A stretch of 64,000 bases of DNA from contig NZ_JAPNXM010000007.1 in assembly GCF_049472675.1 (NCBI RefSeq), positions 25,521 to 89,520 on the forward strand, given 5' to 3'. The DNA comes from Deferribacter thermophilus. Lineage in GTDB: Bacteria; Chrysiogenota; Deferribacteres; Deferribacterales; Deferribacteraceae. This document shows, one piece after another, positions 1-64,000 of the stretch. The translations under genes were made by a program, and so were the position numbers. Under the pieces are notes generated by a model. The model ran no database searches. It had not been told where the DNA came from and saw only the letters and a list, made by a program, of their open reading frames with translations. The stretch's first letter is position 1, and the number at the start of each line of letters is the position of its first letter.

Positions 1-455
1 TTCATTTTTATTTTTAGCGCTTTATTAGAAATAGCTTTATCCACATTGCATTCTGTTTTGAGATAACCTTTCAAAGTATATAAACTAAAATTTTCCAACA
101 AATAGCTTTTACCTTTTTCACAATCATTTTGAGATAAGATATAGACTTTATCCTGCTTAATCTTGCTGTAATCCAGCCTTTTATCTTCTACCTGCAATAA
201 GTCATCTATCAGTTTTGATGCTTGAGTATAATTTTTTTCTTTCATATATATCTGATACAGCAAATATTTAGAAAATATTATTTTTTTATCATCTTTTGCA
301 TTTTTTAAATAATCTTCTAAGCTAACTTTTGACAAATCAAAAAGATGATCTTTGAAAGCGGATACACCCAATAAATAATCTGTAATATCCTCATCAGCAT
401 GCACAAAAGAAAAAGAGCATATCAATATTACAACTACAATTAATCTTTTAAACAT
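1..455 (-). CDS. Hypothetical secreted protein, 5' part only; the ORF runs off the window start
   Basis: Reverse-strand ATG at 453-455 followed by a signal-peptide-like N-terminus (MFKRLIVVVILICSFSFVHA). Open for more than 150 codons to position 1. Overlaps the stop of the upstream oxidase gene by about 16 nt. Confidence 0.45.
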   Translation of the reverse strand, partial: MFKRLIVVVILICSFSFVHADEDITDYLLGVSAFKDHLFDLSKVSLEDYLKNAKDDKKIIFSKYLLYQIYMKEKNYTQASKLIDDLLQVEDKRLDYSKIKQDKVYILSQNDCEKGKSYLLENFSLYTLKGYLKTECNVDKAISNKALKIKM

Positions 456-3274
456 TCTGCAACAACCTCAACTGGATGTAATACCTTCTTATCAGAGATA
501 TGCTCAATCTGTATTCTACATGTTGGACAATCTGTCAATACACTTTCACAACCTGATTTAGAAATTTTTTGAGCCAAATCCCTACCTATATCCATACTCA
601 AATCATAGTTGTCAGCACTCATCCCCCAACTTCCTGCTATTCCACAACAATGTGAATTCAAATTAACCACATCCAAACCAATCTTACCTTTTAATAACTC
701 CAGTGAGCTATTAGCATATTTTTGCACTTTTAGATGGCAAGGCATGTGATAAGCAAACTTTTTATCAACATTTTCAAAATTTAATTTCTCAATATTATCA
801 TTTATCAATTTGGTTATATGCACCATTTTATTTTTTATTTCATGAATTTCATCATTATTTAGTAAATAACCCCACTCTTTCATCAGCGAAAGCCCACAAG
901 ATGAGCAAGACACAACAATATAATCCACATCTTTTATCAGATTACCCCATTTATTCAGATTCTTCTCAACACTTTTCCTAGCTTTATTTACCATCCCCTT
1001 AGTTAACATTGGCAAACCACAACAATGTTGATCAGGAACTAATACCTTAAAACCTAATTTTTCTAACACTTTAATCGTTGATAAACCGATATTTGTCTCA
1101 ATATACCCTGCATAACAACCAGAAAAGTAAAGCACAGAGCTTTCACCAGCTCCAACTTCTCTATTTACCTGCTCAAATAAAGATTTTGTATCAAACGCGA
1201 TAAACTCACGCTCTTCAGCCAGACCAGTAAACAGTTCATTCAGCTTTCTGCTAATACCTGGCTTCATAATTTTGGCCAATAAAGGGGATATTTTTCTTGT
1301 ATATCTTGCAGCTAATTCAACATTCACAAGCAATTTTTTTGTAATATCCGTTCCATATTTTTTTACATATTGACTTCTAGCTTCCAAAGCTATTTTAGGA
1401 ATATTTACATTTGAAGGACACTCCCTTTCACAGCTTCCACAATTTACACAATGATCTATCACATATTGGAAGGCACTCTCATATAATGATTTATCATCAA
1501 TAGCTCCACTAATCAAAGCCCTCAAAATGTTTGCCTTTGCCTTTGGAGCAGCTGCTTCATCCCTTGTAAATTTATAAATTGGGCACATTCTTGTTGCTGT
1601 GGTAACTGTTGTACATTTCGAACATCCATGACACTTTTCCACTTCATTAACAAACCCTTCTTCCCACACCAACAATTTATCTGTTAGATCTTTACTTCTA
1701 TAATCTTTACCAAACCTTAAAAACTTTTTCATTTGATAAGGGTCAGAGTTAGTTATTATTTCAGGATTTAAAATATTCCCTTCATCAAGAATTGATTTTA
1801 CAGTTTTAAACAGAGGATAAATTTTTGGATACTGTTTTGAAACATAATAACTTCTAATTCTTCCATCCCCATGCTCTCCTGATATTGCGCCACCCAAAGA
1901 ATTAACAAGCTCGAAAACTTCATCAGTTAATATTTTTAAATAATCAATATCATGTGGATCTTTCAAATTTAAAAGAGGTCTTGTGTGCAAAAGACCTTTA
2001 GCAATGTGTCCATAGATTACAAAATCAATTTTATGTTTTTCCAATAAACCATATAAACCTTGAAAATATTCCACCAATTTATCAGTAGGGACAGCCGCAT
2101 CCTCAATTAGTGCCAAAATCTTCTTTTCCCCTTTTAACTTATACAATATTGGCACTGCAGCTTTTCTTATAGCCCAAAACTTATCCTTTTCTTCCTGGCT
2201 GACGGCAAGAAAAGAGCTGTTTGTCAACCCCTCTCTATCTATCAAATCTTTGGCATTTTTAGCCAGCATCTCCACTTCATCTTTATCATAAGAATCAAAC
2301 TCAATTAACAAAACATTATCCACACCATCAGGAATTTTATCTTTCAACTGCTCATCGTTTTCCTTTGCAATTTTAAGCAAAGATTTATCCATAATTTCGA
2401 TGCCACTCGGTTTCATAGGAAGTATCATTTGCACAGCTTTTGCACTTGAAATAATATCATCAAAATACGCTACAACTAAACCATCAAAAGTAGGTTTTGG
2501 TATAATTCTAAACTTGAGTTTTGTTGCAATACCTAAAGTCCCTTCTGCACCGCAAAACAACTTATTCAAAAATAAACTATTATCCTTTACAAGCCCTCTT
2601 AAATTGTATCCAGTAACATTGTATTTGACCTTTGGGTATGCTGATTCAATATCATCACTATATTTTGTATAAAGATGATAAAGTTTTTTAAATTTATCAT
2701 CCAGCTCATCAAACGATTTTGAATATATTTCATTTAAGTTAATCTTTTCTCCACTACTCAAAATTATATCAGCATCAAGCACATAATCAGAAACATTTCC
2801 ATACTTTACAGAGTGAGCACCACTGGCATTTGTACCAAACATCCCACCAAACGATGCATATTCTCCACTAGATGGGTCAGGTGGGAAAAAATAACCTTTA
2901 TCTTTTAAAATTGCTTCAAGCTCACCAAATCTATAACCAGGCTCACATACAAAATACCCTTCATCCAAATTTAATTCTAATATCCTGTTCATATACTTTG
3001 TAAAATCTATAACAATACCTTTCCCAATGGCAGAGCCACAAAGCCCACTTCCAGCTCCTCTTGGATGAACAGTCAATCCATACTTTTGAGCAAATTTTAC
3101 AATATTAACTACATCTTCTTCATCTTTTGGATAAACTACGCATGATGGCTCAACTCTATAAATACTACCATCAGTAGAATGCATATACCTTCTAAGTTTA
3201 TCCGTATAAACATCCCCTTTTACAGACTCATGAAGTTCATCAAAAATATTATCTGTTAAGTATGGCATTGTCAT
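440..3274 (-). CDS. FAD-binding oxidase fused to 4Fe-4S and CCG cysteine-rich domains (GlcD/GlcF-type; putative D-lactate/glycolate dehydrogenase)
   Basis: 944 aa. N-terminal FAD-linked oxidase fold, two CxxCxxCxxxCP ferredoxin motifs, and C-terminal CCG-like Cys clusters. Confidence 0.8.
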   Translation of the reverse strand: MTMPYLTDNIFDELHESVKGDVYTDKLRRYMHSTDGSIYRVEPSCVVYPKDEEDVVNIVKFAQKYGLTVHPRGAGSGLCGSAIGKGIVIDFTKYMNRILELNLDEGYFVCEPGYRFGELEAILKDKGYFFPPDPSSGEYASFGGMFGTNASGAHSVKYGNVSDYVLDADIILSSGEKINLNEIYSKSFDELDDKFKKLYHLYTKYSDDIESAYPKVKYNVTGYNLRGLVKDNSLFLNKLFCGAEGTLGIATKLKFRIIPKPTFDGLVVAYFDDIISSAKAVQMILPMKPSGIEIMDKSLLKIAKENDEQLKDKIPDGVDNVLLIEFDSYDKDEVEMLAKNAKDLIDREGLTNSSFLAVSQEEKDKFWAIRKAAVPILYKLKGEKKILALIEDAAVPTDKLVEYFQGLYGLLEKHKIDFVIYGHIAKGLLHTRPLLNLKDPHDIDYLKILTDEVFELVNSLGGAISGEHGDGRIRSYYVSKQYPKIYPLFKTVKSILDEGNILNPEIITNSDPYQMKKFLRFGKDYRSKDLTDKLLVWEEGFVNEVEKCHGCSKCTTVTTATRMCPIYKFTRDEAAAPKAKANILRALISGAIDDKSLYESAFQYVIDHCVNCGSCERECPSNVNIPKIALEARSQYVKKYGTDITKKLLVNVELAARYTRKISPLLAKIMKPGISRKLNELFTGLAEEREFIAFDTKSLFEQVNREVGAGESSVLYFSGCYAGYIETNIGLSTIKVLEKLGFKVLVPDQHCCGLPMLTKGMVNKARKSVEKNLNKWGNLIKDVDYIVVSCSSCGLSLMKEWGYLLNNDEIHEIKNKMVHITKLINDNIEKLNFENVDKKFAYHMPCHLKVQKYANSSLELLKGKIGLDVVNLNSHCCGIAGSWGMSADNYDLSMDIGRDLAQKISKSGCESVLTDCPTCRIQIEHISDKKVLHPVEVVAECLKD

Positions 3275-3392
3275 CTCCTTACAATTTAGCTGTTGTGGTT
3301 AGCTAAAATATAACCATTAAACCACAAAAGTAAAGTTTAACATTAACCAAAATTAGATTGAATATTCATATTTTATCAGATAAATTAATTTT

Positions 3393-4301
3393 ATGTTAAA
3401 TAACATACTACCAATTTTTTTAACAATACTTTTTGGAAATTTTTTAAAAAAAGTAAAACTAATCGATGAAATTTTTATCTCAAAAGCAAATAAGCTAATT
3501 TTTTATATCCTTCTTCCACTTTTACTCTTTTACAAAATAGCAAAATCCGATTTTAATAAGACCTTTGACATAAAATATATTTTAATCATGTATTTTTCTT
3601 TTATTATTTTGATTATTTTAGCAATCCCGATTCTCAAGTTATTAAAAACTAATAAAAGTGATATTGGCACATTTTTGATGAACAGCTTTAGAGGAAATTA
3701 TGCTTATGTGGGCTTACCTGTGAGCTACTTTAGTTTTGGTGATAAGGGGCTGGTTATAGCAAGTATTTACATGGCATTTATAGTGCCTGTTGTAAATTTA
3801 CTTTCAGTTATTGTCCTTTCATTCTCATCCGAGAAATCATCATCAAAGAAAGAAGTATTTTATCAAATAGTCTTCAACCCTTTGGCAATAGGTTGTATAT
3901 TTGGCATCCTTTTTTCGTTATTAAAAATCGATATACCCATTGCTATTGACAGATTTTTATCAATAAACAGCTCTGCAACTCTCCCATTAGCCCTGCTTTC
4001 TATCGGTGCAACAATCAATCTACAAAAATTAGGCAACTCTTTTAAGTTATCACTAATAAACACATTATTTAAGCTAATTATTTTACCAGTACTAGGTTTT
4101 ATAATTTTATTTTTGACAAAAACACCTATAAGTTTGCATGCAAAAATTATGATAATTCTATTAGCAGCACCTGCTGCAACAGTAAATTTTGTATTAGCAA
4201 AAGAAATGGGAGGAAATGAAAACTTAAGCGCAAGTACGATTATTCTATCAACAATACTTTCCTTTTTCAGCTATTTAGTTTACTTAACATTATTACAATA
4301 A
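3393..4301 (+). CDS. Auxin efflux carrier (AEC) family membrane transporter
   Basis: 302 aa polytopic membrane protein with a typical AEC N-terminus (MLNNILPIFL...). Confidence 0.75.
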   Translation: MLNNILPIFLTILFGNFLKKVKLIDEIFISKANKLIFYILLPLLLFYKIAKSDFNKTFDIKYILIMYFSFIILIILAIPILKLLKTNKSDIGTFLMNSFRGNYAYVGLPVSYFSFGDKGLVIASIYMAFIVPVVNLLSVIVLSFSSEKSSSKKEVFYQIVFNPLAIGCIFGILFSLLKIDIPIAIDRFLSINSSATLPLALLSIGATINLQKLGNSFKLSLINTLFKLIILPVLGFIILFLTKTPISLHAKIMIILLAAPAATVNFVLAKEMGGNENLSASTIILSTILSFFSYLVYLTLLQ

Positions 4302-4327
4302 AAAAAAGGGGTGCAAAAAGCACCCCC
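4301..4327 (-). terminator. Rho-independent terminator between convergent genes (hairpin GGGGTGC-aaaaa-GCACCCC)
   Basis: A 7-bp GC stem at 4308-4326 preceded by A8 on the + strand, which is a T-run after the hairpin on the - strand. Lies immediately 3' of the trpB2-like gene. Confidence 0.7.
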
Positions 4328-4339
4328 AAATATTAAAAA

Positions 4340-5686
4340 TTATACTTCAGGTAAATTCTTCAAAGATTCCTCTATCAAATCTTCAGGGTATTCGTAATCT
4401 TCTAGTTTACCATCAAAATAAGCATCGTAAGATGCCATATCAAAAAATCCATGTCCGCTGAGGCAAAACAGCAATGTTTTCTCTTCACCAGTCTCTTTAC
4501 ACTTTAAAGCTTCTTTTATAGTCGCTGCAATCGCATGAGCTGATTCTGGTGCAGGGACAATCCCTTCCAATTGTGCAAAAAGTGTCCCATATTGAAAAAC
4601 TTCAAGCTGTTTTACAGCAGTAGCAGAAATCAAACCATCTTTATAAAGCTTACTTACGATAGGTGAATCACCATGATATCTCAACCCACCAGCATGAATT
4701 GCAGGTGGTTCAAAATCATGACCCAAAGTAAACATAGGCATGATAGGTGTCAATTTTGCCACATCACCATAATCATAGGCATATTTACCTTTTGTCAATG
4801 TTGGACAGCTTGCTGGCTCTACAGCCACAGCATCCACATTTTTACCACTAAATTTATCTGCCAGAAATGGAAAAGCTATTCCACCAAAATTTGACCCACC
4901 ACCACAGGATGCAAATATCATATCAGGATAATCACCTACAATTTCAAACTGTTTTTTAGCTTCTAAACCAATTACAGTCTGATGCAACAAAACATGATTT
5001 AAAACACTACCCAAAGCATAATTTGTATCGTTTCTACCTGCAGCTTCCTCTACCGCCTCACTAATTGCAATACCCAAACTACCATTCGAGTCAGGATTTT
5101 TTTCCAAAATTGCTCTACCACTATTTGTAAATTCAGAAGGGCTTGGAATTACTTCAGCTCCAAACATTCTCATAAAAGATTTTCTATAAGGTTTTTGATA
5201 AAAGCTGACTTTCACCATATAAACTCTACATTCCATATTAAACATTTTGGTTGCAAAGGCTAAAGCGCTACCCCACTGCCCTGCTCCAGTTTCTGTAGTA
5301 AGCCTTTGAACACCCTCCTTTTTATTGTAATATGCTTGAGCCACAGCAGTGTTTGGTTTATGACTTCCTGCTGGTGATACCCCTTCGTATTTAAAATAAA
5401 TTTTTGCTGGTGTCCCCAAATACTCTTCTAACCTTTCTGCCCTTATCAATGGTGTAGGTCTCCATAACGATAAAATTTCTAAAACCTCTTCAGGGATATC
5501 TATCCACCTTTTATCGCTCATCTCCTGTTCAATCAAACTTTCAGGAAAAATAGCTTTCATCTCATCAAAAGTTACGGGTTTTTTTGTAAAAGGGCTTAAA
5601 GGTGGATCCATTGGTGTAGGCAAATCAGCCAATATATTATACCACTGTTTTGGCATCTCATCAGTTTTTAAATATACCCGTTTCAT
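4340..5686 (-). CDS. trpB: Tryptophan synthase beta chain, TrpB2 type
   Basis: 448 aa. PLP-lysine motif GSHKPNTA. Length and [10 protein letters not shown] region are typical of TrpB2. Confidence 0.85.
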
Positions 5687-5848
5687 AATACCTCCATCTT
5701 TTCTTAGTTAAATAATGTTTAACCTACAATATAAAAAAAATCAATACCAAAGACTTTTTGATATAGATTAGAAGAGCTTATATATTCTAAAAAGTTTATC
5801 TCGAGGTAATTACTAGAGGCTGTTTTATAACTGTAGCTCAAATTACCA

Positions 5849-6013
5849 GATCGCTTCGTCAGCTCTCGCTTCCTAGCGATGACAAACTGATTATCGTCAT
5901 TGCGAACGAAGTGAAGCAATCTCCTGCGTCAACGACATAAAAGAGATTGCTTCGTCGCTATACTCCTCGCAATGACTGAGAAATTAGTCTTTGCGAGCGT
6001 TAGCGAAGCAATC
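5849..6013. repeat. Cluster of four 26-35 bp palindromic repeat units in alternating orientation (consensus GTCATTGCGAGCG-N-AGCGAAGCAATC)
   Basis: Units at 5849-5883 (reverse, degenerate), 5896-5921 (forward), 5945-5976 (reverse) and 5987-6013 (forward). The same unit recurs at 6694-6720, 24827-24853, 38910-38936 and 38946-38978. Confidence 0.85.
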
Positions 6014-6099
6014 TAATGAGCTTATTTCTTACATTAATTTTATAAATGTTTTTTTACTAATATTGATTTTATTATAGTAATTTCTTATAAATAAAATAG

Positions 6100-6339
6100 A
6101 TGGAGAAGCAAGTGATAATAAAATTTACAAGGCATGCTAAAAGAAGAGCAAAACTTTATAAAATACCAAAAGAATTAATTGTCAATATTCTGAAAAATAT
6201 TGACACTTCTCAAGGTGAGCATGAAATAATAAAATATGTTGAAGGGTTTAAATATCCATTAAAGATTGTTTTTGTTGTAGAAAATAATATATTAACAGTA
6301 ATTACAAATTATCCATTAAAAAGGGGGTATAAAAAATGA
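6100..6339 (+). CDS. DUF4258-family small protein (putative toxin of a type II TA pair)
   Basis: 79 aa with an H-A-K-R-R motif near the N-terminus and a VVEnNILTVITnY C-terminus, as in DUF4258. Its stop overlaps the downstream start (ATGA). Confidence 0.6.
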   Translation: MEKQVIIKFTRHAKRRAKLYKIPKELIVNILKNIDTSQGEHEIIKYVEGFKYPLKIVFVVENNILTVITNYPLKRGYKK

Positions 6340-6548
6340 AAGTATATTATGATGATGCTGCAGATGCTATTTATATAGAGCTTAATAATGTAGAGCCAGA
6401 TGGGGTTATTGAATCTGATAATGGTATCAATCTTGATACTGACTCTGAAGGCAGAATTGTTGGAATTGAAATCCTAAATGCATCTAAAAAGATAGATTTG
6501 TCTTCTCTCCTTACTTACTCTTTTGAGGTTAAAAAAAAGGTGGTTTAA
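6336..6548 (+). CDS. DUF2283-family small protein (putative antitoxin partner of DUF4258)
   Basis: 70 aa. MKVYYDDAADAIYIEL...GRIVGIEILNASK matches the DUF2283 pattern. Translationally coupled to the upstream gene. Confidence 0.6.
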   Translation: MKVYYDDAADAIYIELNNVEPDGVIESDNGINLDTDSEGRIVGIEILNASKKIDLSSLLTYSFEVKKKVV

Positions 6549-6671
6549 CAAAATCCAAAAATCTCTTATAATTCCTTATTCATTATAAATTGAATGTATA
6601 TATAATCACAATTAAACTTTGTTAAACAATCTGCTCCTTATCACTCTTTTCTAACTTTGTTAACATAATTT

Positions 6672-6720
6672 GCAACATACAATGACTGCCTTTGTCTTTG
6701 CTAGCCTCAGCGATGCAATC
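6672..6720. repeat. Isolated, partly degenerate copy of the palindromic repeat unit
   Basis: GTCTTTGCTAGCCTCAGCGATGCAATC at 6694-6720, plus a half-unit (..ACAATGAC) at 6672-6687. Confidence 0.6.
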
Positions 6721-6742
6721 TCAAAAATAATAAATTTTTATT

Positions 6743-7123
6743 TTACTTATTATTATTTCTATTTTGCATATACCTTTTTACTTCTTCCCTTTCTTTAACA
6801 AGGTGGTCTAACAGCTCCTTTAATCTCCAATTTAAGTTATGCTCTGTCACCATACAAAAAAGTGGCTTTGGCAGATCAATCTTTTTATAACTTTCTATAA
6901 AATCTATTATCTCATTTTGCTCAGCACCTGCAAACATTATCAAAACTTCGCTATGAATATCCCCTTTTTCAAAATTGCCATCACCATTTAAAATTTCTTT
7001 AACCAGTAAATCATCCTGATCTCTATATGCAAAAATATAGTCAAACCCTTTTTGTGAACATAAATTTTTCAATAAATCTTTTTGCTCTCCATCAAGGCCG
7101 CATGCCAAAATTTTTTTATTCAT
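6743..7123 (-). CDS. Hypothetical protein (possibly DUF3783-like), last gene of the TAXI-TRAP operon
   Basis: 126 aa, overlaps the upstream CN-hydrolase gene by 8 nt. The domain call is from memory only. Confidence 0.5.
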   Translation of the reverse strand: MNKKILACGLDGEQKDLLKNLCSQKGFDYIFAYRDQDDLLVKEILNGDGNFEKGDIHSEVLIMFAGAEQNEIIDFIESYKKIDLPKPLFCMVTEHNLNWRLKELLDHLVKEREEVKRYMQNRNNNK

Positions 7124-7859
7124 TTTTTCTCCTCATCGGTAGTTTATTTCGCACCTCATCGACTAAATTAATATCAATTTCTGCAACAATAACTTTATCA
7201 ACAAAGTTTTTAGCATCAGCAACCACTTTACCCCAAGGGTCTATTATCATAGAGTTTCCACCAAATACATCGCTCCATGTATTGCCAATTGCATTACAGC
7301 AAACAAAATACAATTGATTTTCAATAGCCCTTGCAATGGATAATGCCCTAAAATGCTCTACCCTTTTTGCAGGCCACTCTGCAGGCAAAAAAACAATCTT
7401 TGCTCCACCATTTCTTAAGTGATAAAATACCTCACAATACCTCAAATCAAAACATATCGCACATCCTGCCGTTACCCCATTTATATCAAATGTATAATAA
7501 CCATCACCAGGAAAAAAATATTTATCCTCATCCATTAAAGGGAAAAGGTTTACCTTGTCATATACAAAGTAAACCTCTTTTTTATACTTTACAAAAAAAG
7601 AATTATATCTTTTGCCATCTTTAAAACACAAAATCGAACCCATATAAATATTTTTTTCACTTAAATCTTGCAGTACTTCAAAATGATTTTCTGCCTGCTT
7701 TTCTATATGCTCATAATTAAAACCTGTAGTAAACAATTCCGGTAAGAGAAAAATATGGTTTGAATAATCAGAAGTGAGTGTATTTACCTTTTCTATATTT
7801 CTTTGAACATCTTCTTCTATTTTTATCTGAACACAACCGATATTCATTTTATCTTGCAT
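7116..7859 (-). CDS. Carbon-nitrogen hydrolase (nitrilase superfamily amidohydrolase)
   Basis: 247 aa. Catalytic Glu in an LPELF context and Cys in an AICFD context, typical of the nitrilase/CN-hydrolase fold. Confidence 0.8.
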   Translation of the reverse strand: MQDKMNIGCVQIKIEEDVQRNIEKVNTLTSDYSNHIFLLPELFTTGFNYEHIEKQAENHFEVLQDLSEKNIYMGSILCFKDGKRYNSFFVKYKKEVYFVYDKVNLFPLMDEDKYFFPGDGYYTFDINGVTAGCAICFDLRYCEVFYHLRNGGAKIVFLPAEWPAKRVEHFRALSIARAIENQLYFVCCNAIGNTWSDVFGGNSMIIDPWGKVVADAKNFVDKVIVAEIDINLVDEVRNKLPMRRKNE

Positions 7860-9768
7860 TTTCAGCTCTTTTAATAGTAAATTTTTGTAAAAGTATCAAA
7901 GCGATAAATCCAGCAAAACCAATTATTGTCAAATATCTATGAGGAAACAATAGAAAATAAGCTACAACACCAAATAATATCCTTTCAATAATATTCAACT
8001 GGCGTAATTGATACCCCTCAAAAAATACCACAAAAGCATATAATCCCAATGTAGCACTAATCACCGTTTCGATTACATTGATAATAGGCCCTTCGAATAA
8101 GAGCGGAGTATATACAAAAAGCAATGGAATAATATAAAGCCCTTTAGCAAGCTTCCAGGCTTCAAAACCGGTTTCCAGAGGTTTGCTCCCCGCAATTCCA
8201 GCTGCAGAATATGCAGCAAGACAAACAGGAGGAGTAACATTTGCATCCTGAGAATACCAAAAAATTACCATGTGAGCAGCTATTAAACTAACTCCAAGCA
8301 TTGTTAGTGCAGGAGCAGCAAGAACAGCCAACACAATATATGAAGCTGTAACAGGAAGCCCCATCCCAAGAATTAATGAAGCAAGAGCGATAAAAATAAT
8401 AGTCAGTAAAACACTACCACCAGATAATGATTGAATTAACATAGAAAATTTAATCCCCATACCAACAAGCAACACAATACCAATAACAATACCAGAACAA
8501 AGAAGAATAATACCTGTTGTCACCATGTTTTTGGCTCCAAGAGCCAATCCATCCAAAATATCTTTTATCCCCATTCTTGTTTTTTTGTTAAACCAGCTTG
8601 ATACCACAATTGCAGCAATCCCAGCACAGGCAGAATATGTAGGAGTGTATCCATACATTAAAAATCCCATTAAAACTATAATAGGTATAAAAAATTGCCA
8701 ACCCTCTTTTAAAACTTCAGAAATCTTTGGAATTTCTTCTCTTGGCAGAGGTTTCAAACCGATTTTTTTAGCTCTTATATGGACAAAAAAAGCAACTGTT
8801 AAAAAATACATAATTGCAGGGATAAAGGAAACTGCAACAATTTTTAAATACGGAATCTGCGTCCACTGGCTCATAATAAATGCACCAGCACCCATAATTG
8901 GTGGCATCAACTGTCCACCAGTAGATGCAGCAGCCTCTACCGCAGCTGCAAATTTTGGAGAAAAACCTGTTTTTTTCATCATAGGGATTGTAATAGAACC
9001 TGTTCCAACTGTATTTGCAACAGCACTACCAGATACACTACCCATCAAACCACTTGCAAAAACAGCCATCTTCGCTGGTCCACCTATACTCCTACCCATT
9101 ATAGCCACTGCCAGCTTAATAATAAAATCACCAGCACCTGATTTAATCAAAAATGCACCAAAAAGAACAAAAAGAAAAACAAATGTTGATGATATTGTAG
9201 CAATGGTACCAAAGATACCATCAGGAGCAAAGTACATTCTATATAAAAGTCTTTGAACATTCACACCAGGGAAATTCCATAAGCCATTAAAATATTTACC
9301 AAAATAAAGAGCATAGCCGAGAAAAAATGCTGCTAAAATAGGTATTACCAAACCAGATGTTCTTCTTGTTACTTCAATTAATAAAACAATTGCAATAGCT
9401 GCTGCTATCAAGTCAGGTAAAATAGGCACTTCGTTTCTTGCGTGCAAAGCATTTTCAAATAAAACGAGATAAACCCCAACCAAAAAAGATAAAACCGCTA
9501 AGATAATATCTATTTTTAAAGTTTTTTCAGGATGTTTTTTTGACATAGGGTATAGCAAATACCCTAAAAATAATAAAAAGCTGTAATGCAAAGCGTTTCT
9601 TTGAATCTCAGGCATAATTCCAACAGTGTTTACCCACAAGTGAAAAAGAGATGTAATAATACCAACGAAATAAACAATTTTGTCTAAAGTATTAGATAAT
9701 TCTCTTTGGACGGTTATAACCTCACCGCTGAGATCCTCTTGTGTTTTTTTATTTTCCACTTGGCTCAT
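7849..9768 (-). CDS. TRAP transporter fused permease (TAXI type, DctQM fusion)
   Basis: 639 aa polytopic membrane protein, adjacent to a TAXI receptor gene. Confidence 0.8.
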   Translation of the reverse strand: MSQVENKKTQEDLSGEVITVQRELSNTLDKIVYFVGIITSLFHLWVNTVGIMPEIQRNALHYSFLLFLGYLLYPMSKKHPEKTLKIDIILAVLSFLVGVYLVLFENALHARNEVPILPDLIAAAIAIVLLIEVTRRTSGLVIPILAAFFLGYALYFGKYFNGLWNFPGVNVQRLLYRMYFAPDGIFGTIATISSTFVFLFVLFGAFLIKSGAGDFIIKLAVAIMGRSIGGPAKMAVFASGLMGSVSGSAVANTVGTGSITIPMMKKTGFSPKFAAAVEAAASTGGQLMPPIMGAGAFIMSQWTQIPYLKIVAVSFIPAIMYFLTVAFFVHIRAKKIGLKPLPREEIPKISEVLKEGWQFFIPIIVLMGFLMYGYTPTYSACAGIAAIVVSSWFNKKTRMGIKDILDGLALGAKNMVTTGIILLCSGIVIGIVLLVGMGIKFSMLIQSLSGGSVLLTIIFIALASLILGMGLPVTASYIVLAVLAAPALTMLGVSLIAAHMVIFWYSQDANVTPPVCLAAYSAAGIAGSKPLETGFEAWKLAKGLYIIPLLFVYTPLLFEGPIINVIETVISATLGLYAFVVFFEGYQLRQLNIIERILFGVVAYFLLFPHRYLTIIGFAGFIALILLQKFTIKRAENAR

Positions 9769-9793
9769 TTAATCCTCCAAAAAGTAAAGAAAA

Positions 9794-9816
9794 GGTGGCC
9801 AACTAGTTAGGCCACC
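9794..9816 (-). terminator. Intra-operon hairpin (GGTGGCC-N9-GGCCACC) followed by a U-rich tract between the receptor and permease genes
   Basis: Perfect 7-bp GC stem. On the - strand it is followed by TTTTCTTTACTTTTT. Its position suggests a partial terminator that lets the receptor be expressed more than the permease. Confidence 0.5.
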
Positions 9817-9831
9817 TGATATAAGATATTT

Positions 9832-10836
9832 TTATGGAAGCAAGTTTGCAGGTATTTTAATACCTTTTTCTTTATAGAATTTTGCAGCACCAGGATGCAA
9901 TGGTACTGGCAATCCATCAATAGCTTTATCAAGGCTCATAGCTTTTGTAGCTTTGTGAATATTATGTAAGAAAGGTAAGTTTTCATAAATTGTTTTAGTT
10001 ATAAGATATACTGTTTCTTCAGGTAAATCAGGTCTTACAGCCAAAAAGTTTGGCTGAGCGATTGTATGAATATCTTTATTCAAGCCTGGATATGTACCTT
10101 TTTTAATTATATACCTTATCCAAATAGGATATTCTTTTCTAATTTTTTCTAACTGCTCATCGGTAAACTCTAAAAGTACAACTTTTTTAGCACCAAGCTG
10201 AGCAAACAACTGTGTAACAGCTGATACAGGAGGGCCAGCTGGAGTATTCATACCTACGATTCTTCCATCCATCATAGCCTGAGCCGATGCATTATAACCT
10301 AAAAATTCTGGGATAATATCTTTTCCAATTTCGATACCTAAAGCTCCTAAAATAACTCTACCTGAACCTTCTGTACCACTACCTCTTTTACCTATGGAAA
10401 ACTTTTTACCCAACCCTTTCAAATCCATTATGTTTCCAGTTTTTGAATATTTTTTAAGTAATGAGAAATGCTCCACATTTAACCAAAGCATTGTAATTGA
10501 TCTAAAATCTTTAACGGGTTTTCCTTCATAAAGCCCTTTACCATTATAAGCCATAGCACCAAAAAGAGCCTGTAAAATAGCAAGATCAGCTTCTTTGTTT
10601 TTCAACATCTGAATGTTTTCACCAGAACCAGCAGAATTAATAGCAGTCGCAGTAATCTTATACTTTTTAGCCAATTTAATACTGATTAAAGTACCAATTG
10701 CAACGCCTACAGGATAGTAAGTACCACCTGTTGTTGCAGTAGCGATAATTAAGTTTTTGTCGCTTGCTTTTGACTCAGAAATACCAAATGATATCAAAAA
10801 CACAAAAACTAAAAGAACACTCAATAGCTTCTTCAT
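9832..10836 (-). CDS. TRAP transporter solute receptor, TAXI family
   Basis: 334 aa with a signal peptide and similarity to the TAXI/immunogenic-protein family. Confidence 0.8.
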   Translation of the reverse strand: MKKLLSVLLVFVFLISFGISESKASDKNLIIATATTGGTYYPVGVAIGTLISIKLAKKYKITATAINSAGSGENIQMLKNKEADLAILQALFGAMAYNGKGLYEGKPVKDFRSITMLWLNVEHFSLLKKYSKTGNIMDLKGLGKKFSIGKRGSGTEGSGRVILGALGIEIGKDIIPEFLGYNASAQAMMDGRIVGMNTPAGPPVSAVTQLFAQLGAKKVVLLEFTDEQLEKIRKEYPIWIRYIIKKGTYPGLNKDIHTIAQPNFLAVRPDLPEETVYLITKTIYENLPFLHNIHKATKAMSLDKAIDGLPVPLHPGAAKFYKEKGIKIPANLLP

Positions 10837-10941
10837 ACTTCACCCCCACATTTTAAATATATCATATTATTTTTAGACTTTATTTTCAATATTTAGATTT
10901 CAAAAAGTGATAATATCTTTTAATATACTGATTAAATATTA

Positions 10942-11940
10942 TTATTTAGTTTTAATTATCTTTCCATCGATATCACTGTATAGTTTTGAAAAAAATCTTT
11001 CTTTATCTCTTTCATATTTAGGAGCAAAATGTAAAAATTTTACAAACTTTGCACCACTTACTTCAAAAATCATTTTGGCTAACTCTACTGTTAAATGTTT
11101 TTTATAAATAGCATCCAAAACATCATCTTTTAAAAACATAGCTTCAATCAATAAAACAAATGTATTTTTAGCAAAATTGACAGCTTTTTTGAAATTTTCA
11201 TAAGTTGGAGCAATATCTGTAATAAAAGTGATATCCTGAGGTTCTTTGTAAATTACCAAATTTTGTTCGAGCTCTTTTAAAGATACCTTTTTTATCCCCT
11301 CAACAGTTTCAACATCAATCTCTTCCCTCAAATCAACGCAATTTCTCAGTTTAGACTTTAAAACTGTAAGCCAAGGGCCTGGAATATATCCAAATTTATC
11401 AAACACATCTTTCTTTATATTTACATGTTTTTCTTCTTTTATCCTATATCCAACAGAAGGGATACCATGATCAAAAAACTCATACTCTAAAATAAAACCA
11501 TCTTCTAACTCTATCCTGTCAGCAACCAAATCACAATATTCTGGGACAAAACCATTCGCAGCATCAAACAAAGCACAATTTATTTTTCCATCTAAACCAA
11601 GCTCGAAAACTTCAATTTTAAAAGTGTAGTTCTTTATCAAATTCCAGGTATAGGCATCAAGCTTACCTTTAACATTTTTAATAATCCCAGGTGGGCCAAA
11701 AACTCTCACTTTTTTATCTGAGCGCAACATCCCTCTTAATATTCTATCAAATCCATAAAAATGATCTATATGTGTGTGACTAACAAAGATATCAGAAATA
11801 CTTAATATTTCAGAATTTTCTATATTACCAAGCCTGCCACAATCAAGTAAAAAAGCCTGCCTTTTGTAAATATTTCGCACAAAAAAAGCTGTATCTTCAA
11901 AAGGTGAATTTACCTGCTTTATTGTAAAATTATGGCGCAT
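10942..11940 (-). CDS. MBL-fold metallo-hydrolase
   Basis: HTHIDH motif. 332 aa. The start overlaps the upstream kinase stop by 1 nt. Confidence 0.75.
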   Translation of the reverse strand: MRHNFTIKQVNSPFEDTAFFVRNIYKRQAFLLDCGRLGNIENSEILSISDIFVSHTHIDHFYGFDRILRGMLRSDKKVRVFGPPGIIKNVKGKLDAYTWNLIKNYTFKIEVFELGLDGKINCALFDAANGFVPEYCDLVADRIELEDGFILEYEFFDHGIPSVGYRIKEEKHVNIKKDVFDKFGYIPGPWLTVLKSKLRNCVDLREEIDVETVEGIKKVSLKELEQNLVIYKEPQDITFITDIAPTYENFKKAVNFAKNTFVLLIEAMFLKDDVLDAIYKKHLTVELAKMIFEVSGAKFVKFLHFAPKYERDKERFFSKLYSDIDGKIIKTK

Positions 11941-13478
11941 TAACTTTCTCTAATCAAAAAATCAGCTATTTTTGCTAAATTACTCTCAACTGTTTTAGTG
12001 GTTTCAATTGTCAAATCTGCCAGCTCTTTAGTTTCAAAAGAGCTCTTTTGAGCTTGAAGCAGCTCTAATCTACCATCACTAACAGTTTTTTTACTTTCTC
12101 GCTTTTTTAGTCTATCAACAATTATCTCATCAGGTGCAGTAAACAATATCTTTTTATAATTTATATTTTTTTCATCCAGTTTATCAAAATAATCTTTTTT
12201 AGAAAAACTACCATCAATGATAGCTGGCCTGCAAACACTATTTTTCAATATCACATTTTCAGCTAACCTTTCATATACCTTTAGGCTAAATTCCTTTGAA
12301 TAAATCCCTTTTCCAAAATCCTCTAATACTTTTGTCTCTGGATTTAATCCTGCTATTCTTTTTCTTTCAATATCCGTATTGAAATATGAATAAAAGTATT
12401 TATCACTAAAAGCCTTACCATTTTTTGACTTACCAGAACCCATTATCCCATAAAATACCAGATTTACATTATCATCCATATTTAAAGCATAACTAAAAGC
12501 TGCATCTACATGCCTATCCAGTGAGTTTTTAACATTTGCATAATTTTCCCAAGTTTCCCCTTTTTCCTCAAGCAAAAAGCAAGTCACTTTTGCTCTCACA
12601 TAGGCTCTATAACATTTGTAAAAATTAAGCAATTTCTTACTGTTTTCATCATCAAAAACTGAGAAAAAGCCTGCTATCAAAGAATCAGATAGGTCAATAT
12701 ATCCATTAATATCCATTTCCATAGCCAAAAAAGCTATTTCAGATACCACATCGTTATATCTAAACCTTTTGTTAAACTCTATACAATCGATAAGCCCTAT
12801 CTCGTCATTATCAAAATAGACATGCTCCAATCTCAAATCACCATGACCATCTTTGATAAATCCACCTTTCAGTCTATTTTCAAAAAGTGATTTATTCTCC
12901 TCAAGAAAATTGAGTGTTTTCTCTTTGATATAATTATAAATTTTTTCATCTAATAAACTGCCCACATACTTTTCTGTCTGCATGAAATTTTCTTCACAAT
13001 TATACTTTATCACATCAAAACTTCCAAATTCTAAAGCCTTTTCAACTGGAGTTTCGATTTTTTTAAACAACTCCGCAATATTTTTACCAACTTTATAAGC
13101 CAACTTTTCATCCACCAATCCATTTTGTACTCTATTACTAAAAAAATCCTCGTCTTTAATTCTTCTCATTTTGAGCACATAATCGATAGCAAACATAGTA
13201 TTTGTATGTGGAACTAACCTCATCTCTTTTCCAAATCTTGCTATTTTCAATACATCGAGATACACATCTTTAGAAAATCTTGAATTTAATTCTTTTTCTA
13301 AAATACAAAAATTTCTTCTACTTTTTGACAATCTATAATCGAGAAAACCAAAATCTACTGGTTTTTTAAGCTTGTATACATAATCATCAGTTATCATTGC
13401 ATAAGATATATGAGTTTCTTTAATTTCCTTAGGTTTAACCAACTCTTTTAAAATAATAGCTTCTGGTGATAAATCCAT
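11940..13478 (-). CDS. Two-domain kinase: N-terminal APH/ChoK-like phosphotransferase plus C-terminal P-loop (gluconate-kinase-like) NTPase
   Basis: Brenner motif HGDLRLEHV and DFG-like IDCIEF in the N-terminal part. Walker A GIMGSGKS in the C-terminal part. Confidence 0.7.
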   Translation of the reverse strand: MDLSPEAIILKELVKPKEIKETHISYAMITDDYVYKLKKPVDFGFLDYRLSKSRRNFCILEKELNSRFSKDVYLDVLKIARFGKEMRLVPHTNTMFAIDYVLKMRRIKDEDFFSNRVQNGLVDEKLAYKVGKNIAELFKKIETPVEKALEFGSFDVIKYNCEENFMQTEKYVGSLLDEKIYNYIKEKTLNFLEENKSLFENRLKGGFIKDGHGDLRLEHVYFDNDEIGLIDCIEFNKRFRYNDVVSEIAFLAMEMDINGYIDLSDSLIAGFFSVFDDENSKKLLNFYKCYRAYVRAKVTCFLLEEKGETWENYANVKNSLDRHVDAAFSYALNMDDNVNLVFYGIMGSGKSKNGKAFSDKYFYSYFNTDIERKRIAGLNPETKVLEDFGKGIYSKEFSLKVYERLAENVILKNSVCRPAIIDGSFSKKDYFDKLDEKNINYKKILFTAPDEIIVDRLKKRESKKTVSDGRLELLQAQKSSFETKELADLTIETTKTVESNLAKIADFLIRES

Positions 13479-13993
13479 TAAACTATCTCCGCATTGTGAA
13501 CTTTTTCCAACTGCATCAAGCCAAATTTATGACCATCTTCATCAAGGCCTATAATACAATCCTTTGGAACAATCACTTTATACCCTCTACTTACAGCATC
13601 AGCAACAGTGTACATTACACAGATATTTGTCACAAGCCCTGTAACGATTAGCTGTTCAACACCCAAATCTTTCAAGATTTCATCTAAATTTGTGTTAAAA
13701 AAGCCTGAATACCTTGTTTTTTCAACAACAATATCACCATCTGAAGGTTTTAACTCTTCAACAACTTCAGCACCCTTTGTCCCTTTTACGCAGTGATGTG
13801 GCCAGATTTTAAACTCATCATCATCTTCATCATGAGCATCACAAACATAAATAACTGGATACCCCTCTTTTCTTGCTTTATCTATTTCTCTTTTAATATT
13901 TGGGATTATACTCTTAGCATTTGGCACCTGCAATGGAGCACCTTCTAAAACAAAATCGTTTAACATATCGATAATTATTAATGCCTTTTTCAT
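13478..13993 (-). CDS. Isochorismatase-family cysteine hydrolase (nicotinamidase-like)
   Basis: MKKALIIIDMLNDF N-terminus and catalytic Cys in a VTGLVTNICV context. Confidence 0.8.
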   Translation of the reverse strand: MKKALIIIDMLNDFVLEGAPLQVPNAKSIIPNIKREIDKARKEGYPVIYVCDAHDEDDDEFKIWPHHCVKGTKGAEVVEELKPSDGDIVVEKTRYSGFFNTNLDEILKDLGVEQLIVTGLVTNICVMYTVADAVSRGYKVIVPKDCIIGLDEDGHKFGLMQLEKVHNAEIV

Positions 13994-14833
13994 TTTTGCC
14001 TCCTTAGAGACTTTAAAATATCAAGCTGGTTTTTATAACTTTTATCCTCATCAAAAGGGGTTTCCAAAATGCCCAAAACACCATCTAACCTTTCATCATT
14101 CACAAGTTTCTCAAAAAATTCTAAACCTAATAAACCTCTACCGATATAGGCGTGTCTATCTATTTTTGATCCACACTCTTTATTTGTATCATTTAGGTGA
14201 AAAACTTTTATTTTATCTTTAAAATTAGTAAAAAAAGTATCAATTACTTCATCATATCTGTTTTTTAAATCATACCCTGCCGCATACATGTGGGCAGAAT
14301 CAAGACACACACCAATCTTTTCAGGAAATTTAGAATTTTGAATTATATAATCTATGCTCCCATTTATAACCTAAATTTGAGCCTTGGCCTGCTGTCACTT
14401 CAAGCAATGTCATAACATTAAAATGATACTCAGAATAAACTCTGTCAATATTTAGAACTATTTTATTTAACCCTTCTTGCTCGCCAATTCCTAAATGAGA
14501 GCCAGGATGCATTACATAAAAAGGAACATTCAGTTGATCACATCTTGACAACTCATCAATAAAACATTTAACTGACTTTTCCTCTGTCTCTTTTTTCGGA
14601 GAACAAAGATTTATCAAATAGGCACTATGGGCACAAATTCTATCAAAGCCTAAATTTTCTGCAAAAACTTTAAATTTATTTACATCTTTATCTGAATATG
14701 GCTTAGCAACCCACCTATTTGCATTTTTTGTAAAAATTTGTAAACACTCACAACCATCACTTTCTGCAAGTTTTAGGCTGTTGAAAACACCACCAGAAAT
14801 TGATTCATGAGCTCCAAGAAGCATGAGGCCCAC
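13990..14833 (-). pseudogene. nfo: Endonuclease IV (nfo) interrupted by a single frameshift near 14350-14358
   Basis: The 5' ORF ends ...TAGQGSNLGYKWEH. The 3' ORF continues in another frame as ..IDYIIQNSKFPEKIGVCLDSAHMYAAGYDL, which aligns with the Nfo core ..EHLAAIIDG..VGVCIDTCHAFAAGYDL. The two pieces together make about 280 aa. Confidence 0.7.
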
Positions 14834-14835
14834 TT

Positions 14836-15831
14836 TTAGGCCTCACCCCTCATAAATTTTAAATAAGTCTCCACTTCCCATTTAGAGCCAATAATTAACG
14901 GTGTTTTTTGATGCAAACTCTCTGGTTGGATATCCAAAATCATCTGCTCTCCATCAGTTGCAAGCCCACCAGCTTGCTCAACAATGTAAGCAAGAGGATT
15001 GGCTTCATAAAGCAATCTCAATTTACCTTTTGGATTTTTGGAATCCCCAGGGTATAGAAAAACACCACCTTTGAGCAAATTTCTATGAAAATCTGCTACA
15101 AGTGAGCCAATATATCTTGAAGTGTACTGTCTCTCTTCTAAATTCTTAATATATTCAACATATTTTCTTATCTTTTCATCCCATCTATGATAATTTGCTT
15201 CATTGATAGAGTAAATTTTCCCTTTTTCTGGTATTTTGATATTTGGGTGAGACAATAAAAATTCTCCAACAGATGGATCTAAAGTAAAACCGTTAACTCC
15301 ATTTCCTGTTGAATAAACAAACATTGTGCTTGAGCCATAAATTACATACCCTGCACCAATTAAATTTCTACCTTTTTGTAAAAAATCTTTTTCACACCCA
15401 TTTTCACCTTCACTTACTCTCTTATATATACCAAAAATTGTTCCAATACTAATATTTACATCAATATTGCTTGATCCATCCAAAGGATCAAACACCACTA
15501 CATATTTTCCTTTAGGATATCTATCAGGAACATGTATTACATCATCCTCTTCCTCACTTGCCATGGCACATACTTTTCCAATATGGTCAAGAGCCTCGAT
15601 CATCTTTTGATTTGCATAAACATCAAGCTTTTGCTGCTCTTCACCATGAACATTTACAGAATCTGCTTTTCCCAAAATATTAATTAAACCTGCTTTATTC
15701 ACCTCGCGACTTATAATTTTTGCTGCAAAAGCTATCTGCTCTAAAATTAAAGTAAAATCGCCAGTAGCTTCTGGATATTTTCTCTGTTCTTCAATTAAAA
15801 ATCTGCCAAGACTTGTAACCCCTTTTTGCAT
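14836..15831 (-). CDS. fbp: Fructose-1,6-bisphosphatase class 1
   Basis: 331 aa with DPLDGSSNID and GEEQQKLDVYAN motifs. Confidence 0.85.
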   Translation of the reverse strand: MQKGVTSLGRFLIEEQRKYPEATGDFTLILEQIAFAAKIISREVNKAGLINILGKADSVNVHGEEQQKLDVYANQKMIEALDHIGKVCAMASEEEDDVIHVPDRYPKGKYVVVFDPLDGSSNIDVNISIGTIFGIYKRVSEGENGCEKDFLQKGRNLIGAGYVIYGSSTMFVYSTGNGVNGFTLDPSVGEFLLSHPNIKIPEKGKIYSINEANYHRWDEKIRKYVEYIKNLEERQYTSRYIGSLVADFHRNLLKGGVFLYPGDSKNPKGKLRLLYEANPLAYIVEQAGGLATDGEQMILDIQPESLHQKTPLIIGSKWEVETYLKFMRGEA

Positions 15832-15839
15832 TTAACCCC

Positions 15840-17423
15840 TCACCACATTTTTTTTATAACTGCACCTTCATAATAAAAATTTAATATTTCGTCAAACCTT
15901 TTTCCTGCCTCTCCCAATGCTTTTCCACCCCACTGGGAATAACCAACGCCATGACCAAAACCACCACCTTTAAAAACTATTGAATTACCAACTTGTTGAA
16001 TACTAAACAATATATCATACAACTTTGCAGCTCTTCTTACAGTTGTGTAAGTCCTAAGTACCTTTGTCCCGCCTGAGTGGTTAATTTTGACTTTTACAAC
16101 TCTACCAGCAGGTGTAGTTTTGTAGGGTGAAATTGAATATATTGTCCCAATATTTACACCTTTCCTTCTCAAATAATTCCCAATTTCGTTTAAAGTTATT
16201 TTTTTAGTCCATCTACCCATCTTCTCCTTAGCACTATAAGGGTCAGGCTTAGCACGCATGTATGGATAACCTGTGCCAAAGATATATTTTGGATCATCGA
16301 TATACCAACCGGTGCTCGCCGTAAAAAATGACAAAATAGGCCTATCGCGGTATGTCAACACCAAACCAGCAGTCTCCAAGACTGCCCTAACCCCCTTTTT
16401 TGTTTCGTTTTTTATACCGTTATAGGCTTGATCACCTTCATTATCTACAACATCATAGCTCCAGTCTTCTCTATGCAATTTTTGATAAAGTGCATAAGTC
16501 CTTGCAGCTACTGCTTGAGCCTTTAAAGTCTCTAAAGGCCAGCTGCTTGGAGACTCACTTGTAACAACACTTTTTAAATAGTCTTCAATATTTAATATAT
16601 TGATAACATATAATTTACTCTTGGAGACAAAAATTTTAAAATACCCACGATATCCTCTATATCCATCCTTTTTTAAAAGATATAAATATGAACTGTTAGG
16701 ATAAATATAAACCGGCGAATAAAGCTGTCTTCCGTTTAAAATTACCATTTTTCCACTTAGATAAACACTAACAACCCCATTGATATTTAAAATTAACCTT
16801 CCTGAACTGTCCTTAACTGATATATTACCTTTTATTTTAGCTGATTTGCCTTTGAATAATCTTACCCTAATATCTGGAGCACCTTTAATATTTACAGGTG
16901 GCAATTCAAACTTCTTCTTAGGGGATACTAATGGTTTCTTTGTATATCTCTCCACAAAAAATGAAGCTGTATAGCGAAAGCGTCCAAAGGGGTAATATTG
17001 CAAATATAGTTTAAAATATTCTAAAGCCTTTTTTTCATCTCCAAAATCATTGTAAAGTAGTGCTAACTTGTATAAAGCGGTTTCACCTTGTGGTAAATCA
17101 GGAAATTTTCTAAATATTTCTTCATATATTTTTGCAGCTTCTTCAGGCTTATCCATGTAATGAGCAAAAAGTGTTGCCTTTTGAAGTAAAGCATCAGCAA
17201 CAATATATCTATTGTCAGTTGCTTCAAGAGCAGTTTCAAAAAATTCTAATGCGTCAAGATATTTGCCCACCTCAACATAATATTTCCCCTCGGCAATGGA
17301 TTGCCTTGCAAAAAGGATATCAGATACATTTGCATTATTATTTTCTGCATAAACAAATGAAACAAATATAAAAAATAAGACTGCTAACTTACTGCAAAAT
17401 CTGAACATCAATCTCATACTCAC
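15840..17423 (-). CDS. Secreted TPR-repeat protein with a C-terminal SpoIID/LytB domain
   Basis: Signal peptide, N-terminal TPR-like repeats, then the SpoIID/LytB amidase-enhancer region (..TGWYIDDPKY..). Overlaps the upstream gene by 35 nt. Confidence 0.7.
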   Translation of the reverse strand: MSMRLMFRFCSKLAVLFFIFVSFVYAENNNANVSDILFARQSIAEGKYYVEVGKYLDALEFFETALEATDNRYIVADALLQKATLFAHYMDKPEEAAKIYEEIFRKFPDLPQGETALYKLALLYNDFGDEKKALEYFKLYLQYYPFGRFRYTASFFVERYTKKPLVSPKKKFELPPVNIKGAPDIRVRLFKGKSAKIKGNISVKDSSGRLILNINGVVSVYLSGKMVILNGRQLYSPVYIYPNSSYLYLLKKDGYRGYRGYFKIFVSKSKLYVINILNIEDYLKSVVTSESPSSWPLETLKAQAVAARTYALYQKLHREDWSYDVVDNEGDQAYNGIKNETKKGVRAVLETAGLVLTYRDRPILSFFTASTGWYIDDPKYIFGTGYPYMRAKPDPYSAKEKMGRWTKKITLNEIGNYLRRKGVNIGTIYSISPYKTTPAGRVVKVKINHSGGTKVLRTYTTVRRAAKLYDILFSIQQVGNSIVFKGGGFGHGVGYSQWGGKALGEAGKRFDEILNFYYEGAVIKKMW

Positions 17424-18498
17424 TAAATTTTACTACTTTATAATTTGGTCTGCTATTAATTGATGCAGCCAAGTATAAGGCCTTTTCAGGATACTCTACT
17501 ACTAATGTGTTCATCCCTTGTTCATTAACTGATAATACCCAACTTACATACTGAATAAAGTTTTTAAACTGCATCATCTGCTGCATATCATTAACATTTG
17601 TCAAAACAAGACGAATTTTTTTAGCAGAACCTTTAATTTTATTTACAATAGTACTAATCAACTCATTTGAAACTTTCCCACTCATATCTTCTATCATTTT
17701 ATATGTAGCATCTTCAACAGTAGGCCCCATACCTCTACCAGAAATATAGCCACTAGCTAAAATTACCCTTTGCCCATTCCTATTTGTAATCAATCTATAA
17801 ACTAATCTACCTGTTACAATATTGTAAGGCAAACTAACACCATAACCCACATTTTTACCTTCGCGAGCTGTCAAAGTTGTAGTAATTTTACCCACAAGCA
17901 TAACATTTGATAAATATTGATATGCCAAGTTTCTTATCATTAGAAAATTATTTGTTCTTAATGCTGTGTCCAGTTGACTAACAGAAAAAGTGCTACCTGA
18001 TGCAATATCTATCACTTCATAACCTTGAACCGATAATTCATTTATCAATTTTTCACTTAAAGGGTTAGATTCCTCAACTCTCCCATCAGGCATTACAAGT
18101 GGTAAAATTACTGAAATTGCTGTATTTCTTGAAATAGCTCCCAAAGCCTCTTTTGCTTTATTTGGCACTATAAAAGCCGAAATTTGAACCCAATAAACAC
18201 CTTGATTTTGCCCTTCTTTAAGAATTTGAAAACCTTTTATAACACCTTGAGTTTCAGACTTTATCGCTTCATCAACCAAAACGGCATTCTGAACAACACT
18301 TTGAGCTTTTACTTTGACTCCTGCTGCCTGTTCTAAGGCAAACCACTTTGCTCTTGCTATAGCCTGCAATCTTGCTGTTTGAATATCATTATTTACTATT
18401 TCTGCTTCTCCATAAGACTGTACAAAAATACCCTGCTCTCCCATCGCAAAGACAAAAACAGGAATTAATAAAAACAAAAAAACAATAATTTTCTTCAT
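17389..18498 (-). CDS. Secreted LPP20/FlgP-like domain protein
   Basis: Signal peptide. The N-terminal half (..TARLQAIARAKWFALEQAAGVKV..GVYWVQISAFIVP) resembles the LPP20/FlgP lipoprotein fold. Confidence 0.5.
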   Translation of the reverse strand: MKKIIVFLFLLIPVFVFAMGEQGIFVQSYGEAEIVNNDIQTARLQAIARAKWFALEQAAGVKVKAQSVVQNAVLVDEAIKSETQGVIKGFQILKEGQNQGVYWVQISAFIVPNKAKEALGAISRNTAISVILPLVMPDGRVEESNPLSEKLINELSVQGYEVIDIASGSTFSVSQLDTALRTNNFLMIRNLAYQYLSNVMLVGKITTTLTAREGKNVGYGVSLPYNIVTGRLVYRLITNRNGQRVILASGYISGRGMGPTVEDATYKMIEDMSGKVSNELISTIVNKIKGSAKKIRLVLTNVNDMQQMMQFKNFIQYVSWVLSVNEQGMNTLVVEYPEKALYLAASINSRPNYKVVKFSEYEIDVQILQ

Positions 18499-18550
18499 AA
18501 CTTACCCTCAACTAATAGCTTTAATTTAAACAGAAAGTAGGGCAAAAGCC

Positions 18551-19645
18551 CTACTTTAATACAAATACTACTTTAGCACCTTCTAAGAAATTTGTTTTCT
18601 GATTAGATGAAAAAATAGCAGTGGCATCATCACCAGATACCTTTACATCAGTAAACTTCACAACACCTACTGCCTTTACAACAAGAGGATTTTTAACCCC
18701 TCTTTCTGAAAGAATAGCTTTTGCCTTACCAATTTCGTTTGTGTAATCACCACACCCTCTTTGTGCTAAAATATCTTCAGCTATCTTAGTTGGATCATAA
18801 ATTATTTCACCTTTTTCATTCAAAATTCTATTTATTAATGCTGGTCTAAAGTTTGTGCCAGTAGTATCTACAATTAACCCATCATAAACCTGTGGTGCAG
18901 GAGGTACAACCTGAGGTTGAAATGCTGGAGCAGGTGGAACTGCATTAAATATAGCTTGTCTAGCATTTGGATCCTGAAACATTGTAGTAACAAAAGATTT
19001 TGTGCCCACCTCTAAACAAACATAACCAACACCCTGGCTCATATCATAATATCTACCACACTCTCTTGCTCCCTGTAAAAAGCCTTGAACAGTTGATCTT
19101 ATAACATCATTTACTAACAAACCATTTTGAACAGTCGTATCACCAGCAACTGTAACACCCTGAAGAACCTCTAATAAATCTCTCTGAGCTACAACCTTTG
19201 CAGCCCTTAATGCTGCATATCTTCTCTGTCCAGCCTCTGATTCACCTATAACTCTAATATATCCAGTTGCAAATGCAGCTTGAGGATTTGTTATTGGCTG
19301 TGGTAATGGTGGCATACCACCCATCATTTGAGGTTGAGGCTGCATCATTTGAGGATTATATTGACCACCTCCATAAGGTTGTTGCATAGGCTGTTGCATT
19401 GGTTGCTGCATCATCTGTCCACCATATTGACCCGGTTGTTGCATCATTTGTTGATTATTTGGTTGTTGATAGTTTGGTGCCTGTTGATTATATGGAGCAG
19501 GTTGCTGATAAGCAGGGTTATACGGTTGATTATAAGGTTGATTATATGTCTGTGCAAAAACAGACAAACTAAACAGCATAAATATAAATAGTAATATAGC
19601 ATACACAAATTTATTTACTCTCATCACCGCCTCCTTAATAAACAT
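18551..19645 (-). CDS. Secreted protein with a Q/P/Y-rich low-complexity N-terminus and a C-terminal LPP20/FlgP-like domain
   Basis: YNQPYNQPYNPAYQQP...MQQPMQQPMQQP repeats, then ..GYIRVIGESEAGQRRYAALRAAKVVAQRDLLE.. in LPP20 style. Confidence 0.55.
   Translation of the reverse strand: MFIKEAVMRVNKFVYAILLFIFMLFSLSVFAQTYNQPYNQPYNPAYQQPAPYNQQAPNYQQPNNQQMMQQPGQYGGQMMQQPMQQPMQQPYGGGQYNPQMMQPQPQMMGGMPPLPQPITNPQAAFATGYIRVIGESEAGQRRYAALRAAKVVAQRDLLEVLQGVTVAGDTTVQNGLLVNDVIRSTVQGFLQGARECGRYYDMSQGVGYVCLEVGTKSFVTTMFQDPNARQAIFNAVPPAPAFQPQVVPPAPQVYDGLIVDTTGTNFRPALINRILNEKGEIIYDPTKIAEDILAQRGCGDYTNEIGKAKAILSERGVKNPLVVKAVGVVKFTDVKVSGDDATAIFSSNQKTNFLEGAKVVFVLK
19330..19560. repeat. Imperfect tandem DNA repeats encoding the Q/P-rich region of the LPP20-like protein
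   Basis: Reiterated GGTTGTTGCAT / CATTTGTTG motifs. They also create a spurious + strand ORF at 19328-19591. Confidence 0.6.
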
Positions 19646-20849
19646 TCAAAGTCTGTCTCAACACTCTAATAGCCAATAGAGCTTCAGCACCATCAACATT
19701 ATCATCTGGCCTAAATTCACCAGATAACTCTGTTTCCATCAAACCTCTTGTAACAACATTCATTACAGCATTAAACCATGGTGCTGTAGGGCTAACATCT
19801 GGATAAGGAGAATTTTCCTGCCCAAAATACTTTCTTGGTAATGATTCATCACTAGTCAATTTAACCAATACATCTTCTAAAATTAGTGCAAACTCCTTAC
19901 GAGTTAATGGTTTATTTGGGAAAAACAGATAAGCCTTTGTCGTCTCATCATATATTGGAGAAAGACCTCTTATATTCCACTTAAGTATTGTTTCAATCTC
20001 TGGTCTAAATGGATGGTTTAAAATATCAGCAGGGATAAATTCTGGTTTCATTTTTGCAATTTGCGATTTTACAGGTATACGCCCTTCCATAATCTTTTCA
20101 ATTCTAAGTTCATCCACTAAAAGTGCGGCGAAATCCGCTCTTGAAACCTCATCTTTTACTGCAATCTTTTTACCTACATCACCTACTGTAATTCCAGCCA
20201 TAGCCCTTACGATCTTGTCAGTTTTCTTCCACATTGCATTTGCAGGAGCATGCCATTTACTTTGCCTTGACATATTCAAAACATTTGCAAAAGAATCCCT
20301 TGCTTTTTGAAACTCTTCACCTTTGAGATAAGCAACACCCATAAAATATTCTAGAGCCTCAGGCCCTTGATAATAAGGTAATTTGTTAAAATTAACATCT
20401 TTTTCTATACTTTTAGCATCATCATAAAAATCTTTTGCATCTTCTAACCAATCCTCTAAACGCAATTCAGTATAAGTTCTTATACCTGTAACATAATAAA
20501 TATATTTTTGATCTTTATTCTTTGCATATTTTTTAGCCTTCTTTAAACTTTCAAGACTTCTTTCTACCCAAACCTGTTTTTCACCCATATCAGCTTTACT
20601 ATTTGCTATCATTGCCAAAGTTAAAGATTTTCCTGCATAACCAGGAGAATATTTTGGATCACATTGAATTGAACGCTCAAATTTTATATTTGCATTGTTT
20701 ATGTCACCTTTTTCTATCAATTCCATCCCAGTAAAATAGTTATGCTCTGGATTATCAGTTGGCGAATTACAAACAGTTTTAGGTTTAGAGCAGCTAACAA
20801 ACATAAACGCAACTATCACACTTAAAACTAATAATAATTTTCTTCTCAT
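19635..20849 (-). CDS. Lipoprotein with TPR-like N-terminal region and C-terminal repeats resembling SLH-like motifs
   Basis: Lipobox FVSC. C-terminal segments such as FRPDDNVDGAEALLAIRVL loosely resemble S-layer-homology motifs. Overlaps the downstream gene by 11 nt. Confidence 0.45.
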   Translation of the reverse strand: MRRKLLLVLSVIVAFMFVSCSKPKTVCNSPTDNPEHNYFTGMELIEKGDINNANIKFERSIQCDPKYSPGYAGKSLTLAMIANSKADMGEKQVWVERSLESLKKAKKYAKNKDQKYIYYVTGIRTYTELRLEDWLEDAKDFYDDAKSIEKDVNFNKLPYYQGPEALEYFMGVAYLKGEEFQKARDSFANVLNMSRQSKWHAPANAMWKKTDKIVRAMAGITVGDVGKKIAVKDEVSRADFAALLVDELRIEKIMEGRIPVKSQIAKMKPEFIPADILNHPFRPEIETILKWNIRGLSPIYDETTKAYLFFPNKPLTRKEFALILEDVLVKLTSDESLPRKYFGQENSPYPDVSPTAPWFNAVMNVVTRGLMETELSGEFRPDDNVDGAEALLAIRVLRQTLNVY

Positions 20850-20860
20850 TTTATTACCCC

Positions 20861-22051
20861 CTAAAATAGTTTTTTCATCAATCCTTGACCTTCTAATTTA
20901 GCCCTTAGAACTAAAGTACCAATTTTAAGCCTTTTTCTATGTTGCTCATCCCCCTCTATTTTTACCCAACACTGATTTTCATCAACCTGATCAGTAACAA
21001 TTAATTCAACAGGGATTTTTGCTTTACTACAACTATGTGTTCCTTTGAAAGGATCTCTAATTTCCATAAAATCATAAGCTATTAACTTTTGCCCTGGTTT
21101 AATACCGTTTGCCCTACCAAGATTTACAAGAGCCACCTGCTTATTTCCTCTCAATTGAATTATATAACCTTTTATGGCAAACAGTTGTGATAATTCAGGT
21201 TTTATATCCAAAGCAGCTTCACCCATAGCTTTTTTAGCTGCAGTAATTATCAATTCTGGATTAAAATTTGGTTGTTTACCTGCAAGTTCTCTGCCTTTAA
21301 CTTTTTTAGATGCAATAATTCTACCTGTGGCAACATCTATAATTTTTACAGTCATTTCTACATTTACATTCCATCCCTCTGTAGTTGCTTCTAAAATAGA
21401 TAAAGCAAGATTTGCTAACGCATTATCTGATTTCTTCTTTTTAGAAGGTGGTACATACTCTGCTTTAATATTATCAACAGAACCAGTAATAATATAACTA
21501 ACACCAGCAATTTTACCTAATTGAACTAATGTATTGGGATCTGCAACATTCATCTGAAAACCCTGCTCTTGCATAACCTGTTGAATATTAGATCTTGTAA
21601 AAACCTCTACACCACCCATATTTACAACAATATCTTCAACAGCACTTTGTGCATACGCCCCTATATTAGGTGATATCTGTCTCATAAATGTATTTATATC
21701 TTTTGAATATTTAACTTTTGTTTTGCTAGCTCCAACATAACCAACCCCAACAGCACCAGGCGCAACAACAGCTCCAGCAACACCCCCTTCTACATGAGTC
21801 CTAGTACCTTGACCTCTAATAGAAGTATTTGAACCTGTCATTTTCCCAAAAGTAGTATTATTTTGAAAATCTACTACCGCTACTCTTAGCTGCCTTGTTT
21901 CATACTGAGCTCTACATACTTGAGGAACCTGCACCTGCTCAGTATCTGCAGGCACTATTGATAAAGCCATAGGATCAACTTTTGGTGTCCCACAAGAAAC
22001 AAGAAAAATAATAACTGTTACAATAAGTAAACAAAGACAAATTTTCCTCAT
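20861..22051 (-). CDS. CsgG-like outer-membrane lipoprotein
   Basis: Lipobox LVSC. RVAVVDFQNNT resembles the CsgG N-terminal signature and a central segment resembles the CsgG fold. There is an extra C-terminal region. Confidence 0.5.
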   Translation of the reverse strand: MRKICLCLLIVTVIIFLVSCGTPKVDPMALSIVPADTEQVQVPQVCRAQYETRQLRVAVVDFQNNTTFGKMTGSNTSIRGQGTRTHVEGGVAGAVVAPGAVGVGYVGASKTKVKYSKDINTFMRQISPNIGAYAQSAVEDIVVNMGGVEVFTRSNIQQVMQEQGFQMNVADPNTLVQLGKIAGVSYIITGSVDNIKAEYVPPSKKKKSDNALANLALSILEATTEGWNVNVEMTVKIIDVATGRIIASKKVKGRELAGKQPNFNPELIITAAKKAMGEAALDIKPELSQLFAIKGYIIQLRGNKQVALVNLGRANGIKPGQKLIAYDFMEIRDPFKGTHSCSKAKIPVELIVTDQVDENQCWVKIEGDEQHRKRLKIGTLVLRAKLEGQGLMKKLF

Positions 22052-22150
22052 AACCCACTCCCTCTTTATTTTTTATTCATTTTATAATATAAAGTATAAC
22101 ACATTATATCACAAAAATATATTTTTTTTAAAAATTTTTAGGAGTCAATT

Positions 22151-22540
22151 ATGAATGAAAAGTCACTTTGGGAATTTTTAGAAAAACACTTAAACGCCAT
22201 CTACACAGGTGATTTTAAAACCTATGAAGAAACAACACACAAAGACCTCACTTTATACGAATGGTTTGTAGCTCCTCATAGAATAGAAGGTTTAAATTTT
22301 CACAAATTTATGATGGAAAATAACTGGGCAAATACTCATGACGGTTTTAATATTCATCTCACAGATAAAAAAGCTCAAATATATAATGATACAGCTATAC
22401 TTACCTATACATTAATAATTTCCTACAAAAATGAAGGGAAGATAGAGCATAAAGTCGTAAATGAAACAAGAGTGGTAATAAAATTTGGCAACACACTAAA
22501 AGTAGTCCATGTACATAAAAGCCCAGGGAAAGAGCAATAA
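22151..22540 (+). CDS. Hypothetical SnoaL/NTF2-like small protein
   Basis: 129 aa. The fold call rests on the pattern alone. Confidence 0.45.
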   Translation: MNEKSLWEFLEKHLNAIYTGDFKTYEETTHKDLTLYEWFVAPHRIEGLNFHKFMMENNWANTHDGFNIHLTDKKAQIYNDTAILTYTLIISYKNEGKIEHKVVNETRVVIKFGNTLKVVHVHKSPGKEQ

Positions 22541-22564
22541 TGCTCTTCCCCTCTTCTCTTTTAA

Positions 22565-22912
22565 TTAATACTCCCCTTTTGATGGAACAATACAAATAAA
22601 TTCAAAATCCTCTTCCCCAGCATTTAAAAATTGATGTTCAATATTGTTTGGGACAAAAGCTATTGATCCTTTTTCCACATTATACTCTTTTCCATCCATA
22701 TATAAAATCCCTTGTCCACCAATTACATAATTAATGTGTGGCCAATCATGTGAATGCCTCGGTGTTTTTCCCCCTTTTTCAATTCTAAAAACTCTCATCA
22801 CATAATCATCCCAGCCTTCATTTTTTCCAATTGCTACTTTTTTAAATACCTTTTCAGCTTCTTTCATATTCATTGCTACTTCTTCCTTATCCTTTAAATG
22901 ACCAACAAACAT
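22565..22912 (-). CDS. Cupin domain protein
   Basis: 115 aa with an H-x-H...E...H cupin metal motif region (PRHSHDWPHINYVIGG). Confidence 0.7.
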   Translation of the reverse strand: MFVGHLKDKEEVAMNMKEAEKVFKKVAIGKNEGWDDYVMRVFRIEKGGKTPRHSHDWPHINYVIGGQGILYMDGKEYNVEKGSIAFVPNNIEHQFLNAGEEDFEFICIVPSKGEY

Positions 22913-22913
22913 T

Positions 22914-23348
22914 TTAACCCCCTTTTTTCATTAAAAATGTAGTATATTCTTCACCATAAAAACCTTTAACCAACTCAAATCCACCATTACAATATATTTT
23001 TCTGATTTCATAATTTTCCTCTATGGGTATACCAGATAAAATAAGAAATCCATTTTTATTTTTCATCCAATTAAAAATATACCCCTTTAAATTAACAATG
23101 ATATCAAAATAAATATTTGCAATTATAATATCATAATTACCTTTAATAGCTCTTTCATCAGAACATATAACAAAACAGTTTTTAACATCATTTATTGCCG
23201 TATTTTCTTTAAAATTCTTACATGCGTCAAAAGATATATCATAACCCACCACTTTTTTTGCACCTAAAATACTAGCATAAATACTCAAAATCCCTGTACC
23301 AGAGCCAATATCCAAAACAGATTTATTATTGAAATCAATATAATCCAT
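22914..23348 (-). pseudogene. 5'-truncated PrmA-like class I SAM methyltransferase remnant
   Basis: The ORF encodes only the AdoMet-binding half (VLDIGSGTGILSIYASILGAKKV). The PrmA FGSGEHETT motif is encoded in-frame just upstream of the only ATG and is cut off by a TGA. No room or frame exists for the roughly 130-aa N-terminal domain. Confidence 0.5.
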
Positions 23349-23589
23349 AAATTTTAAGCAACTTAAAGTGGTCTCATGCTCACCACTGCCAAATGAGGAT
23401 ACTTTTATCCTTATCTTTTTTTTTCAAATTTAATACTTTTATAGAATCCATATAAATCTATTATCAATAAAAATTCAAATTGCAACAAATTACTTTATAA
23501 CACCGTTTTTATATATAAAAAGTCTAAATTAACTTTGACTTAGATAAAAAATAATAATATTAAATAAGAAACTTAATTGGGGGGTTATT

Positions 23590-24609
23590 ATGGCCTTACA
23601 AAAAAAGGAAAAATATAATGTTGCTATTGTTGGTGCTACTGGAGCTGTTGGGCAGGTATTTTTACAAATCTTAGAAGAAAGAAATTTCCCAATTGATGAA
23701 TTAAGATTACTTGCATCAAGTAGATCAGCTGGCAAGAAGGTAAAATTTAAAGGGGAAGAGTATACAGTTCAGGAATTAACTCATGATAGTTTTGAAGGGA
23801 TAGATATTGCTCTTTTTTCCGCTGGAGGTGGCAGAAGTAAAGAGTTTGCTCCATCAGCAGTAAAAGCAGGTGCCGTGGTAATTGACAACAGTTCTGCTTT
23901 TAGAATGGACAAAGATGTTCCATTGGTTGTTCCTGAAGTCAACCCTGATGATGCTTTTAAACATAATGGGATAATTGCAAACCCAAACTGTACTACTATT
24001 ATTATGGTCGTAGCATTAAAACCTCTTCATGATTATGGTAAAATCAAAAGGGTGGTAGTTTCATCATATCAATCAGCTTCTGGCGCAGGTGCAAAAGCAA
24101 TGCAAGAGTTGATGGATCAAACAAGAGCTTGGGTAAATGGAGAACCTCTAAAAGTAGAAGCTTTTCAACATCAACTGCTTTTTAATGTAATACCACACAT
24201 AGATGTTTTTATGGAAAATGGATACACTAGAGAAGAGATGAAAATGTACAACGAAACTAAAAAAATCATGGGTGATGATTCTATTGAAGTAACAGCAACC
24301 TGTGTAAGGGTTCCAGTTTTGACAGCACATTCAGAAGCTGTAACTGTAGAAACTGAAAAGAAAATAACAGTAGAAAAAGCAAAAGAGCTTTTTAGTAATG
24401 CTCCAGGTATACAAGTATTAGACAACCCAGAAAAAAATGAGTATCCAATGCCACTTTTTGTATCAGGTAAAGACGATTGTTATGTAGGTAGAATCCGCGA
24501 AGATATTTCAAAAGAGAATTCTTTAAACTTCTGGGTAGTAGGTGATCAATTAAGAAAAGGTGCTGCCCTTAACGCGGTTCAAATAGCAGAATTACTTATT
24601 TCAAAATAA
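23590..24609 (+). CDS. asd: Aspartate-semialdehyde dehydrogenase
   Basis: 339 aa with VAIVGATGAVGQ NAD-binding motif and active-site Cys in NPNCTT. Confidence 0.9.
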   Translation: MALQKKEKYNVAIVGATGAVGQVFLQILEERNFPIDELRLLASSRSAGKKVKFKGEEYTVQELTHDSFEGIDIALFSAGGGRSKEFAPSAVKAGAVVIDNSSAFRMDKDVPLVVPEVNPDDAFKHNGIIANPNCTTIIMVVALKPLHDYGKIKRVVVSSYQSASGAGAKAMQELMDQTRAWVNGEPLKVEAFQHQLLFNVIPHIDVFMENGYTREEMKMYNETKKIMGDDSIEVTATCVRVPVLTAHSEAVTVETEKKITVEKAKELFSNAPGIQVLDNPEKNEYPMPLFVSGKDDCYVGRIREDISKENSLNFWVVGDQLRKGAALNAVQIAELLISK

Positions 24610-24614
24610 AAAAA

Positions 24615-24650
24615 TGGGAGCTTTACGCTCCCATTTCCTATATTTTTTAA
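24615..24650 (+). terminator. Rho-independent terminator of asd (TGGGAGC-ttta-GCTCCCA followed by a T-rich tract)
   Basis: 7-bp stem immediately after the asd stop, followed by ATTTCCTATATTTTTT. Confidence 0.7.
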
Positions 24651-24656
24651 AAATGA

Positions 24657-24888
24657 GGCTATTGCACAATAAACTATATTTTTGCTAACAAAGTAGTTTT
24701 GAGGTTGATTCTCCCGCCATTAACTTAACATCTTAATAATTATATATCAATAACATAATATACTCAAAAAATTATAAACTCAACTTCTGCCAATAAATGG
24801 CTGGGTCGCAATAACCCAAAAATGCCGTCATTGCGAGCGTCAGCGAAGCAATCTAAATTCTTAAAACTAATACTATTGTGCAACACCC
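24657..24888. mobile_element. MITE-like element (~232 bp) with 15-bp terminal inverted repeats GGCTATTGCACAATA / TATTGTGCAACACCC and one internal palindromic unit
   Basis: TIRs at 24657-24671 and 24874-24888 match 13/15 as reverse complements. Internal unit GTCATTGCGAGCGTCAGCGAAGCAATC at 24827-24853. No ORF. Confidence 0.55.
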
Positions 24889-24898
24889 TCAAAATATA

Positions 24899-25537
24899 TT
24901 AACCTAATCTTACAAAAGCATTCATTTTCTTTTCATAACCAATAGTTGATGATGGGCCATGCCCTGGATATACTGTGACATCATCATCTAATATATATAG
25001 TTTATTTTTTATACTGTTTTCTAAAGTATTAAAATCTGCATAAGGAAAATCTGTCCTACCAACCGAATCTTTAAAAAGAGTATCACCTGTAAAAACCGCT
25101 TTTGCATCATCAAGATATAAAGATACACCTCCAGGGGAATGCCCTGGTGTATGTAAAACCTTTAATTTAATATCTCCAAATGTTAATAATTGATTATCCT
25201 CTAAATAATTATCGATATTGCTTGATTTTATGCCAAAGATACCAAACATCGAAGCATGTTCTACAGCATTTTTTAATAAAAACTCATCACCTTCATGCAT
25301 GTACAGAGGGATATTGTATTCACTCTTTAAATCTTCAATAGCACCAACATGATCGAAATGTCCATGGGTATTAACAATTGCTAATGGTTTTAGTTCATTC
25401 GAATCTATAAAACTTTTTATTTTCTCAAAATCACTACCTGGATCAATAATAATTGCATCTTTGTTTTTTGAAATTATATAGCAATTTACATATAAATCAC
25501 CAACAATAATTATATCTATTTTCATATCACACCTCAT
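24899..25537 (-). CDS. MBL-fold hydrolase (hydroxyacylglutathione hydrolase-like)
   Basis: HGHFDHVGA motif. 212 aa. Confidence 0.75.
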   Translation of the reverse strand: MRCDMKIDIIIVGDLYVNCYIISKNKDAIIIDPGSDFEKIKSFIDSNELKPLAIVNTHGHFDHVGAIEDLKSEYNIPLYMHEGDEFLLKNAVEHASMFGIFGIKSSNIDNYLEDNQLLTFGDIKLKVLHTPGHSPGGVSLYLDDAKAVFTGDTLFKDSVGRTDFPYADFNTLENSIKNKLYILDDDVTVYPGHGPSSTIGYEKKMNAFVRLG

Positions 25538-25974
25538 TGTAATATTATTGTTACCGGACCATTATTTAAAATATCCAATTTCATACTTGCAGCAAACACA
25601 CCTGTTTTTATTTTATCATCACCTAAAATTTTCTTACATTCCTCAACAAATTTTTCATAAAACTCTTTTGCTAATTCAGGCTCCATCGCCCCAGTAAAAT
25701 CAGGCCTTCTACCCTTTTTTACAACCCCTGCCAATGTAAATTGACTGACAATCATCATCTCACCATCTATATCTTTTACGCCCAAACTCATTTTACCATT
25801 TTCATCACTAAAAATCCTCAAATTTGCACATTTATCAGCAAACCATTTTATTTTATCATGATCATCACCTTTTTCAGCACAAAAAAGTACCAAAACCCCC
25901 TTACCTATGTTAGAGTAAACTTCTCCATCTATAAAAACCTTACAACTATCCACCCTTTGAACAACACACTTCAT
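25534..25974 (-). CDS. dtd: D-aminoacyl-tRNA deacylase
   Basis: 146 aa. MKCVVQRV N-terminus and SQFTL motif typical of Dtd. Confidence 0.85.
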   Translation of the reverse strand: MKCVVQRVDSCKVFIDGEVYSNIGKGVLVLFCAEKGDDHDKIKWFADKCANLRIFSDENGKMSLGVKDIDGEMMIVSQFTLAGVVKKGRRPDFTGAMEPELAKEFYEKFVEECKKILGDDKIKTGVFAASMKLDILNNGPVTIILQ

Positions 25975-27452
25975 CTCAACACCTCTTTAAAATTTATTTT
26001 AAAAACTTGTAACACAACTAAATAAAATATAATAGTCAATAATATTATCAATAAAACATGCACTCTTTTATGATATAGATACAAAATAAAAATACTCATC
26101 AAAAAGTTGGATAAAATAATTTTTAATATATACCAATTATATTTCGAGAGAAAATCTTTAAAACTGTACAACTTCTTTTGAGAAATTAATTTAACATAAA
26201 TTATTGTTCCTATAAATGCAGACAATGACGAAGCCAGCGCAATCCCAGAATGCTTAAAAGGCTTTAGTAATAACAGTGAAAAAATAATATTTGAAACAAG
26301 CAAAATTGCTGAAATCTTCACAGGAGTTTTAGTATCTAAAATTGAATGAAAAATTTTTGTAAAAGTCATATTTAAAGAAAAAAATAGCAACCCCAAAGAA
26401 TACATTTTCAATGCATTTGCAGTATTAACTGTATCATTAAAGTTAAATTGATTTCTCTGAAATACAATTCTTATTATATCGTCCGAAAGTAAAATTAAGC
26501 CTAAAGATGCAGGTAAGATTATTAGGAATATAGATAATATAGATTTTGAAATAATCTCAAAACGTCTAATTGAATCGTTTTTACTCAACTCTGTCAATGA
26601 AACTGTGCCTATAGTAACAGAAAATAGCCCAAAGGGAAATTGAAAAAGCCTATTTGCATAATAAAGATAAGATATACTTCCAAAAGGTAAATAGGAAGCT
26701 AATACTCTACCAACCAAAAAATTTAATTGATTTATCCCAACACCAAAGATAGATGGTACAATTAATAAAAATGTCTTTTTCACATCAGAAATAGATTTCT
26801 TATCAAAACTAAATTTAAATCCAAATTTGTAAGAAAATAATAAAATATATCCAAGCTGTATTAAACCACCAAAAAAAACACCCCAAGCCAAAAAGTAAAT
26901 ATTTTTTGAATAAATATATGATAGATAAATTGAAGTAATCATAGCTAAATTAAGTAGTGCAGTAGAAGAATAAGGTATAAAATAACTACCTCTCAAATTT
27001 AAAAAAGATGAAAAAAGTGCCGAAACACTTACAAAGAGTAAATATGGCATAACAATAATCAAAATGTTTGATGCAACACTAATTACTTCTTTATCCCCTA
27101 TAAAACCAGGCATAAAAAGTAAAATAATCTTGTCTGAAAACAAAGAAAAAATAATTATAAAAATCGCTATAATAGAGGATAGATAAATGACCATGTTCGA
27201 AAGATAGCTATATCCTTCATACTCGCTCTTTTTTAATTTACTCCCCAAAATAGGGACAAAAGCTGAAGATAAAGCACCTTCCGCAAACAAAGCTCTAAAA
27301 AGATTAGGAATTGCAAAAGCTACAAAGAAAGCATCGGTGAGTGCCGACGCACCAAATACAGCAGCAATAAATATATCTCTTAAAAAACCCAATATCCTAC
27401 TTGTAAAAACACCAAAAGCAGAACGAATTACACTACCCAAAAAACCTCTCAC
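25971..27452 (-). CDS. murJ: Lipid II flippase MurJ (MviN)
   Basis: 493 aa polytopic protein. N-terminal RILGFLRDIFIAAVFGAS..TDAFFVAFAIPNLFR is the MurJ signature. Confidence 0.85.
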   Translation of the reverse strand: MRGFLGSVIRSAFGVFTSRILGFLRDIFIAAVFGASALTDAFFVAFAIPNLFRALFAEGALSSAFVPILGSKLKKSEYEGYSYLSNMVIYLSSIIAIFIIIFSLFSDKIILLFMPGFIGDKEVISVASNILIIVMPYLLFVSVSALFSSFLNLRGSYFIPYSSTALLNLAMITSIYLSYIYSKNIYFLAWGVFFGGLIQLGYILLFSYKFGFKFSFDKKSISDVKKTFLLIVPSIFGVGINQLNFLVGRVLASYLPFGSISYLYYANRLFQFPFGLFSVTIGTVSLTELSKNDSIRRFEIISKSILSIFLIILPASLGLILLSDDIIRIVFQRNQFNFNDTVNTANALKMYSLGLLFFSLNMTFTKIFHSILDTKTPVKISAILLVSNIIFSLLLLKPFKHSGIALASSLSAFIGTIIYVKLISQKKLYSFKDFLSKYNWYILKIILSNFLMSIFILYLYHKRVHVLLIILLTIIFYLVVLQVFKINFKEVLR

Positions 27453-27699
27453 TAATTACCATCCTATATTTAATTATTTTACTTTTATATATTTAACAAA
27501 AAAAATAACAACTATTTTCTACTTAAACAATATTTCTTTAAATATTACAATAACTTAAATCTTGTTCATTGTGGCTTAACATAACAATACTGTTAATTCA
27601 ATAACACAATAAATAAAATTTTGACTTTACTATACATTTTGATTAGGTTATAATGACAATAAGTTATAGGTAATTTTCTAAAACTATGGAGGTTATACC

Positions 27700-27993
27700 A
27701 TGACAAAGTCTCAATTGATCGAATTAATTTCAGAAAAATATTTAAAACTTACTAAAAAGCAGATAGAATTTATTGTAAATGGTGTTTTCAATACAATTAA
27801 AGAAGCACTAAAAAATGGTGAATCAGTCGAAATAAGAGGTTTCGGTAGCTTTAAGGTTAGACAAAAAGAAGCTAAAATCGGTCGCAATCCTAAAACTGGT
27901 GAAACTGTTCAAATCCCTGCAAAAAAAGTCCCATATTTTAAACCAGGTAAAGAAATTAAAGAACAATTAATCGAAAAACCAGCTAATAAATAA
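27700..27993 (+). CDS. HU/IHF-family DNA-binding protein
   Basis: 97 aa with an RGFGSF..R.GRNP.TGE arm motif. Confidence 0.85.
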   Translation: MTKSQLIELISEKYLKLTKKQIEFIVNGVFNTIKEALKNGESVEIRGFGSFKVRQKEAKIGRNPKTGETVQIPAKKVPYFKPGKEIKEQLIEKPANK

Positions 27994-28052
27994 TTTTTCT
28001 TTAGCTTTATAAAAATTTTTTAGATGTTGCCACTTGATGTGGCAGCATTTCT

Positions 28053-28685
28053 TTATAATAAACCCATCTCTTTCATTACTAATTGCAAATCTTCCCATGC
28101 TAATTTTTTCATCTTTGGATTTCTTAATAAATAAGCTGGATGAAAAGTTGGCATAACTTTTATCCCTTTGTAATCCCTAAAACTACCTCTTATTTTGCTA
28201 ATCGCAGTGGTTGTATTCAACAAAGCACTTGCTGCAATACTACCTAAACATATAATATATTTTGGCTTTATTATCTCAATCTGCCTATGTAAATAGGGGA
28301 TACAAGCTGATATTTCATCATTTAGTGGGGCTCTATTATTTGGAGGTCTACATTTAACAATATTTGCTATATAAACATCATCCCTTTTTAATTTCATCGC
28401 TTCAATCATTTTTGTCAAAAGTTGACCTGCTCTACCCACAAAAGGTCTTCCTTGCTTGTCTTCGTCAGCGCCAGGACCTTCACCTATAAACATTAATTCC
28501 GCATTTGGATTGCCTTCACCAAAAACAAGATTTGTCCTGTTTTTACTTAACCTACATTTATTACAATCTTTTACCTCTTTTAAATAAAAATCATACAATT
28601 CATTTTCACACTTAATATTAGAATTTATAAAAATCTCTTCAATTCCGAAAACTTCTTTTAAAAATTTTTCACTCATTTTTCTCAC
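28053..28685 (-). CDS. Uracil-DNA glycosylase, family 4
   Basis: [23 protein letters not shown] motif. 210 aa. Confidence 0.8.
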
Positions 28686-29877
28686 GCAAAATATTATAAG
28701 CTACATCCACAACATGTTTTGCTATAAGATATTTTGACTGTTTAGATAATCTTATATTCTCACCATTTTTTAAAAATATTGTAACTTCATTTTCATCTGC
28801 CCCAAAACCGATATCACTCCTTGAAACATCATTTACCACTATCATATCAAGCTTTTTTCTATTAAGTTTTTCCATAGCATTATTTATTAAATCATCAGTT
28901 TCAGCAGCAAAACCTACAACTACTTGTTTTTCATTTTTTACTTTAGAGACTTCATAAAGAATATCCTTGTTTTTTACCAGCTCCAAAAGCAGAGTTTCAT
29001 CATTTTTCTTAATTTTTTTATCAGAAATATTTTTAACCCTATAATCTGCCACAGCAGCAGTCATGATAAGTATATCATATTCAGAAAATCTTGAAATTAC
29101 TTCATTATACATCTCTTCAGCACTTCTAATCTTTACATAAGAAAAGGGTGAAAGATCTAAACAAACATCGCCTGCAACAACAAATACTTCTCCTCCATTA
29201 TCTTTTATATACTTAGCAATATTATAGCCCATTTTCCCACTAGAATAGTTTGAAATAAATCTGACAGGATCAATCCCTTCTTTTGTAGGTCCTAAAGTAA
29301 CAAGAAATTTTACACCTTTTAATTTTTCCTCTACTACAATATTAAATATTTCTTCAGGTTCTATAAGCCTACCTTTACCTTCTGTTTTACATGCCAGCTC
29401 ACCTTCATCAGGTTCAAATACAAAGTAGCCCAACTTTCTAAGCTTAGCTATATTTTCCTGAACAAAAGGGTTTTCATACATATTAGTATTCATAGAGGGG
29501 AAAATGTATACAGGCTTACTCTTTACAACCAACATTGATGAAGTAACTAAATTGTCCCCTATCCCATTTGCAATTTTAGATATAGTATTTGCGGTACAGG
29601 GAGCAACAATTATTTTATCAGCCCATTCAATAAGATCTATATGATCAATCGAATCAGGCTCAACATCTGTAAGAAAATCATCAATGTAAACCCTGTTTTT
29701 AGTTAAACTTTCAAATGTTAGTGGGGTTATAAATTTTGTAGCATTTTCAGTCATCCCCACCTTGACATTATGACCAGCCTTAATCAGTAATCTACATAAA
29801 TTTGGTATTTTATATGCAGCTATTCCGCCTGTAACAAAAATTAAAAAATTACTCATCCTTTTCTTGTTCCTCTTCAA
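28669..29877 (-). CDS. coaBC: Bifunctional phosphopantothenoylcysteine decarboxylase/synthetase
   Basis: 402 aa with an N-terminal flavoprotein domain and C-terminal DFP/CoaB domain. Confidence 0.9.
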   Translation of the reverse strand: MKRNKKRMSNFLIFVTGGIAAYKIPNLCRLLIKAGHNVKVGMTENATKFITPLTFESLTKNRVYIDDFLTDVEPDSIDHIDLIEWADKIIVAPCTANTISKIANGIGDNLVTSSMLVVKSKPVYIFPSMNTNMYENPFVQENIAKLRKLGYFVFEPDEGELACKTEGKGRLIEPEEIFNIVVEEKLKGVKFLVTLGPTKEGIDPVRFISNYSSGKMGYNIAKYIKDNGGEVFVVAGDVCLDLSPFSYVKIRSAEEMYNEVISRFSEYDILIMTAAVADYRVKNISDKKIKKNDETLLLELVKNKDILYEVSKVKNEKQVVVGFAAETDDLINNAMEKLNRKKLDMIVVNDVSRSDIGFGADENEVTIFLKNGENIRLSKQSKYLIAKHVVDVAYNILREKNE

Positions 29878-30070
29878 AAATGATCTTATTATCTATAATT
29901 TCTGCCAAAGCAATCGTAATATTTTTATGATAACCCTCCACCTGTGGTGGAACAGTATCCTCTTTTCTTTCATATAACTCCCTAGCTCTCTGACTAGCTA
30001 ATAAAGAAAGTTTAAATCTACTTTTCACATCATCTCTATTAACACCCTTTTCAATATTCAAAAACGCCAT
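29849..30070 (-). CDS. rpoZ: DNA-directed RNA polymerase subunit omega
   Basis: 73 aa with an LLASQRAREL motif. Sits between gmk and coaBC, which is conserved synteny. Confidence 0.7.
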   Translation of the reverse strand: MAFLNIEKGVNRDDVKSRFKLSLLASQRARELYERKEDTVPPQVEGYHKNITIALAEIIDNKIIFEEEQEKDE

Positions 30071-30071
30071 A

Positions 30072-30683
30072 TTAAACCTCCATATCTATTAATTCTTCTA
30101 TATTTTCTATATCTTTAGTCTTCAAATGTTCTGATAGATAAATTGCATTCAACTCCTCAAATGCAATATTTAAATACTTATTAACAATAAGATAATCATA
30201 CATTTTATAAAATTTAATTTCTTCTAAAGCGTTTTTCATCCGAATGTTTATATTCTCAATTGTTTCGGTTCTACGATTTACTAATCTGTTTTTCAACTCT
30301 TTCATACTTGGAGCTACTATGAATATGAATACAGCATCTGAATATTTTGCTTTTATCTGTCTTGCTCCTTGAGGATCAATATCTAATATTACATCATAAC
30401 CACTGCTTAAATATTCTTCAATTAATTTTTTAGATGTGCCATAGTAATTTCCATGTACCACAGCCCATTCCAAAAACTCTTCATTATTAATCATCTTTTT
30501 AAACTTTTTTTCATCAATAAAAAAGTAATCCTGACCATCTACTTCACCAATCCTTGGTTCTCTTGTAGTATAAGAAATAGAATACTTTAATCTATCTTTA
30601 TATTTGCTAATAAGTTTATTACACAAAGAGGTTTTACCTGCTCCACTTGGAGCACTAACGACAAATAATTTTGTTTTATACAA
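30072..30683 (-). CDS. gmk: Guanylate kinase
   Basis: P-loop SAPSGAGKTS. 203 aa. Confidence 0.9.
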   Translation of the reverse strand: MYKTKLFVVSAPSGAGKTSLCNKLISKYKDRLKYSISYTTREPRIGEVDGQDYFFIDEKKFKKMINNEEFLEWAVVHGNYYGTSKKLIEEYLSSGYDVILDIDPQGARQIKAKYSDAVFIFIVAPSMKELKNRLVNRRTETIENINIRMKNALEEIKFYKMYDYLIVNKYLNIAFEELNAIYLSEHLKTKDIENIEELIDMEV

Positions 30684-31545
30684 TGTTCTGCACCTGCTCT
30701 CTTATTTTATCAATTTCTACTTTTGCTTCAATAACCACACTCTTAATATCTGATAAAAGAGCTTTTGAAGCAATAGTATTAAACTCTCTATGTAGTTCTT
30801 GAGCTATAAAATCCAACTTTTTACCCATTTCACCTTCTGTATCTAAAACTGACCTAAATTGCAAAATATGAGATTCAACTCTAACTAATTCTTCATTTAT
30901 ATCAGATCGTTCCACAAGTAAAGCAACCTCTTGGGCTATTCTATCTTCATCAACTTTTATTTCTAGCTCTTTAAGTCTGTTTTTAAGCTTTTCTATACCA
31001 ATTTTATAATTCTCATCAGTCATTTTATCAATATTTAACTTAAATTTTTCTAACAAGTTTATTCTCTCTAATAAATCTTCCTTTAATTTTTCACCTTCAA
31101 CTCTTCTCATTTCATCAACTTTTTTCAATGTCTCATCAACAGCTTCAATTATTAGATCACCTATTTCAGAGTAAATCTCTTCATTATCTTCATAACTAAT
31201 CACATCAGGAAACTTTAGAATATGGTCAATCCTTATATCATCAATAATTTCACTTTCCATTTGAAGCTCTCTCAATATAGACATGTATGAAGCTAACAGA
31301 TTTCTATTCAAAATTGGATTATTAATTACTTTTTTTGGTGTAACATCTATAAAAACATCAACTTTGCCCCGTTTTATCTCCTTCTTAATTAAATTTTTTA
31401 ACCCAATTTCTAAAAATATAAAGTGTTTTGGAAGTCTCAAATTAATTTCACAATATTTACTATTCAAAGTACGCATCTCAACACTTATATCAGCTAAATC
31501 ATTACTTTTAACCACCTTACCGTAACCAGTCATACTTTTAACCAT
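30676..31545 (-). CDS. YicC-family stress-induced protein
   Basis: MTGYG N-terminal hallmark. 289 aa. Confidence 0.8.
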   Translation of the reverse strand: MVKSMTGYGKVVKSNDLADISVEMRTLNSKYCEINLRLPKHFIFLEIGLKNLIKKEIKRGKVDVFIDVTPKKVINNPILNRNLLASYMSILRELQMESEIIDDIRIDHILKFPDVISYEDNEEIYSEIGDLIIEAVDETLKKVDEMRRVEGEKLKEDLLERINLLEKFKLNIDKMTDENYKIGIEKLKNRLKELEIKVDEDRIAQEVALLVERSDINEELVRVESHILQFRSVLDTEGEMGKKLDFIAQELHREFNTIASKALLSDIKSVVIEAKVEIDKIREQVQNIV

Positions 31546-31621
31546 TATTTACTCCATCAACAAAATTCTTGCTAACAACTTTAAATCAGCATATATAATA
31601 GATTATTAAGAGGAGGTCAAT

Positions 31622-32380
31622 ATGTTTAACCTAATTACAGTGTTATTTGTTTTACTAATAGTATTAATAGCTAATTCAGTAAAAATTCTAAAGGAATATG
31701 AAAGGGGTGTAGTATTTAGACTTGGAAGATATGTAGGAGTCAGAGGCCCAGGATTAATTATACTCATTCCTATTTTAGAAAAAATGATAAAAGTAAATTT
31801 AAGAACTATAGTAATGGATGTTCCACCTCAAGATGTAATTACAAAAGATAATGTTTCTATAAAAGTAAATGCTGTGGTTTATTTTAGAGTACTACACCCA
31901 GATAAAGCAGTACTTGAAGTAGAAGATTACTACTATGCTACAAGTCAAATTTCACAAACAACATTGAGAAGTATTCTCGGCCAATTTGAATTAGATGACT
32001 TACTTTCTAATCGTGAAAAAATAAACATGGAACTGCAATCAGTTATAGATAAACACACAGATCCTTGGGGCATTAAAGTTAGTGCAGTTGAAATGAAACA
32101 CATTGATTTACCTCAAGAAATGCAAAGGGCAATGGCAAGACAAGCAGAAGCAGAAAGGGAAAGAAGAGCAAAAATTATACATGCAGAAGGTGAATTACAA
32201 TCTGCAGAAAAACTCTCCCAAGCTAGTGAGATCATGTCAAAAAGCCCTATAACTTTACAGTTAAGGTACTTACAAACATTAAATGAAATCGCTTCAGAAA
32301 AAAATTCTACAATAGTTTTTCCTATACCAATGGAAATAATTAAGCCTTTTTTGAACAAAAAAGATGATAAAGGTGAATAA
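31622..32380 (+). CDS. SPFH/band-7 (stomatin-like) membrane protein
   Basis: N-terminal TM segment plus the band-7 domain. Confidence 0.8.
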
Positions 32381-32974
32381 ATGAAACTACTTCTTCATCA
32401 GTGCTGTGCCCCTTGCTCAGTTTATCCAGTATCAATTTTAAAAGAAACACCTTACACAATCTATGGTTTCTTTTATAATCCAAATATCCATCCTGTGGTA
32501 GAGTTTTATAAAAGACTAGAAAATGTTTTGTATTTCAACAATATTAATAATATAAAAACAATCGTTGATGAAACATACGGTTTAAAAGAGTTTGTTCAAA
32601 ATGTGGTTTATCGAGAAAACAACAGATGCAAATATTGCTATTTCACTAGATTAGAAAAAACTGCTCAAATAGCAAAAAAAGGTAAATTTGATGCTTTTAC
32701 AACTACACTCTTATACAGTAAATATCAAAATCATTTGCTAATAAAAGATATCTGCGAAAATCTCTCTAAAAAATATAAAGTTGATTTCTATTATTACGAC
32801 TTTAGAGAAGGTTGGAAAGAGGGTATTGAAAAATCAAAAGAACTTAATTTATATAGACAACAATATTGTGGATGTATTTATAGTGAAGAAGAAAGATACA
32901 AAAAACAACTATCAAAACAATTCAACATCATGAAAAATTCTGTAACAGAGGTGGTGCATGAATCCACTGAATGA
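32381..32974 (+). CDS. queH: Epoxyqueuosine reductase QueH (DUF208)
   Basis: CCAPCS and CxxC motifs. 197 aa. Confidence 0.75.
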   Translation: MKLLLHQCCAPCSVYPVSILKETPYTIYGFFYNPNIHPVVEFYKRLENVLYFNNINNIKTIVDETYGLKEFVQNVVYRENNRCKYCYFTRLEKTAQIAKKGKFDAFTTTLLYSKYQNHLLIKDICENLSKKYKVDFYYYDFREGWKEGIEKSKELNLYRQQYCGCIYSEEERYKKQLSKQFNIMKNSVTEVVHESTE

Positions 32975-33185
32975 ATTAGGAAAAACTTTATTGATTTTTG
33001 GAATATTTTTTATTGTTATAGGAATAATACTTATATTCAGTGGAAAAATACCTAATTTTCTTGGAAAACTTCCAGGCGATATTTATTACAAAAAAGGGAA
33101 TTTCACTTTTTACTTTCCCCTTGCTACATCAATTATAATAAGCATCATATTAACAATTTTACTCAATATTTTCTTTAGAAAGTAA
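32958..33185 (+). CDS. Small membrane protein (DUF2905-like)
   Basis: 75 aa with two TM segments. Confidence 0.45.
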   Translation: MNPLNELGKTLLIFGIFFIVIGIILIFSGKIPNFLGKLPGDIYYKKGNFTFYFPLATSIIISIILTILLNIFFRK

Positions 33186-33195
33186 TTTTAGGCAC

Positions 33196-33230
33196 AAAAA
33201 AACCCCACCTAAAAAGGTGGGGTATTAATT
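33196..33230. terminator. Bidirectional rho-independent terminator (CCCCACC-taaaaa-GGTGGGG flanked by A7 and T-rich tracts)
   Basis: Lies between the convergent DUF2905 and cspA genes. Confidence 0.75.
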
Positions 33231-33248
33231 TCACCTACCCTATGTTGC

Positions 33249-33452
33249 TTATATTTTTACAACATTGGAGGCCTGTGGACCTTTAGGCCCTTCAACGATA
33301 TCAAACTGAACCTGATCGCCTTCTTTAAGGCTTTTGAAACCGTCCATTTTAATAGCAGTAAAATGAACGAATACATCATTACCGTCGGAGCTGGTAATAA
33401 AACCATACCCCTTTGAATCGTTAAACCACTTAACTGTTCCTGTCTTACTCAT
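33249..33452 (-). CDS. cspA: Cold-shock protein
   Basis: 67 aa. [18 protein letters not shown]-1 motif. Confidence 0.9.
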
Positions 33453-33677
33453 AAACTCACCTCAAAATTTTGTTACAGGGGTAAACCCCTTATTTAATCC
33501 TACCCTTATATTATACTTAAGTCAAATAAAATTTAATAAAAAATAAAAATTCTGTAAATATTCATTCTTATTGGTGTATGTATTTTTTAAGATAAAAGAC
33601 TTACAGAATTTAAATCTGGCAACAATAGAAAAACACTATAATTCAAATGAAAAGAAAGGAGGGTAGCCCCTCCTTTC

Positions 33678-34343
33678 TTATTTAGTAAAGTCTAATAATT
33701 GTTTAACAGTTTTTTCGATACCTTCAGCAACCTCAGAAATACGCTGACCAAGCATATAAGCAGGTGTAGTAATTATTTTATTTTCTTCATCCACAACTGC
33801 TTCTTTAACAGGACAATTGATATGAGTAGCTCCCAAATTCTCAACAGCAGATGCAACATTTTCATCCGTACCAATAGTTATTTTAGTTTTTATCCCCGCT
33901 CCTTCTAAAGCTTTTGCAACTAAAACTGGAGCTATACAAATAGCAGCTAAAGGTTTTTTAGCTTCAATAGTCTCTTTAACTATCCTTTTCACTTCCGGAT
34001 CTATTTGACAATCCACACCATCTACTGCAAAAGTTGTAAGATTTTTAGCGGCACCAAAACCACCAGGAAAAATTAAAGCATCAAAATCATCTACTTTAAC
34101 ATCTTTTAAATCCTTTATGTTGCCTCTTGCAATTCTTGCTGATTCTACTAATACATTTCTACTCTCCCCTTCAGCAACCTCACCAGTCAAATGATTAACA
34201 ACATGAAGCTGTTCTTTATTTGGTGCAGCTATCAAAAGTTCAGCTCCATACTTATCTAAAAAATACATAGTCAAAACTGCTTCATGAATTTCACTACCAT
34301 CATAAACCCCACATCCACTCAAAACAACACATACTTTTGCCAT
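33678..34343 (-). CDS. elbB: ElbB/ES1-family DJ-1/PfpI-like protein (glyoxalase ElbB homologue)
   Basis: Strong similarity to E. coli ElbB (VVLSGCGVYDGSEIHEAVLT..PGGFGAAKNL..TTPAYML). The likely true start is the internal MAKV with an RBS (GGAGGTG). The ORF track extends 13 codons further to 34382. Confidence 0.85.
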   Translation of the reverse strand: MAKVCVVLSGCGVYDGSEIHEAVLTMYFLDKYGAELLIAAPNKEQLHVVNHLTGEVAEGESRNVLVESARIARGNIKDLKDVKVDDFDALIFPGGFGAAKNLTTFAVDGVDCQIDPEVKRIVKETIEAKKPLAAICIAPVLVAKALEGAGIKTKITIGTDENVASAVENLGATHINCPVKEAVVDEENKIITTPAYMLGQRISEVAEGIEKTVKQLLDFTK

Positions 34344-34476
34344 AATTTCACCTCCAAAATTTGATACTAACTGGCTCAACAATATTAAATTTAATGCATT
34401 TATTGAAAAGTTTCAATTATAAAAATATATTTTATTTTGGCAAAAATTTATTTATTATGTAAGAAACTAACAAGGG

Positions 34477-35304
34477 GTGGATGAGATGGTAGAAAAATAT
34501 CAAAAATGTGCAGAATTAATCAAAGAAGCTGAAGTTTTGATTATTACTGCAGGAGCAGGAATTGGTGTTGATTCAGGCTTACCTGATTTTAGAGGAGATA
34601 AAGGGTTCTGGAAAGCTTACCCGATGTATGAAAGATTAGGATTAAATTTTGTTCAGTGTGCTAATCCCGTACACTTTGAGAGTGATCCATCTTTTGGTTG
34701 GGGTTTTTATGGGCACCGTTTAGAGATGTACAGAAATACAACCCCACATAAAGGTTTTTACATAATGCTGGAATGGATTGAAAAATTTGGATTAGATTAT
34801 TTTGTCGTAACATCAAATGTGGATGGACAATTTCAAAAGGCAGGTTACGAAGAAGATAAAATCTACGAAATCCATGGCTCAATTCATCACCTTCAGTGTG
34901 TAAAACCCTGCACAATGGCAATTTGGGAAAACACAGAACATATTGAAATAGATTATGATACAATGAGAGCTAAAAATATCCCCAGATGTAAATTTTGTGG
35001 TGATGTAGCAAGACCAAATATTTTAATGTTTGGAGATTATTCATGGATTGCTGACAGATCGCACAGACAATCAGTTTTATTTGATAATTTCTTAGAAGAA
35101 CACGAAAACAGTAAAATTGTAGTTATAGAGATTGGAGCAGGTACTGCAATCCCATCAATAAGATACACCAGCGAAAGGATAGGCAGATATCATAATGCAA
35201 CAGTCATAAGAATTAACCCAAGAGAGCCTCATATCAACAAACCACACATTTCTATCCCAGAAGGAGGCCTTAAAGCACTATCTGAAATCAACAAATATAT
35301 TTAA
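34477..35304 (+). CDS. Sir2-family NAD-dependent protein deacylase
   Basis: GAGIGVDSGLPDFRG motif and a CxxC..CxxC zinc ribbon. 275 aa. Confidence 0.8.
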   Translation: MDEMVEKYQKCAELIKEAEVLIITAGAGIGVDSGLPDFRGDKGFWKAYPMYERLGLNFVQCANPVHFESDPSFGWGFYGHRLEMYRNTTPHKGFYIMLEWIEKFGLDYFVVTSNVDGQFQKAGYEEDKIYEIHGSIHHLQCVKPCTMAIWENTEHIEIDYDTMRAKNIPRCKFCGDVARPNILMFGDYSWIADRSHRQSVLFDNFLEEHENSKIVVIEIGAGTAIPSIRYTSERIGRYHNATVIRINPREPHINKPHISIPEGGLKALSEINKYI

Positions 35305-35310
35305 AATATA

Positions 35311-35811
35311 TTATTTTTGTAAAACTTTTATAATTTCACCAATATACATACGATGATAATCTTTTTTGGGGTAGAATGTTTCTATTTCCTTATCAAGAAA
35401 ATTAGACGGATTTAAATCTGAAAAGTATAGCTTTTTGCAACAATAAACAGTATCTGCTTCTTCAAAATATATAAAATTATCATCATTTATTACGCTTAGT
35501 CCAGTTTCCTTAACTTTATCTACATCATACCCAGATTTAGTTCCGCAAAAGTTTAAAACATCTCTGTATTCTTCATCAAAAAAAGAAAGCGTAAAGTATT
35601 CTGTCTTTTCCATTAGCTCAAAAGTATATCGTGTAGGCCTAATAAAAGCATAAACCACATTTTTATGCCATAAAATACCAAAACCTCCCCAACTTGCAGT
35701 CATAGGGTTTACTTTCTCAGCAGTTGGAGTAATAAGCATCCATCTATCATTAATTTCAGTAAAAGGGTTAAAATTTAGTTCATTTATTTTTACCTTTTTA
35801 AACATTTTCAC
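35311..35811 (-). CDS. Flavin reductase-like / split-barrel FMN-binding protein
   Basis: 166 aa. The pattern is consistent with the flavin reductase-like domain. Weak. Confidence 0.5.
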   Translation of the reverse strand: MKMFKKVKINELNFNPFTEINDRWMLITPTAEKVNPMTASWGGFGILWHKNVVYAFIRPTRYTFELMEKTEYFTLSFFDEEYRDVLNFCGTKSGYDVDKVKETGLSVINDDNFIYFEEADTVYCCKKLYFSDLNPSNFLDKEIETFYPKKDYHRMYIGEIIKVLQK

Positions 35812-35877
35812 CTCCGATTAAAGAAATTAACTAATTCTGGATTGTAATTCAACACTTTTTTTGATAAAAAATGTTGG

Positions 35878-37194
35878 ATGAATAATAAACAACTAACATA
35901 TACCAAGATTTTTAAATTTTGGTTCCCTCTTGCCTCTACATGGTTGATGATGGCTCTTGAAGGCCCTATACTTGCAGCTATAATAGCAAGACTACCCAAT
36001 GAAAAGGTAAATTTAGCAGCCTATGGTATTGCTTTAGCCTTTGGGCTAATTCTGGAATCTCCAATAATAATGATAATGGCAGCTGCTACAGCACTTATAA
36101 AGGATAAAAATTCTTATCAAAAAATACGTAATTTTACCATGATGTTAAATTTTATTGTTACAATATGCATTTTGATATTACTTTTACCTCAAGTTTTTAA
36201 CTTTATTGCAGGAAAACTTATTGGTTTAAAGGAACCTGTTTATACACTAACATATAATGCCACAATGTTTTTATTGCCCTGGCCTGGAGCAATTGGTTAT
36301 AGAAGACTTTATCAAGGTGTTTTAATAGTCAATGACAAAACAAAGTTTATAGCATACAGTACAATTATTAGACTTGTTTCAAACATTTCAACTGCATTTT
36401 TATTATATAAATTTACTATAATTGATGGGGCTTACATTGGAACTATAGCTCTATCAACAGGAGTTATTTTTGAAGCGTTAGCTGTTAGAATTATGGCTCA
36501 CAAATCTGTAAAAGAGATAATTAATAGAAAACCAACAAAGGAACAACTTACTTACAAATTTATATCAAAATATTATTACCCTTTAGCTCTAACCCCTTTT
36601 ATTGCTTTATCATCTCAACCAATCGTAACATTCTTCTTAGGTAAAAGTTTAAAGGCTTTGGAGTCTTTAGCCGTAATGCCAGTAGTTTACTCGCTAACCT
36701 TTATTTTTAGAAGTATAGGGTTATCCTATCAAGAAGTAATAATAGCCTTAACAAATCAGTATCCAGATTTTAAACATAAAATTAGAAACTTTGCAATAAT
36801 CCTTGCCATCACAGTTACCTCTTTATTATATAGTATAACTGCTACACCACTTTCTGATATTTATTTTTTAAAACTTAGCGGATTATCTTATGAGTTGGCA
36901 GAATTTGCCAAAACCCCAGCTTTAATAATGTCAATAATGCCAGCACTTACACTATTATTAACCTATCAAAGAAGTATTTTTATTTTACAAAAAATTACCT
37001 TGCCTATCACTATTGGAACTATTATAGAAGTTTTAGGAATTATTATCGTCATATCATTTCTAATAAAAATGAAGATATTCGTAGGTGCAATATGTGCTGC
37101 CTTGGCATTTGTCTCAGGAAGACTATTAGCAAATATTTATTTCCACATTAGTATCTTTTTTGTAAAACGGAGAAAAAATGTTAAAAATGTATAA
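35878..37194 (+). CDS. Polytopic membrane protein of the MOP/MATE-like exporter superfamily
   Basis: 438 aa with about 12 predicted TM segments. Confidence 0.45.
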   Translation: MNNKQLTYTKIFKFWFPLASTWLMMALEGPILAAIIARLPNEKVNLAAYGIALAFGLILESPIIMIMAAATALIKDKNSYQKIRNFTMMLNFIVTICILILLLPQVFNFIAGKLIGLKEPVYTLTYNATMFLLPWPGAIGYRRLYQGVLIVNDKTKFIAYSTIIRLVSNISTAFLLYKFTIIDGAYIGTIALSTGVIFEALAVRIMAHKSVKEIINRKPTKEQLTYKFISKYYYPLALTPFIALSSQPIVTFFLGKSLKALESLAVMPVVYSLTFIFRSIGLSYQEVIIALTNQYPDFKHKIRNFAIILAITVTSLLYSITATPLSDIYFLKLSGLSYELAEFAKTPALIMSIMPALTLLLTYQRSIFILQKITLPITIGTIIEVLGIIIVISFLIKMKIFVGAICAALAFVSGRLLANIYFHISIFFVKRRKNVKNV

Positions 37195-37260
37195 TAATTT
37201 TCAAATAATAAATTTTTATTGTTGTTTGATTATGTGGTAAAGATTTGCTAAAATAATATT

Positions 37261-37908
37261 ATGAAAATATTGTTGATTGAAGACGATTTGTTACTAGGAG
37301 AAAGTTTAAAGGAATTTCTAGAATCAGAGAAAAATGATGTGGACTGGATAATTGACGATAGAGAATACGAATATAAGCTATTATCAAATGAGTATGATAT
37401 TATACTTCTTGATTTGATGTTAAAATTTAATAAAGGTGAAGAACTTTTAAAAAAAATTAAAAAGCTAAAAAACATTCCTATTATAATCATTACTGCAAAA
37501 TTTGACTTATCTGATAAAGAAACCTGTTTTTTGTTAGGAGCTGATGACTATATTACCAAACCCTTTGAACCAAAAGAATTGTTGCTTAGAATAAACGCTG
37601 TCACCAGAAGATATTTTGACAATAAAAATAGAATTTATATATCAGATGAAATTGTCATCGATATTACCCAACAATCGCTTTTCATAAATAATGAGCTTAT
37701 CCCTCTTACTAAAAAAGAGTGGGAGCTTTTATACATTTTAGCAAAAAATAGAGGTAAAATTGTATCAAACGAATGTATCCTAAATTATGTCTGGCAGGAA
37801 AACCCAGTAGGTACAGAATCAATCAGAACCTATATAAAAAAACTTAGAGAAATCTTAGGAAAGGATTTAATAGAAACCCACAAAGGTCGGGGGTATCGAT
37901 TAAAATAA
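37261..37908 (+). CDS. OmpR-family response regulator
   Basis: Receiver domain (DD..E.., LDLML, K) plus a C-terminal winged-helix trans_reg_C. Confidence 0.85.
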   Translation: MKILLIEDDLLLGESLKEFLESEKNDVDWIIDDREYEYKLLSNEYDIILLDLMLKFNKGEELLKKIKKLKNIPIIIITAKFDLSDKETCFLLGADDYITKPFEPKELLLRINAVTRRYFDNKNRIYISDEIVIDITQQSLFINNELIPLTKKEWELLYILAKNRGKIVSNECILNYVWQENPVGTESIRTYIKKLREILGKDLIETHKGRGYRLK

Positions 37909-37964
37909 AATTTGAAATAAAAATTTTTATCGCTTTAGAGCTAATCATTGCCATTGTCCTCAGT

Positions 37965-38858
37965 ATGATTAACTTAATTTTCATTTTTAGCTACAAAATA
38001 GAAATTGAAGAACAATTAAAAAAAGAAATTCCTCTTTACCTAACTCTAAAAGCCACCAATAAAAAATTTAAACTACCAGATTATTTGCTTATTGAAAATA
38101 AACTATCATTCAAAAAAGATTACACCCTTTTTAATGTAAACGGAGAAAAATACATCTATATCAAATCTTCATACATAAAAGACAAGCTCAAAGATAAGCT
38201 CTTTATAATTTTTTACTGGGATATGATAGCAATCTTTTCTGTGGCAATATTGTATTATCTTGTTTTATACAGGTTGATAATAAAAGAAAAAAATTATCTA
38301 AAAAACTTTGAGATTCTACTTCTAATTTTTTCTCACAAACTGAGAAACTTTTTAACCACCTCAAAACTCAATCTTCATTTAATCAAAACAGAAAACAGAG
38401 TCCCACTGGAAAGATTAATTCATGCTCATGAAAACCTTGCAAAAGATTTAGAAAATATTCAATATTTTATCAAAAGATTACCCACTCAAAATCAAAGTAA
38501 AAATAAAATAAATATACCTATTTTAGTTAAATCTTTAATCGAAGAGCTGGAGCTAAACAAACTTTTTTCTATAAAATTTAATTGTTCTGAAATTTATATT
38601 AATGCACCTTATCAAGATATTTACTTTGCCTTATACCTTTTGTTTGATAATATCTTAAAACATGCAGGTCAAAATGTCACAATAAAATGCGGCAAAATCA
38701 AAAAATTAAAATATCTCATTATAAAAAATGATATAACTGAAAATGAAACAAAAGGGCTTGGAGTAGGTTTATATGTTGCAGAAAAACTCCTTACCACCAA
38801 TGGCTTCAAAATCAAAAGAAAAATAACCTCAACCTTCACAATCGCCATCAAATTTTAA
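37965..38858 (+). CDS. Compact sensor histidine kinase
   Basis: H-box SHKLRNFL and G-box GLGVGLYVAEKLL. 297 aa. Confidence 0.65.
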   Translation: MINLIFIFSYKIEIEEQLKKEIPLYLTLKATNKKFKLPDYLLIENKLSFKKDYTLFNVNGEKYIYIKSSYIKDKLKDKLFIIFYWDMIAIFSVAILYYLVLYRLIIKEKNYLKNFEILLLIFSHKLRNFLTTSKLNLHLIKTENRVPLERLIHAHENLAKDLENIQYFIKRLPTQNQSKNKINIPILVKSLIEELELNKLFSIKFNCSEIYINAPYQDIYFALYLLFDNILKHAGQNVTIKCGKIKKLKYLIIKNDITENETKGLGVGLYVAEKLLTTNGFKIKRKITSTFTIAIKF

Positions 38859-38872
38859 CAACAAATTTAATA

Positions 38873-39022
38873 GGCTGTTGCACAATAAAGAAAATAATAT
38901 AATTTTTGAGATTGCTTCACTGACGTTAGCAATGACCAATTTCGCGTCATTGCGAGGAGCGAATGCGACGAAGCAATCTATCGATTATTAATTTTCCCAA
39001 CTTAAACTATTGTACAGCAGCC
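38873..39022. mobile_element. MITE-like element (~150 bp) with TIRs GGCTGTTGCACAATA / TATTGTACAGCAGCC and two internal palindromic units in opposite orientation
   Basis: TIRs at 38873-38887 and 39008-39022. Internal units at 38910-38936 and 38946-38978. Confidence 0.55.
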
Positions 39023-39136
39023 TTAGAAAGTTCATTTGCAATTTAAAACGAAATATTTTACAATAAATTAGTATTTTTCACGATTTTTTTACAAAAAAGA
39101 AATAATTTGATATTTTAAGTTAAGTGGAGGAATTGT

Positions 39137-39445
39137 ATGAAAAAAATATTTCTTGTATTAATCATATGTTTTTCATTATCTATAATGAGTTTTGCAAAAG
39201 AAGAATCTAATAATCTACCTAAAGAGCAAGTTGTTAATTTAAAAACAGGATATATAAAAAGCTTTAAAAATGAATTCATATCTTTGGAAGATGGTTTCTA
39301 TTTTTATGTTGATGAAAATACTGTAATTATTAACCCTGAAAATAGAAAAGTAGATAAAAAATTCTTAAAATCTGCATATAAAATTAAATATAAAAACAAC
39401 GGAAATTATGTATATTACATAAAAATATTATCATTAGTTAAATAG
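39137..39445 (+). CDS. Small secreted protein translationally coupled to pilY1
   Basis: 102 aa with a signal peptide. Its stop overlaps the pilY1 start. Confidence 0.45.
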   Translation: MKKIFLVLIICFSLSIMSFAKEESNNLPKEQVVNLKTGYIKSFKNEFISLEDGFYFYVDENTVIINPENRKVDKKFLKSAYKIKYKNNGNYVYYIKILSLVK

Positions 39446-42400
39446 TGAGGATTGCTATGGGCAAATGCATTACAATATCTTTAATAATAATTTTAATGTG
39501 TTTTTTTAATCCAGTATTATCTCAAGCTGCAAAACCATCAAACAACTCAGATGCTGGACAAATGGTTACTTACTGCTCTATACCACCATTTGTTTCCTCA
39601 GCTATTCAGCCAAATGTGCTAATAATACTGGATAATTCTGGAAGCATGTTTGAATTTGTATATAAAGAAGAAAAATCTACAAGATCATACTCTAACGATT
39701 GTTCAAATGATGCTACAGTTTATTCAGGATACAAAGATAATGAAACCTATTTTGGCCTTTTTGATCCTAATAAGAAATACTCATATAATACTACTAATGA
39801 TTATTTCTATGAAATAGAAAATGGTGAATGGAGTGGTAATTTTTTAAATTGGTTAACAACCAGGAGAATAGATGCAGTAAAAAAAGTATTAACTGGAGGA
39901 AAATATATCATCACCAATGATGGAAATATTTTGTTAACTGCAACAGATAATTTTGATAGAGATAGTCGAAAAATATTAGAAAATAATGTACAAAATCTCA
40001 CTGGACTTAATAATTATAACGATCAAGGTGCTTATTTTTACTTTTACAATAATAATAATAATAATAATAATAACTTTGTTTATTTTGATGTTAGACCTGC
40101 AACATGGAATAATAACTGTTGGGTAGTTGATAATAATCCTACAACATTTAGAGTTGCTTTGAAAGTCGAAACACAACCCTCTGGGATAATACAGAAAACA
40201 TGGGATAAAGTAAGATATGGACTTTTCACCTTTAATTATGACGATGGAGGTCATTTAGTTTCTGAAATAGGGAGTAAATATGATAATCCAACATTTATTG
40301 ATGACATAAATAAAATCACTCCGTCAACTTGGACTCCACTTGGAGAAACTCTATATGAAGCTACTTTATATTTTAAAGGAGATAAAACTTTTTATAACGG
40401 TGATTATACATATAATAGCCCTATCCAATATAGTTGTCAGCAAAATTATGTTCTTATTTTAACTGATGGTGAATCAACAAGGGATAAAAACTTTCCAAAC
40501 AAACTTGATAGTAATGACCCAAATAGCACAATTGATAATCTTCTTGACATTATTGAAGAAAATGAGGGGTTTAATGATAACAGATTACATAATGACTTAA
40601 ATGATTCCAATGGATCATATAGCTTAGCTGCAGTATCTTATTGGGCTCATACTACAGATTTAAGAGAAGACTTAACAGGTACTCAAAAATTAAATATTTT
40701 TACAATCTTTGCATTTGATGATTCGGAAAACGCAAAAGATTTACTTAAACTTTCAGCAAAATACGGTTCTTTTGCTGATAATAATTTTAATAATTTGCCA
40801 GACAATTCAAACGAATGGGATGCAAACAATGATAATATTTCTGACAACTATTTCGAGGTCAATAAAGCAACTGATTTAGAAACAAGTTTAAGTACAACAA
40901 TTGCTAAAATTTTGCAAGGGGCAGCAGCAGGTTCTGGTGTAGCCCTCATGACTGATAGGACAAGTAGCACAAGTATTGCTATCCAAGGTTTATTTGAAAA
41001 CAAAAAGGATATTGATAATTCAACATTGACATGGATTGGACGTTTATTTGGGTGGTGGGTTTATGCAATAGAAAAAGATAATGAAAGTATAAAAGTTAAC
41101 ATTAGAGAAGATACAATAAATAATAAAAAGTTTAAATTAACAGAAGATAGAATTTTAACATATGATTATGACGTATTAGATAATAAATTAGTGCTAAAAC
41201 TTATTACATGTGATGACAATGGCTCTGGTCTAATTGATAATTCTAGTTGTAAAACTTTCTATTCTTTTGACGACATTACACCAATATGGGATGCAAGTGA
41301 AGAATTATTAAATAGAGAAGCTGATAATAGAACAATTTACACATATAATGATAATGGAGATCTTATTCCAATTGATGATTACAATAACTCAGAATTGTTT
41401 GGTACAGATAATACCACATATATCACATCTTTAATAGATTACATAAAAGGTATTGATTCTGATAACTATAGAAATAGAACAATTAAAGTTGATAATGAAC
41501 AAAAAGTATGGAAGTTAGGTGACATTATCCACTCTAGACCTATGTTGGTAAAGTATGATGATTATACTGTTGCTTATGTTGGAGCAAATGACGGAATGCT
41601 TCATGCATTTAAGGTAGGTTATGCTAAAAAATTAAGAGATGATCCAGAGGGTTATTTAGCAGTCTTACAAAATTCTAAAAATGACAGTGGACAGAATGAA
41701 ATAGGTAAAGAGCTATGGGGATTTATACCACATTCTGTTATCCCATATTTAAAATTTCTGGCAGACCCAAATTATTGCCATTTATATTATGTGGATGCAC
41801 AACCATATATAATAGAAGAAGATGGAAAGAAAATCTTAATCGGCGGATTAAGATTAGGTGGGGGTTGCTATTGTAGTAAGCAGGAAGCTGCTGATGAATG
41901 TGTCAAAAGTCCTGATAACGAAAATGGACTATCGTCATACTTTGCACTAGACATTACAGATCCAGAAAATCCAAAATTTCTGTGGGAATTTAATCATAAA
42001 GACTTAGGTTTTTCATACTCTGGTCCTGCTTATATAAAACGCCCCGAAGGTAAATATATAATGTTTTCTTCAGGACCTACTACATATGATGGTCACTCCT
42101 CTAAGTCATTGAAATTTTTTATTTTAAAATTAGATGAAGATTTCAAATTAATAAATAATACTCCAGATGTTTTAGACGGTAAAACTCAAAACGCATTTGG
42201 TGGTAAACTATATACAACTGGTATTGATAAAAATGAAGATGGTTTTACTGATTTTATAGTAACAGGTATTGTAAAAAATGTAGGTAAAACAAATTCTCAA
42301 GGTGGTTTAGTCGTAATCCATACCAAAGGAGGAGATCCATCAGCTTGGACTGTTTATCAAAATTATTATAATTTTAGCCAAAACCCAACCGTTTCTAAAG

Positions 42401-43113
42401 TCGAAGCAGGCAAATGTTTTAACTTAGGTTATTATTTGTTTTTTGGTAGCGGTAGATATTTTTATCCTGGAGATGATGAAGGAACCTCAGGTGTTGGAAA
42501 CGAAGAGAATTATATTTACGGAATACCTTTTGACTGTGATGTTGAAGAAGGTTGCAAAGGGACTGTTAACAATATTAAATCTGTAGAGCTATTAGATGAC
42601 CCTTGTAATGACCTAACAAATTTTGAAATCACAAACAATGAGTCTAAGGAACTAGGGTGGAAAATAAAATTAGACCCTACTGATAATGTATATTTAAAGG
42701 AAAGAAATATTATAGACCCTGTTTTAGTAAAAAATAAAAACAATCCAGCTAATAGATATACTAATAATAGAGATTACTGGACATCGCAAATCATTACATT
42801 TATTACAAACAAATATGAAAAAGATCCATGTATTTTAAAAGGTAAAAGTAAAATATGGGCACTTAACTGTGCTACTGGTGGTCCTTTAAGACCAGACAAT
42901 ATTACTCACAAAATTTGTAGTAATTATCAAGTAACTGACGACTTTGCTATATTTACTACAGCTAGTACAGGTGAAATTTCTATTGTAACAGATGACGATG
43001 TAGGAACTGAAAGATTCATCGAAAAAGATAGTAATATTATAGCTTCTGATTTAGGTGAAGACTTAACTGGTAACAATAGAAAAGGTAGAATACTTTTATG
43101 GATAGAAAAATAA
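39445..43113 (+). CDS. pilY1: Type IV pilus tip-associated adhesin, PilY1/PilC-like, with an N-terminal vWA domain
   Basis: Signal peptide. vWA MIDAS motif LIILDNSGSM. C-terminal PilY1-type region with a Ca-binding-like loop DKNEDGFTD. 1222 aa, followed by four prepilin genes. Confidence 0.7.
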   Translation: MRIAMGKCITISLIIILMCFFNPVLSQAAKPSNNSDAGQMVTYCSIPPFVSSAIQPNVLIILDNSGSMFEFVYKEEKSTRSYSNDCSNDATVYSGYKDNETYFGLFDPNKKYSYNTTNDYFYEIENGEWSGNFLNWLTTRRIDAVKKVLTGGKYIITNDGNILLTATDNFDRDSRKILENNVQNLTGLNNYNDQGAYFYFYNNNNNNNNNFVYFDVRPATWNNNCWVVDNNPTTFRVALKVETQPSGIIQKTWDKVRYGLFTFNYDDGGHLVSEIGSKYDNPTFIDDINKITPSTWTPLGETLYEATLYFKGDKTFYNGDYTYNSPIQYSCQQNYVLILTDGESTRDKNFPNKLDSNDPNSTIDNLLDIIEENEGFNDNRLHNDLNDSNGSYSLAAVSYWAHTTDLREDLTGTQKLNIFTIFAFDDSENAKDLLKLSAKYGSFADNNFNNLPDNSNEWDANNDNISDNYFEVNKATDLETSLSTTIAKILQGAAAGSGVALMTDRTSSTSIAIQGLFENKKDIDNSTLTWIGRLFGWWVYAIEKDNESIKVNIREDTINNKKFKLTEDRILTYDYDVLDNKLVLKLITCDDNGSGLIDNSSCKTFYSFDDITPIWDASEELLNREADNRTIYTYNDNGDLIPIDDYNNSELFGTDNTTYITSLIDYIKGIDSDNYRNRTIKVDNEQKVWKLGDIIHSRPMLVKYDDYTVAYVGANDGMLHAFKVGYAKKLRDDPEGYLAVLQNSKNDSGQNEIGKELWGFIPHSVIPYLKFLADPNYCHLYYVDAQPYIIEEDGKKILIGGLRLGGGCYCSKQEAADECVKSPDNENGLSSYFALDITDPENPKFLWEFNHKDLGFSYSGPAYIKRPEGKYIMFSSGPTTYDGHSSKSLKFFILKLDEDFKLINNTPDVLDGKTQNAFGGKLYTTGIDKNEDGFTDFIVTGIVKNVGKTNSQGGLVVIHTKGGDPSAWTVYQNYYNFSQNPTVSKVEAGKCFNLGYYLFFGSGRYFYPGDDEGTSGVGNEENYIYGIPFDCDVEEGCKGTVNNIKSVELLDDPCNDLTNFEITNNESKELGWKIKLDPTDNVYLKERNIIDPVLVKNKNNPANRYTNNRDYWTSQIITFITNKYEKDPCILKGKSKIWALNCATGGPLRPDNITHKICSNYQVTDDFAIFTTASTGEISIVTDDDVGTERFIEKDSNIIASDLGEDLTGNNRKGRILLWIEK
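40048..40074 (+). repeat. (AAT)8-AAC trinucleotide tract encoding N9 inside pilY1
   Basis: Direct observation: FYFYNNNNNNNNNFVYF. Confidence 0.9.
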
Positions 43114-43559
43114 TGAATAAAAAAGGGATAACTCTAATAGAATTACTTGTAGTAATATCAATTCTTGGTATAATATTAGCTATAGCAATACCAAATTATA
43201 ATAAATGGAAGATAAAGCATGAAAGAGAGAAAGAGTTGAGACAACTATATTCCATAATACAACAATACAGGACAAAAGCTTTTACTGAAAAAACAAGCTT
43301 CACACTTGAATTTCCTTCACAAAATAAATTAGACATTAAAAATGACAATGGAACTATCGTTAGCTCAATAACATTTAAAATATCCTTTGATAATCCAAGC
43401 ACTATAACAATTGACGATAGAGGTACTCTATCGAATATTTCAATCAAATTAATTAGTGATTCAATAAATGATTCACTACCTTACAATTGTATTGTCAGCA
43501 ACGGTATAAGAGTTAGATTAGGGAAAATAGATGGTGGTGGTAGCTGTGTTGCAAAATAA
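43113..43559 (+). CDS. Type IV minor pilin / pseudopilin (FimT/GspH-like)
   Basis: Prepilin leader MNKKG|ITLIELLVV with Glu+5. Start overlaps the pilY1 stop. The ORF track gives an upstream start at 43098. Confidence 0.7.
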   Translation: MNKKGITLIELLVVISILGIILAIAIPNYNKWKIKHEREKELRQLYSIIQQYRTKAFTEKTSFTLEFPSQNKLDIKNDNGTIVSSITFKISFDNPSTITIDDRGTLSNISIKLISDSINDSLPYNCIVSNGIRVRLGKIDGGGSCVAK

Positions 43560-43965
43560 AAAAGGATTTACATTAATAGAAATGATGGTTAGTTTATTTA
43601 TTTTTTCTGTGGCATTACTTGGGCTTGTAGCTTCGATGATAACTGTCAAAAAAATGAATATGAGAAATAATGTCAGAAATATTGCAATTGAGCAGGTTAA
43701 TAATGAAATCGAGAAATTAAGAGCATACGGTTTTAACAAGATAGATAATTTAATTGGCTCCTGTGAAAATATAGAGTGCTCCCCTGCAAACGACAACTGC
43801 AGCATGAAAGCCCAATATAGAAATACATGGATAAGTATAGGGAAATCTTTTACTGTAAATACTTCTGGCACTACTAAAGAAATAGTTATTACCTCTTGTT
43901 GGGAACTTTTTGGTAAAAAATATACTTATACAACTCAAACCTATATCGCAAAGGATATACAATGA
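43531..43965 (+). CDS. Type IV minor pilin (PilV-like)
   Basis: ..KKG|FTLIEMMVSL prepilin motif. The true start is probably an internal TTG/GTG just upstream of QNKKG. Confidence 0.65.
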   Translation: MVVVAVLQNKKGFTLIEMMVSLFIFSVALLGLVASMITVKKMNMRNNVRNIAIEQVNNEIEKLRAYGFNKIDNLIGSCENIECSPANDNCSMKAQYRNTWISIGKSFTVNTSGTTKEIVITSCWELFGKKYTYTTQTYIAKDIQ

Positions 43966-44882
43966 ACAAAAAAGGTTTAACATTAATAGAACTCTTAATA
44001 GTGATTTTTTTATTGGCTATTATATTATCAGCTGTTTATATAACCTATACTACACTTTTAAAAGATTACAGAAAAGAAACTAAGAATATAGAAACAGAAA
44101 TAGAAAAAATGGTGGGACTTGATATTTTAAGACTTGATATCACCCATGCTGGATACGGTATATCAGATAATGAAACATCAAAAGTGATAGAATGTATTAA
44201 TTGTGAAGATCCTGATAATATTTCTTTTATAATTAGATCCACTTTTAATGTTACAAACAACGATACCCAACACTGGATCTTTGTAGATGCTGATGATAAT
44301 AAAACAATTGGAACGCCAGATAACAATATAAAATATGTATATATTGATATTAATAAAAAACTTTTAAAAGATAGTGCTTTGTGGACTAACAAGCCTAACA
44401 GTGGGAAATATATTGCTTACCCTGTACAAGACAATGCTACAGGTTGTTCTAATCAAACTTGTACAAAAATAACTTACAAACTAAGCACAACTAATTTACC
44501 TGAAACATGTAATCCTAATACCTTTAAATTACTCAGGGCAGTAAATAATGGTAATGGAGATCCAATTTTAGATTGTGTTGCAGATTTTAAATTAAGATTT
44601 GATTATGATAAAAATAACGATGGAGAAATAAACAGTAACGAAGAATTATTAAGTTTTGATAATATAAGTAGTGATAATTCAACTGCATTTAGAAATAAAC
44701 TAAAAAGAGTCAGAATATTTATACTTTTACAAGATGGCGGATATGATAGAGACTTTACTTTTCAGGGAGCTGACAGTAACAACAAAATAACTGTTGATGG
44801 TGTAAAATTACAACTTCCAAACAACTATACTCATTATAGATGGAAAACTGTTGTGTATACAATAAAACCTATGGATTTATGA
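43962..44882 (+). CDS. Type IV minor pilin (PilW-like)
   Basis: MNKKG|LTLIELLIV prepilin motif. 306 aa. Confidence 0.65.
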   Translation: MNKKGLTLIELLIVIFLLAIILSAVYITYTTLLKDYRKETKNIETEIEKMVGLDILRLDITHAGYGISDNETSKVIECINCEDPDNISFIIRSTFNVTNNDTQHWIFVDADDNKTIGTPDNNIKYVYIDINKKLLKDSALWTNKPNSGKYIAYPVQDNATGCSNQTCTKITYKLSTTNLPETCNPNTFKLLRAVNNGNGDPILDCVADFKLRFDYDKNNDGEINSNEELLSFDNISSDNSTAFRNKLKRVRIFILLQDGGYDRDFTFQGADSNNKITVDGVKLQLPNNYTHYRWKTVVYTIKPMDL

Positions 44883-44883
44883 T

Positions 44884-45315
44884 ATGAAAAAATTAGCAAA
44901 TTTACCTAAATTAAACAATAAGGGTATTGCTCTTTTAACAACTCTTATTTTATCGCTAGTTGCTTTAGGTTTTGTGGCAGCTATAATGTATATGCTAAAC
45001 TCATCTACAAACATTTCTGGAACACATAAAAGATACCAAAATGCACTGATGGCAGCAAGAGGTGCTAGTGAATATATAATGGACAAATTAGTATCTGGCG
45101 ATGAATCAGATTTATGCAATACTACAACATGCCCTGAAAATACACCAATTGATTTGAGCGATTTATTCAGCGATTATGAAGTAAAAGCTACTTTATTAAA
45201 CAGATATGAAGATACTGTAAGTGATATTATAATTTATTCCTTTCGTGTTACTGCAACCAATAAAAACAATCCAAAAGAAAAAAGTATTATAGAGTTTGTA
45301 TATAAAGTTGAATAA
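44884..45315 (+). CDS. PilX-like minor pilin lacking Glu+5
   Basis: ..NNKG|IALLTTLIL prepilin-like N-terminus without E5, as in PilX/GspK-type proteins. Confidence 0.55.
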   Translation: MKKLANLPKLNNKGIALLTTLILSLVALGFVAAIMYMLNSSTNISGTHKRYQNALMAARGASEYIMDKLVSGDESDLCNTTTCPENTPIDLSDLFSDYEVKATLLNRYEDTVSDIIIYSFRVTATNKNNPKEKSIIEFVYKVE

Positions 45316-45391
45316 TTTCTTTTTCAAATTTCTTGATTATAATCTTTTGTTTTGTTAATATCTTTGAAAATTTTATAGGGGGGTAAAAAAG

Positions 45392-47014
45392 GTGAAAAAA
45401 TTTAAAGTTTTAATTACTGATCATATTGCAGAGGAAGGGATTAAAATCTTACTTGATAGCAAAGATATAGAAGTAGAAGAAAAACCAGGCATTTCTCATG
45501 AAGAGCTAAAAAAGATTATTGGCAACTATGATGCAATAATCACCCGCAGTGGAACCACAATCACATCAGATCTTTTAGAAAATCCAGGAAAATTAAAAAT
45601 TATTGGCCGTGCCGGGGTAGGATTAGATAATGTTGACATAGAAACAGCAAGTAAAAAAGGTATAATAGTAATGAATGCCCCTACAGGTAACACACTTGCT
45701 GCAACAGAACTCACTATGGGAATGATGCTTGCTGCAGCTAGAAAAATCCCAGCTGCCCATATCTCATTAAAAAATGGTGAGTGGAACAGAAAGAAATTTA
45801 TGGGGATACAGCTTTTTAATAAGACTCTAGGAATAGTAGGACTTGGTAGAATTGGTAGCAATGTAGCTATCAGGGCAAAAAGTTTTGGTATGAAAATTGT
45901 AGCTTATGACCCATATATCAAAAAGAGTAAAGCAGAATCACTTGGGGTAACTTTGTTAGATAACCTTGAAGATTTACTTAAAATCTCTGATGTAATTACA
46001 TTTCATACACCTCTTACAAAAGAAACAAAAAATATGATTACTAAAAAAGAAATAGATATGATGAAAGATGGTGTAATCCTTGTCAACTGTGCAAGAGGTG
46101 GTATCATCAATGAAAATGATTTATATGATGCTCTCAAATCAGGAAAAGTCTTCTCAGCTGCAATAGATGTTTTTGAAAAAGAACCACCGAAAGACAACAA
46201 ACTTTTAGAATTAGACAATCTATTCGTAACTCCACACATCGGTGCAAACACTGAAGAAGGTCAAAAAGGGGTTGCTGTTATTATTGCAGAGCAGATAGTA
46301 AATGCCCTTCATGGCAAATCTTATATAAATGCAGTCAACATACCTTTTATGAAATCTCAACTTCCTGAAGATTTACAAATCTATTTTGAACTAATCGAAA
46401 AAATCTCAAAACTAGCAGCTCAAACTGTTAAAGGTAGACCAGACGAAATAAAAGTAACACTTGTAGGTAAAAGATTCGAAGATGACATCTGCGAAAGAAC
46501 CTTTGATACCCCTTTTAGCTACCAACCATTTACAATAGCAGCAATCAAAGGCTTTTTAGAAGTGAGATTACAGGAATCTGTATCATATATTAACGCACCA
46601 TATTTTGCAAAAGATAGAAAAATCAATATAATAGAATCAAAACAGGAAACTTATGATAAATATAACGACCTACTAGTTTTTGAAGTAAAAACTGACAAAG
46701 AACATAGAATTATTGCAGGAACAGTTTTTAACAATAATGAAGGAAGAATAATCCTATTTGATAACTTTAGATTAGACATTATACCTGAAGGTACATTCTT
46801 ATATTTTAGAAATATTGATAGACCAGGAGTAATAGGTAAAGTTGGAACAATCTTAGGTGAAAATAATATAAATATTGCAGGATTTGAATTAGCAAGACAA
46901 AAAGGTGGAGAAGCTATAGCTTTTGTATCTGTTGATAACGAAATCCCTGATTCAGTCTTAGACAAAATAAAGAAAATAGATGGAATGCTAGAAGTAAATT
47001 TAGTAGAACTATGA
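45392..47014 (+). CDS. serA: D-3-phosphoglycerate dehydrogenase
   Basis: 540 aa. NAD-binding GLGRIGS motif, catalytic His, and a C-terminal ACT domain. Confidence 0.9.
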   Translation: MKKFKVLITDHIAEEGIKILLDSKDIEVEEKPGISHEELKKIIGNYDAIITRSGTTITSDLLENPGKLKIIGRAGVGLDNVDIETASKKGIIVMNAPTGNTLAATELTMGMMLAAARKIPAAHISLKNGEWNRKKFMGIQLFNKTLGIVGLGRIGSNVAIRAKSFGMKIVAYDPYIKKSKAESLGVTLLDNLEDLLKISDVITFHTPLTKETKNMITKKEIDMMKDGVILVNCARGGIINENDLYDALKSGKVFSAAIDVFEKEPPKDNKLLELDNLFVTPHIGANTEEGQKGVAVIIAEQIVNALHGKSYINAVNIPFMKSQLPEDLQIYFELIEKISKLAAQTVKGRPDEIKVTLVGKRFEDDICERTFDTPFSYQPFTIAAIKGFLEVRLQESVSYINAPYFAKDRKINIIESKQETYDKYNDLLVFEVKTDKEHRIIAGTVFNNNEGRIILFDNFRLDIIPEGTFLYFRNIDRPGVIGKVGTILGENNINIAGFELARQKGGEAIAFVSVDNEIPDSVLDKIKKIDGMLEVNLVEL

Positions 47015-47409
47015 TAAAATTAAATATAACATCAACAAAAAGAGAACAACTTATTGACATTACTACTGAGATTACAAAAATCATAAATAATGAGGGGTGG
47101 GATGATGGAATACTTCTTATCTACACCCCTCATACAACAGCTGCTATCACAATAAACGAAAATGCCGACCCAACAGTCAAAGATGATATTATATCTTTTT
47201 TAAATAAAAAAATACCTTTAGACTACCCATTCAAACACTTAGAAGGTAATTCTGATGCACACATAAAGTCTTCACTAATTGGTTGCAGTGAGCAAGTTAT
47301 TATAGAAAATGGTAAAATAGTTCTTGGAACATGGCAAGGAGTGTTTTTTTGCGAATTTGATGGGCCTAGAAATAGAACTGTTAATCTAAAATTTATTAAA
47401 TCAAAATAA
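47011..47409 (+). CDS. YjbQ/UPF0047-family protein (secondary thiamine-phosphate synthase-like)
   Basis: 132 aa. HTTAAITINEN motif. Confidence 0.8.
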   Translation: MIKLNITSTKREQLIDITTEITKIINNEGWDDGILLIYTPHTTAAITINENADPTVKDDIISFLNKKIPLDYPFKHLEGNSDAHIKSSLIGCSEQVIIENGKIVLGTWQGVFFCEFDGPRNRTVNLKFIKSK

Positions 47410-48060
47410 ATGTACAATCATTTAATCAATTTACAAAAAAAATTAGCTAAAAGAGTAAGATTAACACCTTATAAAAAAGATTTTAAACTGATTGCAGGAA
47501 TTGATGTATCCTTTTCAATAAAACATTCACTTTCATTTTGCTCTATTGTTGTTTTGAACAAATATTTTGAATTAATAGAAGTTTCTTGTTCCTTCAAAAA
47601 AATAAATTTACCATATATTCCTGGGTTATTATCATTTAGAGAACTACCTGTAATTTTTCAAGCTTATAAAAAATTAAAAAATAAACCTGATATATTTATC
47701 CTTGATTCACAAGGTATAGCACACCCTAGAAAATTAGGTCTTGCAAGCCACTTTGGTGTAGTTTTTAATGTGCCTTCAATAGGTTGTGCTAAATCAAAAC
47801 TCGTTGGTACTTATAAAGTTCCACCTGCAAAAAAATTATCTTTTACTGAGCTAATTTATAAAAATGAAATTGTTGGTTATGTTTTACGAAGTAGAGAAAA
47901 TGTAAAACCAATATTTATATCCCCCGGAAATTTGGTTGATTTTGATTCTTCATTAAACATAATTAAACAAATGCTCAATAAATACAGACTCCCAGAACCA
48001 ACAAGATTAGCTCATATATATGCTGAAAAATTTAAAAAACATATTTTAAAAACACTTTAA
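47410..48060 (+). CDS. nfi: Endonuclease V
   Basis: AGIDVSF motif. 216 aa. Confidence 0.85.
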   Translation: MYNHLINLQKKLAKRVRLTPYKKDFKLIAGIDVSFSIKHSLSFCSIVVLNKYFELIEVSCSFKKINLPYIPGLLSFRELPVIFQAYKKLKNKPDIFILDSQGIAHPRKLGLASHFGVVFNVPSIGCAKSKLVGTYKVPPAKKLSFTELIYKNEIVGYVLRSRENVKPIFISPGNLVDFDSSLNIIKQMLNKYRLPEPTRLAHIYAEKFKKHILKTL

Positions 48061-48082
48061 AATTGTTGATTTTTATGAAATA

Positions 48083-50002
48083 TTGTTTTATTTATGTAAA
48101 CAAAAACAGGGTTATTGTATGATTTCACATTTGAATGAACTATGTGTTAATTATAAAAGAAAAAATTTTAATTACGATTATATAAAACAGCTTTATGAAT
48201 TATCAAATAACTTAAGAGCTTTTTATAAACAGTTAGCATTAGAGCTCTTAGATTGGGAAGATGAATTCTTAGTACCTTGCAATAATGAAGAAAATTTTGA
48301 AACTCAATGGTTCATAAAAGGGAAAATTAGTCCAATTAAAAATATATTAAAAAAACATATTCAAAATGGCAGAGGCAACAAAGCAGCTATCATTTGGAGA
48401 GGAAAAGATTACACAGAAAGGATTTTAACTTATAGATCTCTATATGCCGATGTTTCAAAATTTGCTTCTGCTTTGAAAAAATTAAATTTAAATAGAACAG
48501 ATAAAATTTTAATCTTTATGCCAAACATCCCTGAAATTATAATAGCAATGCTTGCTTGTGTTAAACTGGGACTAGTACACACTGTTTATCATCCAAGTTA
48601 TTCTGCTGAAAATTTAGCCAGTCGTTTTGAAGACTGTAAATATTCTATTATAATTACTGCAGATGGCTATTTTTCAAAAACTACCATCAACTTAAAAGAT
48701 AAAGTTGATCAAGCTTTAAATATAAGCCAGCACAAACCAAAATATTGTATCGTTGTTAAAAGGCTTGGTCAAAGAGTACATATGAAACCTCTGAGAGATT
48801 TATGGTATCACGATTTAATTAGTGATGAAGATTATTCAAGAGCCTTTGCAATTGAAGAAGCTGTATATGATGCCAATGATACAATTTTTACTCTTGTTAC
48901 ATCTACACATCTTACTACACAAAAAGCATTAAAGTATAGAGCTGCTGGTTTTTTACTTTGGGCGAAATTTTCGCACTTGTTACTTTTTGATCCAAGTGAT
49001 GAAGATATTTTCTGGAATACTGCAGACATTTCTTGGATTACTGGTCACACATATAAAGTATATGGGCCTTTACTAAATGGTCAAACTATCTTTCTTTTTG
49101 AAGATACTATAGAGGTAGATAATGCAATGGATTTTTATGAGTTTTTAGATAAATATAATATAAACAAATTTTACACAACACCTACTATTTTAAATAGATT
49201 AATGAATGCCGATGAAAAAAAAGGTATTTTTAGAAGACAAAAGTATTTAGAGTTAATTGCAACTGGCGGTGAAAGAAGAAACGAAGAATCTACCAAATGG
49301 GCATTTAAAAAACTTTTAAATAATGAACATCCAATGATAAATATCTATACCATTACAGAAGCAGGTGGTGCAGTTTCTGCCCAAATACTAGGTTTTAGCG
49401 AGATAAAAAACATATTCTCTGTAGGAAAACCGCTTCCAGGTATACCATTGAAAATCATCGACAGTAAAACTGGCTTAGATATTGAGCAACCTTTTATTAA
49501 AGGTGAAATTACTTTTTCCTCCCCATTCCCTTCCCTAACATCTGGCTTTTGTGGAAATACCAAATTGTCAAATAAAATATATATAAAATCGATTGGAATA
49601 AACAAATTTTTTAGAACAGGAGATGGTGGAGAATATCTTGAAGATAAAGATATTCTACTTACAGGTAGGATGGATGATGTTTTACATGTTGGAGGAAAAA
49701 GGATAAATTTCTTAATGATTGAGGATGCAATAAAAAGTCATAAAAACATAAAAGATGCAGCTGTAGTAAATATTATTGATGAAAAAAGAGGGGAAACATT
49801 GATAGCTTTTTGTGTTTTAAATAAAAATATCGATGAAAGCTTTTATAATGATCTTTTTATAGAAATAAATGAATTAATAATTGATAAAGTGGGTGAAGTA
49901 ATTTTACCTGATATTTATAAAATTACTTCAATAATACCTAAACTACCAAACGGAGAAGTTAATAGAGAAATATTAAAAGAAGTTGCTTTACAAATAATAT
50001 AA
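48083..50002 (+). CDS. Acetyl-CoA synthetase-like adenylate-forming-family protein with degenerate catalytic motifs
   Basis: Aligned by eye to the ACS architecture (..AAIIWRG..YRSLY.., WITGHTY, TGD..GRMDDVLHVGGKRI). The phosphate-binding loop is STHLTTQKA instead of SGSTGKPKG. The A10 catalytic Lys position reads PKLPNGE. Confidence 0.65.
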   Translation: MFYLCKQKQGYCMISHLNELCVNYKRKNFNYDYIKQLYELSNNLRAFYKQLALELLDWEDEFLVPCNNEENFETQWFIKGKISPIKNILKKHIQNGRGNKAAIIWRGKDYTERILTYRSLYADVSKFASALKKLNLNRTDKILIFMPNIPEIIIAMLACVKLGLVHTVYHPSYSAENLASRFEDCKYSIIITADGYFSKTTINLKDKVDQALNISQHKPKYCIVVKRLGQRVHMKPLRDLWYHDLISDEDYSRAFAIEEAVYDANDTIFTLVTSTHLTTQKALKYRAAGFLLWAKFSHLLLFDPSDEDIFWNTADISWITGHTYKVYGPLLNGQTIFLFEDTIEVDNAMDFYEFLDKYNINKFYTTPTILNRLMNADEKKGIFRRQKYLELIATGGERRNEESTKWAFKKLLNNEHPMINIYTITEAGGAVSAQILGFSEIKNIFSVGKPLPGIPLKIIDSKTGLDIEQPFIKGEITFSSPFPSLTSGFCGNTKLSNKIYIKSIGINKFFRTGDGGEYLEDKDILLTGRMDDVLHVGGKRINFLMIEDAIKSHKNIKDAAVVNIIDEKRGETLIAFCVLNKNIDESFYNDLFIEINELIIDKVGEVILPDIYKITSIIPKLPNGEVNREILKEVALQII

Positions 50003-50019
50003 TAAATAACGGAGGGTTT

Positions 50020-50451
50020 TTGATTATGATAGTGAAAGATTTTATGACAAAAAATGTCATAGTTGCTTATGAAAACGAAAATATCAGAGATGTAGTTTTA
50101 AGACTTAGAGAAAAAAATATTTCAGGGGTGCCAGTTTTAGATGAAAATAATAATGTTGTAGGAGTATTCAGTGAATCAGACCTTTTAGCCCAATTACCAG
50201 ACATATTACACGAAGCAGAACAGATCCCATTGATAGATGTAAAAGAATTAACCGATGCGCCAGTAAAAACTATAATGGGCAAGCCACCAATAACTATCCA
50301 TGAAAACGACTCACTCAAAAAAGCTGCCGAACTATTTCTAACAAAATATATTCATAGACTTCCTGTTTTAAACGATGAGGGTAAACTAGTAGGGATAATT
50401 TCACTTGGTGATGTGCTAAAAGCGTTTATAGAAAACGAATCCTGTCAATAA
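50020..50451 (+). CDS. CBS-domain pair protein
   Basis: 143 aa with two CBS motifs. Confidence 0.8.
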   Translation: MIMIVKDFMTKNVIVAYENENIRDVVLRLREKNISGVPVLDENNNVVGVFSESDLLAQLPDILHEAEQIPLIDVKELTDAPVKTIMGKPPITIHENDSLKKAAELFLTKYIHRLPVLNDEGKLVGIISLGDVLKAFIENESCQ

Positions 50452-50470
50452 AATAGAAAAAGGGGGAGTT

Positions 50471-51229
50471 ATGTTTGAAAATTTTTTAAGCACCTTGGAC
50501 AAGACAGTCAAGTTGCAAACTATTCCAGTTGCAACAAAATTCATCAAAGAAAGCAGCCAAATTGAAGGGATCAAAATACGATTAAAAAACAAAAAAATCA
50601 ATATTTGTCAGCAAATTGCATATTCAAGGTATTACGGATGGTCAACTTATGTTGAGGGCAACTACAGCTATTGCGTATTAGGTGCAAGCAACTGTGGATT
50701 AATTTCCACACCTGAAAGAGTAATTGAAGGGAAAGTAAATTGTTCAATATATCAAAAAGATATTAATGCTGCCAAAAAGATGCAAGAATGCATGCCAAGA
50801 GTAAAAGAAAGATTTACAGGCTTTTTAACTTACCCATTAACAAAACCTATTGAAAATATCATAACTGATGTAATAGTGATTTATGCTAATACTGCTCAAA
50901 CCATGCGTTTTCTTCAGGCATTTTTATATCATGAGGGTGGTGAATTTGTAATGAAAAGCAGTGGTGATGCTGGTGTTTGTTCAAGATGTGTTGTAGAAGC
51001 CTATCTAACAAATGAACCAAAAATTGAAATTCCCTGCCTTGGAGATAGAAGATTTGCAATGGCTCAAGATTTTGAATTAGCGATAGGTATCCCATACAAA
51101 AAATTGGATAAAGTAATTGAAGGATTACTGGAAACACATAAAGCTGGTATAAGATATCCTATCCCTTTTGATATGAAAGAGCATTGTGAATTACCAAAAG
51201 AATATACCACATTAGAAAATGATGCATGA
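50471..51229 (+). CDS. DUF169-family protein
   Basis: 252 aa. The pattern resembles DUF169/COG2043. Called from memory. Confidence 0.5.
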   Translation: MFENFLSTLDKTVKLQTIPVATKFIKESSQIEGIKIRLKNKKINICQQIAYSRYYGWSTYVEGNYSYCVLGASNCGLISTPERVIEGKVNCSIYQKDINAAKKMQECMPRVKERFTGFLTYPLTKPIENIITDVIVIYANTAQTMRFLQAFLYHEGGEFVMKSSGDAGVCSRCVVEAYLTNEPKIEIPCLGDRRFAMAQDFELAIGIPYKKLDKVIEGLLETHKAGIRYPIPFDMKEHCELPKEYTTLENDA

Positions 51230-51237
51230 GGTGAAAC

Positions 51238-51903
51238 TTGAAGCGGGATGAAGTAAAAAAGTTTGATGGAAAAAACGGCAATAGAGCATATATAATTTAC
51301 AAAGATAAAGTTTATGATGTAACTGATAGTAAATTTTGGAAAAATGGCATTCACATGTCAAGGCATAAAGCTGGTGAAGATTTAACTGATTTCATCTCAA
51401 TGGCACCCCATGGTGATGATGTTTTAGAAAGGGATAATATTAAGTTTGTTGATGTATTAGAACCTGAATCAATCAATGATAAAGAAGATAAAAAAGAGCT
51501 CTTAAGAAAGCTTTATAGTAAATTACACCCCCACCCTATTTTTGTGCATTTTCCAATGGGTATATTTTACTTTGGAGCATTAATGCAACTGTTATATCTT
51601 TTAACTAAAAACAGTACCTTTGAAAAAAGCGGATTTTATGCATTAATAGTTGCTACAATATCTATATTTCCTACAGTAACTTCGGGCATTTTAAGCTGGT
51701 GGATAAATTACGATTTAACATTAACAAAAATCTTTAAAAACAAAATAGTTTATTCTGTTATACTTACCGTTTTATCCATTTTATTAATTTTTATTAAATT
51801 GCAATCATCATCTATTATAATTTATACAGTCGGTTATTTTTTACTTATACCCATACTTACTTTTATTGCATACAATGGTGGTAAAATTACCTGGCCTAAT
51901 TAG
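51238..51903 (+). CDS. Cytochrome b5-like heme/steroid-binding domain fused to a 4-TM membrane domain
   Basis: N-terminal ..FDGKNGNRAYIIYKDKVYDVTDSKFWKNGIHM..HKAGEDLT resembles COG4892. The C-terminal half is hydrophobic. Confidence 0.55.
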   Translation: MKRDEVKKFDGKNGNRAYIIYKDKVYDVTDSKFWKNGIHMSRHKAGEDLTDFISMAPHGDDVLERDNIKFVDVLEPESINDKEDKKELLRKLYSKLHPHPIFVHFPMGIFYFGALMQLLYLLTKNSTFEKSGFYALIVATISIFPTVTSGILSWWINYDLTLTKIFKNKIVYSVILTVLSILLIFIKLQSSSIIIYTVGYFLLIPILTFIAYNGGKITWPN

Positions 51904-51925
51904 TTTTTAATTTTGGAGGAATGAA

Positions 51926-52168
51926 ATGGATAAAAAGTCTAAAATAAAGGCCTTAGAGCAAATGATAGAAGTAGTGCTAATTAGAATACCAAAAGAGATT
52001 GAGGCCATGAGATTTTATAAATCAGCAGCAGAAAAAGCTGTAGATGAAAATGCAAAAAAACTTTTTGAATCTTTAGCAGAGCAAGAAAAAGGGCATGAAG
52101 CAGAACTGAGAAGAATACTAGAAAATTTAAAAGCTCAATTATCCGAATTAAAAAATTCCAGCTCTTGA
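51926..52168 (+). CDS. Small ferritin/rubrerythrin-like helical protein
   Basis: 80 aa. E..H pattern (EQEKGHEAELR) as in ferritin-like half-domains. Weak. Confidence 0.4.
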   Translation: MDKKSKIKALEQMIEVVLIRIPKEIEAMRFYKSAAEKAVDENAKKLFESLAEQEKGHEAELRRILENLKAQLSELKNSSS

Positions 52169-52205
52169 TGTTGTAAATAATTTAAAAATCTGTTATCATA
52201 ATTAT

Positions 52206-52886
52206 ATGAATAACTTAATAAGTTCATTTAAATTACAAGAAAAACATATCGAAATTTTTAAAAAATATGGAAATGAACTTAATATAAAAACAGGAGAATT
52301 CCTTTTTTATGAAAATGATGAAGCAAAATCTGCATATCTCTTACTTGAAGGTGAACTTGATGTTTTAATCAAAGATAGCGTTGATTCTCTACGTTTAATA
52401 AATAAGCTTCATCCAATCACTCTTTTTGGAGAAATGGGCTTATTTACTACAGGTAAAAGAACAGCGACAATCAGGGCAACCAAAAATTCTAAAATAATAG
52501 AAATTGAATATAAAACCTTTCTTAGCATTGCATCTAAAATTCCAGCAGTAAATCTTAATATGATTAAAGAATTAAGTAAAAGACTAAAAGAATGTAACGA
52601 AAAATTAATAGAAAATATTGACTATCAAGCCAAAACTAAAACCATAACATATATTTATAAAGTTTTTAAAGAAAGATCAAAAATTGAGTTTGAAGAGAAC
52701 TTAGAAAATATCTTACCTATTATAAATATAGAAAAGAGTGAGCTATTAAAAACGCTTTTCTTTTTAGAAAAATTGAAAGTTATTTATCAATTAGATTTAA
52801 TTGACAACAACAAATTAAAATTTAATATTAATAAGAACTTAATTGAAAAATATTTTTTCAAATTTCTTTTAGGTGAAATAAAATAA
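52206..52886 (+). CDS. Cyclic-nucleotide-binding domain protein
   Basis: FGEMGLF..KRTATIRA cNMP-binding signature. No canonical C-terminal HTH. Confidence 0.6.
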   Translation: MNNLISSFKLQEKHIEIFKKYGNELNIKTGEFLFYENDEAKSAYLLLEGELDVLIKDSVDSLRLINKLHPITLFGEMGLFTTGKRTATIRATKNSKIIEIEYKTFLSIASKIPAVNLNMIKELSKRLKECNEKLIENIDYQAKTKTITYIYKVFKERSKIEFEENLENILPIINIEKSELLKTLFFLEKLKVIYQLDLIDNNKLKFNINKNLIEKYFFKFLLGEIK

Positions 52887-54479
52887 ATGGGATACACAGT
52901 CACTGCAAAATCATTGGAAGAAGCTTTTGAAAAAGCTCAAAAGTATTTTCAAAGAAACCTTTCTGAATTAGATTATAAAATTGTATCTATTAATCCAAAT
53001 GATGAAAATAAATATACTTTAGAATTTAATATTAAAGAGACAGTTATAGGTAAATCTGGAAAATTATACGAAGAGATTTTCACTGACGAGTTTGAAGTTA
53101 TTATTTCAGATGACGAGATGAAAGCTTATCTATTTATCCCTGAAAAACCAAAAAAAAATATAGACAAAGATTACTTGGTTAATTTATTAAATGAAAACAG
53201 TGTAAAAAGTGGTATTCTTACAGATGTTTTAGAGAAAATTGTACTTTTTCTAAAAAATGACAAACCTTTAGATTCATCAATATTAGTTGCAAAAGGAAAA
53301 CCTCCAAAAAATGGAAATAATGGAGAGCTTATTTTAAAAAGCAAATCAGACGATATCTTAGACTCATTTTTAACAGCAGATGAAATAGATGACAAAATAG
53401 ATTATAAAGAAGTTTTTAAAAAAAGGCTTTTTATTGTTGAAGAAAATGAAGAAGTAGCAATGATAATCCCCCCTTCCAAAGGGGAAGATGGCTTTACAGT
53501 AACAGGGAAAGTATTACCTGCAAAAGATGGAAAGCCTGTAGAAGTTAAATTAACAGATAATTTAATACTCAAAGACAACAAAATTATTTCTAAAATCAAA
53601 GGGTTGCTTTTAGTAAAACAAACAGATAATCTTAACTATGAAATAGATGTTTCAGAAGTATTTATAGTTAATGAAGATGTTGATTATTCTACTGGGAATA
53701 TAGATTTTCCTGGCTCAGTCATTATCAAAGGGGAAGTAAAAACTGATTTTACTGTAAAAGCTGGAAAAGATGTAATAGTCCAATCTGTCTCTGGAAACAT
53801 TTTAGCTGAAGGGAAAATTATAGTTAAAGAAGGTGTCACGGGAAAAAGTTTTGCAAATAGAAATATAATTAAGGCTGATGAGTTAGAAGCAAGTTATATA
53901 CAATTTTCAAATATCACTGTAAACAAAGATATAAAAGTAAAAAAATATATTAGAGATTCAATAATTTATAGTGAAGGGAAAGTAGAAGTAACAGGTACAC
54001 CCGGAATGGTTTATGGAGGGAAAATAAATGCTTTAGAAGGGATTACAGTAAAAATATTAGGCTCACCTTCATTTACCAAAACTGTAGTTTCCACTGGTAT
54101 ATCAACTAAAATTTTAAACGATATTTCCACTTTATTAGCAGAAAAAAGTGCAATAAATGAACAACTAACAAAAATCAGACTCTATCTTGGTAATGCAGAT
54201 CGTCCATTAGTAAGGGATAAATTAAAAGAAAAAATAGAAAAATTGAAAGCAACAAAATTTGAACTCAACAAAAAATTAATGAGTATAGAAGTAAAACTTA
54301 AGGAGTTGTATGAAGAAGTGCAAAAATTCAAAAACTCAAAAATTGAAGTTTTAAAAGAGGCTTATCCTAATGTAAAAATTATTATTGGGGAAGCTACCTT
54401 ATTATTAGAAAAGAAGTTAAGAAATGGATATTTCTTTTATAATAAAGATAAAAATGCAATTGATTATATGTTGAAATAA
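52887..54479 (+). CDS. FapA/DUF342-family protein
   Basis: 530 aa. Central beta-solenoid-like repeats and a C-terminal coiled coil. Confidence 0.55.
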   Translation: MGYTVTAKSLEEAFEKAQKYFQRNLSELDYKIVSINPNDENKYTLEFNIKETVIGKSGKLYEEIFTDEFEVIISDDEMKAYLFIPEKPKKNIDKDYLVNLLNENSVKSGILTDVLEKIVLFLKNDKPLDSSILVAKGKPPKNGNNGELILKSKSDDILDSFLTADEIDDKIDYKEVFKKRLFIVEENEEVAMIIPPSKGEDGFTVTGKVLPAKDGKPVEVKLTDNLILKDNKIISKIKGLLLVKQTDNLNYEIDVSEVFIVNEDVDYSTGNIDFPGSVIIKGEVKTDFTVKAGKDVIVQSVSGNILAEGKIIVKEGVTGKSFANRNIIKADELEASYIQFSNITVNKDIKVKKYIRDSIIYSEGKVEVTGTPGMVYGGKINALEGITVKILGSPSFTKTVVSTGISTKILNDISTLLAEKSAINEQLTKIRLYLGNADRPLVRDKLKEKIEKLKATKFELNKKLMSIEVKLKELYEEVQKFKNSKIEVLKEAYPNVKIIIGEATLLLEKKLRNGYFFYNKDKNAIDYMLK

Positions 54480-54480
54480 A

Positions 54481-54520
54481 TAAAAAAAAGGGCTACAAAA
54501 TGCAGCCCTTAACCCTTTAT
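54481..54520. terminator. Bidirectional terminator hairpin (AGGGCTACA-aaa-TGCAGCCCT) between convergent genes
   Basis: 9-bp stem with one mismatch, flanked by A8 upstream and a T-rich tract downstream. Confidence 0.65.
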
Positions 54521-56229
54521 ATTTTAAATCTTTTTATTTGAGTTTGTAATTCTTCAGCAAGTTTTGATAACATCTCAACAGCAGTAGCCATTTCTGAAGC
54601 AGCTATTGAATTTTCATTAATTACTTTCGAAATACTTTCTATTGATCTTGCCATCATTTCTGTTGCTTTTGCTTGTTCATCGGTTGCTCTAGCTATATTT
54701 TCAACTTCCATCGAAACAGTTTCTACATTTTCTTTAATTATATCAAGAGCTTCTTTTGCTTCATCAGCTTTTACTTTTCCTATTTCAACCTGCTCCACCC
54801 CTTCACTCATACTTGCCACAGCCCCACCTGTATCCGCTTGAATATTTTGTATCATTTCGGTAATATCTTTTGTAGCTCTCATTGTTTTTTCAGCTAGCTT
54901 TCTTACTTCATCAGCAACCACAGCAAAACCTCTACCATGCTCACCAGCTCTTGCTGCTTCAATTGCAGCGTTTAACGCTAAAAGATTCGTTTGATCAGCA
55001 ATATCATTAATAACCTGAATTATCTCACCAATTTGCTCACTTGATTCTCCAAGAGTCCTTACAGTCTCTGCAGCTTGAGAAACTGTTATTGCAATTTGAT
55101 CCATCATCTGTTTTGTCTCTTCTACCAAGGCATGACCTTTAACAACAGATTCTTTTGCTTCTGCTGCACTTTTTGCCACATTTGCAGCATTTTGAGCTAC
55201 TTCCATAACAGTTGCATTTACCTCTTCTACTGCGCTTGCTGTTGCAGCTGCCTCTTCACTTTGTTCTCTTGCACCAGCTGCAATAGCCTCAGAATTTGAA
55301 GCTAGTTGTGCCGAAGTAGAAGCTAGTGATACCACCGATTCAGAAACTGAGCTTAAAACATTTCTTATATCATCCACCATTTTATTTACAGCTTTTGCAA
55401 CAGCACCAACCTCATCATCATACTTTACATCCACTTTTGCGGTAAAATCACCATTTGCAATTCTTGCCAAGGCTGCATTAATATTATCAAATCTTGAGAA
55501 TATCAATTTTGAATTTAAAATATAAAGCATTGCAATAATTATAATTAAAACAATTATTAAAACAGAAAAATCTCTTGTGATATTTTTATTTATCATAGCA
55601 TTAATTGGAGCTAGAGGAATAAAAATTTCAAATGCACCATGTACTTCACCTGCTTTCCAACCCTCCATTTTAACTCCTGTTGGATCCAACCCTTTGTCAT
55701 TCCCCCAATATTTCTCACTCTCAGCTGGATCTCCATGACACCATTCACACTCTTTAGAAAGTCTTATGGCTTTAAAATATCTTATATAACCAGAATCTTT
55801 ATCTATTAAAACCTTCTCAGGGGTATTTCCAGTGCCTGTATCTTTACTTTTTAACTCAGATAATACTTCTTCCTCTAAAGAATCAGGTTGATTATCAGGG
55901 TTTCTTGGTGAAACTTTAGGAACTTTAAATTTTATACCTAACTCTTTTGCCTTACTTTTAATTATTTTCATTGAACTAACAACAGGAACTGTCAATAAAA
56001 ACTTATTTACATCCTTTTTAATTTCATCAAAATTGTATAAATTAGCGTCCCATTTTTTAGCCATAAACTCTCTTGTCCCTTCAGCAACTACAATAATATT
56101 TCTTGCCCTTTCAACTTGAGATTCAATAGCAGTTTTTTTTGCAATTTTTGCGCTAAACAGAAATAAGATACTAAATGAAATCAACAAAATTACAGATATT
56201 ATTAGAGCTAACTTTAATTTTAAACTCAT
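54517..56229 (-). CDS. Methyl-accepting chemotaxis protein with a periplasmic sensor domain containing a CxxCH heme-c motif
   Basis: TM1 - about 190-aa periplasmic domain containing CEWCH - TM2 - HAMP - MCP signalling domain. Confidence 0.85.
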
Positions 56230-56284
56230 TATTTACCCCCAAAATCACAGATTTATTATATAATCGTCAATATAAAGAAAATAT

Positions 56285-56697
56285 TTAATTTTTTTCAATA
56301 TTCTTTAAAAAGGAAACAAGAACAATATCTGTTTTTAAAATATGATTTTCATACCATTCTCTTAACGATTTTAATACTAATAAAGTATCAGCTTTATTCA
56401 TACCACTTAAAATTTTTAATCTTTTTTTAGCAAAATCTTTTCTAAACTTTCATGTTCCAACTTATGTACTTCATAATCTGGATAGTTATATTTTTGCATA
56501 AACTCTTCTTCAGTTTTGAAATGAGTTTTTACATAGTTTTCTAAAAATGTTAAGGAATCTGAAATAGCTTTTTCACCCTCCCCTACTTTAAAGTATTTTT
56601 CAATTTTTGCCAATAAATAAAACATAGCTCCATGCTGCTCATCAATCCTATCTATCCCAGTTATTAAATTCTCTGGTAAATATTCTTTCATTAACAC
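56285..56697 (-). pseudogene. Hemerythrin-like protein interrupted by a -1/+2 frameshift at or near an A7 (T7 on +) homopolymer
   Basis: The 5' ORF (93 aa) ends ..HKLEHESLEKILLKKD*. The hemerythrin C-terminus (KDFAKKRLKILSGMNKADTLLVLKSLREWYENHILKTDIVLVSFLK) continues in another frame, starting inside the overlap. The T7 run is at about 56425-56431. The joined length is about 135 aa, typical for hemerythrin. Confidence 0.6.
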
Positions 56698-56707
56698 CTC
56701 AAAAAAT

Positions 56708-56759
56708 CCCGGCTGAATGCTTCAGAGGGGAGGAGGGTAGAAGCATAGGATCAGCCGGG
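56708..56759 (-). terminator. Long GC-rich hairpin (CCCGGCTGA-ATGCTTC...GAAGCAT-TCAGCCGGG) followed by T6 on the - strand
   Basis: 16 perfectly paired bp in two stem segments with a 17-nt loop. On the - strand the loop is C/U-rich (CUACCCUCCUCCCCUCU). The U-tract is followed immediately by the GAGGTG RBS of the hemerythrin gene. Confidence 0.55.
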
Positions 56760-56828
56760 CAAAAAGAAGCATTGTTATTAATTATATTTTATACAAACTT
56801 TAAAACTTTTTCAACTTTTATTTAAATT

Positions 56829-57212
56829 TTAAACTAAAGTTGTTTCCTCTTTTCTAATTATTCTATTTTTTTCATCAACCTGGATTACAACAGGTTTTAA
56901 ATCTTTTAACTCTTCTTCATCATACAAACCATAAGATACAATAATAACCATATCCCCAGGCTGTACAAGCCTTGCAGCTGCACCGTTTAAACAAATTTCA
57001 CCACTTCCTGGTCTACCTTCAATTGTGTAAGTGGAAAATCTTGCACCGTTCGTAATATTGTAAATATCAACCTTTTCATAAGGTAAAATCCCTGCAGCAT
57101 CCATAAGCTCTTTGTCAATGGTAATACTACCTTCATAATGAAGATCAGCATCTGTCACTGTAGCTCTGTGAATTTTGGATTTAAACATTATCCTTTTCAT
57201 ATTACACCTCAA
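56829..57212 (-). CDS. panD: Aspartate 1-decarboxylase
   Basis: 127 aa with GSITID pyruvoyl-processing motif. Confidence 0.9.
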
Positions 57213-58047
57213 ATATATTATTATCTATAAGTCTTGCCTTACCCACAAATACAGCTAAAGCAAGTAAAAATTTATCTTTTATATCCTCAACTTTTTCTAA
57301 AGATTCAGGATCTACAATTTCTACATAATCAATTTTTGTATAAGGATGTGAAGAGATAAAATCAATAACCCTCTTTTTTATCTCACCTGCGCTTCTCACC
57401 CCTTCAGCCAAAGCATCTTCAACAATTTTAAAAGATCTATTTAGTGATAAAGCTGACTTTCTTTCCTCCTCATTAAGATAAACATTTCTCGAACTCATCG
57501 CTAAACCATCAGATTCTCTCACAATTGGCATACCAACAATATTTACATCCATATCAAGATCTTTAACAAATCTTTCAATAACTTTTAATTGCTGATAATC
57601 TTTTTTCCCAAAATAGGCATTGTCAGGCTTTACAATATTAAAAAGTTTTGTAACAACTGTGCATACACCATCAAAATGACCTGGTCTGCTAGCTCCACAT
57701 AAAACCTCGGTAATTTTTCCCACAGAAACTTTAGTCAAAAAGTCTTTTGGATACATCTCTTCTACAGATGGGTAAAACAATACATCAACACCCTCTTTTT
57801 CCAGTATGGCTTTATCTCTTTCTAAATCTCTTGGATATTTATCAAGATCTTCATTAGGCCCAAATTGTAATGGGTTTACGAAAATACTTACTACTACTTT
57901 GTCATTTTCCTTCTTTGCTTGTCTAACAAGTGAAAGATGCCCCTCATGCAAATATCCCATAGTGGGCACAAATCCTATTTTATATCCATTATTTTTAAAA
58001 TCTTGACTTATTTTTTTCATTTCTGCTTTACTATTAACAATCTGCAT
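57202..58047 (-). CDS. panC: Pantoate--beta-alanine ligase
   Basis: [10 protein letters not shown] motif. 281 aa. Confidence 0.9.
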
Positions 58048-58049
58048 AA

Positions 58050-58868
58050 CTAACCTCTAAAAAAAGTGTGTTCTTTTGACGGGAAAACATCATTTTTTAC
58101 TTCTTCTATATATTTTTTACCACCATCCAAAATAACTGACTTGACATCAGCATATCTTTTAACAAACTTTGGGACAAAATCATCAAACATACCAAAAACA
58201 TCATGGAATACTAGTATTTGGCCATCGCAATCTTTACCAGCACCAATACCTATTGTTGGCACTTTGACTGTTTCAGTAATCTTTTTACTTACTTCAGCAA
58301 CAACCCCCTCTAAAACGATAGCAAAAACTCCAGCATCTTCCAAAGCCAGAGCATCCTCTATCAATTTTTCATCCCCTTCTCTACCCTGGATTTTATAGCC
58401 ACCCATAGAATGAACATATTGAGGCATAAGACCTATATGCCCCATTACATTAATACCTCTATCAACAAGTTTTTTTATTAATGATGCAACATTTTTCCCA
58501 CCTTCAAGCTTAACAGCCTCTGCACCACTTTCTTTAATAACCCTTACACAATTTTTTATGGCATCCTCTTCACTAACATGATAAGTTCCAAATGGCATAT
58601 CAGCCACTAAAAAAGCTCTTTTTAAACCTCTCTTAACAGCCTTAGTATGATAAATTATTTCATCAAGTGTTACATAAAGGGTATTTTCATATCCATTAAT
58701 AACCATTCCTAATGAATCACCCACCAATACCAAATCGACACCTGCTGCATCCACTAATTTTGCTGATGTGTAATCATAAGCTGTAAGACATGCAATTTTT
58801 TCACCATCATTTTTCATTCTTTTTAAATGATTAATTGTAATTTTCTTTATCTCACTATATTTACTCAT
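58050..58868 (-). CDS. panB: 3-methyl-2-oxobutanoate hydroxymethyltransferase
   Basis: 272 aa. Typical KPTB family sequence (..[14 protein letters not shown]..). Confidence 0.9.
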
Positions 58869-58882
58869 TTATCACCTCAAAC

Positions 58883-58913
58883 AAAAAAAGCCTTCCGGCG
58901 GAAACCGGAAGGC
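58883..58913 (-). terminator. Hairpin (GCCTTCCGG-cggaaa-CCGGAAGGC) plus a U7 tract on the - strand, 14 nt upstream of the panB start
   Basis: Perfect 9-bp stem. On the - strand a T7 run follows, then the TTGAGGTGAT RBS and the panB ATG. Terminator-like element in a leader position. Confidence 0.5.
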
Positions 58914-59044
58914 TATTTATCGCACAAATATACTTTTCATAAATATAGCCGTCTCGGTCCCGCCAGGGATCCAAGCGTTTCGAGCTGTAAAATATATAAT
59001 TTTTCACATTTGTCAAATAATTTTTTAAAAAAATAACTAAAAGC

Positions 59045-59074
59045 TTGACAGTTTAAATTTTAATTGCCAATATA
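59045..59074 (+). promoter_or_regulatory. Candidate sigma70-type promoter for the pyrR operon (TTGACA-N17/18-CAATAT/AATATA)
   Basis: Perfect -35 hexamer at 59045-59050. The -10 is weak. About 100 nt upstream of the attenuator hairpin. Confidence 0.3.
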
Positions 59075-59135
59075 TTAGGGGTGGTCAAATGAATATAATT
59101 TTAAATAAACCTATCAGCAAAAAGTTTGATAATTC

Positions 59136-59167
59136 GCCTTCTGGGAAACCGGAAGGCTTTTTTTTTA
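59136..59167 (+). terminator. Leader terminator/attenuator hairpin (GCCTTCTGG-gaaa-CCGGAAGGC) plus T9, 14 nt upstream of the pyrR start
   Basis: A terminator directly in front of the pyrR RBS fits PyrR-mediated attenuation. I could not identify the PyrR-binding loop with confidence. Confidence 0.55.
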
Positions 59168-59181
59168 TCCGGAGGTAAATT

Positions 59182-59727
59182 ATGCAACAATTTGAAAAAG
59201 AAATTTTAAATACTCACGAACTTGATAACATGCTTACAAGACTTACATTCCAAATTTTAGAAAAATTCTCCGATTTTGAAAACACCAAAATAATTGGAAT
59301 AAAACGAAGAGGAGCAATCTTAGCAGATAGAATACATGAGAAAATAAAGCAATTTAAAAATTTTAATATTGATATAGGTTATTTAGATATCACTCTTTAT
59401 AGAGATGATTTAACTGAAATATCGGAATTTCCTATTTTACGAGGCACAGAAATCAATTTTGATGTTAAAAACAAAAATATTATCTTAATAGATGATGTAA
59501 TTTTTACAGGTAGAACCGTAAGGGCTGCTTTAGATGCCATAATAGATTATGGAAGACCTAAAAAAATAATTTTAGCAGTTCTTATTGATAGAGGGCATAG
59601 AGAACTGCCTATTCAACCTGACTTTAAGGGTAAATATGTTCCCACCAGCCTCGATGAAAGAATTAATGTAAAACTAAAAGAAATAGACGGAATTGATAGT
59701 GTTAGCATAAGTAAAATGATAAAGTGA
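59182..59727 (+). CDS. pyrR: Pyrimidine operon attenuation protein / uracil phosphoribosyltransferase
   Basis: 181 aa with PRTase motif [13 protein letters not shown]. Confidence 0.9.
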
Positions 59728-59734
59728 GGGCGCT

Positions 59735-60664
59735 ATGAGTTTTACAAAAACTGACCTTATTGGTTTAAAAGATTTAACAAAAAAAGAAATACTTTTTATT
59801 TTAGAAACTGCAGAAAAATTTAAAGAAATTAATCAAAGAGATGTAAAAAAAGTCCCTACACTAAAAGGGAAAACTATTGTTAACCTTTTTTTTGAACCTT
59901 CAACAAGGACAAGAACTTCATTTGAAATCGCTGGAAAAAGATTATCTGCAGATACAATAAATTTTTCTGCATCATCAAGTAGCACATCAAAAGGTGAAAC
60001 ACTCATAGATACAGTCAAAAATATAGAATCTATGAATGCTGATATGTTTGTAGTAAGACACGCTTTTTCTGGTTCTGTAAAATTTATAGCAGAAAACACG
60101 AAAGCAAATGTAGTAAACGCTGGTGACGGAACAAATGAGCATCCCACTCAAGCTTTACTTGATCTACTCACAATAAAAGAGCATAAAAAAACCTTTGAAG
60201 GGCTTAATGTGGCAATAATTGGTGATATTGATCACAGTAGGGTTGCAAGATCCAATTTGTGGGGGATGAGTAAATTAGGAATAAATGTAAGATTATATGG
60301 ACCCAAAACAATGCTATCAGAATATTTCAAAACTTTTGATTGTAAAGTATGTTCAAATATTGAGGAAGCTGTGGATAATGCAGATGTAATTATGATGTTA
60401 AGGATTCAGCGTGAAAGGCAATCAAATCTATTATTACCTTCACTAAGGGAATATTCCAAGTTTTTTGGATTAAATAAAAAATTATTATCTCTTGCTAAAA
60501 AAGATGCAATTATTATGCACCCTGGTCCTATCAATAGAGGTGTTGAGCTGCCATCAATTCTTGCAGATTCTAAACAATCTGTAATTTTAGAACAAGTGGA
60601 AAATGGTGTTGCAGTAAGAATGGCAGTATTGTATCTACTATCACTAAATAAAAAGGGGGAATAA
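59735..60664 (+). CDS. pyrB: Aspartate carbamoyltransferase catalytic subunit
   Basis: STRTR and HPxQ motifs. 309 aa. Confidence 0.9.
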
Positions 60665-60665
60665 G

Positions 60666-61937
60666 ATGCTAGTTTTAAAAAATTGCAAAATTATTAACTT
60701 TGACAATATATTAGAAAATTTTAACATTATTATAGAAAATAATATAATTAAAGATATAACAAAAGAAACTCCAGAAAATTGTGAAATTATTGACTGTTCT
60801 GGATTGATCGCCGTTCCAGGTCTTATCGATATGCATGTTCATTTCAGAGATCCTGGGCTGGAATATAAAGAAGATATAAAATCTGGTAGTGAAGCAGCGG
60901 TAGCTGGAGGAGTTACCACTTGTCTTCCAATGGCTAATACAAAGCCTGTTAATGATAATAGTTCTATTACCAAATATATGGTTGAAAAAGCAAAGGGAAT
61001 TGGACTGATTGATCTTTATCCAGTTGCTGCAATCACAAAAGGGATGAAAGGTGAAGAATTAACAGAAATGGGTGACACTTTAGAAGCAGGAGCAATTGCT
61101 TTTTCTGATGATGGACTTCCTGTAATGAATTCAGAAGTTATGAGAAGAGCTTTAGAATACGCTTCTCAGTTTGGTTCTTTTATAATTAGTCATGCGGAAG
61201 ATAAACATTTAGCAGGAAAAGGTGTTATAAATGAAGGTAAAATTTCCACAATTACTGGTTTAGCAGGTATACCTGCAGAAGCAGAAGAGATTATGATAGC
61301 AAGGGATATCTTGTTAGCAAAACTTACTAAATCACATGTACATATAGCTCATGTAAGTACAAAAGGGAGTATTGAATTAATAAGATGGGCTAAAAAAATG
61401 GGAATAAATGTTACAGCTGAAGCTGCTCCTCATCACTTTACACTAACGGATGATTATCTCACCAATTATGATACAAATTATAAAATGAATCCACCACTTA
61501 GAACAAAAGAGGATAAAGAAGCAATTATTGAAGCATTAAAAGATGGGACTATAGATGTAATAGCAACAGACCATGCTCCACATCATAAAGATGAAAAATT
61601 TGTAGAGTTTGACAATGCTGCTTTTGGGATTACTGGATTACAAACTTTAATCCCTTTAACTTTAAAATTAGTTGAAGAAGGAAAGATTGATTTGAAAAAA
61701 TTTGTTGAACTTACATCTTATAAACCTGCACAAATTCTTAAATTAAACGACAGAGGCTATATTATTAAAGGTAAAAAAGCTGACATAACTTTAATTGATA
61801 TAAATAAAGAATACATTTTTGACGACAAAATAAACAAATCAAAATCTACAAATTCGCCATTTTTTGGGAAAAAGTTAAAAGGGGCTGCAATTTACACAAT
61901 TAAAAACGGAAAAATAGTTTATACATTTAAATGTTAA
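60666..61937 (+). CDS. pyrC: Dihydroorotase (multimeric type)
   Basis: DMHVHFRDPG metal-binding motif. 423 aa. Confidence 0.85.
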   Translation: MLVLKNCKIINFDNILENFNIIIENNIIKDITKETPENCEIIDCSGLIAVPGLIDMHVHFRDPGLEYKEDIKSGSEAAVAGGVTTCLPMANTKPVNDNSSITKYMVEKAKGIGLIDLYPVAAITKGMKGEELTEMGDTLEAGAIAFSDDGLPVMNSEVMRRALEYASQFGSFIISHAEDKHLAGKGVINEGKISTITGLAGIPAEAEEIMIARDILLAKLTKSHVHIAHVSTKGSIELIRWAKKMGINVTAEAAPHHFTLTDDYLTNYDTNYKMNPPLRTKEDKEAIIEALKDGTIDVIATDHAPHHKDEKFVEFDNAAFGITGLQTLIPLTLKLVEEGKIDLKKFVELTSYKPAQILKLNDRGYIIKGKKADITLIDINKEYIFDDKINKSKSTNSPFFGKKLKGAAIYTIKNGKIVYTFKC

Positions 61938-61938
61938 A

Positions 61939-62862
61939 ATGAAGAAAACACCTCTATTATTAAGTAAAGATATATCAAAGAGTTTTAAAGTTACCAATAG
62001 TTTTTTTTCAAAAAGCAATTTATCTGTAAATGCACTTAAAAATGTGACACTCAAAATTTACCCAAAAGAAATTGTAGGATTGGTGGGAGAGTCTGGAAGT
62101 GGTAAATCAACTTTAGCAAAAATTTTAGCTGATATCTACAAACCAGATAACGGCAAAGTTTTATATAAAGGGAAAAGCCTAACTGATTGCTACAATGAGT
62201 ACCGCAAAAATGTTCAAATGGTTTTTCAAGATCCCTATTCCAGTCTTAACCCAAAACTAAAAATAATAAATACATTAAAAGATGGGGTATCCAATTATAT
62301 TACAAGCAATAAAGATGAATTAAAAAATATCTGCAGCAAATTAATTAGATCTGTAGGTCTTGAAGAAGATCATCTTTACCGCTACCCACATCAATTCTCT
62401 GGTGGGCAACGACAAAGAATCTCTATAGCTAGAGCACTTTCTACTGACCCAGAATTAATACTTGCTGATGAACCTGTTAGTGCATTAGATGTATCTGTAC
62501 AGGCAGAAATACTGAATCTTTTTAAAAAGTTAAATGTTGAAAAAGGTAAAAGTATACTGCTCATCTCACACGATTTAGCAGTTGTATATTTTCTATGCAG
62601 TTATATCTATGTAATTTATAAAGGGGTTATTGTTGAACATGGAAAAACTGAAAAAATAATAAAATCACCCAAACACCCTTATACAAAACAGCTCATACTA
62701 TCTAAAGATTTAAAAGATTACAGCGTAAAAAAAGAGATAATTAAAGACAGTTTCTGTCCATTTGCAGACAAATGTCCCAACTACAGCTCAAATTGTGAAA
62801 AAACGCTTAAAGAAGTAAAAATATCAAATGGACACTTCATTAAATGTCACAACATAAAATGA
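61939..62862 (+). CDS. ABC transporter ATP-binding protein (Opp/Dpp F-type) without adjacent permease or substrate-binding protein genes
   Basis: Walker A GESGSGKST, LSGGQRQR signature, and a C-terminal Cys-rich tail. Confidence 0.8.
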   Translation: MKKTPLLLSKDISKSFKVTNSFFSKSNLSVNALKNVTLKIYPKEIVGLVGESGSGKSTLAKILADIYKPDNGKVLYKGKSLTDCYNEYRKNVQMVFQDPYSSLNPKLKIINTLKDGVSNYITSNKDELKNICSKLIRSVGLEEDHLYRYPHQFSGGQRQRISIARALSTDPELILADEPVSALDVSVQAEILNLFKKLNVEKGKSILLISHDLAVVYFLCSYIYVIYKGVIVEHGKTEKIIKSPKHPYTKQLILSKDLKDYSVKKEIIKDSFCPFADKCPNYSSNCEKTLKEVKISNGHFIKCHNIK

Positions 62863-62925
62863 TTGATTAAACAAAAAACTTTTATATACTAAAAAGATAA
62901 ATTCTATTATCTAAAGGGGTTAAAA

Positions 62926-64000
62926 ATGTTGAAAGTATTTAATACCTTAACTGGGAAAAAAGAAGAGTTTGTTCCATTAGTTGAAAATAAAGTTAGAATG
63001 TATGTCTGTGGTGTAACAGTTTATGACTACTGTCATATAGGGCATGCAAGAAGCTCTGTAGTTTTTGATATAATCAGAAGATACCTTATTTATAAAGGGT
63101 ATGATGTAACTTTTGTCAAAAACTTTACTGATATTGATGATAAAATAATTAAAAGAAGTAATGAAGAAAATATCCACTGGAAAGAGCTAACAGAAAAATT
63201 TATTAAAGAACACGATTATGACATGGAAAAATTAAACATATTGCCACCTGATCTCACCCCCAAAGCTACAGAATTCATAGATGAAATGATTAAACTGTGC
63301 GAAAAATTGATTGAAAAAGGGTATGCATATGTTGTCGACGGGGATGTTTATTATCGTGTTGAAAAATTTAAAGAATATGGAAAACTATCTAAAAGAAATT
63401 TAGATGAGTTGATGGCTGGTGCAAGAGTAGAAGTTGATGAAAGAAAAGAGAACCCTCTTGATTTTGCCCTATGGAAGAAAAGTAAAGAGAATGAACCATA
63501 CTGGGTAAGCCCTTGGGGGAAAGGGAGACCAGGCTGGCATATAGAATGTAGCGTAATGAGTGCAAAATTATTAGGAATCCCTTTTGATATTCATGGTGGA
63601 GGAAAGGACCTAATATTTCCTCATCATGAAAATGAAATCGCTCAAAGTGAAGCAGCAGAAGAAAAGATGTTTGCAAAATATTGGATTCATAACGGTTTTG
63701 TAAATATTAACAAAGAAAAAATGTCAAAATCTCTTGGCAACTTTTTTACAATAAGAGACATAATTAAAGAATTTGACCCTGAAGTTTTAAGATTTTTTCT
63801 TTTGACTACTCACTATCGTAGCCCAATAGACTTTTCATTTGACCATTTGATAGAATCTGAACAATCTTTAAATAGAATCTATACCTTTTTAGATGATCTT
63901 GAACACTATGTTTTATCTAAAAAAGGTAAAAATTATTTAGAAGAAGCAAATAAAATCTTTGAAAATTTCAAAAATGAATTTGAAACAAGTATGGATGACG
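62926..64000 (+). CDS. cysS: Cysteine--tRNA ligase, 5' part; continues beyond the window end
   Basis: HIGH motif (CHIGHAR) near the N-terminus and KMSKS (KMSKSLGN) at about 63720. Open to the window end. Confidence 0.85.

Follow-up and report, generated by a model that had tools for sequence, protein, structure and literature searches.

The 570-aa chemoreceptor (MCP) encoded at 54517-56229 on the minus strand of the window, by which we mean the whole 64,000-nt stretch of Deferribacter thermophilus DNA analysed here (GC content ~31%), is best explained as an sCache_heme chemoreceptor acting as a heme-based gas/redox sensor, and we put the probability of this reading at roughly 0.8. That the protein belongs to this family and would bind heme c is, judging from its sequence, highly probable. 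It is, however, an ordinary member of a known and recently described family (PF11845); the earlier note, which singled out the receptor for a heme-c motif in its sensor domain, was correct about the motif, but no rarity attaches to it.

Receptor architecture and the heme-attachment motif

The protein has the classic MCP order that had been proposed for it, from TM1 through a periplasmic domain, TM2 and HAMP to a signalling domain. TM1 lies at about residues 5-26 (56152-56217, minus strand; Kyte-Doolittle 19-residue window >1.6, within a continuous helix 3-61 of the AlphaFold2 model) and TM2 at about residues 221-240 (55510-55569, minus strand; hydropathy, and helix 207-243 of the model), and by hydropathy and Pfam an external domain of ~194 aa (about residues 27-220) lies between the two. 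HAMP follows at residues 242-289 (55363-55506, minus strand; PF00672, E = 2e-10), and the best Pfam stretch of the signalling domain covers residues 382-536 (54622-55086, minus strand; PF00015, E = 1.6e-50), so that by Pfam the protein is an MCP, with HAMP plus the conserved signalling hairpin domain. The match to the sCache_heme/Tll0287-like sensor spans residues 32-205 (55615-56136, minus strand); with a hydrophobic segment on either side, the sensor is extracytoplasmic by layout and thus in the compartment in which heme c is attached.

Directly 3' of the MCP stop is an intrinsic-terminator-like hairpin with a T-run (54488-54510, minus strand), made up of a 10-bp stem with 5 G-C pairs and a T-rich tail. 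Convergent with the MCP is a run of genes at 50471-54479 on the plus strand with a redox and signalling flavour, encoding a DUF169 protein, a fusion of cytochrome-b5-like and DUF2231 membrane domains, an 80-aa rubrerythrin-like protein, a cNMP-binding protein and FapA (flagellar assembly protein A), the last of which ends 37 nt from the MCP stop codon.

The periplasmic domain contains a single CEWCH motif (residues 161-165; 55735-55749, minus strand), as had been reported, and C161 and C164 are the only cysteines of the protein. No other CxxCH occurs among the 60 ORFs (18,914 aa) of the window, and the number expected from amino-acid composition is 0.037 over all 60 ORFs and 0.0004 in a domain as large as this one. 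All 82 relatives found on genome contigs with a search pattern that did not include it have the motif, as do 146-147 of 147 unbiased cluster representatives. With so low an expectation from composition and such conservation in relatives, CEWCH is far beyond chance. The earlier note had asked whether homologues might lack the motif or whether it might be buried in a membrane or linker segment; the homologues retain it near-absolutely (82/82 and 146/147), and hydropathy and the AlphaFold2 model place it on a short helix of a well-folded periplasmic domain rather than in a TM segment or linker. Beside it, Gly166 and Pro168 are invariant, in the manner of cytochrome c, and when the subfamily profile was run against the PDB it gave a weak match to the class I cytochrome c 8yts (E = 0.044, ~45 residues, from CxxCH to GEVHG), which is consistent with the proposed origin of this insertion from a cytochrome.

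Family membership and distribution

The sensor matches PF11845 (Tll0287-like, formerly DUF3365) with a score of 104.7 bits, where the gathering cut-off is 24.1 (E = 7.6e-30), over profile positions 2-144 of 144. A single-sequence phmmer search of the sensor against the PDB returned no match even at E = 10; profiles built from its homologues do find Tll0287 (5B82), with E = 4.4e-7 and 9.8e-7 and an alignment that runs through CxxCHG. An AlphaFold2 model computed on 22 homologues (mean pLDDT 91.9, pTM 0.84) puts CxxCH on a short helix (residues 159-165) between strands 148-156 and 196-205, and its top Foldseek match is 5B82 (E = 2.9e-6), with the Cache domains of WalK and PctD ranking lower. The model thus shows a Cache fold that carries the CxxCH helix as an insertion between beta3 and beta4, which is the arrangement given for sCache_heme in a preprint by Deshpande, Xing, Gumerov, Crane and Zhulin (bioRxiv 10.64898/2026.02.01.703092); the preprint puts conservation of CxxCH in the family at 99% and counts Tll0287 and Geobacter GSU0582 and GSU0935 among its members. 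Covalent heme is present in the solved structures of three family members, and two more have been shown to incorporate heme c. The Geobacter heme sensors that had been named as relatives of this receptor were aptly chosen, since GSU0582 and GSU0935 are placed in the same family by that preprint and have been shown to carry covalent heme c.

Covalent heme c in a chemoreceptor had also been described as rare, and this does not hold. PF11845 is a curated family with >5,000 sequences in InterPro and ~20,000 in NR, for which fusion to an MCP is a standard architecture. According to the sCache_heme preprint (bioRxiv 10.64898/2026.02.01.703092), over half of the genomes of Deferribacterota have PF11845, and this phylum is one of those in which the family is enriched, along with Nitrospirota, Desulfobacterota, Campylobacterota and Aquificota; its common outputs are MCP, kinase and GGDEF/EAL fusions. 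Our own searches agree on its abundance: a word-indexed search returned 22 relatives, all 22 with PF11845; a scan of GTDB species representatives gave more than 599 pattern matches and at least 500 confirmed relatives, with hosts in Deferribacterota, Planctomycetota, Acidobacteriota, Bacteroidota/Ignavibacteriota, Chlorobiota, Spirochaetota, Desulfobacterota and others; and an exhaustive phmmer search of 1.84 billion cluster representatives (clusters defined at 50% identity) found 795 clusters at E<=1e-3, 142 of them at E<=1e-30. These family, relative and cluster counts show that heme-c chemoreceptors of this type are widespread.

An MCP signalling domain was found in 77 of 81 homologues from genome contigs, the other four being cut by contig ends, and in 121 of 146 cluster representatives, the other 25 being mostly short and probably partial proteins. 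By sequence comparison, the receptor is in a tight, MCP-only subfamily with a 20-residue signature of its own after CxxCH (residues 182-201; 55627-55686, minus strand; identified by conservation among homologues), which contains M188 and H197, both candidates for the distal side of the heme. This signature is not discussed in the accessible parts of the sCache_heme preprint (bioRxiv 10.64898/2026.02.01.703092). Among genomic sequences the best match comes from Deferribacter abyssi, whose panB-panC-panD-MCP locus is syntenic and whose sensor is 75% identical; the contig index held no exact copy of the MCP, of PanC or of the 91-aa hemerythrin. As a thermostable orthologue of a tightly conserved, phylum-spanning MCP subfamily, the protein would be a good candidate for structural and ligand studies. 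For annotation, the gene is an sCache_heme (PF11845) chemoreceptor, likely a periplasmic NO/redox sensor, of a thermophilic Deferribacter that respires Fe(III) and nitrate, and it has little significance beyond this.

Heme ligands and the likely signal

In Tll0287 of Thermosynechococcus elongatus (PDB 5B82), a soluble protein that stands alone, the axial ligands of the heme are a His and a Cys, the latter being Cys68. The Deferribacter protein differs from it in being fused to a chemoreceptor, in having Met and His (M188 and H197) where the aligned residues of Tll0287 are Ala and Arg, and in having no axial cysteine, there being no Cys beyond C161 and C164. Ungapped extension of the profile alignment brings Cys68 to V83 of this MCP, a position held by V or I in all homologues; 118 of 147 homologues have no further cysteine in the sensor, and in none of the 147 is there a cysteine where Cys68 would fall by this extrapolation. 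The absence of an axial cysteine, taken with the TM helices and the output domain, places the receptor with the signalling-type sCache_heme proteins ("Cluster 2"), whose architecture of two TM segments, HAMP and MCPsignal with no axial cysteine it has in full.

Among the unbiased homologues M188 is kept in 134 of 147 and H197 in 132 of 147, and M56, in the N-terminal helix, is Met in 83 of 147. Any of the three could be a labile sixth ligand, and none is invariant. M87 was also considered and rejected as a general ligand, being replaced by W, I, F or L in most homologues. At ~90% conservation and with no counterpart in Tll0287, M188 and H197 offer themselves for mutagenesis aimed at identifying the sixth ligand.

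Three characterised systems are of the same general kind. The Cache_heme-HAMP protein (CHH) of Pseudomonas azotoformans, which has experimental support as a model of NO binding and of signalling across the membrane, is likewise membrane-anchored by two TM helices, with a periplasmic sCache_heme domain devoid of an axial cysteine and a HAMP domain; unlike the present protein, which has a full MCP signalling domain, CHH stops at HAMP and signals to a Ser/Thr kinase. CHH binds NO with a k_off of 6e-4 s-1 as a mixed five-/six-coordinate nitrosyl; its autoxidation is fast, and with O2 it gives no stable complex. The downstream output of CHH is altered more by NO than by a change in redox state alone. 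GSU0582 and GSU0935 of Geobacter sulfurreducens (PDB 3B47 and 3B42) are, like the present protein, MCPs with a periplasmic sensor carrying a single heme c; they are high-spin when oxidised and low-spin when reduced, through binding of Met60, which NO or CO displaces. DcrA of Desulfovibrio vulgaris is again an MCP with a periplasmic c-type heme, and has been proposed to sense redox potential and O2. Among the stand-alone members of the family, a Pseudomonas putida protein releases NO fast and responds to it neither spectrally nor in conformation, and stand-alone sCache_heme proteins look redox-type.

We envision that the cytochrome-c maturation machinery would attach one heme c to Cys161 and Cys164 after export and that His165 would be the proximal iron ligand, as family membership leads one to expect, with the distal side of the heme probably labile or open as in signalling-type members. 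By analogy with CHH and with GSU0582/GSU0935, the stimulus would be a diatomic gas at the distal face, most probably NO derived from nitrate or nitrite respiration, with CO as another candidate, and/or a change in the redox and spin state of the heme. Such an event would shift the conformation of the sensor, and this shift would pass by way of TM2 and HAMP to the signalling tip, where modulation of CheA would steer swimming. Heme-based sensing of gas or redox state is likely on the strength of these analogies. NO itself is a plausible physiological signal in a nitrate-respiring host, but we would place it a little short of even odds; the model for it is one distant Pseudomonas protein with a different output. 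O2, which the earlier note had put forward beside NO, is less likely to be the signal: in the one signalling-type member tested, NO is bound tightly and O2 gives no stable complex.

None of the genes on which such a pathway would depend turned up in the 64-kb window: Pfam scans that covered its ORFs of >=100 aa and two shorter ORFs close to the MCP detected neither ccm/ccs genes nor che genes (CheA, CheW, CheR and CheB among them) nor any other cytochrome-c gene. Deferribacter genomes contain clusters of multiheme c-type cytochromes, together with a Nap nitrate reductase and a multiheme enzyme resembling hydroxylamine oxidoreductase. We infer from these cytochromes that the genus must have a cytochrome-c maturation system. 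Deferribacter desulfuricans has 14 MCPs and six che clusters.

The sensor may alternatively respond to redox potential, in an energy-taxis receptor whose heme would switch between high-spin Fe(III) and low-spin Fe(II) through M188, H197 or M56 and would report the periplasmic redox state or the availability of acceptors (Fe(III), nitrate) rather than a gas. This possibility, of which we are more doubtful, partly overlaps the gas/redox reading that we prefer. GSU0582 and GSU0935 behave in this way, with Met60 going on and off the iron upon reduction; M56, in a position similar to that of Met60, is often Met in the homologues, and the strong conservation of M188 and H197 points the same way, as do the respiration of Fe(III) and nitrate by the host genus and the redox-type appearance of the stand-alone family members. 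Ligation by M188 or H197 would give a hexacoordinate heme, which would be better suited to redox sensing. One could go further and propose that the whole MCP-only subfamily, unlike the Pseudomonas model, consists not of NO sensors but of hexacoordinate-heme redox receptors for taxis toward Fe(III) or nitrate, in which His165 and either M188 or H197 would ligate the iron on a longer, cytochrome-c-like insert of ~45 residues, with a hemerythrin as O2 partner in some lineages and the upstream promoter and hairpin described below perhaps forming a shared leader. A neighbouring hemerythrin could on that proposal take over O2 sensing or O2 buffering. We regard this extension as speculative and unlikely.

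The upstream hemerythrin gene

The earlier note had placed a hemerythrin gene immediately upstream of the receptor on the same strand. A hemerythrin-family ORF is indeed there (PF01814, E = 1.4e-9), but it is frameshifted: the gene, at 56285-56691 on the minus strand, carries a 1-nt deletion at ~56448-56450, seen in the reading frames and by DNA comparison with a Logan metagenome contig (L081) as the loss of one A from the A-run of GAA-AAG, and the first frame stops after 91 aa (remnant at 56416-56691). The last 44 codons are read in a different frame, as far as 56285, 55 nt from the MCP start, and include WYENHILKTD, which supplies the final His and Asp ligands of the iron, so that no single frame encodes the complete diiron ligand set of a four-helix bundle of ~130-140 aa. 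The 91-aa remnant is identical to an NCBI protein of D. thermophilus (P0024), and the intact orthologue (P0023) has 135 aa. L081, which has the same pyrC-pyrB-pyrR/panBCD arrangement as the window, has the hemerythrin gene unbroken (135 aa); 55 nt beyond it starts an MCP gene whose product is 91% identical to the receptor of the window. The syntenic locus of D. abyssi lacks the hemerythrin, and among 80 other loci only one (L054) has a hemerythrin within 6 kb, which rules out adjacency as a general feature. The frameshift, the absence from D. abyssi and the single occurrence in 80 loci indicate that the pairing is lineage-specific and has decayed in this genome. In L054 (5965-8003), from a Phycisphaerae MAG, an intact bacteriohemerythrin gene lies ~50 nt after the sCache_heme MCP, an independent adjacency with the opposite gene order.

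These findings weaken the earlier suggestion that receptor and hemerythrin supply two O2/redox-binding modules in one transcription unit. Promoter-like matches occur at the chance level (11 found versus 11.0 expected) and therefore say nothing for or against co-transcription of the two genes. Hemerythrin has a precedent in chemotaxis in DcrH of Desulfovibrio vulgaris, an MCP with a hemerythrin domain; unlike in DcrH, the hemerythrin here is a separate and broken gene and not a domain of the receptor. If the MCP sensed O2 and formed, with the upstream hemerythrin, a unit of two components for aerotaxis, the close spacing on the same strand, its preservation with an intact gene in the closest relative (L081) and the hemerythrin immediately 3' of the MCP in the unrelated Phycisphaerae MAG would all be accounted for. 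However, the frameshift costs the protein two iron ligands and the same truncated protein is annotated in D. thermophilus, the hemerythrin is absent from the D. abyssi locus and from 79 of the 80 others, and tested family members autoxidise and form no stable O2 complex, so we consider such a unit improbable.

Weaker still is the idea that CxxCH is no heme site at all and either arose by chance or forms a disulfide or metal site, the sensor being an ordinary small-molecule Cache domain. This would suit a Cache-like fold, most Cache domains binding small molecules, but is hardly credible beside the minute chance expectation per domain, the near-absolute conservation across phyla, the covalent heme or heme c incorporation of five family members (three by structure) and the cytochrome c-like Gly166 and Pro168 with their weak match to 8yts.

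Other features of the window

Between panD and the ribosome-binding site of the hemerythrin gene is a conserved long hairpin (56701-56760, minus strand; -30.7 kcal/mol, z = -5.2), with 17 bp, a 16-nt C/U-rich loop (UACCCUCCUCCCCUCU) that resembles an anti-Shine-Dalgarno sequence, and a U6 tail. It occurs once in the window and is nearly invariant in three Deferribacter genomes while its flanks diverge (it is also found at L001 5767-5826 and L081 4933-4992). Rfam gave nothing at threshold near the MCP locus, this hairpin included. A promoter-like sequence, TTGAAA-17-TAAAAT, accompanies it at 56786-56814 (minus strand). The hairpin could serve to terminate panD or act as a leader or attenuator, or it could be a small RNA.

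Just before its start codon, panB has in its 5' leader (58875-59039, minus strand) a terminator-like hairpin (GCCUUCCGG...CCGGAAGGC followed by a U-run). Sub-threshold matches to the Rfam "pan" motif were obtained both in the window (24.6 bits) and in L081 (2675-2825; 23.0 bits), against a gathering score of 36.2, and the match is in the right place and orientation in both genomes. The region may be a divergent pantothenate-operon leader.

Two further loci deserve mention. At 13990-14833 (minus strand) adjacent ORFs of 167 aa and 106 aa, 19 nt apart, correspond to the N- and C-terminal halves of a PF01261 xylose-isomerase-like TIM-barrel, in what looks like a second split or pseudogenised gene. 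At 39137-45315 (plus strand) a 1222-aa protein without a Pfam match adjoins three small proteins with an N-terminal pilin methylation motif, which looks like a type IV pilus or pseudopilin cluster with an uncharacterised giant component.
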